Part shown: positions 1-64,000 of the stretch, in pieces
How the letters are laid out: every line of letters starts with the position of its first letter
Numbering within the stretch: the stretch's first letter is position 1
DNA from: the human T2T-CHM13v2.0 reference genome, Homo sapiens
Strand: one strand, 5' to 3'
Assembly: GCF_009914755.1 (NCBI RefSeq)
Contig: NC_060933.1
Length of the DNA: 64,000 nt
Made by a program: the position numbers and the translations under genes
The notes under the pieces: model-generated
The model's input: only the letters and a program-made list of their open reading frames with translations
Database searches by the model: none
What the model was told of the DNA's origin: nothing

Positions 1-149
1 CTAACTCTGCAAGCTCCCATTAACCTGGTGATCTCTCATCCTTCACCCCCATAAAATCCTCTCTAAGAAAAGGTTAGATAAACCCAGGCTCTACTTCCCT
101 GGGATATACACATTCTCAGAGCCTGGAGAGAATATAAGCTAAAGGAAAA

Positions 150-325
150 CAACATTTCTTGAGCCTATTAGGAGGGAGGCAATTTCCTTATGGGCTATCT
201 CATTAATTCCTCAAATCAGCCCTGTGACAGAAGTCTTATTAACCTATTTTACACACTGGTTAGGTCACTCCCATAGACACAGTTATTGAGGGCAAAGTCC
301 AGATTTGAATTCAGCTCTCCTTGCA
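150..325 (-). mobile_element. MIR SINE (diverged)
   Basis: Antisense MIR core: atctcattaattcctca...ctattttacac...ggttaggtcact...gatttgaattcag; boundaries approximate. Confidence 0.55.
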
Positions 326-724
326 TCTAATAAAGGGCATGGATTTTCTGTGTTCACTATGGGTTGGTGAGTGTGAGGGCAGAATGCTTTAGAAAGAGGA
401 ATATTTTCAGGAGGCTCCAACACATGGATGGATGCTGAAGAAACCAACCGAGAAGTAAAATGGGGTCCGGAGTGTGGGAACTGAGGGTTTCAGAGGAGCA
501 GGGTGCATTAGAGTAGGCAGTGGCTGCCAGGCTTTTTGAGGCCCAAACCAGAGACTTGGGTCTGCAGAGCTGTGATTGTGTTCCACCCAGAGCACCTGCA
601 GGGCAATCTCTTTTCTTCCATGTGCCACTGATAGTATTTTGGAAAAGCTCTGGCAAAAGTTCTCAAAATAGCCAAATTCAGTGGACATATTTTTCCCTCA
701 ACTAGACCTTGACATTTGACACAG

Positions 725-1087
725 TGATATGGTTTGGATCTGTGTCCCCACCCAAATCTCATCTTGAATTGTAGCTCCCATAATTCCCATGTGTTATGGG
801 AGGGACCGGGTGGGAGATAATTGAATCATGGGGGTGGTTTCTCCCATACTGTCCTCATGGTAGTGAATAAGTCTCATGAGATCTGATGGTTTTATAAGGG
901 GTTTCCCTTTCACTTGGCTCTCTCATTCTTGCTTGTGTGCTGCCATGTAAGATGTGCCTTTCACCTTCCACCATGATTATGAGGCCTCCCCAGCCACGTG
1001 GAGCTGTGAGTCCATTAAACCTTTTTCTTTACAAATTACTCAGCCTTGGGTATGTCTTTATCAGCAGCGTGAGAACAGACTAATACA
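725..1087 (+). mobile_element. THE1 (MaLR) solo LTR
   Basis: Begins TGATATGGTTTGG..TGTGTCCCCACCCAAATCTCATC, ends GACTAATACA; ATTAAA poly(A) signal; perfect 5-bp TSD CACAG at 720-724 and 1088-1092. Confidence 0.95.
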
Positions 1088-1099
1088 CACAGTAAACCA

Positions 1100-1860
1100 C
1101 TCCCTTCTGGAAATAACCTTCAGTCGTTCCCCAGGCATCTCACTCTCCTTCCCTCCCTTCACTCTGACCATTCCCCTCAAGTCCCCGTAGCTGGGTCTTC
1201 TCCTACTGCTTTCTAGTAAGCATGGACTCTAAGGACTGCATCCTTGGCCTACTTATTTCATCACTTACCACAGTTTCCCTGGGTGACCTCTTAAACTGCA
1301 GTATATTTAGTTCCTGAATTTAAGAATGGCAGCTTTCAAGTCTGATCTCCAGCTCAGACCCTTTAGGGTGGTGAGTGGGGGTGGCATTTTCATCCAAATG
1401 TCTTCTGGGTACCTTGAACTCAACATGTCCCAAACAGAACCCAGTAATCTCCCTCCAAGTGCCCTTAAATCTGTGCCCTCCCTGGTCTCTTTCCAGGTGA
1501 TGGTCCATCTATCTATGCAGCTGCCCAAGCCAGAAATCTGGGAGCGATCCTAACCACCTGCCTTTCACCCACCCCTGCCTAATAAGCCTCGTTCTACCTC
1601 CAGCATCTCCTAGGTCTGTGTCCTCTTCACTACCTCCTGCCACTACTTTAGTACAGGTGCCTTTGGGAGTCATTCCTCGATTATCACTGCAGCCTCCAGG
1701 TGGTCCCCCTGTCTCTAAAGCCCTCCTAATTTTCTACCTGTGGCCATTCTTTCTTAAAGATATATGACCATCACCAAATTCTATTTGAAGGTTTTTAAAA
1801 TCTCACAGTTTTCAGGATGAAATCCAGTAGTTTAGCCAGACACACAAAGTCCTTTGTTAC
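1100..1860 (+). mobile_element. L2 LINE fragment
   Basis: L2-typical motifs, e.g. ccttgaactcaacatgtcccaaacagaac and ctccagctcagacc; boundaries approximate. Confidence 0.65.
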
Positions 1861-1874
1861 CTGGGAAGTGGGTA

Positions 1875-2045
1875 AGAGTCAGGAGCACGTGGATTTGAAT
1901 CCTGGTACCTTGGGTAAATGACTAATCCTCTCTCAACGTCTGCTTCCTCAATTGTAGAATAGGGATCAACCACAGTATTCACGTAATCTATAAAAAGCAC
2001 TTTTAAGAGTGCCTGGCCCATATTAAGAGATCAATAAATATTCTC
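1875..2045 (+). mobile_element. MIR SINE
   Basis: ttgaatcctgg...accttgggtaaatgactaatcctctct...gtgcctggc...tcaataaata. Confidence 0.7.
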
Positions 2046-2749
2046 GATCATCATTGTTGCCTGGCTTCCAGGTTGTGATGGGTGTGAGGTAAGGGGACAC
2101 TCATGGAAGAGCTCTGCCTCTGCACATCCTCTCATTTCTTCATCTTTGCTTCCTCATCTGACACAGAACCGATGGCTCTCAGAGAGGTAGGGAGTGGGGA
2201 CAGAGGAAGGATGAACACATTGCCTGCAGTGGCAAGTTGGCTCAAAGGGATGGCCCTCAGTGGAAATGCACAGGCAGAGGAAGAAGGGTTTTGAGTCAAA
2301 GCACCAAGTGACTTGTCAAGTTTTGACATTGGCTGCCAAGCTTGAGCTGCGTCCTCTGTAAGAATTCGCTACTCAGTCCCTTGAGCTTCCTTTGGAGCAA
2401 ATTTAAGAGGTCTAACATGTTCCCAGTACCATTCTCCCTGATGGCTGAACTTGTGGGAAACGTGTAGAGCTCTTAGTTGTGTACAGATGGCACTCTGCAT
2501 GGCAGTAGGGCTGGACAGGAAAGGTGCAGACTGATGGGCCTCTCTCTGAGGAGGGAGCTGGCTGAGGGAGGGAGGATGGCAGGTTGCCTTGGAAGGTCCC
2601 ATCTTGAAGAGTGAGCTGGAGGCACCAGGTGAAGTGGGGCCAGCCAATGCCACATTACAAATTAGTGACGTTGGGCCCTGGTACTTCAGTAACAGTGACA
2701 ACCCCCCTCAGTTTCTTTCAGGGTCCTCCTGTGCCCCTTATCTTTTAGA

Positions 2750-3050
2750 GATTAAGACCACAGATTTGGGGGCAAAATTTTCAGGATTAGAACCTCAGTT
2801 CTGCCATTGCCATTTAGTAGCCAGTGTAACTTTAGGTGAGTGGCTTTATCTCTCTCTCTTTTTTCTTTTTCTTTTTTTTGAAAGTAAAGAAATAAAGAAA
2901 TAGGCAGAACACCCGGCTTTAATCTCTTTATGCCTCTGCTCTCTCATCTGTAAAGTGGGGATAATATCATAGTAGCATCCACCTTAAAGAGTTATTGTGG
3001 GAATTTAAATGAGTTATTAGAACAGTACCTCGCACGTAGTAAACGCTATG
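2750..3050 (+). mobile_element. MIR SINE interrupted by a short poly(A)-tailed insertion
   Basis: MIR core ctcatctgtaaagtggggataat...ttaaatgagtta; interrupted at about 2854-2914. Confidence 0.7.
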
Positions 3051-3497
3051 GACAGGCAGTATTAACAAGGGTTTCAGGGAGGCATTTAGACCACACAATA
3101 GGCTGAGAGACAGAAGTGATGAGTTTGGTGCCAATCATAATATAGAAAGACAAAAAAAAAAAAAAACCCAAACACCATAATCCCAAATGTTGAAATCCCA
3201 AAAGATCAAAATCCCTAAAAATTACAATCCCTAAAGTCTAAAATCCTTAACATCTAAAATCCCTAATGTCTACATTCAGAAAATCGCAATCCCAACAGAT
3301 TAAAATCCTGAATGTTGAAATCCTGAAAGCCGAATTCTAGGGAGGGGATTAGTATATTTTCAGTTGCATGCAGGATTACTGCATTGTGTCAGTTGCATCA
3401 TATTAGGCAGAACAATTACCTTGTTATTGTCTTTATTTGGAAATGAAGTATGGCTTACAGAGATATGTGTGGGTGCCAAGTGGATGAGGGGTAGAAT

Positions 3498-4049
3498 TGT
3501 GGACTTAATTTTAGGTGTCAATTTGACTGAATTAAGGAATACCTAAAAACCTGGTAAAGCGTTATTTTGGGTGTGTCTGTGAGGATGTTTCCAGAGATTA
3601 GTGTGTGAGTCTGAATGAATTAGGCAGGGAAGATCTGCCCTCAATGCTGGCAGGCACCATCTAATCAGCCAGGAGCCTAAAGAGAACAAACACAGAAGGC
3701 AAACTGGTCTTTCTCTGAAGCTGGCATGGGCTTTTCTGCTGCTGCCTTGGATATCAGAACTTCAGGGTAGCCGGTCTTTGGGCTCCAGGACTTACACCAG
3801 CAGCACCCTGGGTCCTGAGGCTTTTGACCTTGGACTGAGAGATACACCATCTGCTTTCTAGATTCTGAGGCTTTCAAGTTTGGACAGAGCCACACTACCA
3901 GCATCCCCGGGTCTCCAGCTTGCAGATGGCCTGTCATGGGGTTTTTCAGCCTCCGTAATCATGTGAGCCAATTCCCCAATAAATCCCCTCTCATAGATCT
4001 ATATCAATATCCTATTGGTTCTGTCTCTCTGGAGAACCCTGACTAATAT
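3498..4049 (+). mobile_element. MLT2B (ERVL) LTR carried inside Ricksha
   Basis: tgtgg..ttaattttaggtgtcaatttgactg... through cctattggttctgtctctctggagaaccctgactaata; AATAAA near 3978. Confidence 0.9.
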
Positions 4050-4088
4050 AGATTTGATATCAGGGAAGCCAGATATTATTCTTACTGT

Positions 4089-4606
<518 letters not shown>

Positions 4607-5979
4607 AATACAAATACAATACTCATTGTATTTTGAAGATCTTAGAGGTAAAAATGCAGAACAATACAAGAACTCTCTCCTGGCAAATTATTTAATCATG
4701 TATGACTTCTGCCCCTGTGCACACAGTGCCAGTTTGCCATACTGTTTTTCACCTTCACATTATTACCAATACTGGAGGTATGACTTATGTAAACTTTAGG
4801 GGGTTCTAATTCGTTTTATGCACTTTTTTGCAAATTTGACACCACAAAAGTGCATTATCACAACATTGTCTTTGTATATGAGCATTGCACATGTCCATAA
4901 AAATGTTGAAACTCCCTCAATAAACAAAGAGCTGTCCCTTTTGTATATCTGCGTTTGTGAAAAATAAAATTTCACAAGATCTGGGCTCTTGAGCTACTGC
5001 ATATGTGGTAGTAACCCCTCAAAGTTTTTGAATGATCTTGTCAAATGACTGAGGTTGTCCTTCCAGGTATATCCGATGACCGCAGTTATAAAGCTGACGC
5101 ACACAATTACCAACCATAGTGAAGCACTTTTATACATGTCACTTTTTGACCTCTTTATGAATATGGTTCATCTGCTCATAACTTTTATACTCATGACTGT
5201 AGTTAGTATACCTGAGTGTTTATACTTGCAAAAATATATTTTATTGCCTATTTTACTGTACAAAGTGGCCTATGCAGTGTTTATCATATTTTTATATGTT
5301 TCTCAAATAAATTCCCCTTAAAAACATAAATAAATGTTTTTTAAATAATTTATAAAATTATTGTTTTCCATAATTATATTTTCAGGATTTCAACATTCAG
5401 GATTGTGTCTTTGGGGATGATAGCCCAAGCTCTGCTGGGTTCTGCTGTCATCCGTGTCTCTAATGATTCATGTCACTTAGTCCCTCTGACCTCAGTTTCC
5501 TTATCCAAAACAGTGTCTGGACAATGTGTTTTCATAGCAAGCAGTCCCCAGCCCTTGGTTTTGCCCCCTGTGCTGGGAGGAGTCCCAGGCTATCCTCTCT
5601 CTCCCTGACTGCTGCCCTCATCCTCTGGTCACCAAGGCCTGGGTAAGTTTGCTCTGGTTCTGTTTTTAGAGAGCTGTCTCTCTGGGTTCTATTTGCCAGC
5701 CCCTCCTTAACCGTTGTGGCCCAAACACTCCCTGCTGTGGCCAGCTTTGAGGTACGACCCATCCTTTGTTGTTTTCCTAAACCCAGTCCACACCATTGAA
5801 AAACAAATTCCTTTATTAAACTTCACTTGCTACCCAGCATGAGTGCACCATGATGGATCTGGAATCAAACCCCAGTAATTTGAATCCAGAGTTCTTAACC
5901 ACTACACTGTCCTCATCATCTCAGGATGCAAGTGACTTCACATCTCCTTAGTTTTCTAACCGAACTGATTTGAGCCCCC

Positions 5980-6333
5980 TGTATTAGTCTGTTCTTTTAC
6001 TGCTAATAAAGACATACCCAAGATTGGGTAATTTATAAAGGAAAGTGGATTAATGGACTCAAAGTTCCACATGGCTGGGGAGGCCTCAAAGTCATGGAGG
6101 AAGTCGAATGAGGAGCAAAGTCACGTCTTACACAGTGGCAGGCAAGAGAGAGAACTCCCCTTTATAAAACCATCAGATCTCGTGAGACTTGTTCACTATC
6201 GTGAGAACAGCAGGAGAAAAACCTGCCCCCATGATTCAATTACCTCCCACCAAGTCCCTTCCACGACAGGTGGGAATTACAGGAGCTACAATTCAAGATG
6301 AGATTTGGGTGGGGACACAGCCAAACCAAATCA
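5980..6333 (-). mobile_element. THE1 (MaLR) solo LTR
   Basis: tgtattagtc...gagatttgggtggggacacagccaaaccaaatca; near-TSD CCCCC/CCCCT. Confidence 0.93.
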
Positions 6334-7329
6334 CCCCTTTTGTTTTGGGGTTGTGGACCCCATGCTTCTGTTGGAGCCTCTCCATCCTTCTGAATTCTTT
6401 GTCTCAGTCCAAGTACTGGAAGGAGGGAGAGAGGGAGGCTCTGAGGAGGCCCTCTTGGTCCTGGTGTGATCCCTGCTGCTGTTTCTCCAGCACGTCATCA
6501 TGGGCTGTCATTGTGGAAAGCTGGCCTCACGCAGTCTGGCCTTCCTGTCTGCTGCTGCTGTGAGACTGTGGCTCATCCGGGCTGTTTTCTGTCATGAACG
6601 AGTGACAGCACTCTCAGGCCCAAGATACCCCTGGGTTACACATGTGCGGCCTCCTTTTATTCTCACAAAGCTCTTATGCCACACAAACTTCTCTTCACAC
6701 TGGAAATGAGGAAACTGAGGCCTAGGAAGAGTAACTCACTGATCTGCATTATATATATTAGAACTTTCCAGCTTTAAAATAAAATTTGCCTCCTAAACCT
6801 CCTTCCTGGTGTTAACAACATTCTTAAGAGTTAATCATGGGCCTCCCCAGCCAGGGCCCGGGGCCTTTTGTAGAGTCCGCCCTCTATTTGATTTGTTCCA
6901 TGATCTCAAGCTCTGAATTTGTCCTGTATTTATCACTTTCTCTTTCTTCCCCTCTGTTCACTCCACAAACTCTCTTTCTTTCCTCCCCCAACCCACCGCC
7001 CCCCATTACACTTTGAGAAGTTGTTAAAATCCAGAGTGAGTGAGCGTGTCCCATTAAAACCCCTTTTCTTTTCAAACGGAATGTGAGTCTTTCCAGATTC
7101 CCTTTTCCCATCACCCGGCTCGCCGTTCAGCCACATTTAAGTCCACTGCTGACAGATGGACTTCCGCTCTTCCCTAAGATCCCTCTCCCTCGCCAGGAAT
7201 ATTCTATGCATACATTGTTGCTGGAACGGTAACATTTGCAAAACCTTAACATTCCATGTCTCATATCCACAGGAATAATTCTTTTCAGAATTGTAGCTGG
7301 ACAAATCCTAACCGATGGGTGTTAAGTTT

Positions 7330-7500
7330 CTAAGATCAAAGAATTTTTGAGCTAGAAAGCCTATTGGAGATCTACAGGCAGCTCCACTCTAGACAGATGA
7401 GGAACTTGAAACCTGCAGTGCTCAGGGGACCTGCCCAAGGTCAACCATCAGCTTGAGCGTGGACCAGAGTCCAGGTCCACTGACTCTTGGGCAGCGCCCA
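7330..7500 (-). mobile_element. MIR SINE
   Basis: acagatgaggaacttgaa...acctgcccaaggtca. Confidence 0.55.
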
Positions 7501-8962
7501 GCACTGTTGTGATGCAACTTGCAACATTTTCCACCTCCCGGCATCATGGCAGCCTCGCCTGAGTTTTTGGTGTGGGAGGGTGTCATGTACAGGGAAGGGA
7601 CTGGGGGATACAGGCAAGTAAGGGCTCACATGTCAGCCCTGCCACTTACATGCTCTGTGTCTAGTCAGGTTACTGGACCCATCCGCACCTCAGTTTCCTG
7701 TCCTTGATGAATGTTTGTTTGAGGATATGAGGGTGCATGGCACATAGGTGAAGAAGTGATTGCCTCTTTTCTCTCATCTCCTGCTCCCGTGCCTCTCCAT
7801 AAAGCAATCCGCTGTCAACCTGCCTCCTGAGCACGGCCCCTCTCCATCAATGGTGGCAGCAGATGCTATTTGCCACGAAGGCTGAATCACCAAAGGCTGC
7901 AGTGTGGGGCCAGAGAAAGCTCCTGATGTGAGTCTGGCACCTCAAGATGGTGTCTCCCTCACTGGGGCTGCACCACTTCATTTCACAGGCTTTGTAGAGT
8001 GATGGGTTTTAAAGCACAGTTTCACAACTATTCCACTAGAAGGCTTTGGGTCCATAGATGAGTAAATCTGAACATCTCTTCTCATGGCCATGCTGCCTGT
8101 CACCTCAGTGATGCATTCAAGTTCTTGCCCCGTTAGCACTCTCCTTCGAGCCTCAGAACTGAGCCAGTCTTTGTCAAAGGGAGAGGAGGTGGCCTTGGTT
8201 CCCAGAACCTGCAGCCTGGCCTGCTGATGTTCTTTCCTGCCTTCTGAAACCATCTTTCCTTTTCTTCCGGGTTCAGCGCTCCTTTTAAAAGTGGGCTCAT
8301 GAGGCCACGTATTTGAGTGCGTGGAAAGATATGGTCCTTCTCTGGGGTCCGGGCTTTGTAGACAGCAGCTAGACCATGGCCAGAGGGAGCGAAGGGAGTT
8401 GCCCATTCAGGGATCCTGGAAGAACACCCTGGTAACCCATTATCCTGCCCTCAAGGAACCCTCTAATTAGTAGGGGGAAAGATACATAATAAATAATTGC
8501 TACATTGTGACAGAGGCTGTCATTCGGGTGTGCACGAAGTCCAGAGATGGCACAAAGGCTTCCGCAGCTGCATGGAGTAGTCAGTGGGGCTCCCACAGGA
8601 GGTAACGTTAGAGTGAATTCTCAAGGACTCGTAGGAGGGCACCAGCTAGATGGGGAGGGAGATTTCAGGCATAGCGAGTCCCATAAGCACCTTTGTTGTT
8701 GTTGTTCTCTAAAGATCCTCTCCCCTGCCTTCCCCACTAGGACCTGGAGATTCCTTGATTAGTGGTGGTTAACTGTGACAGGCCTCCTACCTGTCTGGAA
8801 TAGAGCCAGGGGGAGGACTTAACATGGAAACTGCCGGCTTCAAGGTTCAAAAAATATATTTTTTAATGTAAAAAGCCATTTAAACATTTCCTCCAGGGAG
8901 CTGTTTGATGGAGAGAGTCCTTGCAGCTTGGGTCTTGAAAGGATCACTGCAGGTCAGAGCTT

Positions 8963-9142
8963 CTCAGGGAAGTGTTATTGGCATGTTGGATGGGATATTT
9001 CTTAGTGGGGAGCATTTAGGACACTAGTCCTTCAGGCACTAAGGCAATGAGCATTGTTGTGACAACCCAGACACCCCCTCCCCACACACATATATCCAAA
9101 CACGCAGGGCGGGGGGCAGGTGGAACTACCTTGGTGAGAACT
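8963..9142. mobile_element. hAT-Charlie MER (MER20/MER117-like) remnant
   Basis: cagagcttctca...gttgtgacaaccca...ggtgagaac termini. Confidence 0.45.
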
Positions 9143-9169
9143 TAACGTGGAGACGAAGCCCCTCGGGGC

Positions 9170-9760
9170 AAGGGTGGATGCAGAGAGGCCAGTTGGGAAG
9201 CTGCTGCGGTGGCCAGGTGAGAGGGGGCAGTGGCTGTCGGGCTGGTGGAGGTGGGAAGGTAGGATTTGAGGAATTTAATGATGGATGAGGCATTAGAGAA
9301 AGAGAAGGACAAAGGAGGACCTCAGATTTTTGACCTGAGCATTTAGAAAAATGGAGATGTCATTTATGGAGATGGGGGAACTGTAGTAGGGGCAGAGATT
9401 TTTGTTATCTTTGTTCGTTTATTTGATAGGGAGATGGGGTAAAATTACATTTTAGTTCTGAGATGCCCAGAGATGTTTTGGCAGATGTCTGAGTATGGAG
9501 TTCAGAGAGAGTTCAGGAGGCAGAGAGAAGTTTGGGGTCCTCTTGGTGGCTAAAGCCACAGGCTGGCTGAGCTGGGTCACTGAGGAGTCTGGGGGCAGAG
9601 CCTGTGGTCCTTGACACTCATGTGAAGAGGAAGAGGAGACCGGTGTAGTAGGAGAAGAACCTGCTGAGGGAGGGCTCTGGAAGCTTTCTGTGAGAGTGTG
9701 CCAGGCTCTGTGTGGGGTCCTTTCATGTCCACTGCCCCCTCAGCAACGCCGCTGGGCCCT
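9170..9760 (-). mobile_element. L2 LINE fragment
   Basis: cagatttttgacctgagca...gtcatttatggagatggggga...gtatggagttcagagagagttcagg. Confidence 0.7.
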
Positions 9761-10129
9761 GTGAGGCTCATAGTATATTGCAGGAAGAAGGCTCTGAGAG
9801 GGCATAATCCTTCTGCGTTCGCTTTTGGCAAATGAAACGTGTAATTTCTTGATGCCTATCCTCATTTTGCAGCATGTTGGCCTTACCTTGCATCTGCTGA
9901 ACATAGCCCTAAAGTAGTGGGAGATGACACACATGTGCCTCCTCCAAGTTCAGGGGCTCAGGAAGGGAGAGGAAGCCACCAATGGTTCAAGCGGATTATT
10001 CCTGATGCTCCCAGATTCTGTGTATGTTAGGAACTATTGCAGAATGCAGTAATTTCTCTGGGCTCTTTTTAAAGCAAGCAAGTGCTATTAAATCAGAAAT
10101 TTTACCTTTATTTGAATTAAGAAAAATTC

Positions 10130-10450
10130 AAACGTGTACCCTCTATATGCCAACAATTGGGTAATGAAATATTCTGCAGCCATTTATGTTTCTGAGAAGG
10201 AGGCAACAACATGGAAGAATGCTTTTATTTTAAAGCTTAGCAGACTATAACATTGCATATTCAACAGATCACAACCATGTAATCTAAACGAAACAAAACA
10301 GATATTCAGGAAAAAAACCCAAACATTATAAATAATCTGCTAAATTATTAATAGTGGTTTTCATTGGTGGTGGGAAAATAAGAAATTTGTGTCTTTTCCC
10401 TGATTTTATATATTTTCCACATTTTTGTCATGAGTATATTCTGTATTGTT
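10130..10450 (+). mobile_element. Old L1ME 3' end remnant
   Basis: aatattctgcagccatt...ttaatagtggtttt...atattttccacattttt, typical of L1ME 3' UTRs. Confidence 0.5.
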
Positions 10451-10455
10451 TTAGA

Positions 10456-10988
<533 letters not shown>

Positions 10989-12242
10989 TAACAGTGAAGT
11001 TTTAAAGTATAAAAAATAATATAAGAGAAGATGAATTATATCTCATTAAAGCTGTTAAAGCAATATAAGCATTTAAAATGTGCTCAGTATATTATGTTTA
11101 AAATTTAATTGTAATGTAGAAATGAGTTTGGATTTCAAAATAGAGAATGTAGACACAGCAGAAGTATTGGAGTTTTTATTTAAATTGCTTATTTTCTAGC
11201 ACAATAAAAAGCGATCCAGCATTGAGTTTTCATGCCTGAGTTCAGTTTTAGTTTAAGAAGAAACAATAACCTGGACATTATTAGGTGTTGTTCTGTAACA
11301 ACTTCTGCTGTTATGAATGACATCCTTTTATATATATGTCTTGATCTTTACACAAGGAGTTCATATCATGTGAGTAATGTTTTTTGAGGTGGGAGCAAAG
11401 CTTATTAACCCCATTTTATAGATGAAAATGATAAGAACCATGAAGGTTCAGTTCCCAAAGTCACGAAACAAGAAGCAAAATCAAAGCCTCTTAGTTCTTG
11501 AAGCCCAGAGGATTTTATTATCTTTTACAATATGGAGAAAACAGTTTCTGATAAACGGTAGTGGGAAGGGAACTTCCCCCAGGAACTGGAAAGATTTAAG
11601 ATGTGCTGGTTTTGGTTAAGTTCTTTCAAGGAAGTTTTTTTTGTTTGTTTTGTTTTGTTTTTTTGTTAGTGCTTCATTTTGTTTTGTTTTTGGCTTCTAG
11701 AGCTATTGTAAGATCAGTCCTCAGAAGGCAGGGCACTGTGTGTCTATTCAAGGTTGCTCTTTATCTGGTAGGATCTGCACCTTTAGGCTTTCCATGGGAA
11801 TGCCAAGTCCAAAACCCTTGTCCCTTGTCTCTTCATGTGACCTGCCACTGGGTCCCCAGCCCCAAAGCCCCCTCCCGCTTCCCTCCCTCTGCCACACACA
11901 AGCCCTGTTGCCAGACCGGGAGGTAGCAACCGTGATTCCACATCCAGCAGTTTAGGTTTAGAGAGATTTATAAAGGTGCCAAGCTCCCCCCAGATGATAT
12001 TCCTGGATCCACTCAGGCACAGTGGACACGGCATCAGAGAGATTGGCTGCAGGTTAGCAGGGGCTGGGACACCTCCCTCTATGCCCTTGTCTGGGTGGCC
12101 CTGAGTGTTTGCTGTGAGCAGCAGGCAGCAGTGCAAATGAAGCAGAGCACAAATGAATCTCCTGAATGTTTTCAGACCTAAAGTCTCAATCCCTTTTGGT
12201 TCAAGGTCTAGGGGAGAGTTGAAGCCAGTTGTGAATTTTTTG

Positions 12243-12273
12243 AAAAAAAAAAAATAATAATAATAATAATAAA
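12243..12273. repeat. A-tract plus (AAT)n microsatellite
   Basis: aaaaaaaaaaaataataataataataataaa. Confidence 0.9.
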
Positions 12274-12598
12274 TTGGTTCACCCGTCTGTCAGAGCTGCC
12301 AAGAAATATTCACATGAGGGGGACTATCCAAAAAAATGAAGAGTAGCTCTTGTCCAAGACCGATCTCTGGAACTCTCTCCCTCCCCTTGCTCAGAACCAC
12401 TTCCTCTCCTCAAATCTCACTTTAAAACCTTCCTGTTTGCTTTAGCCTATGACTGACTCAGGCCCCATTCATCTTTCTTTCCTCTCTCCCCATGACCACA
12501 TCCTTCCACTCTCCTCTCATCATCCACCGTGAGAACACTCCCCTGCCTCTTTCCTCCCTCTATTTCTCAGCCCCCTTGCCTGTTACCCTGCAGTGACA

Positions 12599-12631
12599 GC
12601 AGGTATGCTGCAGGTATGCTGCAGGTATCCT
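12599..12631. repeat. 11-bp tandem repeat x3 (GCAGGTATGCT)
   Basis: gcaggtatgct gcaggtatgct gcaggtatcct. Confidence 0.9.
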
Positions 12632-13692
12632 CGCCGGCGTGCACAAGTCACCTCCCCGTCCAGATGTGTTTGTGAGCATGAAGATTCTCCACACGGGGGC
12701 CTGTTCCTTTGCCTGGTTCTCAGAGGAGGAGATAATGAATTTCAGTGGTACTTCTGCATAAAGAGGGACTTTGCAAGGTGTATTTCAGGAGTTACCGATT
12801 CAGAAACTGGAGAAGCAGAACACAAAGAGACCTTGTAATAGACCAGCAAAGATACCAATTCCCCGCTGTGTTTCCTTTGAGATACTTCAGGTAAAGCCTG
12901 AAGGAGAGGTGGGAATAAAACACAGGCCAAACTGGAGCTGTTGTTTTGCCTCCAGAATAGAATTCTAATTGTCTCAACTGAGCTTCTTATTTCCCTCAAG
13001 TAATGAGAAACGTAAATTCCTCAGCAAAGTTCTAAGGCAGGATTGACCCTGGGAAAACAATCCCAGCGTAAGCTCAAGTGTTTGAATTCTTTTTGTTCAG
13101 GTTGTAGACTCAATACTTTCTAACTAGTGTGGTTTCAGTTGTGTTTTCTGAACAACAGGCATGCTGTGGGTTTTCCCACAATGCATTCCTGTCCTCCCTT
13201 CCAAGATGGTGCCTTTTCCCACAAACATGGAAGCAAAATGGTCTGTTCCTGTCTCCACAGTGACCTCGCTGCTGGCTCCAAAAGAAATGCTTCCAGAACC
13301 AAGCACCCGAGACAGTGTCTGATGAGCCATGTTCTTGGGTCATTTTTGATCTTATTACAATTATAACAGCTGCCATTTCCCTACCACGTTATTGTTTCCA
13401 AAGCACATTTGTATTTGCTCATGAGGTACATCAGGCAGGTGCGAATGTTTCTGTTTTACACTTAAAGGACTAAGATTGACATGACTTGTCCAAGGTCACA
13501 GAAGTTGAGTGGTGGGGTTGGAATTCACACGAATATTCTTTAGAAACTACGGCCCAATTAGAGGCATCCCCGGGTGAGAATATGCGTCCGGTGTCCGGAG
13601 AGGACTTCCACACTGTGAGTGATGCAAACGGCACCTCAAGGGGGCTTTCCAGGGGACACTGGGCTTTTTGCTTGATTTTTGATAGCAGGTCT

Positions 13693-14013
<321 letters not shown>

Positions 14014-15849
14014 TTTTTTTTTTCTTTAACACACCCGACTTATTAAAAAACTTGCAAGTGAGTGAGTCAGTATTACCCAAGCTCACCCAAACTGGTGGTA
14101 GAATGATGGAGCTCAGAACTACGCCAGTGTTTAAGCTAACCTGAGATGAAGTCTGGAACAGTTAATTCTGCTGTGTGAAAAACAAATAATGAAAAGCATA
14201 TTTTTAATAAAAAACTGGAAAAACAAATAAAAAGCAACTGCCCAACCTCCCTTCCTTAATTTTTGAGGGAGACGTAGCATGTAAATGTATATGTATGTAA
14301 ATTTGTATTTAATTGTGTATTAGTTTTTCTCCTTTGCAGGGTCTTCTCTCTGAAGGCTAGTGGCTGGACCTGCACTCAGATGGCAATTCAGGTCCAGTTC
14401 ATGAGATCTTGGACTGTTTTGACAAATGATTTGGGGAAAGGGATAGGGAGAGAGTTGTCAGTACCGATGCTGAGACTGTGAGAGCCATTTCTGAGTGGAG
14501 GTGAGGAAAAACGGAGCGATGACCGTGAGGGTCTTTGCGTGGCGCCTCGAGACCACACCTGGGAACGGTGACTTTGGAACTGGCTGACGTGTTTATTTGG
14601 TGTGAGGTCAACTACAGCTCTGAGGGCAATAACATGATCCTCATAAAACAGACCCCCCAGGCTGGGCCTCAGCCCGCTTGCTGCCAAGCAGGGGTGGTGG
14701 CCTAATAAGTGAGACATTGCTATCAACTCTCTGTAAATGGTGGGTTCATTCACTCTGTGGATGACATAGCCTGTTCTTTGCCCTTCTGTGTCAGCCCCAT
14801 TGATTGCTTTTTAACCACCTTCTTGCTTTGTGCTGCTTCTTTCAGATGAAAAGGAAGGGAAAAGAGACTTCATTTCCATACCCACTAACCATGCCAACAG
14901 AAGGCTTTGTGAAGAAGGAAGTAAAAGCTATCGGTAGGAGTTAGAAAAAAACATTTCTAGTTACAAGAACAGCAGAAAAAGACCTGAACTTCAGAGTGGA
15001 CCACAAATGAATATGAATTAATAACACAGATCTCTTTTCAAAAGCCAACACAAAATGAGGATGTGTTTTTTGCAAAAGCAGTTGTTCTTGCCACTGGGCT
15101 TATGCTTGTCATTCTTTCATGTGTCACAGCCAGACCTAGGAAATTCCCTGGAAAGTCCCCTCCATCACACACCTGCAGTTTTTCCATTTGAGTGTAATTC
15201 TGTTGGACCTTGAAAGACTTTTTGATCTTTGGGACGCTCTTATCACCAAATGTATCTTTCTGCAGGAAGAAGACAGAAGAAAGGGGTGGACTATGAGATG
15301 GGAGCCTGGGTCCCAATTTCAGTTCAACCATTACCAACCAGGTGGCTTTAGGCAAGTCTGGTCATTTCCTTTGCCTCAGTGGCTTTCTATAAAATGGAAT
15401 TCTATAGGGATGATGAAAGCGAAAACGTTAGCCACTATGCTTGCTAGTGCTCAAGAAATGATTCCTTCCTGCCTGCCTGCCTCAGTTTTCCATCTGTAAA
15501 CAAGGATTCAACTAGAACATCTTTGAGGTTCCTTGAGCTCTAACACTCTGTGATTCTGTTGGCAGCACCTTAAGAAATTTACAACAAACACTCCATTGAG
15601 TCTTAATCTATTAGATCCCATTCAGTTCTAATAGTGTTGTGATTTTGACTTTGTAGCCTCATGTTTATTTTCTCTCTTCCTGATTTTTTATTTATATATT
15701 CTATTTAATAGTTTTTGCTTTTTCAAGTTGTCACCAGTTCTTTGTAGAATAAGAAAAAAGTATAACTAACTGGAGGAAAGAATGCATTCACAGAAAGCCA
15801 AGGAATGATAACACTAATGCTAATACAATACTACTGCTAATAAAAATAA

Positions 15850-16040
15850 CTGCCTTTATTGAACACTTACTGTGTGCAAAGAACTATGCTAAGCACTTTA
15901 TAAACATTGGGTCATTTAATTCTCACAGTAACCCCATGAAGCCATACTTTTCATCTCCATTTTTACAGATAAGGAGACTGAGTCTTAGAGATAGCAAGCA
16001 ACTTGTCCATGGTAAAGCTGAGCTGCAAATTCAGGTTGGG
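15850..16040 (-). mobile_element. MIR SINE
   Basis: tttattgaacacttactgtgtgc...ccatttttacagataaggagactgag. Confidence 0.85.
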
Positions 16041-16052
16041 ATAACTCGGAGA

Positions 16053-16295
16053 AGTGGTGTGCCGGCAAACAGGCATGCAAAACCAGAACTCCAAATCCCT
16101 GGTTTGGAGCATTTACTGATTTCCATGGTATAAACCCTCCCACTATGGCTGAATTCAAGTTACCAACAGTTTAAAACCAGCTCAAAAATTTTTAAAAATA
16201 CCTCACTGCTAGGGAATACCAGGAATTGTACAATTCACTGTCTTCATTTTAACAATCCACTCTTGCAAGCCAATCAGAGCCAACCCCAACACATC
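16053..16295. mobile_element. MER63 (hAT) interrupted by a ~50-bp templated insertion
   Basis: tttccatggtataaaccctcccactatggctgaattcaagttaccaac...aaaat|insert|ttaacaatccactcttgcaagcc matches the recalled MER63 consensus on either side of the insert. Confidence 0.75.
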
Positions 16296-16443
16296 CCAGA
16301 GAGAACCTGTGTTGATGACCACTAGGCTACACTGTCTCCTTGTATCACAGGCTGGGGCTGGGGATGATAGGGAAAACAAACAAAAAAACAAAACAAACAA
16401 ACAAGAAAGGGGAGAAGGTTATGGACAGAGAAAGTAAGGAGAT

Positions 16444-16775
16444 TTTGCAGCAACATGAATGGAGCTGGAAACCATTATTCTAAATGAATTAATGCAGGAT
16501 CAGAAAACCAAGTACTGCATGTTCTCACTCATAAGTGGGAGCTAAACACTGAGCGCACATGGACACAAAGGAGGGAATGATAGACACCAGGGACAACTTG
16601 AGGGTGGAAGCTGGGAGGAGGAAAGGATTGAAAAACTACCTATCAGGTACTAAGTTTATTACCTGGGTGACCAAATAATCTGTATACCAAAACCCCGAGA
16701 CATGCAATTTACCCATCGAACAAACCTGCCCCTGTATGCCCTGAACCTAAAAGAAATGTTGGAAAGAAAACAAAA
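16444..16775 (+). mobile_element. 5'-truncated L1 (L1PA15/16-like) 3' end
   Basis: ORF2 end (catgttctcactcataagtgggagct) plus 3' UTR; perfect 15-bp TSD AGAAAGTAAGGAGAT at 16429-16443 and 16776-16790. Confidence 0.9.
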
Positions 16776-16796
16776 AGAAAGTAAGGAGATGACAAA

Positions 16797-17000
16797 TTCA
16801 TTCATCCATTCATTCATTCCTGCATTCATTCACTCCACAAAGGCTTTTTGAGTACCAGCTAAGTACCTGGACTTGTGGTACACACTTCAGATACAGACAT
16901 GAGTAAGATAAGGAGCCTGGAGTGTGTTGGTGAGAGAGTGACATGCACACAAATGACTGAGCACATGATGTGTACAAGTATGTGTATGAGTCTGGGGGAC
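16797..17000 (-). mobile_element. L2 3' end
   Basis: (TTCA)n tail followed by L2-like sequence. Confidence 0.6.
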
Positions 17001-20000
17001 CCCGGTGAGGGACGAATTAATTGTACTTGGAGATCCTTGAAGGATGGAGTTCCAGGTGACACAAATTTTGCTTCCTTTCCAATTTGTAGGGGAGTTTCCC
17101 TCACTAGAGACATGTGCTCGGTGTAGCTCTTGATATTTTGGAACTAAATAGTGAAACCGAAGATGGGGCCAGGAGAGGAAGAATGATGAGAAAGTATGCT
17201 CCTTGGAGTTAGGGAAGCTGTTGCATCACCCCCGTGTTACCGACACCTGGTACCACAGAGTTGGCGCTCGGTGACTATTTGTTGACTTGGTGAATCACTG
17301 ATGAATAATGATTTGTAAGCTCCAAAGAAGGTGGTTTGCGGAAAGGGGACCAGTGATAGCAGGAAAATGCACAATGTGAGTAGTGATTCCTAAGCATTTA
17401 AGGGGTGATTTTCAAGTAATAGAGTGAGCAGAAGACACCATGTACAGGGACTCCAGATGCCCCAGGCAGAGGTAAAATGCTCGAAAGAGAGGAACATCAC
17501 TACCTGGCGGGCAGGTGGGGACAGGCTTGCCACGGATGGTCTGGGGATGGGATAACTCTCTGGCTCCCACTCTGAGAAGCAGGAGGTGATCTGGCCACAA
17601 GCCCTCAAGACGTGTTGAGTTTGGGAATACCTCACTGCTAGGGAATACCAGGAATTATGCAATTCACTGTCTTCATTTTAAAATTCTGTATGGGAGAAGC
17701 TAAAAAGTGAAGTTGGGGGGTTTTAGTATATTTCATTTGCATTGGTTTACTCTTCTCGTTCCTTGATTATCTGAGAGGAGGCTGCTGTTACGGAAAAGCG
17801 AAAACCAGGAGTGGTTTGAATATTCTTCCTTGAGACTTTTGACTGTTTCTATAAGAAGTGGATCTGCATGTGCCTTTTGGATATTGTGTTCCTCATGACA
17901 ATGCCTTTTGTTCATAGATAGTTCCCAGTTTCCAAAGACTTTCCCCATTATAACATTTGTTCCATCCTCAAAACCGTCAAATGCAAAGGCCTCCATTTTA
18001 TTAAAGGAGAAAGTACGACTCAAAGAAGTCAAGTGACTCACCCGAGGTCACACAGCTAAATTCTAGCAGAGCAAGGGACCAAGATAGTGAATTCTAAATG
18101 CAGAGACCTTCTTATTGTTCCAATTTTCTGTCCGACAATGCCCACCTCCTGGAGTGAGCAAGTCTTGCTGGAGACACAACAGCAGCTACAAGTGGTCCTC
18201 CCGACTATTCCAGAAATCCTTTTTCCACAGTGAAAAACTGAATTTGCCTGCCCCAGTTTCCCAGCCGCCTCATGACTCGATGAGCAATTGCTTTAACTCT
18301 GACAAAATTAGGCCACCTCCAACCTAAATGTAACCCGTTTTCAGAGTGAGACCCTGCATGGAGGCAGCTCTTTTCCTGAAAGGATAACAAAAGCATGCTT
18401 TTGTGTGTATTTCACTTGATGGAAAGAAATCCCCAGTGAGGCCGTTTTTTCCCCCTGAATTCTCCCAAGTCCAGAATGTATCCAAGTTTCCAATATTACC
18501 TCAGAAGAGCCATTCATCTATGAAGATGGCCGAATTGTCTTCCAGCTCGGTAGACAGTGTGTCTGCGAGAGAGAAGGTGAGGGGGTGCAGATAGAGGTGT
18601 GGGGAGAGGGTGAGGGAGGCTGAGGGCAGAGGAGGAAGACGCGAGAGGAGAAAATGTGTGCAGACAAATGCTGACAAGAGAAGGAAAGAGGCGAAAGGGC
18701 CAGCCCTGACTCTGGGGTCCCATCTGCCAGGGACACTTTTGGCTGATTCTTTTTAGGGCCTGTCAAGATCTGCCTGGTGAGCTGTCACTTGTCATCACTT
18801 GGCTCTCAATGAGGATCTTTGTGTCTTCACTGTCATGAAGAGGCATGGCAACTGGCAAAGAATTTCCTGGGGCGCTACCTGATCCACCATTATTCACCTC
18901 TTATCATCTTAGCAGAGTAGTTACGCCACTGTCAGAGGTAATGGAGACCATGCCACTAAGAAAATTGGCCGTAATTTATTTATCAGTTGTTTCTGTATAC
19001 CACAAAAGCGGCCTTCTACTTTACGGCTGGGTCTAAGGTATTTGAGAGCCCTCGAAGTTCATGGTTTTCCGGTATTCTAACTTCTACTTATGGCCTTTCC
19101 TGTAGATGACACACAACACCGCCCTTGTGGCTTGCAGTCAGTTTTCTTCTTTGCTTTCTTTAGTCACAAATCATCCTGAGGCATCCCTTAAGTGCATTTG
19201 TATTGTTAAGTGCACCAGCTTGATTTGGTGTTAATTCAATTTGAGTGCCCTTAATATCTTGTGGGGGTGATGCAATGCAGGCTGCCTCTACCTTGTAAAA
19301 TCGGGTCCCAGGTCCGCCTGCGAGCAAAGCACCTTTCCCATAGCCACTTACCAAAGTTGCTGATAAAATTTTCATAAGGGAACCTTTTTAGTCTGACCCT
19401 ATTGTGTTATTCTACCATTAAGTCTCAGAGAACTGAGCTGGCTTCTAGTGACAGCTTATCACATTCTCCATTATTGCTGCCTGCCCAGAGAGCTGGCTGG
19501 CTGTGTGTAGTGCAAGCTCCCTCCCTCCCCACCACTTCTGGGACGTTCTGGGAAAAGCTTGTGGGCCAGCACCTCGGGGCTAATGGGAGATTGTCTCTCT
19601 GTGGGTGCCAGAGAACTGAGCTCTCTTCCTGATGAGCTGGTTCCTTTCACCTTGGAAAGCTCGAGGGGCCCTGAAGGATGAGGAACCTGAGGGATAAGGA
19701 GAGCAGTGAAGGGTGAGCTGAAGTGGAGGAAGAGTTACAAAGCACTTTCCTTAAAACAGCACAGAACGCAGCCACAACCATGTGAGCACCACTCTGACAC
19801 ACAGTTTGAGGCAGAGGATTAGACCAGGTATTTGTCTTTGGAATATTTGCTTTAGAAACATGATGACATTATTCACTCCAAGAGAACTCCAAAATCATGG
19901 GCCACTTGTCCCTGGGTTGGCATCTGAACTCAGTAGCTTATTTGCTTTGTGACCTTGATCAGTTTTCCTATCTGTGAAATCAGCACCCACCTATGGGTTT

Positions 20001-20008
20001 GTGTGCAT

Positions 20009-20009
<1 letters not shown>

Positions 20010-20044
<35 letters not shown>
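20010..20044. repeat. (TG)17 microsatellite
   Basis: Direct read. Confidence 0.97.
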
Positions 20045-20047
<3 letters not shown>

Positions 20048-20878
20048 ATTAAATGAGGCAACACATATAAAGACCACCAAAAACAGTATCTCCTGTGACT
20101 ATCTTAGAATCCAGGAGGCCGTCAAAGGGCAAGGTGAGAAAGCTGGTTCAGACAGTGCAGAAATTATCTGGGTACCACAAGATGAGAAAGAGATAATAAG
20201 TCTAGAAACTTGGTCTTCTGATCCTTGACCCAATCTAGGTCCTTTCCGTCCATCCCACTGTCTCCCTAATGCTGTCCATGGACATCAGGAGCTTGAGTAG
20301 ATTTGGGGTGCATCAGGCTACTTTCTACTTCCTTGATGACAAGATTTCTTCACTGCAGACTAACCTCTTCTCGGTCACTCTTCCTTGTTTTGTTGACTGT
20401 GTCTGAGGAATGGCTTAAATCTGCCTAACAGTGTGAGCATTGCCCCTACCTGTCTGCTGCGTTGGGTTAAAAAGCATGGTAGTCCAATAAACAGAACTGG
20501 GAGATGCTCTTTCAAAAGAGCATTTAAAAATTATTGTTCACTGTAGATGTCACAGAAGTATAGATAAAGTGCAAATACTACAGCAAAAGGGAAAAATCCC
20601 CTGTCATGCCACCTATAACCGTGAAGTCACGTGCTGTGTTTTCTTCCTCTTTTTCTTTTCTTTTTTTTTTTTTATTATACTTTAAGTTTTAGGGTACATG
20701 TGCACATTGTGCAGGTTAGTTATATATGTATACATGTGCCATGCTGGTGCGCTGCACCCACTAACTCGTCATCTAGCATTAGGTATATCTCCCGATGCTA
20801 TCCCTCCCCCCTCCCCCCACCCCACAACAGTCCCCAGAGTGTGATATTCCCCTTCCTGTATCCATGTGATCTCATTGT

Positions 20879-22637
<1,759 letters not shown>

Positions 22638-22699
22638 TTCCTCTTTTTCTATGCACACACACGTGCTCACTTGTTCACCTGCTTGCTCTCTTCAGTATA

Positions 22700-22905
22700 C
22701 TGTGATGGCTAAAAGCACAGACCCTTGAACCATTCTCAGTTCAAACTCTGGCTCCACCACTTGAGCAAGTTATTTAACTTTTCCGCTGTTGTTTCGTCGT
22801 CTGTTAATTTGACTTCATGATGGTGCCTTCCTCAGCATGGGGGTTAAGAGAAGCAAACGAGTGAATCTACGTAAATCACAGTGCCTGGCACGCAGTCAAC
22901 ATTGT
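22700..22905 (+). mobile_element. MIR SINE
   Basis: ggctccaccacttgagcaagttatttaac...acagtgcctggcacgcag. Confidence 0.65.
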
Positions 22906-23599
22906 ACAGAGATTCCTTTAGGATGACGATTACATACAACAGAAACCTGGGGTCATACGATGTATTCTGCCAGGATACGATGTATTCTGGTTTTTATGGG
23001 GGCAGTTTCTTTGCTCACACCCAGCTGCTAAATTATAATCCTTTCTTAAACTGCTCACTCAGACAGGGTCTCAAAGTCTGGAGGGGTCCCGCCTGCCTCC
23101 TGGCTCAGCATGCCATGGTGAGCATTGTGTCTTCATCTCCAAAAAGGTCTGGCAGAAGTTAACACCCTACAGCCTGATTCCTGGAGGGGGTAGTTAGACC
23201 CATTTTAGAGGAGGGAGGATTAAGACTGAGCAGCTATTGAAGTGGCTGCATTCAGGTCTTCAAGCACATGAGGTGGACTTCCTGCCCCATGTAAGTGACT
23301 TGGCCACTCCCTGGCCTTGGTATACACTTTTATTACACTGGCGATTTAGGCCTACATGACGTAAGGAGTAAGGTTAAAATCATAAGAAAAGACTAATTCT
23401 CAGAAAAAAACATCTCATGGAAAAAAGCTCTGAGTGGCTTGGTATATGTGTAATGTGTGTGCAGATATGTGTGTGTGTTACCATTTTGGTGTTTTTGAGC
23501 ATCTTTTTGTGAGATTCAAAAATGCTGAGAGTGAAAAATGATCATTTCAAACCAGACTGGGCCAGGTAGTATCATCAATCAGGAAGGAAGATCAGAGTC

Positions 23600-23770
23600 C
23601 AGCGGTGTGCATGTGCATGTGCGTGTGCACGTGTGTGTGCGTGGAGACCATATGCACGAAGAAGGCGCCAGCGTGCGAGCCTCTCGGGGTGAGAAGGAGG
23701 AGCAGATGTGGACCCGAGGAAGGGAGAAGGTTTTGATGAAATATTGGCTAACGCTCGGGGCACCGAAGGA
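23600..23770. promoter_or_regulatory. Small non-repeat CpG cluster with 39-bp alternating purine/pyrimidine tract (candidate regulatory element)
   Basis: About 13 CpG in ~170 bp; perfect RY alternation at 23605-23643. Confidence 0.35.
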
Positions 23771-25079
23771 GAAGCAGCTCTGGTCAGGGAACTGTGCTAC
23801 ATTAGAATTTATAATAGATTAGCTTAGCTGTCCCTTGATCTTCAAGGGTATTTGGGGAGCTGAGGACGAGGCATTTCTGCCTTGATTTTCACAGTGAGAG
23901 GAAACCTCTGGAACACTATTCCCAGCCTTTCCTTTTGCACAGCCTAAGGCGGTGAGAGCTTGCTGTTCACACCCCCACTCGGGTCATTTGAAGGAGGCTG
24001 ACAGTGCCCAGGAATGCTGACATGCTTCAAAACATCACACACAAAAGAACCCACTCAGATTCCTAAGGGGAGTTGCTGTCAGCCCTTCCCAAGCTGGATT
24101 CTAACATTGGATGTGATTGCCAGGGCTCCCCCTCCCATAGCAGGGGCAGGAAATCCATATTCATTCTGTCCGTCTGCCAGACTCTCCTCTCCCTGTCCAT
24201 CTGTCTGTCTGTCTGTCTGACTCTGCCTTGCTCTCTGAGGGTGTGTGCTCTCATGAAAAGGGGAGCGCTCAGGGATGTTCCAGATGAGCTGCTGCGAGCC
24301 GTGTAGCTTTAAACTCCAATGAGCTGAAGCGGCCTGGAAAGAAAGAGTGAGGGGTGAAGTCTGGTTTGATGTCTTGGCGCACTGGGGAGATGATTCATAT
24401 AACATGAGCCCCTCGGGGTCCGTGGTTAAATCCCAGCCTAACACCCCCGGCCGGACTGGAATTCTGAAGTCCAGCCAAGGAGTGTTACTGGTCCTGCCTC
24501 GGCAAACAATTGGTGGGTCAGAGGTAAAGGACAGAGGAGGGGTGATTCTTTCACTGGAAAAAGTACCTGCTGGGAAGGAAGGAATCATATGATGTGTGTG
24601 GTGGGGACATCCAGCCAGGGAGGACCTGGCTCTCACATTACGAGCTCCCTTGCAGAAGCCAGAAGGGACTTTTTATTGCTGGTTGGGCCTGGGGGCCCAG
24701 CAACAGTGGCTCTGGCTTGGTTCTGAAAGGCTGGAGAAGGGGTTGAGGGGCTGTGAGCTGGGCTCTGGATGCCAGGGTGGGTGTGAGGAAGGAGGGAAGC
24801 CAGGGATGGGTGTGACTGTCTTCAGACTCACAACTAAGGCAGGAGCAAGAAAGAGGAGAGAGGAGCCGCCTGGTTTCCTCTCTGGCCAAGTGCCGTGGGG
24901 CCTCTATGGCCTCTATTTTGGCCTTTGCATGACATTTAACATGTGTGGCCACCCACCTCCACCCTCGGCTTCTTAAACATCCTCTCCTCCTGGACCCACT
25001 CTCCACCTCTCTGACCGCACTCATTCCGTTTTTATGTGGAAGTTGTGTAGCCCTCCTTCTTCAGGGGAAGCCCCTTTCC

Positions 25080-25490
25080 CGATGCTTAGTTAGTGTAGGT
25101 TTGGATGGGGGATTTTTGGCTTGTGACCCAGGCCTGACTAGAGTGACTGGTTTAAGGACAGGCCTGTGAGCCAATGGGGTCCAATCAGAGCCAAAGCTGG
25201 AACTTCTGTTGGAATTTTTGGGACAAGGAATTTCCTTTTCAACTGAGGTTGATGAGATGAGAGGCTAAAAGCCTGGAGCTCCCAGGAGCCGTCACAGTGA
25301 GAGAGGCTGTGCAAAGGCGAATCCACAGGAGAGAGGGAGGCAGAGAGAGGAGATGGAGTTCCGATGGCATTGTTTGAGACCTGAGACCTAATCACAGCTG
25401 AGGTCAGGATCTACCCCTGGACTCTTCAGTCATGCTGCTAACCAAGACATCCCCTCTTTTTCCTCCACCGAGTCTGAGTTTTTCTGCTCC
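25080..25490 (+). mobile_element. Old MaLR/ERVL LTR (MLT1K-like)
   Basis: gtgactggtttaagga...ccaatcagagcc...ctacccctggactcttcagt. Confidence 0.6.
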
Positions 25491-26699
25491 TGTGATTGCC
25501 AGCATTGTGGCTATGTGTCAGCTCAGCACACCTTGTTGTCTCTCCCATACAGAGTCTCCTCTCCCCTTGTCCACTGCTGATCTGTGTCTTCCCCCTAAGT
25601 CAAGCCCTCGACCTTCAGTGTTTGCTCCTCTCTCCTTGCTCCCTCAGACTTTCCAGCTACTCTTGTGGTGTCAGCTGTGCCTTCTGTGAGAATGGCCCCA
25701 CTCCCACAGTTGTGTTTTTGCTTAGATCTTCTTGCCTGTCCCCAGTGCCTGGCCATGGAGAATACATTCCCACATGTGCGTCATGCACAAGCACACGAGC
25801 ACAGCTGGCTGAGGTTGGTATGTCCCTCCTGCTCCTTGGGAAGAGGAAGCTTCGCTTCCCAACCCTGGAATCACATCCCCAGGGTTCAAAGTTAGAGTTG
25901 TCTTTTATTCCTTCTTCTCTTTGTCTGGCCCCCTAGAGTGAATCATCCACCAGGTCTTCAAACATTTCTCTTCTGTATGTTGTTTTTTGCTTCATCCACT
26001 GCCATTCTCTAGTCTGAGAGCTCATTGGGATTCCCTTAAAAGCCTCTTACCTGGCTTTCTAATATCCATTTCAAACTGACCCAACCCCATAACCCCCAAT
26101 TTAACTCCCCCAAATCCCTGTTTCCCCTCACAGCTCACCTGAACAAACCAAATTCCTCACTGTTGTATATCATCCAATACTGGCTTTCATGAGGCATGAG
26201 AAGCCATAGGAGCATCTTGCTGGAATATTAATTTGACTGCAAGAATTCTTGGAGTGTGGGAAGTGTTTTTACTGGAAAGTAATTAAATACTATTTTTATA
26301 TTAAAACAGACTGATCTTATGTAAAGTAGAATGCAAAGCTCATATGAATTTTACAGATTAAACAGAAGTTCCGAGATTGTAAAAGTCCACTTCCAGTCAC
26401 CACCCAAGATTTCCAGACCTTCTTTTCCTCTGCTATTGGGTAGAAAGCTTTGAGAAGCACTAGCATGTTGAGATCAGTGTAACCTTCTCAATTTAGTGTC
26501 TTCCTCTCCTGACCCTAACTTACCTATGCTCCTCCTGGTCTCTCCTTTATTCCTGGAGGCAGGGAGCTCCTCTGGCTGTTTTTTAAACTCAATACTTGCA
26601 TTCCCAACTCTGTTTCATGCCACAGTCACCTTTTCCAAATGACCTCTGTTCTCCTTTTCCTTATCTTACCTTGAGTAGCCTTTGGAATCCACATCAACA

Positions 26700-27150
26700 A
26701 ATGGATTATAAACTAGACAAGAGTCACTCCATAGCTCAAAACCCTTACAAAGCTCATATCTAGCTGTGGGATGAGTCCTGGCTCCTTCACATGGCACACT
26801 GGCTTTTGGCTGATCTGGTTTCTACTTGATCTGATGCTTTAGCCTCAACTCTTCTTGGGACGGCATCGTGATCAAGAACCACTGGAGCGCCGCCAAAGCA
26901 CAGTGCTCACTCTCACCTCTATCTTGGTCCTTTCCATTCCCCTTTCCTTCTCGTCCTATTCGTTAAGATGCAGCTCAGGCATAATTTTCTTCTTGGCCAT
27001 CTTCCCTGAGATACCCTAGCCCCCTGAGCAGAGCTGCGTCTTAGCATCAATCTTTCTTACCGCTTTCTCTGCTCACCAGATTGTGGGGTCCTTAAATGCA
27101 AGAACTAATCACCTTTGTTATTCCTGCTATTTCTTGAATAAATTAATTAG
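26700..27150 (+). mobile_element. L2 fragment
   Basis: gctcaaaacccttac...cagctcaggcat...tcttgaataaat. Confidence 0.5.
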
Positions 27151-27559
27151 TGGACAAATAAGAGATATCAGGAGACTCAGGATTAATATCTGTCCACATG
27201 TCCTTGGGCAAGTTGCTTTACCTCTCTAAGCCTGTGCATTATTTTTTAGTCAAATCTGTTTCATGCACACAATTTTTAAAAATCTCTATTTTGCCTAAGG
27301 GCCCCTGGAAGTATCAATGGTTGCATAGATTGGAACTGAAGACTGGGTCTGGGACTGAAGCTGCAAATAAGGAACTGGAGTCAGCGGATGAGTAGGACCA
27401 AGGTTGCTGCCTCCTCCCCAGGATGGCACAGCTTGCACAGGAAAGCATCCATATACTCGGGTTTGGTGTAGGAACCCTGGGTAAAGGTCCACAGAGAGAC
27501 AATTTGGGGTTAGACACACATATTTTATTCATATTATTCTGTCCCTGCCTGCAGGAAGG

Positions 27560-28600
27560 CTATTATGTTTTTAAATTCCAAGAGCTCTTACTTATTTGCT
27601 GAAAGTTCTTTTTACAAGCACTCTGTTCTTGTTACGTGGATGTAAAATCTTCTCTTATCTCTCTTAATTATGTTGCTTACAATCATAATTAATGTTTGTT
27701 TTGTTCTCTGCCTTGTCTCTATTTCCTGTAAATTTCTTTTGGTCTCTTCCATTTAGGTTAGTGGTTTTCCTGAAGTGCCAAGAATATAAACCATTTATAT
27801 TTATATTTATACATATTTAAGAATGAGGGACCAGAAGCTAATTGAGAAACCCATGTGCCTAGTGGCACTGTTGGGTGGCAAACCTCACCAAATCGCGATC
27901 TGGCAGCTGATTTGAGAGAGGCCCCATGTCAGCATAGGTCGGTCATGAGTCAGGTGCTGTTCTCTTCACCTCCATGCTCAGTATTCCTGGGTTAGTCTTC
28001 CTCTTTTCATTGGAGTTGTCAGTTTCTGTGATCCCCTGTCCTTCTAATTACCTGTCTGAGGTGAGGTAAACAAAGTAGAGAAGGGATTGGGAAGAGGGCT
28101 TTCAAAATTTCACTTAACCTTCTTGTCTTTGGTAGAGTATCTCACTGCTGCTCTCTGCCTTACCTGATGCCTCTAAGGCCAGAGCCCTTCTAGAACAATC
28201 TAGCCACAGTGCAAACTGCTTATCTTTTGCTTGGATGTGGGGTAGGTCAGTTGCTTAGTATCACTGGGCTGGAGGAGAGGATGGGGGTTTCTACATTCTC
28301 CATATAAGAACTTTCAATCAATCCCTTTATTTTAGCCCCACATTTTCTGAAATACCCAGTGCCTTCAATTACATTCTTTGGCCCTTTAAACCTTGCTTCT
28401 TGTTGGTTTCCACACCCATCTACTACCATCCAATTAAGCTGCATGTTTATCTCCTTTGATAATCTATCTCCAACAGCATTCTCTTTGTCTTGCTGGATAT
28501 ATGTCTTGAAAACCAATTTTACTGGCATTTTAGTGAAGTTTTATGGGGAGTGGGCAGAGACAGAGTTAAATGTACATTCTGCCATGTTGAACCAGAAGTT
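27560..28600 (-). mobile_element. Old L1M/L1ME remnants
   Basis: T-rich decayed antisense L1-like sequence; subfamily not resolvable. Confidence 0.35.
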
Positions 28601-28649
28601 GGGCTAATTTCCTATCGTTCAACTTCCATTATTACTTTACAAATACTTT

Positions 28650-29150
28650 TTTTGGATTCAGTTAGTATACTTCCTGTGCCACTGAGTACTAGAAGTACAT
28701 TGGTGACCACCACAGACACTGTTCTTTCCTCACAGTGCTTACCATCTAGTGGGGGAGATAGAGAATTAAATAGGAAATTTACAAATGAGAGGGGTTCTAT
28801 GAAAGGCTAATAATTCAAGGCTTTGTGGAAGAAAGAACATCTCATCTAAGATGGTTTGGATAAGTAGTGGTTATTTAGGCAAAGAGGTGGCAGAAGATAT
28901 TCCAGGCAGAAGAACAACAAATGTTAGAGTTTGAAAGTAAGAGAGTAAAGGCATATAGGAAGAATAAAAATAAACTCAAAATTACTGCAGGAAGCATTCC
29001 AGAGGGTAAGGTATGAAAAATGGGCTGGAGAGATGAGAAGGGACCAGATCCCACTGGGCCTCATAAGCCCTGATATTGGACTTTATTCTGAGGGTGGCAG
29101 GAAGCCACCAAATGCTCTAAGTACAAAAGTGACTAAATCATTTGTGCTTT
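28650..29150 (-). mobile_element. L2 fragment
   Basis: gatattccaggcagaagaacaacaaatg...ttggactttattctgagggtggcaggaagcca. Confidence 0.7.
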
Positions 29151-29959
29151 TGGAGGTGTGTCAAACTGTTTTCTCTTCCTCCCAGTTTCGTGCTTGTTAC
29201 TTTATACATGCTGAGTCTGTATTGTGAGGTGCATATAATTTCAATGATGGTTACATGGTTCTTGCTTACTGTCCTAGATTACTTTTGCCTTGAATTCCAT
29301 TTTACCAGATATTGAAATTCATACTTTCCTTCTTAGACTCCTACTATCCAGATATTGGCATGTCTCCCAGGTTTCCTGTAATACTTCCTCTTTATCTCTT
29401 CCTACTTCTTTCTGTTAGAGATCCTCATATTTCAGCACCCTAATTCGTTATTTGGCTGTATCCTGTTGTTTTTCTGCCTATGGTGTTCCTGGTGTCAACT
29501 GTTACTTTTTCTTGTAATTAAAATCACTAATCTTTTCTCTCTTTTGATTTCCTGTTCCTTATTCATATTACCTACATAATCGCTTGTCTCTCTGAATATA
29601 TATATTATGCTTATTTTAAAATCTTGATCTGTCTGTTACGATAGATCTGCTTCATGTAGTGTAAGTTGCTCAGCCTGTTATCTTTCTAGTGGTTGACTTC
29701 TTATGGTCCTCAGTCTTTGGGCTATAAACTCTGGTTCCTTTAGGGGCAACAGCTACTGTACCTGGTTGTCAATACTAACAAAGGAACTCAAATCCCACTC
29801 CTAAAGAGGGACAGGGTAAGCTCCAAGACATGGTGCTTCAGGTCTCACACAATGATAGCCCATCACCCCAATTTTTTGTCCTTCTATCAGGCCACAGCTT
29901 TAGTCGGGATCCTCCTTTAAATGCTCTGAAAAAAACAACTTAGGGAGGAAATAATCTCT

Positions 29960-30240
29960 ATAGATAAGTTTTTCAATCTCTAGTGGCAACCCATTAATGG
30001 GTCACACAGTCAATTTAGTGAGTCAGCCAGCATTAAAGAGAGAATAGCATAGCATAGCACAGCACAGCACAGCACAGCATAGCATAGCATAGCATAGCAT
30101 AGGTTGAAGTAGATAGAGGGCATCCCACCAGTAAGCACACTGTTTTATGAAACTTTCATGTATATGTACTGAGTCATCACATAAAATGTACTCCTTATTG
30201 CAAGTGATAGTCAAAATCAATTTGAAGAACAGTTTTTGAC
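29960..30240. mobile_element. hAT-Charlie MER remnant hosting a pentanucleotide STR
   Basis: gtttttcaatct...gcaacccattaatgggtcac...gtcaaaatcaatttgaagaacag. Confidence 0.5.
30046..30100. repeat. Compound pentanucleotide STR (AGCAT)2(AGCAC)4(AGCAT)5
   Basis: Direct read. Confidence 0.97.
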
Positions 30241-31529
30241 TGTGATCCACCAATGCAGAGGGTCTGTGGATGAGTGGGTGTAGAGGAGGTAGAGGGGTGA
30301 ATGCTCTGGGCCAGTCAGCTAGTCAATTGATTCTGCTTATCAGTTCTTTACCCAGCAGGGCTTGAGCGTTGCTCTGCTCTCCCGCACCTCACACCTATCA
30401 TCTGCTGATGCTGCTAACTCCTTTTCCAACATGGGACAGGTAATTATCCCTCAGAGGTTACGTGGGCAAGTGCAGAACTAAGAGCTTTCCCTCAACCTGT
30501 ACTCCATCCATGCACCTGGTACCCCCTGCGCCGGGTTGGTTCCACCATGTATTTAGTCAACCAAAGGGTTCCCCACAGTTTCTATTTGAGTCCTCCAGAT
30601 CCAGTCTTCCTTCTCGTTTTTGCTGTTCTTCCAGGTTGATTGTGTGGGAGGGAGCCGGAAGCCCAGGCTTGCTTTCATCTTTCAGAAGCAGAAGCCTTAC
30701 CTGCAGTCCAGTTTGGAGCTGTGGTGGTCCTGTGCTGAGCTCCTTAGGGTCCCATATCCCTAGGGTCCCATGCTTCCGGCAGCCTTCAGCTCTCTCCGCC
30801 CCACTCAGCCCTTCCCTCAGCACATCTTCGTGCTGGGTTTCTCTCCTTTTCTCCATGCACTGTTTTGACTTCTGCCTTTGTCCGTGACTATTAGAAACCT
30901 CAGGCCCCAGCCAGCAGGAAAATTTATAGCTAAACAATTACATTGTTGAAACCCTGACAAGTCCACTCTGGTTAATGGCTCTGAAAATATAGGAGAGGTG
31001 TGAACAACTAAATCTATTAGGCTCCATATCGTGGGCCTGCAAAGACAGACTTGTAGAACCCGGTATTTGATGGACATTTCTCGTTCTTTTTCTCCTGTGT
31101 TGTTCTAAATGCTACTCTCGCTCAACATGGATTCATTACCTGGAGAATGGCTTGGATATTTGGATAATCGTCTTCTAAATAGTTTCTTTTTTCCCCTTTC
31201 CTCTTATGATATTTTGGAACTCAACCAACAATAATGCAACAGGCAGGCAACCGACTGAGGAAAAAAGCAAATAGTGCTGGGTTACATTAGGAAATTATCG
31301 TGTATTAGATGCAGGTGGGATTCCTTGACTTCCCAGCCTGGTGGAAAGCTTTTAATAAAGAAGCTTGAGAAAGGAGTGCTTTAGAAGAGGTGGTGTCATG
31401 GAATCTAGGGAGGAAAAGAGAAGGTTAGAGGACTCAGTGATCAAAGTCCAAACCCTGTGGTTTGGACAGGTACATGGTGGGCAAATAAGCCATGAGTAAC
31501 TTGAAGAATGGGGCCCTCGCCTTACCGGG

Positions 31530-31980
31530 GTATCAAATCATTGGTCCCAATTCTCTGCTCCTTTGTGGTAGCATTATACCTGCACACCCTTGCCATGACC
31601 TTGCATGACCTTGCCATGACAGGTGGAGAATACTTCCCTACTCCTTGACTTTAGGCTTGGCCAAGCGAATCACTTCGGCCAATGGGAGGCTAGTGGATGT
31701 GATGTGAGATTATGCTCACCCCCTTGTGCTCCTGCCTTTTTTCATGAGAAGAAAACACCTGATCCAAGTGCTCATCCAGAGACGACGAGAGACATGTGGA
31801 GGAGCTCTAAACCCAACCCACAGGTTGGAGCCAACCTCAGCTTAGCTGAAGCTCAGCCTACATCAGCAGCCAAACCCCTCCCACTCACAGATGTAAGAGG
31901 GGAAAAAAAGCCTTTTGTTGCTTTCCACTGAGATTGTTTTTGTGTGTGGTTGCGTTTGCAATGCAGCACACCTGACCTGC
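31530..31980 (+). mobile_element. MLT1I/J-like MaLR LTR
   Basis: attggtcccaattct...ggagaatacttccctactccttgactttaggcttggcc...ccactgagatt. Confidence 0.7.
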
Positions 31981-32109
31981 ATTCCCTGAACAGGGTTGCC
32001 CTTGGACAAATGAGGGAGGCATACACTTCTGTTTTTTAAGAGGTTGATGCCTAAGAAGTGGAGCTGGTTTCAGTACCCAGGAAAAAATGTAAACTGTTGC
32101 TTTCTGTGG

Positions 32110-32251
32110 GAAGATGTTGGCAAAGGATACAAATTTGCAATTTATAAGATGAATAAAACCTAATATACATTGTGATGGTTATAGTAAATAATAATGTATT
32201 ATATACTTGAAATTTGCCAAGAGAGTAGATCTGAAGTATTAATACACCCAT

Positions 32252-32304
<53 letters not shown>

Positions 32305-32433
32305 AAGGTGAGGGATATGTTAATTGGCTTGATTGCGGTCATTTCAGTGTATACGTATGTCAAAACATCACATTGTACACCTTGAATACGTACACTTTTT
32401 GTCAGTTCTACCTCAATAAAGCTGGGGAAAAAA
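32110..32433 (+). mobile_element. Old L1MA/MB 3' end containing (AC)22 at 32256-32299
   Basis: tatacttgaaatttgccaagagagtagatct...tacctcaataaagctggggaaaaaa. Confidence 0.85.
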
Positions 32434-33448
32434 ATGACCAATCCAAAGGTGTGCCATTCTCTCCAAGGTGTGAATCTAGAGGGCAGAGCAGGAACTCAGC
32501 CTCCAGCTCTTGCTGAGGCACGGCAGGGAGAATTGAGGTATGGGGTCTAGTGACAAGCAGGGAAACAGCATTTCAGAACATTGCTTATGGTCGGTGGTTG
32601 AAGTGAAAGCCACTGGCTGATCTGCATGCAGTTGTGCCAAGAAAAAGAAAAAACGTTCTGAGCACTTTTATGGACATGGCTTGGTTAAGAGTGAGCAGGA
32701 AGTCCACTTGGCCTCTGCTGATGGGGCTTCTCTATCAACTCTGGAAGTTTTAGTGATTTGATTTGACAGATACCAGGGGTCAATCTTCAATACTTAGCAC
32801 TGTGCTAAACAAATAGGAGCTGTTCAAGAAATCAACTTGTGACTGATAGATTATCAGGAAACTTATTAAACCTAGTCATAGCACCACCATTAATTAATTA
32901 CATGACCCCAGGATAAAAGCTTCACCTCTCCGTTCCCTCACATGGAATGAGCATGATACCATTTGGTGCCCTTGGCCTCTGTAACTGTTCAAAGGGTAAG
33001 ATGAGATGAAGGTGGAAAAAGTCTGCAGTGGGTCAGAAGTGACTGGTTACAGGTCTTTCCCCACAGGTGCTGCTATTTTGGGTGTTTTGTACTTGTGGAG
33101 CAGAAAGAATGCTGAATCAGGAAGGCAGGTGATTCAAGACTAAGCTCGGCCTTGAAGGGGTCACCACTAGATATTTTCCCTTATGATCTCTGCAGGAAAA
33201 TAGACCAAGGAGGTAATGGTTAAATTGCTTTGTACTTTTACTGCTCTAACCTATAAGGCCAAGTTAAGTTCCTGGATTAAGAAATCAAGCTTTTTATTGC
33301 ACCCTAAATTGAATGGTGGGAGTCCTGATTTGACCAATCATTGTTTTGTAAAAGCAGATCCTCAGCTGGCTGCATTGTAGGACTACAACCAGCAACATCT
33401 CTGATCCACGGGCCATCTGACTCTTCTGAAAGATCCCCAGTGGCCTGG

Positions 33449-33954
33449 TGTTACGGTTTGAATTGTATCCATCCCCAGCTCCAATTCGTACGTGGAAATC
33501 CTAACTACCAGTACATAGAATGTGACCTTATTTGGAGCTAGGGTCTTCACAGACAAAATCAAGTTAAAATGAGGTAATTAGGATGATCCCTAATCCAATA
33601 CAGCTGGTGTCCTTATAAAGGAGGGAAATGTGGAGACAATTATTCACTTAGAGAGAACACCGTGTGAGGATGAAGGCAGAGATCAGGTGATGCTTCTGTA
33701 AATCAAAGAGCACCAAAGATTGGAGTGAGTTGGATGAAGGCAAGAAGCAAACGAACAAAGAACACCAAAGATTGTCCGCAAATCACCAGAAGCCGGGAGA
33801 GAGGCCTGGAGCCGATTCTTTCTGGGTAAGGAACCAAATCTGCCAACACTTTGCTTTTGGACTTCTAATCTCCAGAACTGTGAGACGATAATTCTATTGT
33901 TCAAGCCACTCAGTTTGTGGCACTTCGTTAGAGCAGATTTAGCAACCTGATACG
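33449..33954 (+). mobile_element. MLT1B/C MaLR solo LTR
   Basis: tgttacggtttgaattgt...gaatgtgaccttatttgga...ggtgtccttataa...agcaacctgatac; near-TSD CCTGG/CATGG. Confidence 0.88.
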
Positions 33955-33999
33955 CATGGAATCTCTGTTTATGAAAAAGCTGGTTCTTTGTATGACTAG

Positions 34000-34195
34000 C
34001 AGAGACTTACACAATGCTTACAATTTAGCAGGCACTGTCCTAGGCACTTATATTAACTCCTTTATTCCTCTTAAGAATCCTAGAAAGTAGCAGCTCATAG
34101 TATCCTCATTTTGCACATGAGGAAACTGAGGCACAGAGGGATTCAATAACCTGCCCAAAGTTATCATGTCACTGTGTGATAAAACCAGAAACCTT
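34000..34195 (-). mobile_element. MIR SINE
   Basis: cattttgcacatgaggaaactgaggcacagag...aacctgcccaaag. Confidence 0.8.
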
Positions 34196-35373
34196 CCATG
34201 CTTGTGATGTGGGGCACTTCTCATGGCATCAGCTTCTTCTTACAAAAAGCTGAAATCTGCTGCCTTGGAATAAGAGGAGTGACTTTATTTTCTGCTCTAT
34301 AGGATGGCCTCTCTGCTGCATTTATGCTATGGCTTCTGGAGCCTTTACCCTCTCAGGCACTCTCCACTGAGTACCTCTTACTTTGTCAACATCACTATTA
34401 ATTACCTCAGTGATCCAGAACAAAGGCAGGTCCCCAGATGTGGTCTGATTCAATTGGGAAATGGTCTAAATATTATAGTGATCGCTAATCATTTTATTGG
34501 TTTTTTTCCCCCAGTATGTTAGGGCTTTTGTGTGTATGTATGTGCATGTGTATATATGTGCCTGTTGGTATTTGTATTATATTCCAATATTTTAAAACTT
34601 GGTTTGCCCATAGTTCTTTTTTATTTCTGTTAAGCTTCTTAATTGTTTTCTACGTCTTTTTCTCTATCTCTAAAATATTGAATCATGCTCAGCTCAAAAG
34701 GCCATGCCTTATTCCTGGCTTGATCTAACCAAGACGAGCACTATTAAATCTCCTTCTCTGTGACCTTCCCCGGGTGATGCAGCAAGTCAAAAATTCCAAT
34801 CTACTCATCTTTCGTGAGATCTTGGAAGATCCTCGCTTATGAGAAGTGTTCTCCAGCCTGGGAGAGAAAGGAAAGCTAAATCAGTGTTCTTAGCGGTTAA
34901 CCTAGGACTCTGGGATTCTTTATACATCTTTGTCTCTGCGCCCCTATCTAGTAGAAATACTGTGTCCCAAAGACAGCTCAAATCTCCTTCTTTTCCATGG
35001 TGGGTGACTTCTGTCTTCTTGAAGGCATTTGGGCTTTTCTGCTGCCCCCAGGCTGTATCTCTCTGACCATAGTCAGTAGTTACTGCTTCTGTTTTTGCTG
35101 ATGTGGGGCATGTCTTTGCTTCTAGTGATTTTATAGTTCTCTAACAAGCTCTGATAAAGTTTCATCTGCCTATTAAGTTTATTTGCAGCCGTCTCTCTTG
35201 CGGAACTTAGAATCCATTTTCCTGGGACTAGGTGGAAGCACATAGGCTTACACTTAGAAACACTCCTTCCTGCGAGTAGCGGGCCACCTCTCCTACCCAA
35301 AGTTCAGACACGCCATCAGAGCCAACATTCTTCTCATCACTTCTGGGAAGCCCAGTGGGTTCTAACATGGACA

Positions 35374-35908
35374 TTGTCAGTTGCTTTCTAGCATCAATTC
35401 ATTCTTTCTTGCTTGCTAATGGAACCCAGATTTTCTTTGGATATTCAACCCTTATACCCAATGCAGCCCAATAACTCAAGAAAGGTTCATCAAATCTCTC
35501 AGAGGTGAGTCTGGATGCATCCAAGCCATCTCCCTTACTGGTCAGGGCTTAAGACAATCCATGCTTGATAGTTCCCTGGCAACTATTGGCACAGTGTTGG
35601 GCATGAGAACTCATGGGTCAAATAAGACTGAAGAGAAGGATTTTTGTTCTATGGTTGGGAGAGTTTTTGTCCCTTGCTCACTGAACATGAACAAGAAAAA
35701 ATGTAGCTCTAGATGCTGTTGACAGTCAATTTGCAATCGTGAGGAAAGCCAGCCTGGTACAACACCAGCACATGCAGAAGGGCCAAGCTGGGAACATTTC
35801 AGAGCAACAGAGCCCAGGCTATGATGTGCCTAGACTTTCTGCTATGTGGGGTAATACATTTTTTTTTATTGTTTGCACCTCTGTGGGTCTAACACATCTT
35901 AATTGACA
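35374..35908 (+). mobile_element. MLT1K/L-like MaLR LTR
   Basis: tgtcagttgc...ttgctaatggaacccagatttt...tagactttctgctatgtggggtaatacattt...taattgacaca. Confidence 0.6.
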
Positions 35909-38900
35909 CAGAACCTTAAAGAAAATAAGAATCCTGTGGTCTTGCCAGGTATAGTAGAGCTTCTGAGGTAGGTTTGCATGGGGAAAACTCAGATTTTCAA
36001 TGTTGGCTGTATTTGTATAATGCAGTTAAAGTGTTTACTTCTTATTGATTACTTTAAAAAAAAAAACCCAGGACAGAGATGCTCACTGCATCCTCGAATG
36101 ACTCTTCTCCACTGATCTAATATTTTATTCCTGATATTTTATCTGAATATTCTACCTCTCTTAACTAAAGAGTAGAAATGGTCACTTTACAAACTGAACA
36201 TGTCTTATAAGTAATACATAACTAAAAGAACCTTTAAAATCCCTCAAAAACCTGCTCTTGATTTTGTAAAATTGTCTAAATTACATTGGAAAAGGGAAAT
36301 ATTTAGTTTTGGGGGGACTGCATATATGACTAAAACAGAAAAAGAAAAATCATGACCTTTCATTTCTAGACAACTGCCCTTAGGAAAGGTATTTCGTGTC
36401 TTCCTCACAAAAAATGTAAATATGCTTTGTAATATGTCACATCTCTGTTGACTTGGAGAATGAGGGGCTTTATGCTATAAAATGATTATTTCCAACATTT
36501 CTAATCAAGTGAGTTATGTATGGTCCAAATGGGTTTGATGCAGAATCAATTCATGGCTTCATAGCAGGTCACATGAGTTTCCAAGTTTTAGATGTTCGGT
36601 CTCTCTTCTTTTGTGACAGCTTCATTTTAATGCGTAAGGACTGGTAGCCCGGGGTTTCCTGAATTCCAAGTTATCTTTGGGTAATATAAAGCTTCATCAG
36701 TATTTTTGACCTGGGCCTGGGGTCATTTGCTTTTGTAAAGCAAAGAAGGGCTAATTCTTGTAAAGAATAAACTTTTCTAGTTTTATTTCAAGTAATCAAA
36801 GTATAACTTCTAGGTTTTATTTTAGCAAAATTTATATATCTGTGGAGAGTGTACGCATGTGTATGTCTAAGTACACGCATGCGTGAGCTTTTTATAAACC
36901 AGTAACAAACATCTTAAGAGATGTGGTAACATAGAATGGACCGTGCATTCTTGAGTGAGAGACAAATCATTCTTCTCAGGTGGAATCTTTTATTTATGCT
37001 TTGGGATTCCATTTTTCCGAGAAAGCTTTGGTTTTCCTTTTTGGCTTTGTCTAAGCTGTGCTTTAGCAAGTAATTCAAATCAAGCTGACATTTATTAGTG
37101 AGGACATGGTCCACTCCAACCTTATACTCACAGTCCAGCTGCTGCCATACAAATTTTGCTGTGGACTTTCCTATTTGTGACTAAGTGTGTGTAATGGCAA
37201 TGGTGTATGGTTGCAGATTTACTGTCTCTAAGTCAATGGAATGAAATCACTGTGCACTCCCATGCCATAAGAATTAGGTATCAGGGGTTTTTATTTTGTC
37301 ATTAAAAGAATGACAACTTAAAATCTGAGCAATTAGATAGGGTTATCATAGGAATACAAGGTTTTTAGTAATGGGTCCTATGTTGAGAATGTTCCTATTT
37401 TCTAAGACATTTCCACACTCTTAACACTTTATCCTCGCGATAATCCTGGAAGTCAGTAAAGCATACACTGTTATCCCTGCCTTATAGTTGAACCACACAA
37501 CTCAGGGAAGCAAAGTAGTTTTTCCCAAGGTCACTCAGTGAAAAAGTGGCCAGTCTTGGGACTTACACTCGTAGCTTCTGGGTTCTACTCTCTTTCTACC
37601 ACAGAGAGAACCAAAGTTGGAAACAGTACTCTGAGATCACATCCAGAATATTTCCTCTTGAAATTGTCAAGAATTGTTCCTTACATTGACATTTAAATAT
37701 ATTCCATTGAGATTTTCAATAACTACCATTGTTGGAAAGTGATATATTTATTTGGGTACCTTGGCTGGTGTGATGGTTAAATCATTTCTGTGTTGTTAAG
37801 GGCTTTTTAGGACGAGGGTGGAGATGGTTCTAGAAAGACCTAGCCACACATTCCTATCTTTCTTAAAGGCCCAGAAATTCATATTCCCTGGGGATGGAAC
37901 CTCTTAGGTTCAGGTGTTGAAAGGCCCTTCCAGTGGTGTTAGCTCCCCTAATGGAAGAGTTGAAAAGTTTCAACGATCTTTCTGCATCTAAGAGATATTA
38001 TTTTGTCCTGATAGTCATATCTCCTGGAATTCCCTCTTGTGATTTCAAGAACTCGCTGAGTTAACCATTTTTTGAGTGTCTATTACAGGCTGCAGGGCTC
38101 AGTCCTCCCTTTGGTGATCTCACCATGTTTTCTTGTTTGCAGGAACTGTATTTGGGAGCAAACAGTCGATTTTGCTAAGATAAGTGGTAGACTAAAGACA
38201 CTGAAACATGGTTTTTCTACTTGAGTTACTCTGCTCTTACAGAATATCCCATTGAGTGAATGCTGGATGCAGGTGGTTCCTTTTAAACCTGAATCAATAT
38301 GTTCCAGAAGTTGAGCTATTAACGTTTGAAATCTGTAAAGCAGAATACTTAAAGTAAAAGCTGCTTCTTTAAATTGCGGAAACAGTTATCTTTTGGTCTT
38401 GAGTGCCATTTTTGTTTAACTCTGAGGAGTACCCCCTTGGTGGCTGACTGCTCCCTATCCTCAGCTCCTGATCATTTCTCTTTCTCTCTCTGTCTTTGGC
38501 TGCCTGCCTTCCCTGTACCTTAGATACCCAAGAAGTCCCTTCTAGGGCTGTGTAACTTGCTACCTTTCTTGTGTTCCTCTCTCTACTTGGCATTCCGCAC
38601 CTCTTCATCCCAGTATTCCTGTTGTCCTCTTTGTCTACCTCATATTCATGGCTCAGCTTGAGAGCAACAACAGTAGCAACAATTTATTAAACCTCCATGT
38701 AATTGAAGTCCATGCATTTTGGTAATTGGCCCAGCATTGCCAATTAGAAAGTGGCCAATTAGAGAGCTAGAAAGTATACTATTTGAACCCAGACTACCCG
38801 CTTTCCAATTTGCCATGGCGCCTCCTCAAACTTCCTACTGCCTATGTCCATCAATGATGAATACCTCCGGGCTGCCATGGGGGCCCCCAGGAAGCAGGCC

Positions 38901-38929
38901 TGAGATAAACTCTGTCAATTCACATAGTC

Positions 38930-39235
38930 ACAGAAGATTGGATCCAGGCAGGGTTTTGGGTGTCATCTAACCCAATTCCTTCATTTAACAGATGGAAAAA
39001 CTGAGGTGGGAGAATCCAGAAGGCCGGTGAGGTAAGGCAGCGTGGTAGAGTAGAATGAACATGGAATTTCCTGACAGTCCAGGGTTCCAATCCAAACTGG
39101 TAACCAGTCAAGGGGCCTTGACCAACTCACTTAATCTCTTTGAGCATCAGTTTCATTTGCTATGAAATGAAAATCATAACACCTAAAAATTATGTGTGTA
39201 TAGTGCCTACTTTTGGTAGGTTTTAAGAACTGATG
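38930..39235. mobile_element. Two adjacent MIR fragments in opposite orientation
   Basis: tttaacagatggaaaaactgagg (antisense) then ctcacttaatctctttgagcatcagtttc (sense). Confidence 0.6.
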
Positions 39236-40454
39236 CCTATTACATTATGACAACCAGTCTAGTAGCCACCTTGCTTGGATCCTGGGAGGGGCCCTACTGA
39301 ACTGGAGGGCAGCATGTCAGCCTGTGCCAGGCAGGGGAAATAAGGAGGTAGCTCATGTGCCCCTTGTCCTCTTATCTATCGACACTCCATCCATAAATGA
39401 TCTTGTCCCATTCCAATGGCTTGCTGTATTTGTCAGAGCTTGGTCAGGGAAACAGAAGCTACATGAAGTATTATAAGCAGTAATGTTTTAATTCAGAGAA
39501 GTAGAGTCTTACGACACTGTTGGAAGGGCTGGGAGCTAGGGTAGGGGGAACTCAAGCTGCTGACCTCAGCTGCATGTAGCACTGAAATGGGTCATTCTCA
39601 AATGCCTGTCCTGAAGTCACTGTAATTTCAAGAGTCTGTAGGAAGCCAGTGCCACTGGCCTACAGCTCCAAGACAGGCAATTCGCTGAGCTTGCCTGGAA
39701 ACCTCTGCAGCCAGTGACTGAACACAGGTCTGCCAGGAACCGATGCTGGAGAACGCTGGTTCCAAATCTTGTGCAAGGGCTCTTAGTGGCTGACTCTAAC
39801 TCACAGCTACACTGGGAAGATTTCTGGGAAATGTGTTTCCAGGTCCTCCCCTGTGATGCAGACAGAATGTGGCAGGAGGTGGTATTGATGCCAAATTATC
39901 AGCCCACAAACAAACATGAACATTATTCCTTTTTAAAACATTTTTTCATTCTTCACTGCATGCAATAAACACTTATAGTGCCCAAGACTGTGTGAGACCT
40001 AGTCTGTATGATTATCACAAATATAATAGAGACCACAAACATGAATGGGAGTGAGAAGGGGAATGTGGTACTCTTTATTCTCTTTTAAAAATTGCCTTTT
40101 TATCAGGAATATTGGCCTGAAATTTTTTTATTGTTACGTCTCTGCCAGGTTTTGGTATAAGGATGATGCTGGTCTCATAAAATGAGTTAGGGAGAAGTTT
40201 CTCTTTTTCTGTTGTTTGGAATAGTTTCACCAGCTCCTTTTTGTGCCTCTGTGGCTCACCGGCTGTGAGTCCGTCTGGTCCTGGACTTTTTTTGATTTGT
40301 AGGCTATTAATTACTGCCTCAATTTTAGAGCTTGTTACTGGTCTATTCAGGGATTCGACTTCTTCCTGGTTTAGTCTTGGGAAGGGTGTATGCATCCAGG
40401 AATTTATCCATTTCGTCTAGATTTTCTAGTTTATTTGCATAGAGGTATTTATAG

Positions 40455-40850
<396 letters not shown>

Positions 40851-42502
40851 TTAAGAAAAAACAGCTCCTAGATTCATTGAGTTTTTGAAGGGTTTTCATG
40901 TCTCTATCTCCTTCAGTTTGGCTCCGATCTTAGTTATTTCTTGTCTTCTGCTAGCTTTTGAGTTTGTTTGCTCTTGCTTCTCTAGTTCATTTAATTGTGA
41001 TGTTAGGGTTTTAGATCTTTCTAAATGTTTGATAATAGTTCTTTCCTGCTTTCTGCTGTGGGCATTTAGTGCTATAAATTTCCCTCTAAACACTGCTTTA
41101 GCTGTGTCACAGAGATTCTGGTATGTTGTGTCTTTGTTCTCATTGGTTTTAAAAACTTATTTATTTCTTCCTTGATTTCATTATTTACCCAGTAGTCTTT
41201 CAGGAGCAGGTTGTTCAGTTTCCATGTAGTTGTGCGGTTTTGAGTGAGTTTCTTCATCCTGAGTTCTAATTTGATTGCACTGTGGTCTGAGAGACTGTTT
41301 GTTACAATTTCCATTCTTTTGCATTTGCTGAGGAGTGCTTTACTTCCAATTATGTGGTCAATTTTAGAATAAGTGTGATGTGGTGCTGAAAAGATTGTAC
41401 ATTCTGTTGATTTGGGGTGGAGAGTTCTGTAGATGTCTATTAGGTGTTCTTGGTCCAGAGCTGAGTTCAAATCCTGGATATCCTTGTTAATTTTCTGTCT
41501 CGTTGTTCTGTCTAATATTGACAGTGGGGTGTTAAAGCCTCCCACTATTATTGTGTGGGAGGCTAAGTCTCTTTGTAGGTCTCTAAGAACTTGCTTTATG
41601 AATCTGGGTGCCCTGTATTGGCTGCAAATATATTTAGGATAATTAGCTCTTCTTGTTGCATTGATCCCTTTGCCATTATGTAATGCCCTTCTTTGTCTTT
41701 TTTGATCTTTGTTGGTTTAAAGTCTGTTTTATCAGAGACTAGGATTGCAACTCCTGCTTTTTTTTTTTTTTTTTTTTTTGCTTTCCATTTGCTTGGTAAA
41801 TCTTCCTCCATCCCTTTATTTTGAGCCAATGTGTATGTCTTTGCATGTGAGATGGGTCTGTTGAATACAGCACACTGATGGGTCTTGACTCTTTATCCAA
41901 TTTGCCAGTCTGTGTCTTCTAATTGGGGCATTTAGCCCATTTACATTTAAGGTTAATATTGTTATGTATGGATTTGATCCTGTCATTATGATGCTAGCTG
42001 GTTATTTTGCCCTTTAGTTGATGCAGTTTCTTCATAGTGTCAATGGTCATTATAGTTTGGTATGTTTTTGCAGTGGCTGGTCCCGGTGATGACAAAATCT
42101 CTCAGCATTTGCTTGTCTGTAAAGGATTTTATTTCTTCTTTGCTTATGAAGCTTAGTTTGTGAAAATCCTCAATAAAATACTGGCAAACGAAATCCAGCA
42201 GCCCGTTAAAAAGCTTATCCACCACGATCAACTTGGCTTCATCCCTGGGATGCAAGGCTGGTTCAACATATGCAAATCAATAAATGTAATCCATAACATA
42301 AACAGACCCAATGACAAAAACCACATGATTATCTCAATAGATGCAGAAAAGGCCTTTGATAAAATTCAACTCTGCTTCATGCTAAAAACTCTCAATAAAC
42401 TAGGTATTGATGGAACGTATCTCAAAATAATAAGAGCTGTTTATGACACACCCACAGCCAATATCATACTGAATGGGCAAAAGCTGTAAATTTTGCCTTT
42501 GA

Positions 42503-42607
<105 letters not shown>

Positions 42608-43287
42608 TAGGAAGAGAGGAAGTCAGATTATCTCTGTTTGCAAATGACATGATTGTATATTTAGAAAACCCCATTGTCTCAGCCCAAAATCTCCTTAAGC
42701 TGATAAGCAACTTCAGCAAAGTCTCAGGGTACAAAATCAATGTGCAAAAATCACAAGCATTCTTATACACCAATAACAGAGACCAAATCATGAGTGAACT
42801 CCCATTCACAATTGCTACAAAGGGAATAAAATACCTAGGAATCCAACTGACAAGGGACGTGAAGGACTTCTTCAAGGAGAACTACAAACCACTGCTGAAG
42901 GAAATAAGAGAGGATACAAACAAATGGAAAAACATTCCATGCTCATGGATAGGAAGAATCAATATTGTAAAAATGCCATACTGCCCAAAGTAATTTATAG
43001 ATTCATTGCCATCCTCATCAAGCTACCATTGATTTTCTCCACAGAATTAGAATAAACTATTTTAAATTTCATATGGAATCAAAACAGAGCCCGTATAGCC
43101 AAGACAATCCTAAGCAAAAAGAACGAAGCTGGAGGCATCTTGCTACCTGACTTCAAACTATACTACAAGGCTACAGTAACCAAAACAGCATGGTACTGGT
43201 ACCAAAACAGATATATAGACCAATGGAACAGAACAGAGGCCTCAGAAATAACACCACACAGCTACAACAATCTGATCTTTGATAAAC

Positions 43288-43863
43288 CTGACAAAAACAA
43301 GCAATGGGGAAAATATTCCCTATTTAATAAATGGTGTTGGGAAAACTGGCTAGCCATGTGCAGAAAACTGAAACTGGACCCCTTCTTTACATCTTATAAA
43401 AAATTAACACAAGATAGATTATAGACTTAAACATAAGACCTAAAACCATAAAAACTCTAGAAGAAAACCTAGGCAATACTATTCAGGATATAGCCATGGG
43501 CAAAAGTTTTCTCCCATTCTGTAGGTTGCCTGTTCACTCTGATGGTAGTTTCTTTTGCTGTGCAGAAGCTCTTAAGTTTAATTAGATCCCATCTGTCAAT
43601 TTTGGCTTTTGTTGCCATTGCTTTTGGTGTTTTAGTCATGAAGTCATTGCCCATGCCTATATCCTGAATAGTATTGCCTAGGTTTTCTTCTAGAGTTTTT
43701 ATGGTTTTAGGTCTTATGTTTAAGTCTATAATCTATCTTGTGTTAATTTTTTTATAAGGTGTAAAGAAGGGGTCCAGTTTCAGTTTTCTGCACATGGCTA
43801 GCCAGTTTTCCCAACACCATTTATTAAATAGGGAATATTTTCCCCATTGCTTGTTTTTGTCAG
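43288..43863. repeat. 216/217-bp inverted repeat with 143-bp spacer (within L1)
   Basis: 43288-43503 is the reverse complement of 43647-43863 with 3 differences. Confidence 0.95.
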
Positions 43864-46477
43864 AAAACTTTTGCAATCTATCCATCTGGCAAAGGGCTAA
43901 TATCCAGAATCTACAAAGAACTTAAACAAATTTACAAGAAAAAAAAAACCCATCAAAAAATGGGCAAAGGATATGAACAGACACTTCTCAAGACATTTAT
44001 GCACTCAAGAAACATGAAAAAAAGCTTAACACCACTGGTCACTAGAGAAATGCAATCAAAACCACAATGAGATATCATCCCATGCCAGTAGGATGGAGAT
44101 CATTAAAAGTCAGGAAACAACAAATGCTGGAGAGGATGTGGAGAAATAGGAAAGCTTTGACACTGTTGATGGGTGTGTAAATTAGTTCAACCATTGTGGA
44201 AGACAGTGTGGCAATTCCTCAGGGATCTAGAACCAGAAATACCGTTTGACCCAGCAATCTCATTACTGGGTATATACCCAAAGGATTATAAATCATTCTA
44301 CTATAAAGACACATGCACACGTATGTTTATTGCAGCATTGTTCACAATAGCAACGATTTGGAACTAACCCAAATGCCCATCAATGATAGAATGGATAAAG
44401 AAAATGTGACACATATACACCATGGAATATGAAGCAGCCATATAAAAGGATGAGTTCATGTCCTTTGCAGGGACATAAATGAAGTTGGAAACCATCAGTC
44501 TCAGCAAACTAACACAGGAACAGAAAAACACTGCATGTTCTCACTCATAAGTGGGAGCTGAACAATGAAAACACATGGACACAGGGAGGGGAACATCACA
44601 CACCGGGGCCTGTTAGGGGGTGGGGGGCTAGTGGAGGGACAGCATTAGGAGAAATACCTAATGTAGATGATGGGTTGATAGATGTAGCAAACCACCATGG
44701 CACGTGTATACCCATGTAACAAACCTGCACGTTCTGCATATGTATCCCAGAACTTAAAGTATAATTTAAAAAATGCTCTTTTAGCACAAAAGTATGGAAA
44801 TAAAAATGAAAGAGAAGGAAACCAATGGTGGCCTCACTTTTATCTACCTGTCCCCAAAGCAAACAACTTCTCACCATGAAGTTTATTTTTTTAAAAATTA
44901 GTCATTCCAGTTATTCATTGAGCCTTTATGAAGCCTAACATGAGTTTCAAATATTGGCTAAGAGTAGGAGCTATATTCTGATATAAAGAGACTCTTAATA
45001 ATTTCCAAAATGTCTGATGCAGTGAAGCCCTTTCAGCGAATTAATACAATGAAGAAAAATAGCATTCCTTTTAAGAGGGATGATCAGGACAATAGGAGAA
45101 GTAATTCTCGAAAGTTGAGACATGTGTCCTGGTTCTTAACTCTGACCATATCTTTTTTCCACCCTCTTTCTTCATTTTCTTGTTCTGCAGTTCTCTTTTC
45201 TGTCCTCTGCCTACTTGTGCCATTTGCTCTTCCCTTTCTAACAGACTTGGCCATAGCCAGTGATGGTCACCCCCCACCCAGGAATGCTGATTGTGTGACT
45301 GTAAATCATTTGCAAATCACATGATTAGCTGCCTGGAGCTGCCTGATTAGTCTGCTAGGCCTCAGAATGTGTCCTCCTTGAACCCCTCCTCCATCCCACA
45401 TACATCTTTGTCACTGGATTTCAAATACAGATAGTGCACAGGAAGAGATAAGAGCCATTTTTTTCCAGTATCCTCTCCACCCTCACCCCACACTCACCAT
45501 TCTACCCAATGGAAAAGAAATGAGATAATTAGAATTCTTCTTTCATTAGAAAATTTGCAAGATGAGACCCAAGAGGTGGAGCATGCCAGATGTTGTGGAG
45601 AGCATGACTGCTCAGTCCCTTTGGCCATACATGCTGAAGTCATGAAATTGGGAAATCTGACTCAGGAGTCACCATCTAGTGTAGGAGCTGACAAAGCACC
45701 AAATGCTCTGGGACAACTGGTCAACCTGCCAGTCCCTGGAGCACAGGCCTGGTGTGAGTTTGCTCTCAGGTCGTGATCAGTCAGAGGGGAACGGGAGAGT
45801 TGGGGCTCCTTCTGCACATTCTAGGAAACCCTGAAAGGCTCAGATTCAAGGTGAGCTGTGAGCTGGGAATACCTGCAGTTGCAAGGGAAGGCCTGTTGAT
45901 ATTTCTGATTCTTCCTGAGTGCCTGGAGTCTACCTCCAGGTGAATGGTAGAGTACCTTGGATGCATATGTCTCTTTTAGGTGTCAGAGGAATAAGATACG
46001 ATGCTCTAATAGGTTTCAATGACAGAATGTGAGAAAGAACATACTTCTATGCCTTTTCTGTTACAGCTATATCTTTTTTAAAATTACGATGTGAGTGAGT
46101 CATCACTTTCTAAAAAATGAACAAAGACATAAGAGGGAACAAGGTTTTAAATACAGGCTCTGGGCTCAGCTTGTTCCTCACTGAGCCCAATTCCAATCAG
46201 TTCTTGGTCTGTCCTAAGCTGTTGTTCCAGGTCTAAGTGGTACATTTATCCCAATTTTTAAAAATAGATTCAGAAAGTTTGAGCTCTGTGCTACTTTTCT
46301 CCAGTCTTGACACAACTTGGAAAAGCAAATAGGATCTGCCTCCTCAGCTTTGCTTATCAGCTCTGGGACCACTCCAGGTTTCCTTCATTCCCTAAAGCCT
46401 GGAATGTCCTTTCAGGCTCACATGGAGAGACATTCCTCAGACAAGGGGTCCTCTAATCAATATCACCCAGGTGGCCT

Positions 46478-46628
46478 GACTCTCAAATGAGTTCAGGTTG
46501 CAATCACTTGGGAAGCTTGTTCGAAATGCAGATTCCAGGCTGCCAGCTCCAAAGGTGTGGGTGGCCCCCTCAGGCACCTTTAGTGTGTTTCCAGGTGAGT
46601 CTGACAGAGTTGCTGAGATGCGCTGGTC
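46478..46628. mobile_element. MER5-like hAT remnant
   Basis: aatcacttgggaagcttgttcgaaatgcagattccagg...ccaggtgagtctga. Confidence 0.6.
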
Positions 46629-47469
46629 TGCCTGGGACAGCTGCATCGGGAACTGTTTTCTGCAGTGATGCTTCTGCTCCACTTCCCCCTTTGTTTCCCA
46701 CTGCTCCCCACCCCGCCGCCCAAGCAGGTGCAGACATTTGCTAACAGAGGTTCTTTGCTATATGTCATAGCACTTTACAACTAGCTTTCTGCAGAACACT
46801 TGAAAAAAAAGGAGTTCAACCTAAACATAGCCAAACAACTTTTACCAGAGCAGTGAAGGGATTTCCTCACTGGGCTCTGCTCTGAGGCAGATCTGAGGAG
46901 CTCTGTTCACTCTGGGTCCTTTTGCAAGTTTACCCTGGGCTCACCTTTGGCAAGATTCACCCTACAAGAGATCTGGACCACCATGTGGGATCTGGTCTCC
47001 ATGGACTGTCACGCTGGCTTATTTCAGACCTGTGTCCCCAGGGGTGGGTGGGAGCTGGCTGAAGCCTCAGGCCAGCTGGGTAGCAGAGCCTCGTGCCCGG
47101 CTGGCCCTGTGCAGCCTGGTGGCCTTCTGAGCTCTGCAACATGGGTGGTCCTCGTGCTGGCAGAGCACAAGGCTGTGGGAGTTCATGGGCCCCTCTGGGG
47201 GACATGACGAATGGCCTTGCTGACAAAACGTGGTCTGCTTTCCATCTCTGAGCTATGAACGGTTTCATTTTCAAAGCAGGAAAACAAACCACGGGAACCA
47301 GACACAACACACCCAGGCCACAAACGATATAGCCATTTTCTCGTCTCAAATAAGGGACCTGCAAAGGTAAAAGAAAAACGGCTTTGTTAGAATTCTTTGA
47401 TGAAAAGCAAATACGGAAAACTCAACCGGAGGTTGTAATGAGACTTCCTTTGCCTTCCCTCACTGATCC

Positions 47470-47705
47470 TTATCCTGACCTGGTGGAGTCCCAGTCCTCT
47501 GTGGTGGGCCAACCTACCTGATACTGACCTTCAGGGGCTTCCCACAGGCCACTGTGGAGGTGGGAGAGGCAGGGAGTAGGGGGCGGTGCTCTCAGTCCCT
47601 CTGCACCCCACCAGCCCCATTTCTATCTGATTCATTTAATACACTTCCACTAACATTTCTTTTGAAGGAAAGGTTGAGCATCTGAAGAACGTTTGAAATA
47701 TTCTA
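47470..47705. mobile_element. MER102-like hAT remnant
   Basis: ccagccccatttctatctg...atttcttttgaaggaaaggtt...gtttgaaa. Confidence 0.45.
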
Positions 47706-49010
47706 GTCTAGTCTGATCTCACATGCATTCTAATGAGTGGCTCCAGTGAAGAAAGAAGGAGAAAAGAATAGTAATTTAAGAAGAAGTGCATTGATTTCTG
47801 TGCCTCTTCTCTCTCTGATGTTGCCCACTGTTTCCCTTTAACCATTTGTTCCTTGCTTTAAGGGTATGTGTGATAACTTAAGGCTGAGTTCTTAAGAGTG
47901 AGAAAGAACTAGCCAAAAATTATGTCTCTGTATCTTGTGAATGACAGGACAAGCATGCCAGCTAACCAACATAAGTGAGTACCCTGCCTCTCAGCCTCTA
48001 GCAGTCGGCACATAGACCCATATGCCACAACTAGCTCGTGGATATAGAGCCTATCCTGTGTTCCTATAGTAATATAGGAAATATAATAGATAAATTGGGG
48101 TAGCTGCCAGATTGATAATGTCTCACGCTTCTATGGCCCCCCACTGAGTGCTCCCCGTTGGCCATGTGTGGCTTTGTTTCCCTAGCCATAGTTAATTGAG
48201 CCAAACTGGGCCAATGGATTCTTTCTCTTGCTAGTGGCTAAGAGCATGGACTCAGGCTAAGCCAGGAGGCATAGTAAGAGGTTGGACGATAAGCAGTGTG
48301 GGGAGAGAGGACCGTGAGTAAAGGTAGGGGTGCATAAATGAGTACAGAGTGCACGGTGGGCTGGAAGGAGCACTTGGAAAGCGGGGTGGGCCCCAGCTGC
48401 ATCAGGTTAAAGTATTTGGATTATTCTTTTAGGCCTTTAGCAGCCATTAGGAGGTGCCTATGTGAAATCAAATCTAAAATTTACAATGTTGACTCTAGTG
48501 GTCCAGTGAAGATGAATAAAGAGTGGTGAGCTGGTTAGGAGAGTCTGTCTCAAAATGGTTCATGTGTTCACATTTGGAAAACCTTTATGGAGCGAGTGCT
48601 CGTTGTGTATCAAAGGAGAGGGGAAAAGGGTTTAAACTATGGTGTCAGTGTGAGGAAGCAGGAGGAAGAGAGTCACAATCCAGGCCCAGCAGAACCTGAT
48701 GACCAATTTGATGTGGGTATGAGGGAGGGGCAAGAGTCAAGGGTTGTTTAGTCCACAAAAGGACTGATAGGGCTTTGTAGGAAAAGAAGTTATTTGGGAA
48801 AGTGGTAGGGATGTATATGGAAATGAGTTTTCTCCTCAAGAGTGGGACTATGTTAACATTCAGAGGACTTTCAGGAGATGTAGTTTCAATCCACACCTTC
48901 TACAAAACTAATATTAAAGCAAACAAGTTTGTATCTTACATGATGATATGAAATAATCAGAAAGTGTTAATAAGGAGGTCATCCAAGAAACAGGTTATTA
49001 GAAAGCAGTG

Positions 49011-49384
49011 TGATAGATTTGGGCAGGGACACAGATCCAAATCATCAAATCTAATTGTAATCCCCAGTGTTGAAAGAGGGGCCTGATGGAGGTGATTGGA
49101 TCCTGGGGGCAGATTTCCCCGTTGCTGTCTCATGAGGGTGAGCAAGTTCTCATGAGATCTGGTTGTTTAAGTGGGTAGCACCTGGCCCATCTCCTCCTCC
49201 TGCTCTGGCCATGTGAGACGTGTATGCTTCCCTTCTCTTTCCTCTGTGATTGTAAGTTTCCTGAGGCCCCCCAGCCATGCTTCCTGTACAGCCTGCAGAA
49301 CCATGAGCCAAATAAACCTCTTTTCTTTATAAATGTCTGAGTCTCAGGTATTTCTTTATAGCAGTGTGAGAAGGGACTAATATA
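49011..49384 (+). mobile_element. MSTA/B MaLR solo LTR with 5' micro-inversion
   Basis: aattgtaatccccagtgttg...tgtaagtttcctgaggcc...aataaacctcttttctttataaat...gactaata. Confidence 0.9.
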
Positions 49385-49659
49385 GCATGGGATCCCAGTG
49401 CTAATGTGAAGCTCCCTCAGGAGCAGTTGTGCCTCTTACTGACTCTGAGCAAGGCAAGGACACAATCGCCTTCGGTGAGCATGGGCTGCTTTGCAGAACC
49501 TACATTCACATACGGGCCCATGGAAACATGTGGGTCAAACTGCTCTGGGGAAGAATGCTCAGAACAGATCTTATTTTCCACCAGTTCTTTCCCCTACTCC
49601 TATTCTTTTAGAACTTCCCTCAAAGATTTTCTTTCAAGCTTCTGAAATCCACACTTTCT

Positions 49660-49775
49660 TTCTCTCTCCCCACTCTTTCGTTTTCTCTATATCTCTCTTT
49701 CCGTCTCTGTCTCTCTTCTCTCTCACACACACGCTCTCTCTTTCTCTCTCTCTCTCGCGCACACACATACACACA
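49660..49775. repeat. CT-rich / (TC)n-(CA)n low-complexity tract
   Basis: Direct read. Confidence 0.85.
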
Positions 49776-50066
49776 TGTTGAAATATGGAAAACTGTGAGT
49801 TATTAGGATAGTTATTCTAAATCACCTATTTCCCCATAGAAATGAAAGGAAGACATAAGGGTGGGGAATCATAGAGCAGGAGCTTTGGTGCCAGGCGAAC
49901 CTGGTGTTGATTTGTGAATCTGACATTTGCCAGATGTGACCCTGGCTAAGGTACTGAACTTCTCTGAGCCTCAGCGTCTTTAATACTTCATAGGGCTATT
50001 TCGGTGTTGGAGTGAGTATACACACACACCCACATAGACATGTATGTGTGTATATACACACATAGG

Positions 50067-50070
<4 letters not shown>

Positions 50071-50100
<30 letters not shown>
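50071..50100. repeat. (TA)15 microsatellite within a MIR
   Basis: Direct read; MIR-like sequence at about 49870-50015 and 50150-50180. Confidence 0.95.
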
Positions 50101-50101
<1 letters not shown>

Positions 50102-50699
50102 TGCCTCCAACATATGATATATGATATAGGGGTATGTCTATATATAATATCTAGTGCTTAGTAGGCATTTGATAAATATAATCAAATTAGTTCTATGTTT
50201 CTATACACTGTGAAGGTTTTCCTCCTTCATTGCTCATCATAGTAAATAATGGTCCCAGCATATCTTCCAACAGGTAGAATTCTCTAGAAACAAAACTTTA
50301 GCAAATATCAGCGTGGAATTTATTCATGTTTTATTTAATTACTTGGGGCATTTAATGAAAGAATGAATTATTAAATGAGAACATTGATTGTTCCCTCTGT
50401 ATGGCAAGAAGATCTCTTGTGTATGCTTAAAATAACTCCATAAAATGTAGAGCAGGCCATAGTAAATTAAAGAAAGGAAGGAAAATGGAACAAGGATTGA
50501 AAACACAATTTATCCTGTAAGTCTGCATAAAGGACAACCACATCCCAATTACCCCACACCTCTGCACTCAGGATTTCCAGCTGTTTAGATGGGTGGTGAG
50601 TCCAGACCCAAAAGAGGATTATATGCTGCTACAGGAAGCAGAAGATGTGTGACTGCTATGTTCGTGAGTTAAAAGAAAGCAAGCTCTTTGGTTAGTATG

Positions 50700-51120
50700 T
50701 GCCTCTAGACCCCTGTACCTTGCTTTATCCTGCCGTGTGTCCTGGAAGTCTTGTTCTTTAACTTCTCACTTGTTCTTTGTCCAGCGGAAGCCCTAGATGG
50801 ATATGGAAGGGAGGGAGAAGAGAAAGTTTGAGGTATTTATCCCCTGGTCCTCTCAAGTGAGGCTACTGCCTCTGTTCAGTGGGGTGTTTCTCCATGACAC
50901 ACTTCTTGCAAGTTCTAGAAACCACTCCCTTTCCTCATCCACTTGGGGCTAGAGGTAGTGATAGCTCCCTTGTTTTTAGACCCAGCGTACTGCACCATCC
51001 AGAGTGAAACAGAAGGTAGTTCACTCTGCCCACACTTTGTAGATAGTACTTTTGTTAAGCCCTTCTAGAGTTCTAATTTGAGCATACCACCTGTTTCCTA
51101 CTGGGACCTTGAATGGTACA
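50700..51120 (+). mobile_element. LTR33-like ERVL LTR
   Basis: ctctgcccacactttgta...taatttgagcataccacctgtttcctactgggacc...gtaca terminus. Confidence 0.65.
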
Positions 51121-52531
51121 ATTAGCACTGATGAAAGCCAAGTCTCCCTGATACCAAAGGCTGAGAAAATGGAAGGAAAGGAGGCAAAAGGGGAAAATAG
51201 AAATTCGGAAAGAAGAAGAGAGGTTCATGAGGGTGATGAAGGGTATCCTTGGAGAACAGAGGAGGAGAGAAGGCACGATGCAAAATGGAGTAACACCCAC
51301 TGAGCGAATAGGGGGAAGAAGCTGAAACCCAACCCATGAGGCTGGCCTATCATGCTGAGGCTCCCCAGCCCTGGAACCCCAGGTGTCAAGGTAAAACCAT
51401 ACAAGCCAGTCCGAACAGATGAGATAGAATGCTTATGGCATGTGGGGAAATTGGTTCCCACTTAGGTCAGTAACCTCTGAGTGCCTCACTGTATTAAGAC
51501 ACAATCTAAGGGTGGATGGTTATGGTTTGTATATGCTAGTGTCTAAGAGAAAAAGCTAAATTACATCCCATATATTCCAAAAGGGAAAGCAATATTTTTT
51601 GAAGGCCTACTCATTGTCAGAACAGGTGTATTTTAATCCCCACAGCATCCAGAAAATAGAATGGCATTATTCTCATTTTATTAGGTGAGGAAGTGTGTTC
51701 AGTGAAATTAAGTACTGAAGCTTGCTTGAAGCTACACAGCTAGTGTGTTTCACAGGCAGGAGCTGAACACAACCTTTTGGATTTCAATGAGCAAGCATAC
51801 TATCTCAAAAAAGGATGAATCTTTACCTAGCATGATCCTTGAATGTTTCCAGTAGATGAGGCATGACCATATACTTCTATGTTCTGCTAGTTTTGCCAGG
51901 GCAAGCCTTGCTAAGACTGCCCTGGGTTTAAGGTGCACCATTTACAAAGAGGCTCATTGAGATAAATAAGTGCATCTCTCAGAACGAATCTGATCTGTGT
52001 TATCGGTGAGAATCCAGACACAGCATCATTGAACTTCAAATGTTGCTACTGAGTTAGAGAGAAAAAGAGACTGACTGACTTGCATTTCTGCCTTCTTTGC
52101 ACCCCATGCATCCTGCCCTAGGTGGTGATCAACTTTATGTTGGTACCAGTCAGCTTCATGTTAGGAAATGTTATATGGAACTAGCAGTTAGCAGTGCCTA
52201 CTGTGAGAAATAAGGAGCTAGTCCGAGCTTTAAAGGGAAAGAGACACGAAAACAATCAGCGTAGCCTTTGTAGCCAAGTGTTTTGTTCAATGCAATCCAT
52301 TAGTTATTGAGAACATACACATCACGGTTTAAGTCAGAGTTCGGCTATCTTTTAGCTGAGAGACTTTGGGCTAGCTAACATCGCTGAGCCTTTTTTCCCC
52401 TAATGCATAAAATGGGGCTAATATTATTACCCTAACTTACAGGGTCATTTTGAAGAGTTCATTACATTCAAGCATGAACATGTGCTTTAAAGTGTTTAAA
52501 ATGTAGTGGGTCAAAACAAATGGTCTCTAGT

Positions 52532-52573
52532 GTCATCATCACCATCATTGTTGTCGTCGTCGTCATCATCATC
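52532..52573. repeat. (TCA)/(TCG) trinucleotide tract at a MIR 3' end
   Basis: gtcatcatcaccatcattgttgtcgtcgtcgtcatcatcatc. Confidence 0.8.
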
Positions 52574-54279
52574 AAGGACTTCATAGCCTGGTTGGAAGAA
52601 TATGTGAATAAGAGCTGCTATTTAGAAAAAAATGTGTTCATTCTGAGCAGTTTCCCTCAGAAGGAGAATAAGAAAGCTGGCTTTGGTCCACACTCTTGAG
52701 TGTTGGAGTAAGCCACCTAATTTCCCTGAGCCCCAGTTTTGGCATATGTACAATGGGCTGATCATATGTCCGCTTCCCAGTGTACTGTGTTAATGAAGTC
52801 GATGAAATGAAATCTAGTACCTTAGAACACAGAATTACAAGGGATTAAGAGTGCTCCTAACTTAAAACACTACTAGTTGGGTTTTTGCCACCTTGAATTG
52901 CTGTCTCAATTCACAACCAGTGTTTTAAAGATCCCTTTCTGTTTTCAAAAACAATTTATTGATCCATTTTCCTATGGAATATTCCCCCTTTGAAGAAATA
53001 GACTTACATGTGTTAGCCAGAGAAAGCATCTAAATTGGGAGTGGGGGAGCAATGATGGTACAGTGTGCTGTGCACATATGTGGGCACGGATGTTCCTAGA
53101 AAAATTGAGACTGCTCTGAGGATTTCCAGTGCCAAGTCCTGCATCAGGGAGGGCTCATTTTGTAGCTCTGACATAGGATGGATATAATAAGCCCTTATTT
53201 GGGAAAGCTTTCATTTGGGGGAAGATTTTTAATAATTTTTCTTAAAACTGAAAAACTGGTCAATATCAAATCCAGTTGATTCCAGACTGTTTAGAGAGTG
53301 ACTGTCATGTGTAAGACCCTGGGTTTGAAAAATTCATCTCTTTAAGGCTTATTTAAAACATCAATTTTTTGCTAATTCTTGGAGATTTAATAAAGCACCA
53401 CCAGGCTTTTAGATACCCTTAGAGGGGTTAACATCAGAATTCTTCTTAGGAGCCTTGGTCTGTGCCATTGGGGTGCACCCTGTTCCCCCTGGTTTATTCT
53501 GCTAAGTTTCATTTCACAACAGAGGAAAAGTGGCAGAGGAGCCTCCAGGCTGGGAACATGGATGGGAAACGCCATCGCAGTGGCTCTCAGAAGGTTCTGG
53601 TGAGCAAGGCTTCACAAACACAGGGCAAAGATGTGGCAGGTGAAGAAGCACAAGGGAGCGTGATGCAACCTGAAGACGAATCAGCTGTTTCTGATTTATT
53701 GTTGCACACCATTTTCTAAGCATTTCTGATGTCCTTTTCATAAGAAAAATGCCATGAGCTTCCCTAGCGACTTCTGAAACAAGTCTCTGAGAAGCAGCTT
53801 GTGGAAGGCACCTTTGTAGGAGGTGCATGAAGGGGGCATCCAAACTCCCATGAGTCCATCCCAGTTTGCCATATTCGTGGGCTTCTGGTGGGTGACCACA
53901 GTCTGCACTGATTTGGCAATGAGATAGTCTCAACAAGAAAGAGATCGCACAACAAAGTCATTTAACAAGGACAATGATTAAGAAAAAGACTCAAATAGAT
54001 CCTCTTCTGCAAGTGGTTAGGGAACTCAGAACAGACACAAGTTAGTGCATGTTGGCCAAATATGAAGATGGAAAGAAAGAATGATTATAAAGACATCCAC
54101 CCACCCTCTCACTGGCCATTGCTTGCCTGTGGAAAAAGGCCAGTCTATGACAAACTAGAGACTCTTTGAGAAACCAACGCTGTATGGAGATAGCTTTCAA
54201 GTTAAAAAAAAAAAAAGAAAAATCTAATCCAGGCTTTGCAAAACATCAGTGAATGCATGTAATACCAGCAAAACCTGAG

Positions 54280-54520
54280 CTTTCAATAAATCAGAAAACA
54301 ATGGGGGCATTGTCTGAACTCACCAAACAGTCCTTCGCTCCCACAGCACAGAACACTCTAATCTGTGTGCAGCCAAAACTCAGCCCCATCTTATTGAACT
54401 AAATTGATTTATGAGAGGAAAAACCTAAAAAGGGAAGCAGCAAAATGATGATATTAATTCTAATAATGCATTGACTGGTGCTTATATAAATCACTCTCCC
54501 CACTCAGATTGATTTCATCC
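54280..54520. promoter_or_regulatory. Candidate homeodomain (PBX-HOX) enhancer
   Basis: TGATTTAT on either strand at 54286-54293, 54405-54414 (TGATTTATGA) and 54486-54493, plus TAAT sites, in unique DNA. Confidence 0.4.
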
Positions 54521-55420
54521 GAGTAAAAACGCCATGCATAAGCCTATCTCCAGCCGCTCAGCTCAGGCAGCTACCTCAGGCCTCCTCTTGCAGATAGAGC
54601 TCAGGATAAAGGGTGGGGGGTCTGGTGGAAGTTCACAGGTATTTTGCCTGAGAAAGGCCTGTGGGATCAGCCCCAGAGGTATCGATGTAATTGGCCACAC
54701 ACACAAATGTTGCGGCATCTGAACATTTTTGGCAGCTCATGAAAGCTCCTTTCCTAGAGGCCACTTGAGTGTCCAAATAAAAGGGGATTTTTGTTAGTGA
54801 GAACTGGAAAGAATAACCCATCTTAGGATCAGGCTAATAGGGCCTGGCCTGGTAAAATGTAACACTGGGCTGGCCAGAGTTGGAAGTGTTGCTGGCAAGG
54901 GTTGGAAGCAGCTGCGAGGAGAGCCAAGCCTCGCTCCCAAGGAAAACTCTTCTGCTGGTTCAGGGGAGTTTTCTGTAGCCCAGAGAGCCTGTCAGGCGCC
55001 CCCCACCCCGCCCCCCACCAAGGGCAAGAGCTTCTGTTGGGGCAGATGGGAGGGGGCCTGGGGTGGTTTCTTGCTCCCCCTTCACCCAAGCTCTCCTCTC
55101 CGATTCCCTACCCCATCCCCCAGGCTCTGTGATTCTAGGCAAGCGAGCCTCTGTGGCTGACCTCTGTGGCCTGTTGCTGCACACAGCCTGGGAACGGCAG
55201 TTGCTCTCAGTGAGTATGCAGGGTGTTGACAGGCTCAGGCTGAAGGAGCTAGGAGGGAAGCAGAGAAAGCCGGGCTGCAGAAATAAGGCCACAGAGGCCT
55301 TCTCTTATCACCAAAGGGCCCCCAGCTGAAGAAAGGTCTACTGCTTCTTGCTACACAAAGGAAATACATTCTGCTGCAAGCCAGTCTCTGCCTTTCAGCA
55401 GAGCCTGTAGGCTCTCCACC

Positions 55421-55584
55421 TAGGGTGGCCAGGTAACATACAGGGCACCCAGTTAAATTTGAATCTCAGATGAACAATGAATAATATTTTAGTATACATA
55501 GGTCCTGAATATTGTGTGAGAAATAATTAAAATGTATTGTTTATCTGAATTTCAAATTTAATTGGGCATCTTGTATTTTTATTT
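55421..55584. mobile_element. MER53 (hAT), main part
   Basis: tagggtggccag...gcacccagttaaatttgaat...ttcaaatttaattgggcatcttgtattt (palindromic body); right terminus displaced to about 56253-56268. Confidence 0.85.
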
Positions 55585-55587
55585 CTT

Positions 55588-56248
55588 CTATTAGGCAGAA
55601 TTCTGAGATGCTCCCCAGTGACCCTCCCTCTGGTATAATGTCTTACCCCAAAGTGTAGGTGAAACCCGTGAATGTGATGCAACATCACTCCTGTGATTAT
55701 GTTACACTACATGGCAAAAGGGATTTTTGCAAATGCAATTAAGCTCACTAATCAGTTGACTTTATCAAGTTAAAGAGCAAATTATCTGGGTGTGCCTAAC
55801 CAAACTACATGAACCCTTTAATTCTGGGTCTAGAGTCCAGAGAAAAAGGAAGTCAGGCCTTTGAAGCAGTAGAAAATTGTCCAGTGACCTTGAAGGAGCA
55901 AACTGCTGTGTTGTGGAGAAGGCCACAGGGCAGGGAAGAGTGGTCAGCCCCTAGGAGCTAAGAATAGCCTCCAGTTGACAGCCAGGAAGAAAGCAGGGAA
56001 CCTCAGCTCCATGCTGCAATGAACTGGGTTCTGCCAACAACCTGAGAGCTGGGAAGAAGCCCCAAGCCTCGGACAAGATGGCAGGCCTGGCCAACACCTT
56101 GACTTTGGCTGTGTGAGACCTGAGTAGAGAACCTGTCCAGAACATGCCAGACTCCTGAACCAGGGAAACTTTGAGGTATAAAAATACACGTTGTTTTAAG
56201 CTGCCGAGTTTGTGGTAATGTGTTCTGCAGCAATAGTAAACCAAAACA
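55588..56248 (+). mobile_element. MLT1E/F-like MaLR LTR inserted in MER53
   Basis: taggcagaattctgagatg...atggcaaaagggatttttgca...gtttgtggtaatgtgttctgcagcaatag..aaca. Confidence 0.85.
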
Positions 56249-56688
56249 CCTATTAAATCTGGCAGCCCTCCCTGCATCCTGTGGTCTCCAGCGTACACTT
56301 ACAGGGGTTTCTGGTGTAGGCACCAAGGACTGAAGATGAAGAACAGTAAAGGAAACAGATGCACTGGACTAACTCCTGTGAGCCTCCTCCACAGTCAAAG
56401 AGCAGGGCTAGAAGGGAAATTACGATATTGTCTGTTTTGGTGTCCGTGTCCTGGCCTCCTGGACCCTGCAGCCCCAACATCTCAGTTGAGATCTGTAGAC
56501 ATATACACACGCGCTTGCTCTCCTACACACCTTCCTTTCCAGGGAGGATTGCGGGGGATGAGCTTGTCACTTGTCTCAGACGGATGTAGTTGCTGGCTCG
56601 CTAAGTAAACAGGTCATCTCAGCCAAAGTTCATTATGGATCTGAAGCTGTAGAAACAGATGCATTTCATGTAAGGATAAACGTGTGTT

Positions 56689-56725
56689 GGGGGGGGGCGG
56701 GGGTGGGGGCAGGGGGGAGGGTGGG
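56689..56725 (+). other. G-quadruplex-forming motif
   Basis: Six G-runs of at least 3 separated by 1-2 nt loops. Confidence 0.7.
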
Positions 56726-57959
56726 TACAAATATAAACAGGGAAGGTGAAACCGTCTAGAACCTCCTTAGGCATGGATTAAGTTTCTGTGAAGATCATGT
56801 AAATAAGCCCTCATAGTCTACAAGAAACTCGGATATCTTTTTTAAAAGGGTCAGAAGATCTGTTTGTGTTTTGCAATTCTCCAAATGTTCTTCTGCTTAT
56901 GGATTCCCCTAAATTCACTTTCCAACAGCTCTTCGTCCCCCTGGCCTCATGCTGCCCTTGAAAGTGGCCGGAGGAAACTCTTAGGTGTCAGGCAGTCAGC
57001 ATGGAGAGCTTCTTTTCATCCCCTGAGTGTCTGGAGATGTGAGTTTAATGAGAGGCATCGACCTTTGAATTATACAAATGGACCTCTTTAGCAATCACTT
57101 CCCTCCCCAGTCCATACCCACCCTCAGCTTTTAATCTTCTCAATTATATTTCCTTTCCATTGATTACTACTTTGCTAACTTTCGGATTGAGCAGGCAGAA
57201 AACCTCAGCCGCACAGGTAATGCAATTGCTCTTCAAGCTTTGACGCCTGCGTCTCACCTCCTGAGGGGACCTGCAGGCCCCCCTCCCACCCTTTTGGGTC
57301 TTGGCAGGTCCATCGGCCTTCAATTGATTTTGCAAGATGGCCCCTTCCATCCAAAGAGCTGTGCAATCCTGGTTAGGAAGATGGAGTTTCAGTTCTGAGC
57401 TTTAAGTAACAAAGATAAGGGGGATTTGCATGCTGGCAGGGTGTGAGAAGGGCACTCACAGTCACCAGCTGTTTGCAGCTAGGCCTGGGAGTGGGCAAGG
57501 GATGGGCCTGGGAGCAGGGAGATCTGGGTTCCTTCCCCACCTCTGCTCTGATTTTTTGAGTGACCTTCATTGAACCACTTAACTTTCTGTGCTTTCCTCT
57601 CACTGCCATCTGTAAGGGGGAAGACAACGGCACTTGTCTGTGAAAATGCTTTGAGGGATACTGGCATAAAAGATGCAATGTAAAAGCAAGTGATGGGCAA
57701 TGTTTTCCATAAAGAGCCCCTTGTTTTCATCTGCAGGAGGCCTCATTTGAAGGCTAAGAAGAAAAATTGAGAAATGTCCTTGGTAGCCGAGGCCAGGCAG
57801 AGGACGTGGCTTGGGACCTGTTAGAAATCCCTTCTGTGGCTGGGGGCTCCTGCGCTGCTGCCGGGATGTGAGCTCAGCAAGGGGCATGCTGGGAATTGGC
57901 CTGCAGAACAAACAGATCCGAGGTCTCTGCACCGAGCAGGACCAAGGGCCATATCAGGA

Positions 57960-58155
57960 TTAGCCCAGTGACCTGACAAGCGGCGAGGGGGGCCTGCCCC
58001 CCAGTGATTTACGGGCTTTGACGCATGGACTCCGGGGGGGCTGGGGGAGAGTCAGAGAAATTTGGGGACGTGTTCAAAACTGGAGGTCGTCCAGAGGAAA
58101 TTACTCAATAAAAACCAGCTTTCTCTAACTGAATAGATCAATTTACAGCTCATAA
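57960..58155. promoter_or_regulatory. Candidate PBX-HOX/MEIS enhancer
   Basis: TGACAA, TGATTTACGG (58005-58014), CAATAAAA and retained CpGs in unique DNA. Confidence 0.4.
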
Positions 58156-58816
58156 GGTGGAAAAAGTCTGAGACTTCAAGATGCCGGCTGGTGGGTCTCC
58201 TAAGGTTTCCTCCCTTGGCAGAGAGGCTGTGGCTTTGGCTTTTTTACCCTGGGTACCCCTTCTGTAGCTTTCAGGGCCAGCATTTTTCTTTCTTCTTGTT
58301 TTCCTCTTTCTCTGTTACTTAAATTTAGCTGGTTAAGATTCTTTCCCTCCTCTCCTTCTTCTTACAAGCCTCCCACTTTCAACTTTCACCTCCCTACAGT
58401 CCTCTCAGAAAAGCCCCTGTTGTTTTTGTCATCCTAATGGCACAGATTCTCCTCTAAGCTCCCCCTTCCCAGCTGCCTCCCCCTCCCCACGGCTCATCTC
58501 AACATCCCTTCTCCCTCTGTTTTTCTCTTAGGTCTCCAAAGCTCCTGCCTTTCTCTTCCAGCTGCCCGTGGTCTGTGCTGCTGCATACCTCTCACCCCTC
58601 TATTTCTCCCTCTCTGCCTTTTGTCTTCCCAGCCTTTCTCTTTGGCTGTACTTTTTGGCCTTTCTCAGCTGCTGGCCAAGTAATTCATCATGAGCATCCA
58701 GGAACACCTTCACCTATTGACTGAGCTGCTTTAAGCTACACTGGACCCACAGAGATTTCAGGGAGGCAGGATTACAGGAAGATGGACAGGGCCCAGATGT
58801 AGTGGCACTGAAATTC

Positions 58817-58905
58817 CATCATCCATCAATCATTCATCCATCCATGCACCCATCATCATCCATCCATCCATTCATCCACCCACCCATCCACCCACCCGTT
58901 CACCC
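58817..58905. repeat. (CATC/CACC)n tetranucleotide tract at an L2 3' end
   Basis: Direct read; followed by antisense L2 (cattcattgaacatgtactatatgccaggca) to about 59200. Confidence 0.85.
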
Positions 58906-61276
58906 AAGCCTTCATTTAATCATATCATTCATTGCTTTTTTTTTTTCATTCAAAAAACATTCATTGAACATGTACTATATGCCAGGCATTGGGCTAGGCA
59001 CTTGAGAGAGAATGATGACCAAATATAGATGTGGGCCTTGACCTACGGGGCTCAGCAGAAGAGGCAGACATAAGTAATCACAGATAACAATGTAAAACTC
59101 CAGTAAGAGCTAAGGAGAGATGTAGGTACCAGCAGACCATCTCATTGGGATTTGACCTACTTAGGAGTGAAGTATTAAGTGGAGGTCTGAAGGCTGAGGG
59201 GAGAGAAGATGCAGGCAGTAAGGAAAGCTCTTGATAAAGCCTGGCCCTCCTCATCCCTACCAAATTCCCTCCCATTTGCTTGCCAAAGACTAAAATTCTT
59301 TTAGCAGAAGTCAAGGCTGTTAGGCTACAGACTTCAAATGCAACACATCCTATGAGACGGCAGCAGTGACTTAAATATATTTGGGCTATGTGTAAATAAT
59401 GGATATTAATCTTTCCCTGGGAACAGGCCTTGTTAGAGGATAGAAGGGACATTTAATATCTGAGGGCGGGAGAAGTGTGGGGAAGAAGGCATCCCTAACA
59501 AGTTGATGGTACCTAGGACGCTGGCACTCCCTCTATACTGTGCCAGGAGTGGGCTCAGGAAAAAGCACACACTCCCTGTCCACCTGCTGTTCCATGTGTC
59601 ACTTGGCTGGCCTGACAAACTTTGGAGACCAGGCAGTTCTTGAAGTCCAGCACCCCCCCCTTCTCTTTTTCAGTGGCACTGGTCACAAATTCAAAGTGGA
59701 CATCAGATTTCATGGCTTGATGGCCTCGTAATTGTTATTGGAACTAGCCTTGGATGGATTTACGGTAATGAACTCATCTAACAGCAAACCCGTCACGGGC
59801 CTCTCTGCAGACAGGATCTTTCCTGAGTGAAGATAATAGAAAACCATTCTGTAAAGGAAAAGCAATACTGACTGGTGACTTTGACTTCAAGTTTAGGAAA
59901 AAAACACCACTGTTTGGGTTTTTCTGTTGGCCTCTAACTTTAAATGCTACATTGGCCAGTTGCTAACCAACACGGTTTTTGGCCAGAGTCCTGTTTATGT
60001 TGGCACCAAATGTATGTATCACAAGCAATTTGTGTATTTCTGGGCATGTGTGTATGAGTTTGTATATATTATAAACTCCAAAACTTTGAACACAAGGTTT
60101 TGTACTCTTTTTACAGATTCTTCTGGCCAAGAAAACAGGCCACTGGCAGGCAGGGCATCCATTTGCATTAACGACCTGCTTTCAGGCCACCACACCCCAT
60201 CGCAGCCACCCTTTGGCTTGGTCCAACGTGGCACTAAACTCTGGCCTCTCTGGACCCCTGTCCTATTGAGTTATGAATGAATGAGGTGGCCCCTGCCCAG
60301 CAAGAGGGATTCCGGGGACAGTGGATGTTTTCTGTGTCACCTCAGTCTGCAGGCAAATCATCAAGAATGCTTGGGATATGGAGTTTTCTCCTAACAGGGG
60401 CCAGAAAGGCTCCATGTTTTTGTGGCTTGGCATTAAGCAAACAACTGCTTTTTTGTTCTCTCCTCAAATTATTTGCCCAAACAAAAGGCAGCTGTCATGG
60501 GGAGAAAAGTAGGATTTTTCCAGCGTTTGCCCCTTTCTGCGCCCCTCGCACAGCATGCTTTTGGACTCCGCATTTCCGTAGCTCAGTGTCAGATTTCCAG
60601 CCTGCAGAAATGCTCCAGAATGTGAAGCCACCTTCTGCCTCTCCCGGGCCTCCCAACCCAGTGCAATTCCGGAGCTAAAGGCAGCATTCACAGGATGGCA
60701 CCTTCTCTCTCCAAAACCCCAAAGGGTTTCCCAAGCCTGTAAACTGTGAATTAGAAACATTCCTTCAGGGACTAACAGTTTGGATAAACAGTGAATTCCA
60801 GAACAAAGGTTGTTTTCCCTCAAACTCCTATTTCTTTAGAAAGTTGAGAAGTCAGATCTTCCGCCTAACAAGGGATTGTTATTTAATTGAGAGTCATCTT
60901 TTAGAAAAGACATGGCTTATCATTTGTATCTCATTAGAATATGGTAAAATATGCTAAACAATAAAACTAAATGCTAGAGAATTTAATCTTCCTCTGAGGC
61001 TTTTTGGGATTAGGCCATGTCCTTATCTGCCCAGCACACTCAGGGTTTTCCTGCAAGACTTGGGCCAGGTGTCACCCTCCAGGTTCAGGACTTCTATACC
61101 ATCTACCCTGGAGCCACCCTCACTGCCCTCCTGCAAAACCGGGGGACCCAGGCTGCCTCTTCTGCCTCCCCTAGCTCTCGCAGCACTGTCTTGGCTCAGT
61201 GTTTGCACTCTTCATTCTGAAATAATTTCAGACTTATAGAAAAGTTGCCAAAAGAGTATAAGGAATTCCTGTATAC

Positions 61277-61655
61277 CAGTGTTTCTCAACCCTTTTCTGA
61301 TTGTCACCCCTAAAGAAATTTGCAGACATTTTTTTCCTAATCACCCTCATATATGAATTTTCTTTTAGAGACAAGGCCTCGCTCTGTCACCCAGGCTGGA
61401 GTGCGGTGGTATGATCATAGCTCACTGCAGCCTTAAATTCCTGGGCTCAAGCGATTCTCCCACCTTAGCCTCCTGAGTAGCTGGGACCACAGGCATGTGA
61501 CCATGCCTGGCTCCTGACATGAAATTCGAATACCCAAATATACTCTATATCTGCTTATGGACTTTACGTATATCTGAGCTCTATATGTAAAAAGTAAGGT
61601 TTCTTTTATCCCCAAGAACAATTTTTATTCCCTTGGGTATGATATTGCCCCCATG
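61277..61655. mobile_element. hAT-Charlie MER (MER105-like) inserted in an old L1M 3' remnant
   Basis: cagtgtttctcaacc terminus and gatattgcccccatggagaatg terminus; L1M-like flanks at 61215-61276 and 61660-61950. Confidence 0.6.
61362..61512 (-). mobile_element. FLAM (Alu monomer)
   Basis: Single antisense monomer: tgatcatagctcactgcagccttaaattcctgggctcaagcgattctccc. Confidence 0.85.
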
Positions 61656-62888
61656 GAGAATGTATTTTATATACCATTTACACAAGTTCCCCAAATGCTA
61701 ATATTTTACCATATTTGCTTTACTGTTCTCTCTCTAAATGTGTGTGTGTATCACACACACACATATACATATATGCATAAATATACCCATTTGTACGTAC
61801 ACATATATACATACACATATGTAAACAATATATATACATGTAAGTGTTTTTTTCTGAACTATTTGAGAGTAAGTTGCAAAAACATGTCTCTTAACCCCTA
61901 AATATTTTAGAAAGCATTTCTTATAAACAATGACTTTCTTGACAAAAAAAATTTTAAACATTTTCATCTCGTTCCACATGGCCATAAGTTTCTCAAGGTC
62001 AGGAGCCTATGTCTTAATCATTTTCGGAGACTGAGTATCAGGATAGGGCCTGGTATGTAGTAGGAGCTATTATGAAAGAATACATTTCATTATAATGTAG
62101 CATATGCCATGCATTTATACATAATTTATACATAATGTAACTATTATAAAGTGAAAGCTTTATTTCAATATAAATGATATCAAATATAGAGTACTACGCA
62201 TAATAAAAAAATACATTGTTGCTGGCAAGTGAATGGAAAGTTCAGGGTCAGCGGTATAAACTTCAGTCGCAAAGTATTCTATAGTTTCAGAAGCCGGAAG
62301 AAAGTGGGTGGAAAATTTACAGATTTTGGAAATTGCTTCAGAATCAGTAAATAACAAAATTGGAGGCTACTTATGGGAGGTCAGTGTCATAGGCCGAGAA
62401 TGATACTCCAATCAGTTGAGCTTTCCAGTCATTTGTAGGAGTCTGCCCTTCCAGGCTCAACATGTATTCTGTTCTTTGGGAGGCAGCAATGATCCAGTAA
62501 CTCAAACACTTTGTCTTCTTGCTTTTACTTACAAAGATTTATTAACCACCTACCACTTAACATGTAAATATTGGAGGCTTGTGAATTTTATTTCTTATTT
62601 TCTATGTGTTAGAAAAAAATTAGTGACCTAACTTCTATTTCCCTTGATTTCCTTGATTGCAGAATGAGTGTCCCCATAGTATGCTCTGTGCCGCCCATAG
62701 GCACTAGTTAATGTGGCACTGAGGATGTCAGAGGCAGATTCTTCATGGATTCTGAAGTGAGCAGACTTAGAATAGGATTTCAGGGACTGAATGACCCACG
62801 TAGAACTTCTTTCAGAAATTCGGCATCACATGTATGAATATACTCAGTCCGAATAAACCTCCATTCCACAAAGCATGTAAGAGATGGA

Positions 62889-63340
62889 CAGTTGGCCCTT
62901 TGTGTTCACAGGTCTGCATCTGCCAGTTCAGCCGGCCCTGACTGAAAATATTTGGGAAAAAAATTACAATTAAAAAGTAAGAATATTCACCTTCTGCCAT
63001 GAGCAAAAGCCTCCTGAAGCCTCACCAGAAGCTGAACAAATGCTGGCGTCATGCTTGTACATCCTGCAGAAACGTGAGCCAAATAAATATCTTTTCTTTA
63101 TATTAAAAAAGGAACAATGTAACAATAAAAACATAAATGTTTAAAAATACAGTATAACACCAATTTACATAGCATTTACATTGCATTAAGTATTATAAGT
63201 AATCTAAAGATGATTTTAAAGTATATGGTAGGATGTACGTAGATTATATGCAATTTTATATTATGGACTTAAGCATCTGAGGATTATGGTGTGGCGGGGG
63301 CGGGGGGAGGGCCTGGAATCAAGCCCTCACAGATAATTGA
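62889..63340. mobile_element. MER2 (TcMar-Tigger) with internal insertion
   Basis: cagttggccct...aaaatatttgggaaaa...tttacatagcatttacattgcattaagtattataagtaatcta...ctggaatcaagccc. Confidence 0.85.
62985..63105 (+). mobile_element. MST LTR 3' fragment, probably retrocopied by L1
   Basis: cctcaccagaagctgaacaaatgctggcgtcatgcttgtac..gagccaaataaa; flanked by a 13-bp near-TSD. Confidence 0.75.
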
Positions 63341-63653
63341 CTTTGTGATAAATTGCTTTTGCTGAAGTGAGTTTACCAATAATGACACAATGTTATTTGA
63401 CAGTCCTGAGCATAAATGAAAAAAAAAATGTTGTTGGTACTTAATATTCTGATCACAATTTAAACATTTTCTTGACTTCCTTGCAGACAGCTGACCCCTC
63501 CATTGTGTCCTTGAGACTTCTTGTCTCCATGCAGACTTAGGAGACAGCTTCTTCACTAAGTGATCCCAAATCTCATGAGAGAGTGCTAGAACTTAGGGGG
63601 TTGTTTGGGGTGGGGCTGAGAAGGATGTGAGGTTCAATAAAAATAGAGCAAGA

Positions 63654-63979
<326 letters not shown>

Positions 63980-64000
63980 TTATATATAGTACATACATAT

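What the first reader, a model, noticed from the sequence alone, without database searches (positions are those of the whole stretch)
16197..17681. 56-bp unique sequence copied from 1.43 kb downstream into the middle of a MER63
Seen in sequence: AATACCTCACTGCTAGGGAATACCAGGAATT(GTA/ATG)CAATTCACTGTCTTCATTTTAA occurs at 16197-16252 and 17626-17681 (54/56 identical). From the recalled MER63 consensus (...CCTGAAAAT TTAACAATCGGCTC...), removing the first copy restores a continuous element. So 16197 is the acceptor and 17626 the donor, with junction microhomologies AAT and TTAA. There is no poly(A) or TSD, so it is not retrotransposition. Inference: a templated insertion from break repair (Pol theta-mediated end joining or template switching) with polarity fixed by the host repeat. 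The direct repeats could also seed a 1.43-kb deletion.
Basis: partly seen in the sequence, partly recalled or inferred. Interest (0 to 1): 0.7.

Follow-up and report, generated by a model that had tools for sequence, protein, structure and literature searches.

The report
Short repair-copied duplication inside old transposon
A 49-base piece of unique human DNA sits inside an old mobile element and has a near-identical twin 1.4 kb away; it was likely copied there during repair of a DNA break, a kind of scar already catalogued by the hundreds in the human genome, so this is an ordinary new example.

Summary
Window 16197-16252 and 17626-17681 match at 54 of 56 bases, direct, 1429 bp apart, and the genome search finds only these two copies. 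The first copy interrupts a ~208-bp DNA-transposon relic with terminal inverted repeats (MER63A by recall). Against a consensus built from genomic copies it is a clean 49-bp insertion, with no host base lost and 3 + 4 bases (AAT, TTAA) shared with the donor. None of 56 other copies spanning that site carries it. So 16197 is the acceptor and 17626 the donor; a 9-bp repeat that runs past the donor's edge agrees.

This is a repair-mediated duplication as defined by Pace et al. 2009, who list 824 in human with donors under 5 kb away. The locus is absent from their Table S1, probably because it is 1 bp under their 50-bp cutoff. Classic Pol theta is disfavoured: its templates lie within 50 bp of the break. 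Age is likely within the apes or Old World primates (4% divergence, wide interval). The insert lies in non-coding exon sequence of alternative CCDC171 transcripts and no function is evident. New member of a known kind; low interest.

The parts
16052..16199 (+). Left part of the host, a non-autonomous DNA transposon with terminal inverted repeats (MER63A by recall; consensus positions 1-157)
   Evidence: the window copy matches the genome-derived 208-bp consensus at 149 of 193 aligned bases (77%)
16197..16199 (+). Left microhomology AAT, shared by host consensus, acceptor and donor
16200..16248 (+). Inserted 49 bp (acceptor copy); placement can slide one base left
   Evidence: single 49-base gap against the consensus, no host base missing at the junction
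16223..16236 (.). Perfect 14-bp palindrome inside the acceptor copy; both mismatches (16228, 16230) fall in its centre, and the donor has only 5-bp arms around a non-palindromic spacer
   Evidence: and direct reading; no excess folding energy
16249..16252 (+). Right microhomology TTAA
16249..16299 (+). Right part of the host element (consensus 158-208)
16429..16790 (+). 5'-truncated L1 3' fragment between the two copies, with a perfect 15-bp target-site duplication (16429-16443 / 16776-16790); likely older than the duplication
17623..17649 (+). Local 9-bp direct repeat in the donor (17623-17631, 17641-17649); the first unit begins 3 bases outside the duplicated tract
17626..17681 (+). Donor (template) copy in single-copy sequence

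Best explanation
A 49-bp stretch of single-copy DNA is inserted without loss of host bases into an old DNA-transposon relic, its twin lies 1429 bp downstream in the same orientation, and it was likely copied there in a primate germ line by microhomology-primed repair synthesis at a double-strand break (a repair-mediated duplication). Shown: insertion size, polarity, 3 + 4 bp microhomologies, no TSD, no poly(A), two copies only. Inferred: a break at 16199/16249; one 3' end paired with the nearby donor through 3-4 bases (on the resected other end, the sister chromatid or the homologue); a polymerase copied about 52-53 nt; the new strand came off and paired with the other end through the second microhomology. 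Which end primed and which polymerase acted cannot be read from the sequence. The product is likely neutral.
For: Clean 49-base gap against the genome-derived host consensus. Of 79 distinct family loci examined, 66 span the site and 56 are of the same subtype; these differ from the consensus length by -3 to +9 bases and none has the insert (one of the 43 scored as zero, L012, in fact has an Alu with a 17-bp TSD there). Microhomology of 3 + 4 or better at 14 of 127,400 possible donor positions in the window, summed 7 or more at 115 of 127,400, both counts including the two true positions. The donor's 9-bp repeat extends 3 bases beyond the copied tract. Only two genomic copies. Distance and junction type match Pace et al. 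(PMC2671141): 824 human cases under 5 kb, peak near 1.2 kb, microhomology 2-9 nt, 'MH only' in 2 of 39 inspected proximal cases, poly(A) in 0 of 39.
Against: No orthologous empty site could be examined; the empty site rests on a consensus from which this copy is 23% diverged, and three host substitutions lie within 9 bases of the left junction. Sequence alone cannot separate break repair from a replication-fork template switch. Junctions with microhomology only are the minority in the published class (2 of 39).
Confidence: 0.72

Rival explanations
1. Replication template switch (fork stalling / MMBIR type) without a two-ended break: the nascent strand jumped about 1.4 kb ahead through one microhomology, copied about 50 nt and jumped back through the other.
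For: Gives the same product: direct orientation, microhomology at both junctions, no host base lost. A second event with template-switch anatomy lies in this window at 43288-43863.
Against: Nothing in the sequence excludes it. It ranks lower only because insertions templated from within 2 kb of induced breaks, with 2-3 nt microhomology, are seen experimentally (bioRxiv 10.1101/2022.09.30.509517, passages; there the nearby break is mostly at the donor locus, so the analogy is partial).
Confidence: 0.15
2. Canonical polymerase theta-mediated end joining made the insertion.
For: 3-4 bp microhomologies at both junctions and an AT-rich break site.
Against: PMC7165422 (abstract and passages): insertions of 3-30 bp, first-round synthesis rarely over 10 bp, template within 50 bp of the break. 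Here one 49-bp tract comes from 1.4 kb away.
Confidence: 0.07
3. RNA-templated or L1-assisted patch: a piece of CCDC171 pre-mRNA was reverse-transcribed into a break.
For: Donor and acceptor lie in the annotated CCDC171 span and the insert is in the sense direction (hub annotation). A T-run/A-run resembling an L1 endonuclease site (motif as given in PMC5110952) lies 6 bases left of the junction.
Against: No poly(A), no TSD, and the insertion point is not at that site; RNA would not need to come from 1.4 kb away; proximal cases in Pace et al. lacked retrotransposition marks (0 of 39).
Confidence: 0.04
4. Reverse polarity or leftover of a larger duplication: 17626 is the derived copy, or both are remnants of a 1429-bp tandem duplication.
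For: No orthologue was available to exclude it.
Against: The host is complete on both sides of the insert and its family never has it; a copy out of the transposon would have had to take almost exactly the earlier insert's boundaries; the donor's own 9-bp repeat runs past the tract; homology stops at both edges.
Confidence: 0.02

Closest known systems
Repair-mediated duplications (RDs), Pace, Sen, Batzer and Feschotte 2009, PMC2671141 (read: abstract, all 7 parts of the main text, all 107 chr9 and the 1 MER63 occurrence in Table S1)
   Same: Single-copy sequence inside an interrupted transposable element; one donor under 5 kb away; 2-9 nt microhomology; no poly(A); polarity read from the repeat consensus; primate age. 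Their table already has a MER63D-hosted case on chr1.
   Different: Net 49 bp, one base under their 50-bp entry threshold and well under their mean of 162 bp; no filler or deletion (2 of 39 of their inspected junctions). Not listed in Table S1: no chr9 row between 13.22 and 17.94 Mb of hg18.
Doublets (short paired duplications), Thomas et al. 2004; seen only as described and cited in PMC2671141, the paper itself not held
   Same: Short, near-identical local pair, proposed there to come from imperfect break repair.
   Different: Here the polarity is known from the host repeat.
Pol theta templated insertions (TINS), PMC7165422 (abstract and passages)
   Same: Microhomology-primed synthesis, release and second annealing.
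   Different: Template 1.4 kb rather than under 50 bp away; 49 bp rather than 3-30 bp.
Class 2 templated sequence insertion polymorphisms, PMC5110952 (part 1 of 4 read)
   Same: Break patched with a copy of other genomic DNA; no TSD or poly(A); microhomology.
   Different: Those donors are distant and the insertions polymorphic; here the donor is local and polymorphism is untested.

Membership tests
Repair-mediated duplication (Pace et al. 2009) | Transposable element interrupted by sequence not alignable to its consensus, with the two halves contiguous in the consensus | tested here: met
   consensus 1-157 and 158-208 flank a 49-base gap; 0 of 56 same-subtype copies have it
Repair-mediated duplication (Pace et al. 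2009) | Inserted sequence found at exactly one other genomic place (reciprocal search) | tested here: met
   two hits only; the search is not exhaustive for highly diverged copies
Repair-mediated duplication (Pace et al. 2009) | Donor more than 50 bp and less than 5 kb from the acceptor | tested here: met
   1373 bp between the copies, 1429 start to start
Repair-mediated duplication (Pace et al. 2009) | Junction marks of repair (microhomology 2-9 nt, filler or deletion), no poly(A)/(T) of 5 or more | tested here: met
   3 + 4 nt, no filler, no deletion, no tail
Repair-mediated duplication (Pace et al. 2009) | Pipeline entry threshold of 50 bp between repeat fragments (the authors call it a detection limit of their method, not a property of the class) | tested here: inconclusive
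   49 bp net, 56 bp with microhomologies; how RepeatMasker splits this copy was not available
Repair-mediated duplication (Pace et al. 2009) | Empty orthologous site in an outgroup species | not testable with these tools
   No other primate genome is held (no relatives)
Pol theta templated insertion (PMC7165422 definition) | Template within 50 bp of the break | tested here: not met
   Template 1.4 kb away
Pol theta templated insertion (PMC7165422 definition) | Insertion of 3-30 bp | tested here: not met
   49 bp from one tract
L1-mediated retrotransposition (class 1 TSIP) | TSD, poly(A) tail, insertion at the endonuclease site | tested here: not met
Host: non-autonomous hAT DNA transposon | Short terminal inverted repeats, no coding capacity, many dispersed copies | tested here: met
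   208-bp consensus with 14 identical terminal bases; 413 and 926 first-look candidates
Host: non-autonomous hAT DNA transposon | 8-bp target-site duplication (feature recalled) | tested here: inconclusive
   Flank identity peaks at 8 bp (0.363 vs 0.25-0.33 for the other 10 lengths) over 32 full-length copies of 79, p about 0.002 uncorrected; not visible at the window copy
Host: MER63A specifically | Match to the Dfam/Repbase consensus | not testable with these tools
   Name recalled; PMC5753468 (passages) only confirms that MER63A-D are listed as hAT elements

The most novel reading that the evidence does not exclude
The two mismatches, 2 bases apart and turning a quasi-palindrome into a perfect 14-bp palindrome, were made during the copying itself; the insertion is then very young, perhaps human-specific or still polymorphic, and records an error-prone polymerase copying 50 nt from 1.4 kb away inside a CCDC171 terminal exon.
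Probability: 0.08. Interest if true: 0.35.

Novelty: new member of a known kind. Interest (0 to 1): 0.14.

Why it matters
It matters little alone: it is one clean, apparently uncatalogued example of a class with 824 listed human members. Its modest use is to show that the class continues below the 50-bp cutoff of the 2009 survey, and that such events could be collected from T2T assemblies to ask which pathway copies about 50 nt from about 1 kb away in the germ line. No effect on CCDC171 is evident: the insert lies more than 1.2 kb past the first stop in all three frames of the annotated exon and adds no poly(A) hexamer.

Tried and rejected
Insert as part of the host family: rejected; 0 of 56 spanning same-subtype copies, and 1 of 79 loci shared a 12-14-mer with it, in distant flank. 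Insert or donor as a dispersed repeat: rejected within the sensitivity. Secondary structure as cause of the switch points: no excess folding on either strand of donor or acceptor, z -0.07 to 0.80 (4 of 4 sequences). One quasi-palindrome template switch as cause of both mismatches: rejected by inspection, since the two changes would need opposite arms as template. Original distance of about 1.08 kb (L1 arriving later): disfavoured; the L1's closest scored relatives are 81-85% identical (39 non-self of 40 scored, 10,378 candidates) and 2 or fewer differences in 49 has P = 0.016 at 15% divergence. Locus already catalogued: not in Pace Table S1. A search for CCDC171 + deletion + structural variant listed 4 papers; the CCDC171 passages of 2 of them do not concern this site, the other 2 were seen as listings only and no supplements were read. 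The search 'vicinal insertions' found nothing. SV catalogues could not be searched, so the 1429-bp deletion is open. Thomas et al. 2004 could not be read, so whether this pair is among its doublets is open.

Full report
1. Observation. The two stretches 16197-16252 and 17626-17681 are direct repeats, 54 of 56 identical, 1429 bp apart start to start (self-BLAST E 3.5e-19). Homology stops at both edges. The mismatches are at 16228/17657 and 16230/17659, leaving perfect blocks of 31 and 22 bases. A genome search with 17600-17700 returned the donor and the acceptor only, and so did one with 17250-17990 at E up to 10. The tool skips very common words, so this supports but does not prove single-copy status.

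2. The host. A search with 16040-16320 gave 40 scored matches of 110 candidates; apart from the self match and the donor, all covered the left flank. Two intact copies used as queries brought more loci, 79 distinct in all. An iterated profile and alignment gave a 208-bp consensus with 14 identical terminal inverted bases. The 32 full-length copies average 80% identity to it, and flank identity peaks weakly at 8 bp. This is an old non-autonomous DNA transposon, probably hAT. The name MER63A is recalled; PMC5753468 (passages) lists MER63A-D as hAT.

3. The insertion. The window copy spans 16052-16299 and matches the consensus at 149 of 193 aligned bases, with one 49-base gap and no host base missing at the junction. 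Of 79 loci, 66 span the site and 56 reach at least 33 of 50 identities around it. Their lengths there differ from the consensus by 0 (43), -1 (6), +1 (2), -2 (2), -3 (2) or +9 (1); none has the insert. One of the 43, L012, is a false zero: it carries an Alu with a 17-bp TSD ending two bases from this junction. The 10 spanning loci below the identity cutoff were left out of the count; they range from -14 to +16. Imperfect homology reaches 6 of 9 on the left and 7 of 9 on the right. Among 127,400 possible 49-bp donor positions in the window, 14 give at least 3 + 4 and 115 give a sum of at least 7, the two true positions included, so chance is about 1 in 1,000 or less.

4. Polarity. The host fixes 16197 as acceptor. 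Independently, the donor holds a 9-bp direct repeat (17623, 17641) whose first unit starts 3 bases outside the copied tract, as expected if that context is the original one.

5. Age and surroundings. Two differences in 49 is 4.1% (95% interval 0.5-14%), about 9 My (1-32) at 2.2e-9 per site per year, the rate used in PMC2671141, or 17 My (2-58) at 1.2e-9, a slower rate I chose from recall. Between the copies lies an L1 3' fragment with a perfect 15-bp TSD whose closest scored relatives are 81-85% identical. It is probably older than the duplication (P = 0.016 at 15%), so the template was already about 1.4 kb away. By the hub annotation the acceptor lies in exon 14846-16640 of alternative CCDC171 transcripts; all three frames stop within 33 codons of that exon's start, and the only poly(A) hexamer in 14846-17000 is at 15839. 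The insert is non-coding. Neither strand of either site folds better than shuffles.

6. Mechanism. Shown: size, polarity, microhomologies, no tail, no TSD. Inferred: a break in the transposon, priming of one 3' end on the donor through 3-4 bases, about 52-53 nt of synthesis, release, and annealing to the other end through the second microhomology (0.72). A fork template switch gives the same product (0.15). Canonical Pol theta repair fits poorly: PMC7165422 (abstract, passages) gives insertions of 3-30 bp and templates within 50 bp (0.07). RNA templating (0.04) and reverse polarity (0.02) have little support. A preprint (10.1101/2022.09.30.509517, passages) reports that a third of insertions at an induced break come from within 2 kb of cut sites, depend on resection and often carry 2-3 nt microhomology; there the nearby cut is mostly at the donor, so it is an analogy only.

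7. Comparison with what is known. Pace et al. 2009 (PMC2671141; main text read in full) screened for transposable elements interrupted by sequence found once elsewhere. They found 824 human cases with donors under 5 kb, a peak near 1.2 kb, mean length 162 bp and microhomology of 2-9 nt; 2 of 39 inspected proximal junctions had microhomology only and none had poly(A). They attribute them to SDSA and already note that such pairs may seed deletions. This locus meets every sequence criterion I could test except, by one base, the 50-bp entry cutoff. It is not in their Table S1: none of the 107 chr9 occurrences falls between 13.22 and 17.94 Mb of hg18 (I did not lift coordinates, but this gap brackets the locus at about 16 Mb), and the single MER63 row is on chr1. 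The other three supplementary files were not read.

8. Against this reading, and left open. No orthologue could be examined. The empty site rests on a consensus 23% away, with three host substitutions within 9 bases of the left junction. The two mismatches are adjacent and make a perfect 14-bp palindrome in the acceptor; two random differences in 49 bases fall within 2 bases of each other about 8% of the time (95 of 1176 pairs, my arithmetic), and I have no single-step explanation. The suggested 1429-bp deletion could not be looked up.

9. Verdict. Real, correctly read by the first stage, and a new member of a class described in 2009. Interest 0.14.

Noticed in passing
window 43105-44773: Inside an L1, a 217-bp inverted duplication (43288-43503 / 43647-43863, 98.6% identical) around an inverted 143-bp spacer: sense 43105-43503, antisense 43500-43863, sense again from 43862, with short overlaps at both switches. 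The arms are far more alike than this L1 is to its neighbour at 20666-22635 (85-91%), so it looks like a younger template-switch event, or arms homogenised by gene conversion.
   Followed up: partly
window 20633-22669: This L1 changes orientation at 22131/22132 relative to the L1 at 42546-44773, as expected of a twin-priming 5' inversion (interpretation recalled, not tested).
   Followed up: no
L012:1580-1790: Another copy of the same transposon has an Alu inserted with a 17-bp TSD ending two bases from the junction studied here; this AT-rich spot was hit twice among the copies seen.
   Followed up: partly
window 16429-16790: Truncated L1 3' end with a perfect 15-bp TSD; not in NCBI's list of longest masked stretches; the annotated exon 14846-16640 ends inside it with no canonical poly(A) hexamer nearby.
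   Followed up: partly
window 3289-3328 and 5380-5418: Inverted 40-bp pair, 87.5% identical, 2 kb apart; probably two fragments of a dispersed repeat, not checked against the genome.
   Followed up: no
window 49276-49331 and 63050-63102: Direct 56-bp pair, 86% identical; resembles the 3' ends of two MaLR-type LTR relics (label recalled).
   Followed up: no

What the first reader, a model, noticed from the sequence alone, without database searches (positions are those of the whole stretch)
43288..43874. Post-insertion inverted duplication inside an old L1: a readable four-point template-switch event leaving a 216-bp quasi-palindrome
Seen in sequence: sense L1 runs to ...CATGGGCAA (43503), jumps to the opposite strand about 150 bp downstream via 4-bp microhomology GCAA, and copies backwards ~360 bp to ...TTTGTCAG (43863). 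It then resumes sense at AGAAAACTTTTGC via 2-bp microhomology AG. The result is arms 43288-43503 and 43647-43863 differing at only 3 positions (t/c, A6/A7, c/g), plus a second short inverted repeat GCAAAAGTTTTCT / AGAAAACTTTTGC. Both arms share private lesions, including the nonsense change TGG>TAG in ORF2 R-W-I. Inference: the event happened long after this L1PA7-like copy inserted, by replication template switching (FoSTeS/MMBIR type), not twin priming. The long inverted repeat could form cruciform DNA or dsRNA and could flip the spacer by recombination.
Basis: partly seen in the sequence, partly recalled or inferred. Interest (0 to 1): 0.8.

Follow-up and report, generated by a model that had tools for sequence, protein, structure and literature searches.

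The report
Small inversion-duplication inside an old L1
A dead L1 retrotransposon in an intron-like part of CCDC171 later suffered a local rearrangement that flipped 143 bases and left a 216-base inverted repeat, an ordinary example of a known kind of human structural mutation.

Summary
Arms 43288-43503 and 43647-43863 are reverse complements with 3 differences. A 13-nt inverted repeat sits at 43500-43512 / 43862-43874. The 143-bp spacer is L1 sequence present only in antisense. The layout is X-A-[D'B'A']-D-Y, with 4-bp (GCAA) and 2-bp (AG) junction microhomologies.

All 29 other L1 copies fetched from the same genome are colinear A-B-D. Both junctions are unique in the genome.

The arms share 10 departures from the majority of those copies; 2 substitutions and 1 deletion are private to arm 1. 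An insertion-age duplication predicts 11-22 arm-to-arm substitutions, against 2 seen (P = 1e-3 to 8e-8). So the event is far younger than the L1, unless gene conversion homogenised the arms.

The structure matches the rare "3-1-4-2" type of the four-point template-switch model (PMC5453318) and a miniature dupINVdup. Staggered breaks with fill-in and end joining give the same product, so the mechanism is inferred, not shown.

Verdict: real, well read, a known kind, modest interest.

The parts
40099..42160 (-). 5' part of the host L1, antisense (reference copy L035 positions 3814 down to 1989). It is interrupted by an antisense Alu at about 40513-40768. This is the twin-priming-type 5' inversion of the original insertion.
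   Evidence: blastn against the long L1 copies L035, L033 and L037; Alu and its target-site duplication read
42159..43287 (+). Sense L1 ORF2 remnant upstream of the rearrangement (reference 3821 onward), labelled X.
   Evidence: 46 departures in 1071 compared columns against 29 copies
43288..43503 (+). Arm 1 = segment A in sense, 216 nt. It carries all 3 arm-private changes: T at 43392, a 1-nt loss in the A-run 43398-43403, and C at 43494.
43500..43503 (.). Junction 1, GCAA microhomology (4 bp). It is both the end of sense A and the reverse complement of TTGC at the end of D.
   Evidence: read; junction 30-mer unique in the genome at up to 3 mismatches
43500..43512 (-). D' = inverted copy of the 13-nt segment D (GCAAAAGTTTTCT).
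   Evidence: pair I5, 13 of 13 complementary
43504..43646 (-). Spacer, 143 nt, made of D' (beyond the 4-bp overlap) plus B'. This L1 ORF2 sequence is present only in antisense; no sense copy of B remains.
   Evidence: its translation matches ORF2p residues about 992-1040
43647..43863 (-). Arm 2 = A' (antisense copy of A, 217 nt). It keeps the majority state at all 3 positions where the arms differ.
43862..43863 (.). Junction 2, AG microhomology (2 bp).
   Evidence: read; junction 32-mer unique in the genome at up to 3 mismatches
43862..43874 (+). D in sense (AGAAAACTTTTGC), where the sense L1 resumes.
43875..44774 (+). Sense L1 to its 3' end (reference up to 6235), followed by a short A-run. 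Labelled Y.
   Evidence: 53 departures in 876 columns

Best explanation
An old primate L1 inserted here with a twin-priming-type 5' inversion and decayed for most of its residence time. Much later, a single local rearrangement turned the colinear stretch A-B-D (364 bp of the ORF2 remnant) into A-[D'B'A']-D. This inverted the 143-bp spacer, flanked it with inverted duplications of 216 bp (A) and 13 bp (D), and added 223 bp net.

Most likely mechanism (inferred): a replication error. The nascent strand left its template at the end of A, annealed through GCAA to the complementary strand at the end of D, and copied 364 nt backwards to the start of A. It then returned through AG to the original template at the start of D. 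In the four-point model this is switch-point order 3-1-4-2, an inter-strand template switch of the FoSTeS/MMBIR or long 'short-range TSM' kind.

Shown: the structure, the microhomologies, uniqueness in the genome, colinearity of the paralogues, and the youth of the arms relative to the element. Inferred: that it was a single event, that it was replicative, and that the present spacer orientation is the original one.

The product is inert L1 debris. Its only plausible activity is structural: a 216-bp hairpin in single-stranded DNA, or in any CCDC171 pre-mRNA that runs through it.
For: - Structure.
- The antisense block 43500-43864 is one contiguous L1 segment (reference L035 5317 to 4953) overlapping both sense neighbours (5171 and 5305).
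- 29 of 29 other L1 copies are colinear across A-B-D.
- Junctions J1 and J2 each occur once in the 3.1-Gb genome at up to 3 mismatches, with reversed-pattern controls at 0. So the rearrangement was not inherited from a rearranged source element that left other offspring.
- Dating: flanks show 99 departures in 1947 columns (5.1%). The arms show 10 shared departures, 2 arm-1-only and 0 arm-2-only. Expected arm-to-arm substitutions at insertion age are 22.0, with P(2 or fewer) = 7.6e-8.
- Conservative dating with strictly private changes only (51 of 2025, 2.5%) gives 10.9 expected and P = 1.3e-3.
- The event falls at about 9% (1-33%) or 18% (2-66%) of the element's residence time.
- Microhomologies of 4 and 2 bp fit the 1-15 bp reported for most human inverted duplications, for which a replicative origin was suggested (PMC12350158, passages).
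- Type 3-1-4-2 is described as creating two inverted repeats around an inverted spacer (PMC5453318, passages).
Against: - The same product is predicted by two pairs of staggered breaks, fill-in and end joining (PMC1885836), and by repair of several simultaneous breaks (PMC5338099). Junctions with 2-4 bp of microhomology do not discriminate between these.
- Shared lesions and near-identical arms would also result from gene conversion between older arms.
- Type 3-1-4-2 made up only 1% of 794 short events. The copied fragment (364 nt) exceeds the longest event reported by the author's later scan (318 bp, with most 10 bp or shorter).
- All three arm differences are derived in arm 1, which no model predicts. 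The chance of this under equal rates is about 0.25 (my arithmetic).
- The 29 comparison copies were picked by similarity to the query itself, which biases counts within A and B. The flank counts are not affected.
- No ancestral, unrearranged allele of this locus was seen.
Confidence: 0.55

Rival explanations
1. Break-and-repair origin. [quoted passage not shown] These were filled in and the middle piece was rejoined in reverse by end joining. Staggered double-strand breaks on paired chromatids are a variant. [quoted passage not shown] It is still post-insertion and a single event.
For: The product is exactly what the model predicts: duplications of originally single-copy sequence from both breakpoints, in inverted orientation, at the two ends of the inverted piece. 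The model is set out in PMC1885836 (passages), where duplications had a median of 321 bp and a minimum of 46 bp. PMC5338099 treats multiple-break repair as an equal alternative to MMBIR/FoSTeS for inversions flanked by copy-number changes. Microhomology of 2-4 bp is compatible with end joining.
Against: - It needs four coordinated nicks within 364 bp and unwinding of 216 nt. The authors themselves note the unwinding length as a difficulty.
- The two staggers are very unequal (216 against 13).
- Human inverted duplications of this size are attributed to replication in the 1,019-genome survey, though that too is inference.
Confidence: 0.22
2. Old event masked by gene conversion. The inverted block arose at or near insertion, for example by a template switch to the L1 RNA during second-strand synthesis of an already complex twin-primed insertion. 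Repeated conversion between the arms then kept them about 99% identical.
For: The host insertion was demonstrably complex, with a twin-priming-type 5' inversion. Close inverted repeats are known to undergo conversion (general knowledge, recalled). Shared lesions are expected under conversion as much as under late duplication.
Against: - Homogeneity runs the whole 216 nt right up to both junctions with only 3 differences. Arms as old as the insertion should differ at 11-22 sites.
- This needs repeated or full-length conversion of short arms separated by 143 nt.
- It needs an extra process on top of an insertion-time switch.
- No patchwork of diverged and converted tracts is seen.
Confidence: 0.08
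3. Two-step history. First an inverted copy of A (about 212-216 bp) was inserted just after D with a short duplication of D, giving A-B-D-A'-D. Later, recombination between the two arms flipped the spacer to the present orientation.
For: Arms 216 nt long and 98.6% identical could support intramolecular recombination that inverts the spacer (inference). The flipped form is a plain inverted duplication, the commonest inversion-type class in humans, with 277 events of median length 284 bp (PMC12350158).
Against: It needs two events where one suffices. In four-point terms the first step has point 4 before point 1, a class not observed among the events of PMC5453318. Arms of about 200 bp are near the lower limit for efficient homologous exchange (recalled, not tested).
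Confidence: 0.08
4. An independent antisense L1 fragment nested in the older L1, or an assembly or read artefact (fold-back chimera).
For: Inverted L1 pieces next to each other are common in the genome. Palindromic chimeras are a known long-read artefact (recalled).
Against: - The antisense piece has no poly(A), no 3' end and no target-site duplication of its own. It replaces the sense copy of B exactly.
- It shares 10 departures with arm 1, three of them found in 0 of 29 other copies.
- Independent inverted repeats in 39 control loci are 70-88% identical.
- An artefactual fold-back would give identical arms with no return to the sense strand 13 nt upstream. Here there are 3 differences and a second junction.
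Confidence: 0.03

Closest known systems
Four-point template-switch mutation, type '3-1-4-2' (Loytynoja & Goldman 2017, PMC5453318)
   Same: The switch-point order is the start of A, the end of A, the start of D, then the end of D. The product has two inverted repeats around an inverted spacer. The event requires an inter-strand switch, and point 4 does not precede point 1.
   Different: Scale is the main difference. The copied fragment is 364 nt and the arm 216 nt, whereas most described events are 10 bp or shorter and the longest reported was 318 bp. The event also lies in masked repeat sequence, which those scans filtered out. No sister-lineage ancestral allele is available here.
dupINVdup complex structural variant (Collins et al. 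2017, PMC5338099) and small inverted duplications in 1,019 long-read genomes (PMC12350158)
   Same: It is an inversion flanked by duplications at both ends. Its microhomology-only junctions and size are close to the median 284-bp inverted duplications.
   Different: The dupINVdup class was defined at kilobase-to-megabase resolution, whereas here the inverted unique part is 143 bp. Whether this locus is polymorphic is unknown. The held supplement of PMC12350158 has no coordinate table of inversions.
Inversions with inverted duplications from staggered breaks (Ranz et al. 2007, PMC1885836)
   Same: The end product is identical in topology. The duplication sizes overlap (46 bp to 1.9 kb, median 321 bp).
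   Different: Those are chromosomal inversions of many kilobases to megabases in Drosophila. Here the whole event spans 587 bp within one retrotransposon.
L1 twin priming (Ostertag & Kazazian 2001; cited in PMC12350158, original not read)
   Same: Both give inverted L1 sequence abutting sense L1 sequence. The host element shows the classic form at 42159/42160, with 6 reference positions missing at the junction.
   Different: The internal event has sense L1 on both sides, duplicates 216 nt, and is far younger than the insertion.

Membership tests
Four-point template-switch event, type 3-1-4-2 | A fragment is copied in reverse complement from the nearby complementary strand and replaces the 1-to-4 interval | tested here: met
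   43500-43864 equals the reverse complement of one contiguous L1 segment (reference L035 5317 to 4953). It matches as a single piece in 29 of 29 other copies.
Four-point template-switch event, type 3-1-4-2 | Switch points ordered 3 < 1 < 4 < 2, giving two inverted repeats around an inverted spacer | tested here: met
   In reference coordinates the points fall at 3 = 4953, 1 = 5171, 4 = 5305 and 2 = 5317. The repeats are 216 nt and 13 nt. The definition is from PMC5453318.
Four-point template-switch event, type 3-1-4-2 | The ancestral unrearranged allele is seen in a sister lineage or second haplotype | not testable with these tools
   No primate genomes or other human assemblies are held. Only paralogous L1 copies were compared.
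Four-point template-switch event, type 3-1-4-2 | Short range, with a copied fragment of tens of bases | tested here: not met
   The copied fragment is 364 nt here. The literature reports most events at 10 bp or shorter and the longest at 318 bp.
dupINVdup complex structural variant | An inverted segment flanked on both sides by duplicated sequence, with three or more junction features in cis | tested here: met
   Layout A-[D'B'A']-D. The class is named in PMC5338099.
L1 twin priming (as an explanation of the internal inverted block) | The inverted piece sits at the 5' end of the insertion, with no sense L1 upstream, and both pieces date from the insertion | tested here: not met
   Sense L1 42159-43503 lies upstream. 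The arms differ at 2 substitutions against 11-22 expected at insertion age.
L1 twin priming (host element 40099-44774) | The 5' segment is inverted and covers L1 positions just upstream of where the sense segment starts, with a small deletion or duplication at the junction, plus a poly(A) and target-site duplication | tested here: met
   Antisense 3814 to 1989 is followed by sense 3821 to 6235, with 6 reference positions missing. There is a short A-run at the 3' end. A possible 10-nt target-site duplication with one mismatch was read by eye, and this last feature is weak.
Inversion by recombination between pre-existing inverted repeats | Inverted repeats existed at the breakpoints before the inversion | tested here: not met
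   29 of 29 colinear L1 copies have A only once and in sense. No inverted match of 95% or more was found in 39 control loci.

The most novel reading that the evidence does not exclude
The event is specific to the human or African-ape lineage, or is still polymorphic. It would be one of the longest clean single-event '3-1-4-2' template switches, bridging the size gap between base-scale template-switch mutations and kilobase dupINVdup variants. Its 216-bp near-perfect hairpin, lying in sense orientation within long CCDC171 transcript models, would be an ADAR or small-RNA substrate. Its spacer might also toggle between haplotypes by arm-to-arm recombination.
Probability: 0.2. Interest if true: 0.4.

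Novelty: new member of a known kind. Interest (0 to 1): 0.25.

Why it matters
The main value is as a teaching-quality example. Both parental sequences of each junction survive at the locus, so all four switch points and both microhomologies can be read without an outgroup. The host L1's own decay also serves as an internal clock showing that the event came late.

The event sits at a size (364 nt copied, 216-nt arms) that scans for short template switches rarely reach and that short-read structural-variant catalogues miss. That supports the view that one process may span both scales.

Functionally it is most likely neutral debris. A long hairpin in an intron-like region could matter only if it is transcribed, as double-stranded RNA or an editing substrate, or if it provokes fork stalling.

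Tried and rejected
1. Rearranged source element. Junction 30-mer and 32-mer searches in the whole genome at up to 3 mismatches found only this locus. Rejected.

2. Nested independent antisense L1. Rejected on anatomy and shared lesions.

3. Known structured RNA. Rfam at gathering thresholds over 39900-45000 gave 0 matches.

4. Earlier notes of this scan.

5. Polymorphism look-up. I searched the held spreadsheet of PMC12350158 for position prefixes around the CHM13 coordinates and around my recalled, approximate GRCh38 equivalent, and found 0 hits. The sheet list shows the held, truncated file has no per-locus inversion or inverted-duplication table. The blank therefore says nothing about polymorphism.

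6. PDB comparison of the whole antisense block. The first attempt failed on the in-frame stop. The 77 residues after the stop match human ORF2p 965-1040 (E = 5e-39), which places the event in the C-terminal third of ORF2. This has no bearing on mechanism.

7. Extended homology at the switch points. Reading, nothing beyond GCAA and AG matches.

8. Subfamily naming (L1PA7). No repeat library was available, so this was not tested.

Full report
**What is there**

The sequence and the repeat finder show two inverted-repeat blocks, 43288-43403/43748-43863 and 43398-43503/43647-43752. Together they form one arm pair of 216 and 217 nt. A gapped alignment finds exactly three differences:
- T/C at 43392
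- A6/A7 at the run 43398-43403
- C/G at 43494

A second, exact 13-nt inverted repeat lies at 43500-43512 / 43862-43874. This is the only inverted repeat of 60 nt or more within 3 kb in the whole 64-kb window.

**Anatomy**

I mapped window 39001-46000 onto a long L1 copy from the same genome (L035). It reads as follows:

| Window | Reference L035 | Orientation |
|---|---|---|
| 42159-43504 | 3821 to 5171 | sense |
| 43500-43864 | 5317 to 4953 | antisense |
| 43862-44774 | 5305 to 6235 (3' end) | sense |

Call A = 4953-5171, B = 5172-5304 and D = 5305-5317. The locus is then X-A-[D'B'A']-D-Y. B exists only in antisense.

The unrearranged partner of each breakpoint survives in the other copy, so the junctions can be read directly:
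- J1 joins ...ATGGGCAA (sense A) to the reverse complement of ...TTGC (end of D) through GCAA.
- J2 joins ...TTTGTCAG (reverse complement of the start of A) to AGAAAAC... (start of D) through AG.

The net gain is 587 - 364 = 223 bp (my arithmetic from these coordinates).

**Is the colinear form the normal one, and is the event local?**

A search of the window's own 3.1-Gb genome with 43288-43874 scored 40 of 6977 first-look candidates. Apart from the locus itself, every scored L1 matched the antisense block as one colinear piece. blastn of three window pieces against the 29 fetched copies shows A-B-D colinear in 29 of 29.

A 30-mer across J1 and a 32-mer across J2 each occur once in the genome at up to 3 mismatches, with reversed-pattern controls at 0. 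So the rearrangement is not a feature of a source element that left other offspring.

In 39 other L1-bearing loci (about 196 kb), self inverted matches of 60 nt or more are all 70-88% identical Alu-type pairs, against 98.6% here.

**Timing**

I compared the window with the column majority of the 29 copies.
- The flanking sense L1 departs at 99 of 1947 compared columns (5.1%).
- Within the arms, 10 departures are shared by both arms, 2 are in arm 1 only and 0 are in arm 2 only.
- The indel is a 1-nt loss in arm 1, in an A-run that itself contains a shared C>A change.

Arms as old as the insertion should differ at about 22 substitutions, and 2 are seen (P = 7.6e-8).

A conservative count uses only changes found in at most 1 of the 29 copies. 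That gives 51 of 2025 in the flanks (2.5%), an expectation of 10.9 and P = 1.3e-3. The event therefore falls at roughly 9% (1-33%) to 18% (2-66%) of the element's residence time.

Under recalled neutral rates of 0.5-1.7e-9 per site per year, this is about 3-9 million years, with limits of 0.3-33. The absolute dates rest on recalled rates and on two substitutions, so they are soft.

Two caveats apply. The 29 copies were chosen by similarity to the query, which deflates counts inside A and B but not in the flanks. The TGG>TAG stop at 43416/43734 is shared by both arms, but the same base occurs in 5 of 29 copies, so it is not strictly private. Three other shared changes are strictly private (0 of 29).

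**Mechanism**

The product is the '3-1-4-2' type of the four-point model. [quoted passage not shown]

At 364 nt the copied fragment is longer than the longest event in the later human scan (318 bp, with most 10 bp or shorter; bioRxiv 10.1101/2021.11.26.470150, passages).

At the structural-variant scale the same topology is called dupINVdup. The authors treat MMBIR/FoSTeS and synchronous repair of several breaks as equally consistent with it (PMC5338099, passages).

Long-read data from 1,019 people list 277 inverted duplications with a median of 284 bp, mostly with 1-15 bp of microhomology, and suggest a replicative origin (PMC12350158, passages).

The Drosophila staggered-break model gives an identical product, with duplications of median 321 bp (PMC1885836, passages).

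I therefore favour a single inter-strand template switch (about 0.55) over break-and-repair (about 0.22). Nothing in this one sequence separates them.

**Other rivals**

- *Insertion-time origin.* It is mechanistically conceivable through a switch to the L1 RNA during second-strand synthesis (inference), and the host insertion was complex. It also needs gene conversion across the full arms (about 0.08).
- *Two-step path.* An inverted duplication A-B-D-A'-D followed by a spacer flip needs an unobserved switch-point class (point 4 before point 1) plus a second event (about 0.08).
- *Nested insertion or artefact.* This is contradicted by the anatomy, the shared lesions and the three arm differences (about 0.03).

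**Properties of the product**

As a single strand, 43270-43890 folds into one long hairpin:
- RNA: -398.7 kcal/mol against -137.0 +/- 7.6 for 20 shuffles
- DNA: -252.2 kcal/mol against -57.8 +/- 4.1 for 20 shuffles

No Rfam family matches.

The gene table supplied with the finding places the site between exons of non-selected CCDC171 transcript models, on the same strand as the sense L1. A hairpin RNA is therefore possible if those models are real. That point is inference only.

The antisense block encodes ORF2p residues up to about 1040. The element is long dead, with a stop in both arms and a frameshift in arm 1.

**Surroundings**

The host L1 is itself 5'-inverted. Window 40099-42160 is antisense (reference 3814 to 1989) and abuts sense 3821 onward, with 6 reference positions missing. 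This is the twin-priming pattern. An antisense Alu with a target-site duplication interrupts the inverted part.

**Verdict**

This is a new instance of a known kind and of modest interest.

Noticed in passing
window 40099-42160 and 42159-44774: The host L1 has a twin-priming-type 5' inversion. Antisense reference positions 3814 to 1989 are followed by sense 3821 to 6235, with 6 reference positions missing at the junction 42159/42160. About 50 reference positions (2068-2116) are also missing at about 42082-42087.
   Followed up: partly
window about 40513-40768: An antisense Alu, with a leading T-run and truncated at its far end, is inserted into the inverted part of the L1. It is flanked by a direct repeat...ATCATTTTTT, on both sides (read).
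   Followed up: partly
window about 40079-40088 and 44776-44785: Possible 10-nt target-site duplication of the L1, T(T/G)CTCTTTTA with one mismatch, read by eye. The poly(A) is reduced to about 6 A.
   Followed up: no
window 43392, 43398-43403, 43494: All three differences between the arms are derived in the sense arm, while the antisense arm keeps the majority state at each. With only three events this is compatible with chance (about 0.25).
   Followed up: partly
window 43416 / 43734: The TGG>TAG stop shared by both arms is also present in 5 of the 29 most similar L1 copies. The likely cause is that the copies were ranked by similarity to a query containing this base twice. Recurrent mutation was not excluded.
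   Followed up: no
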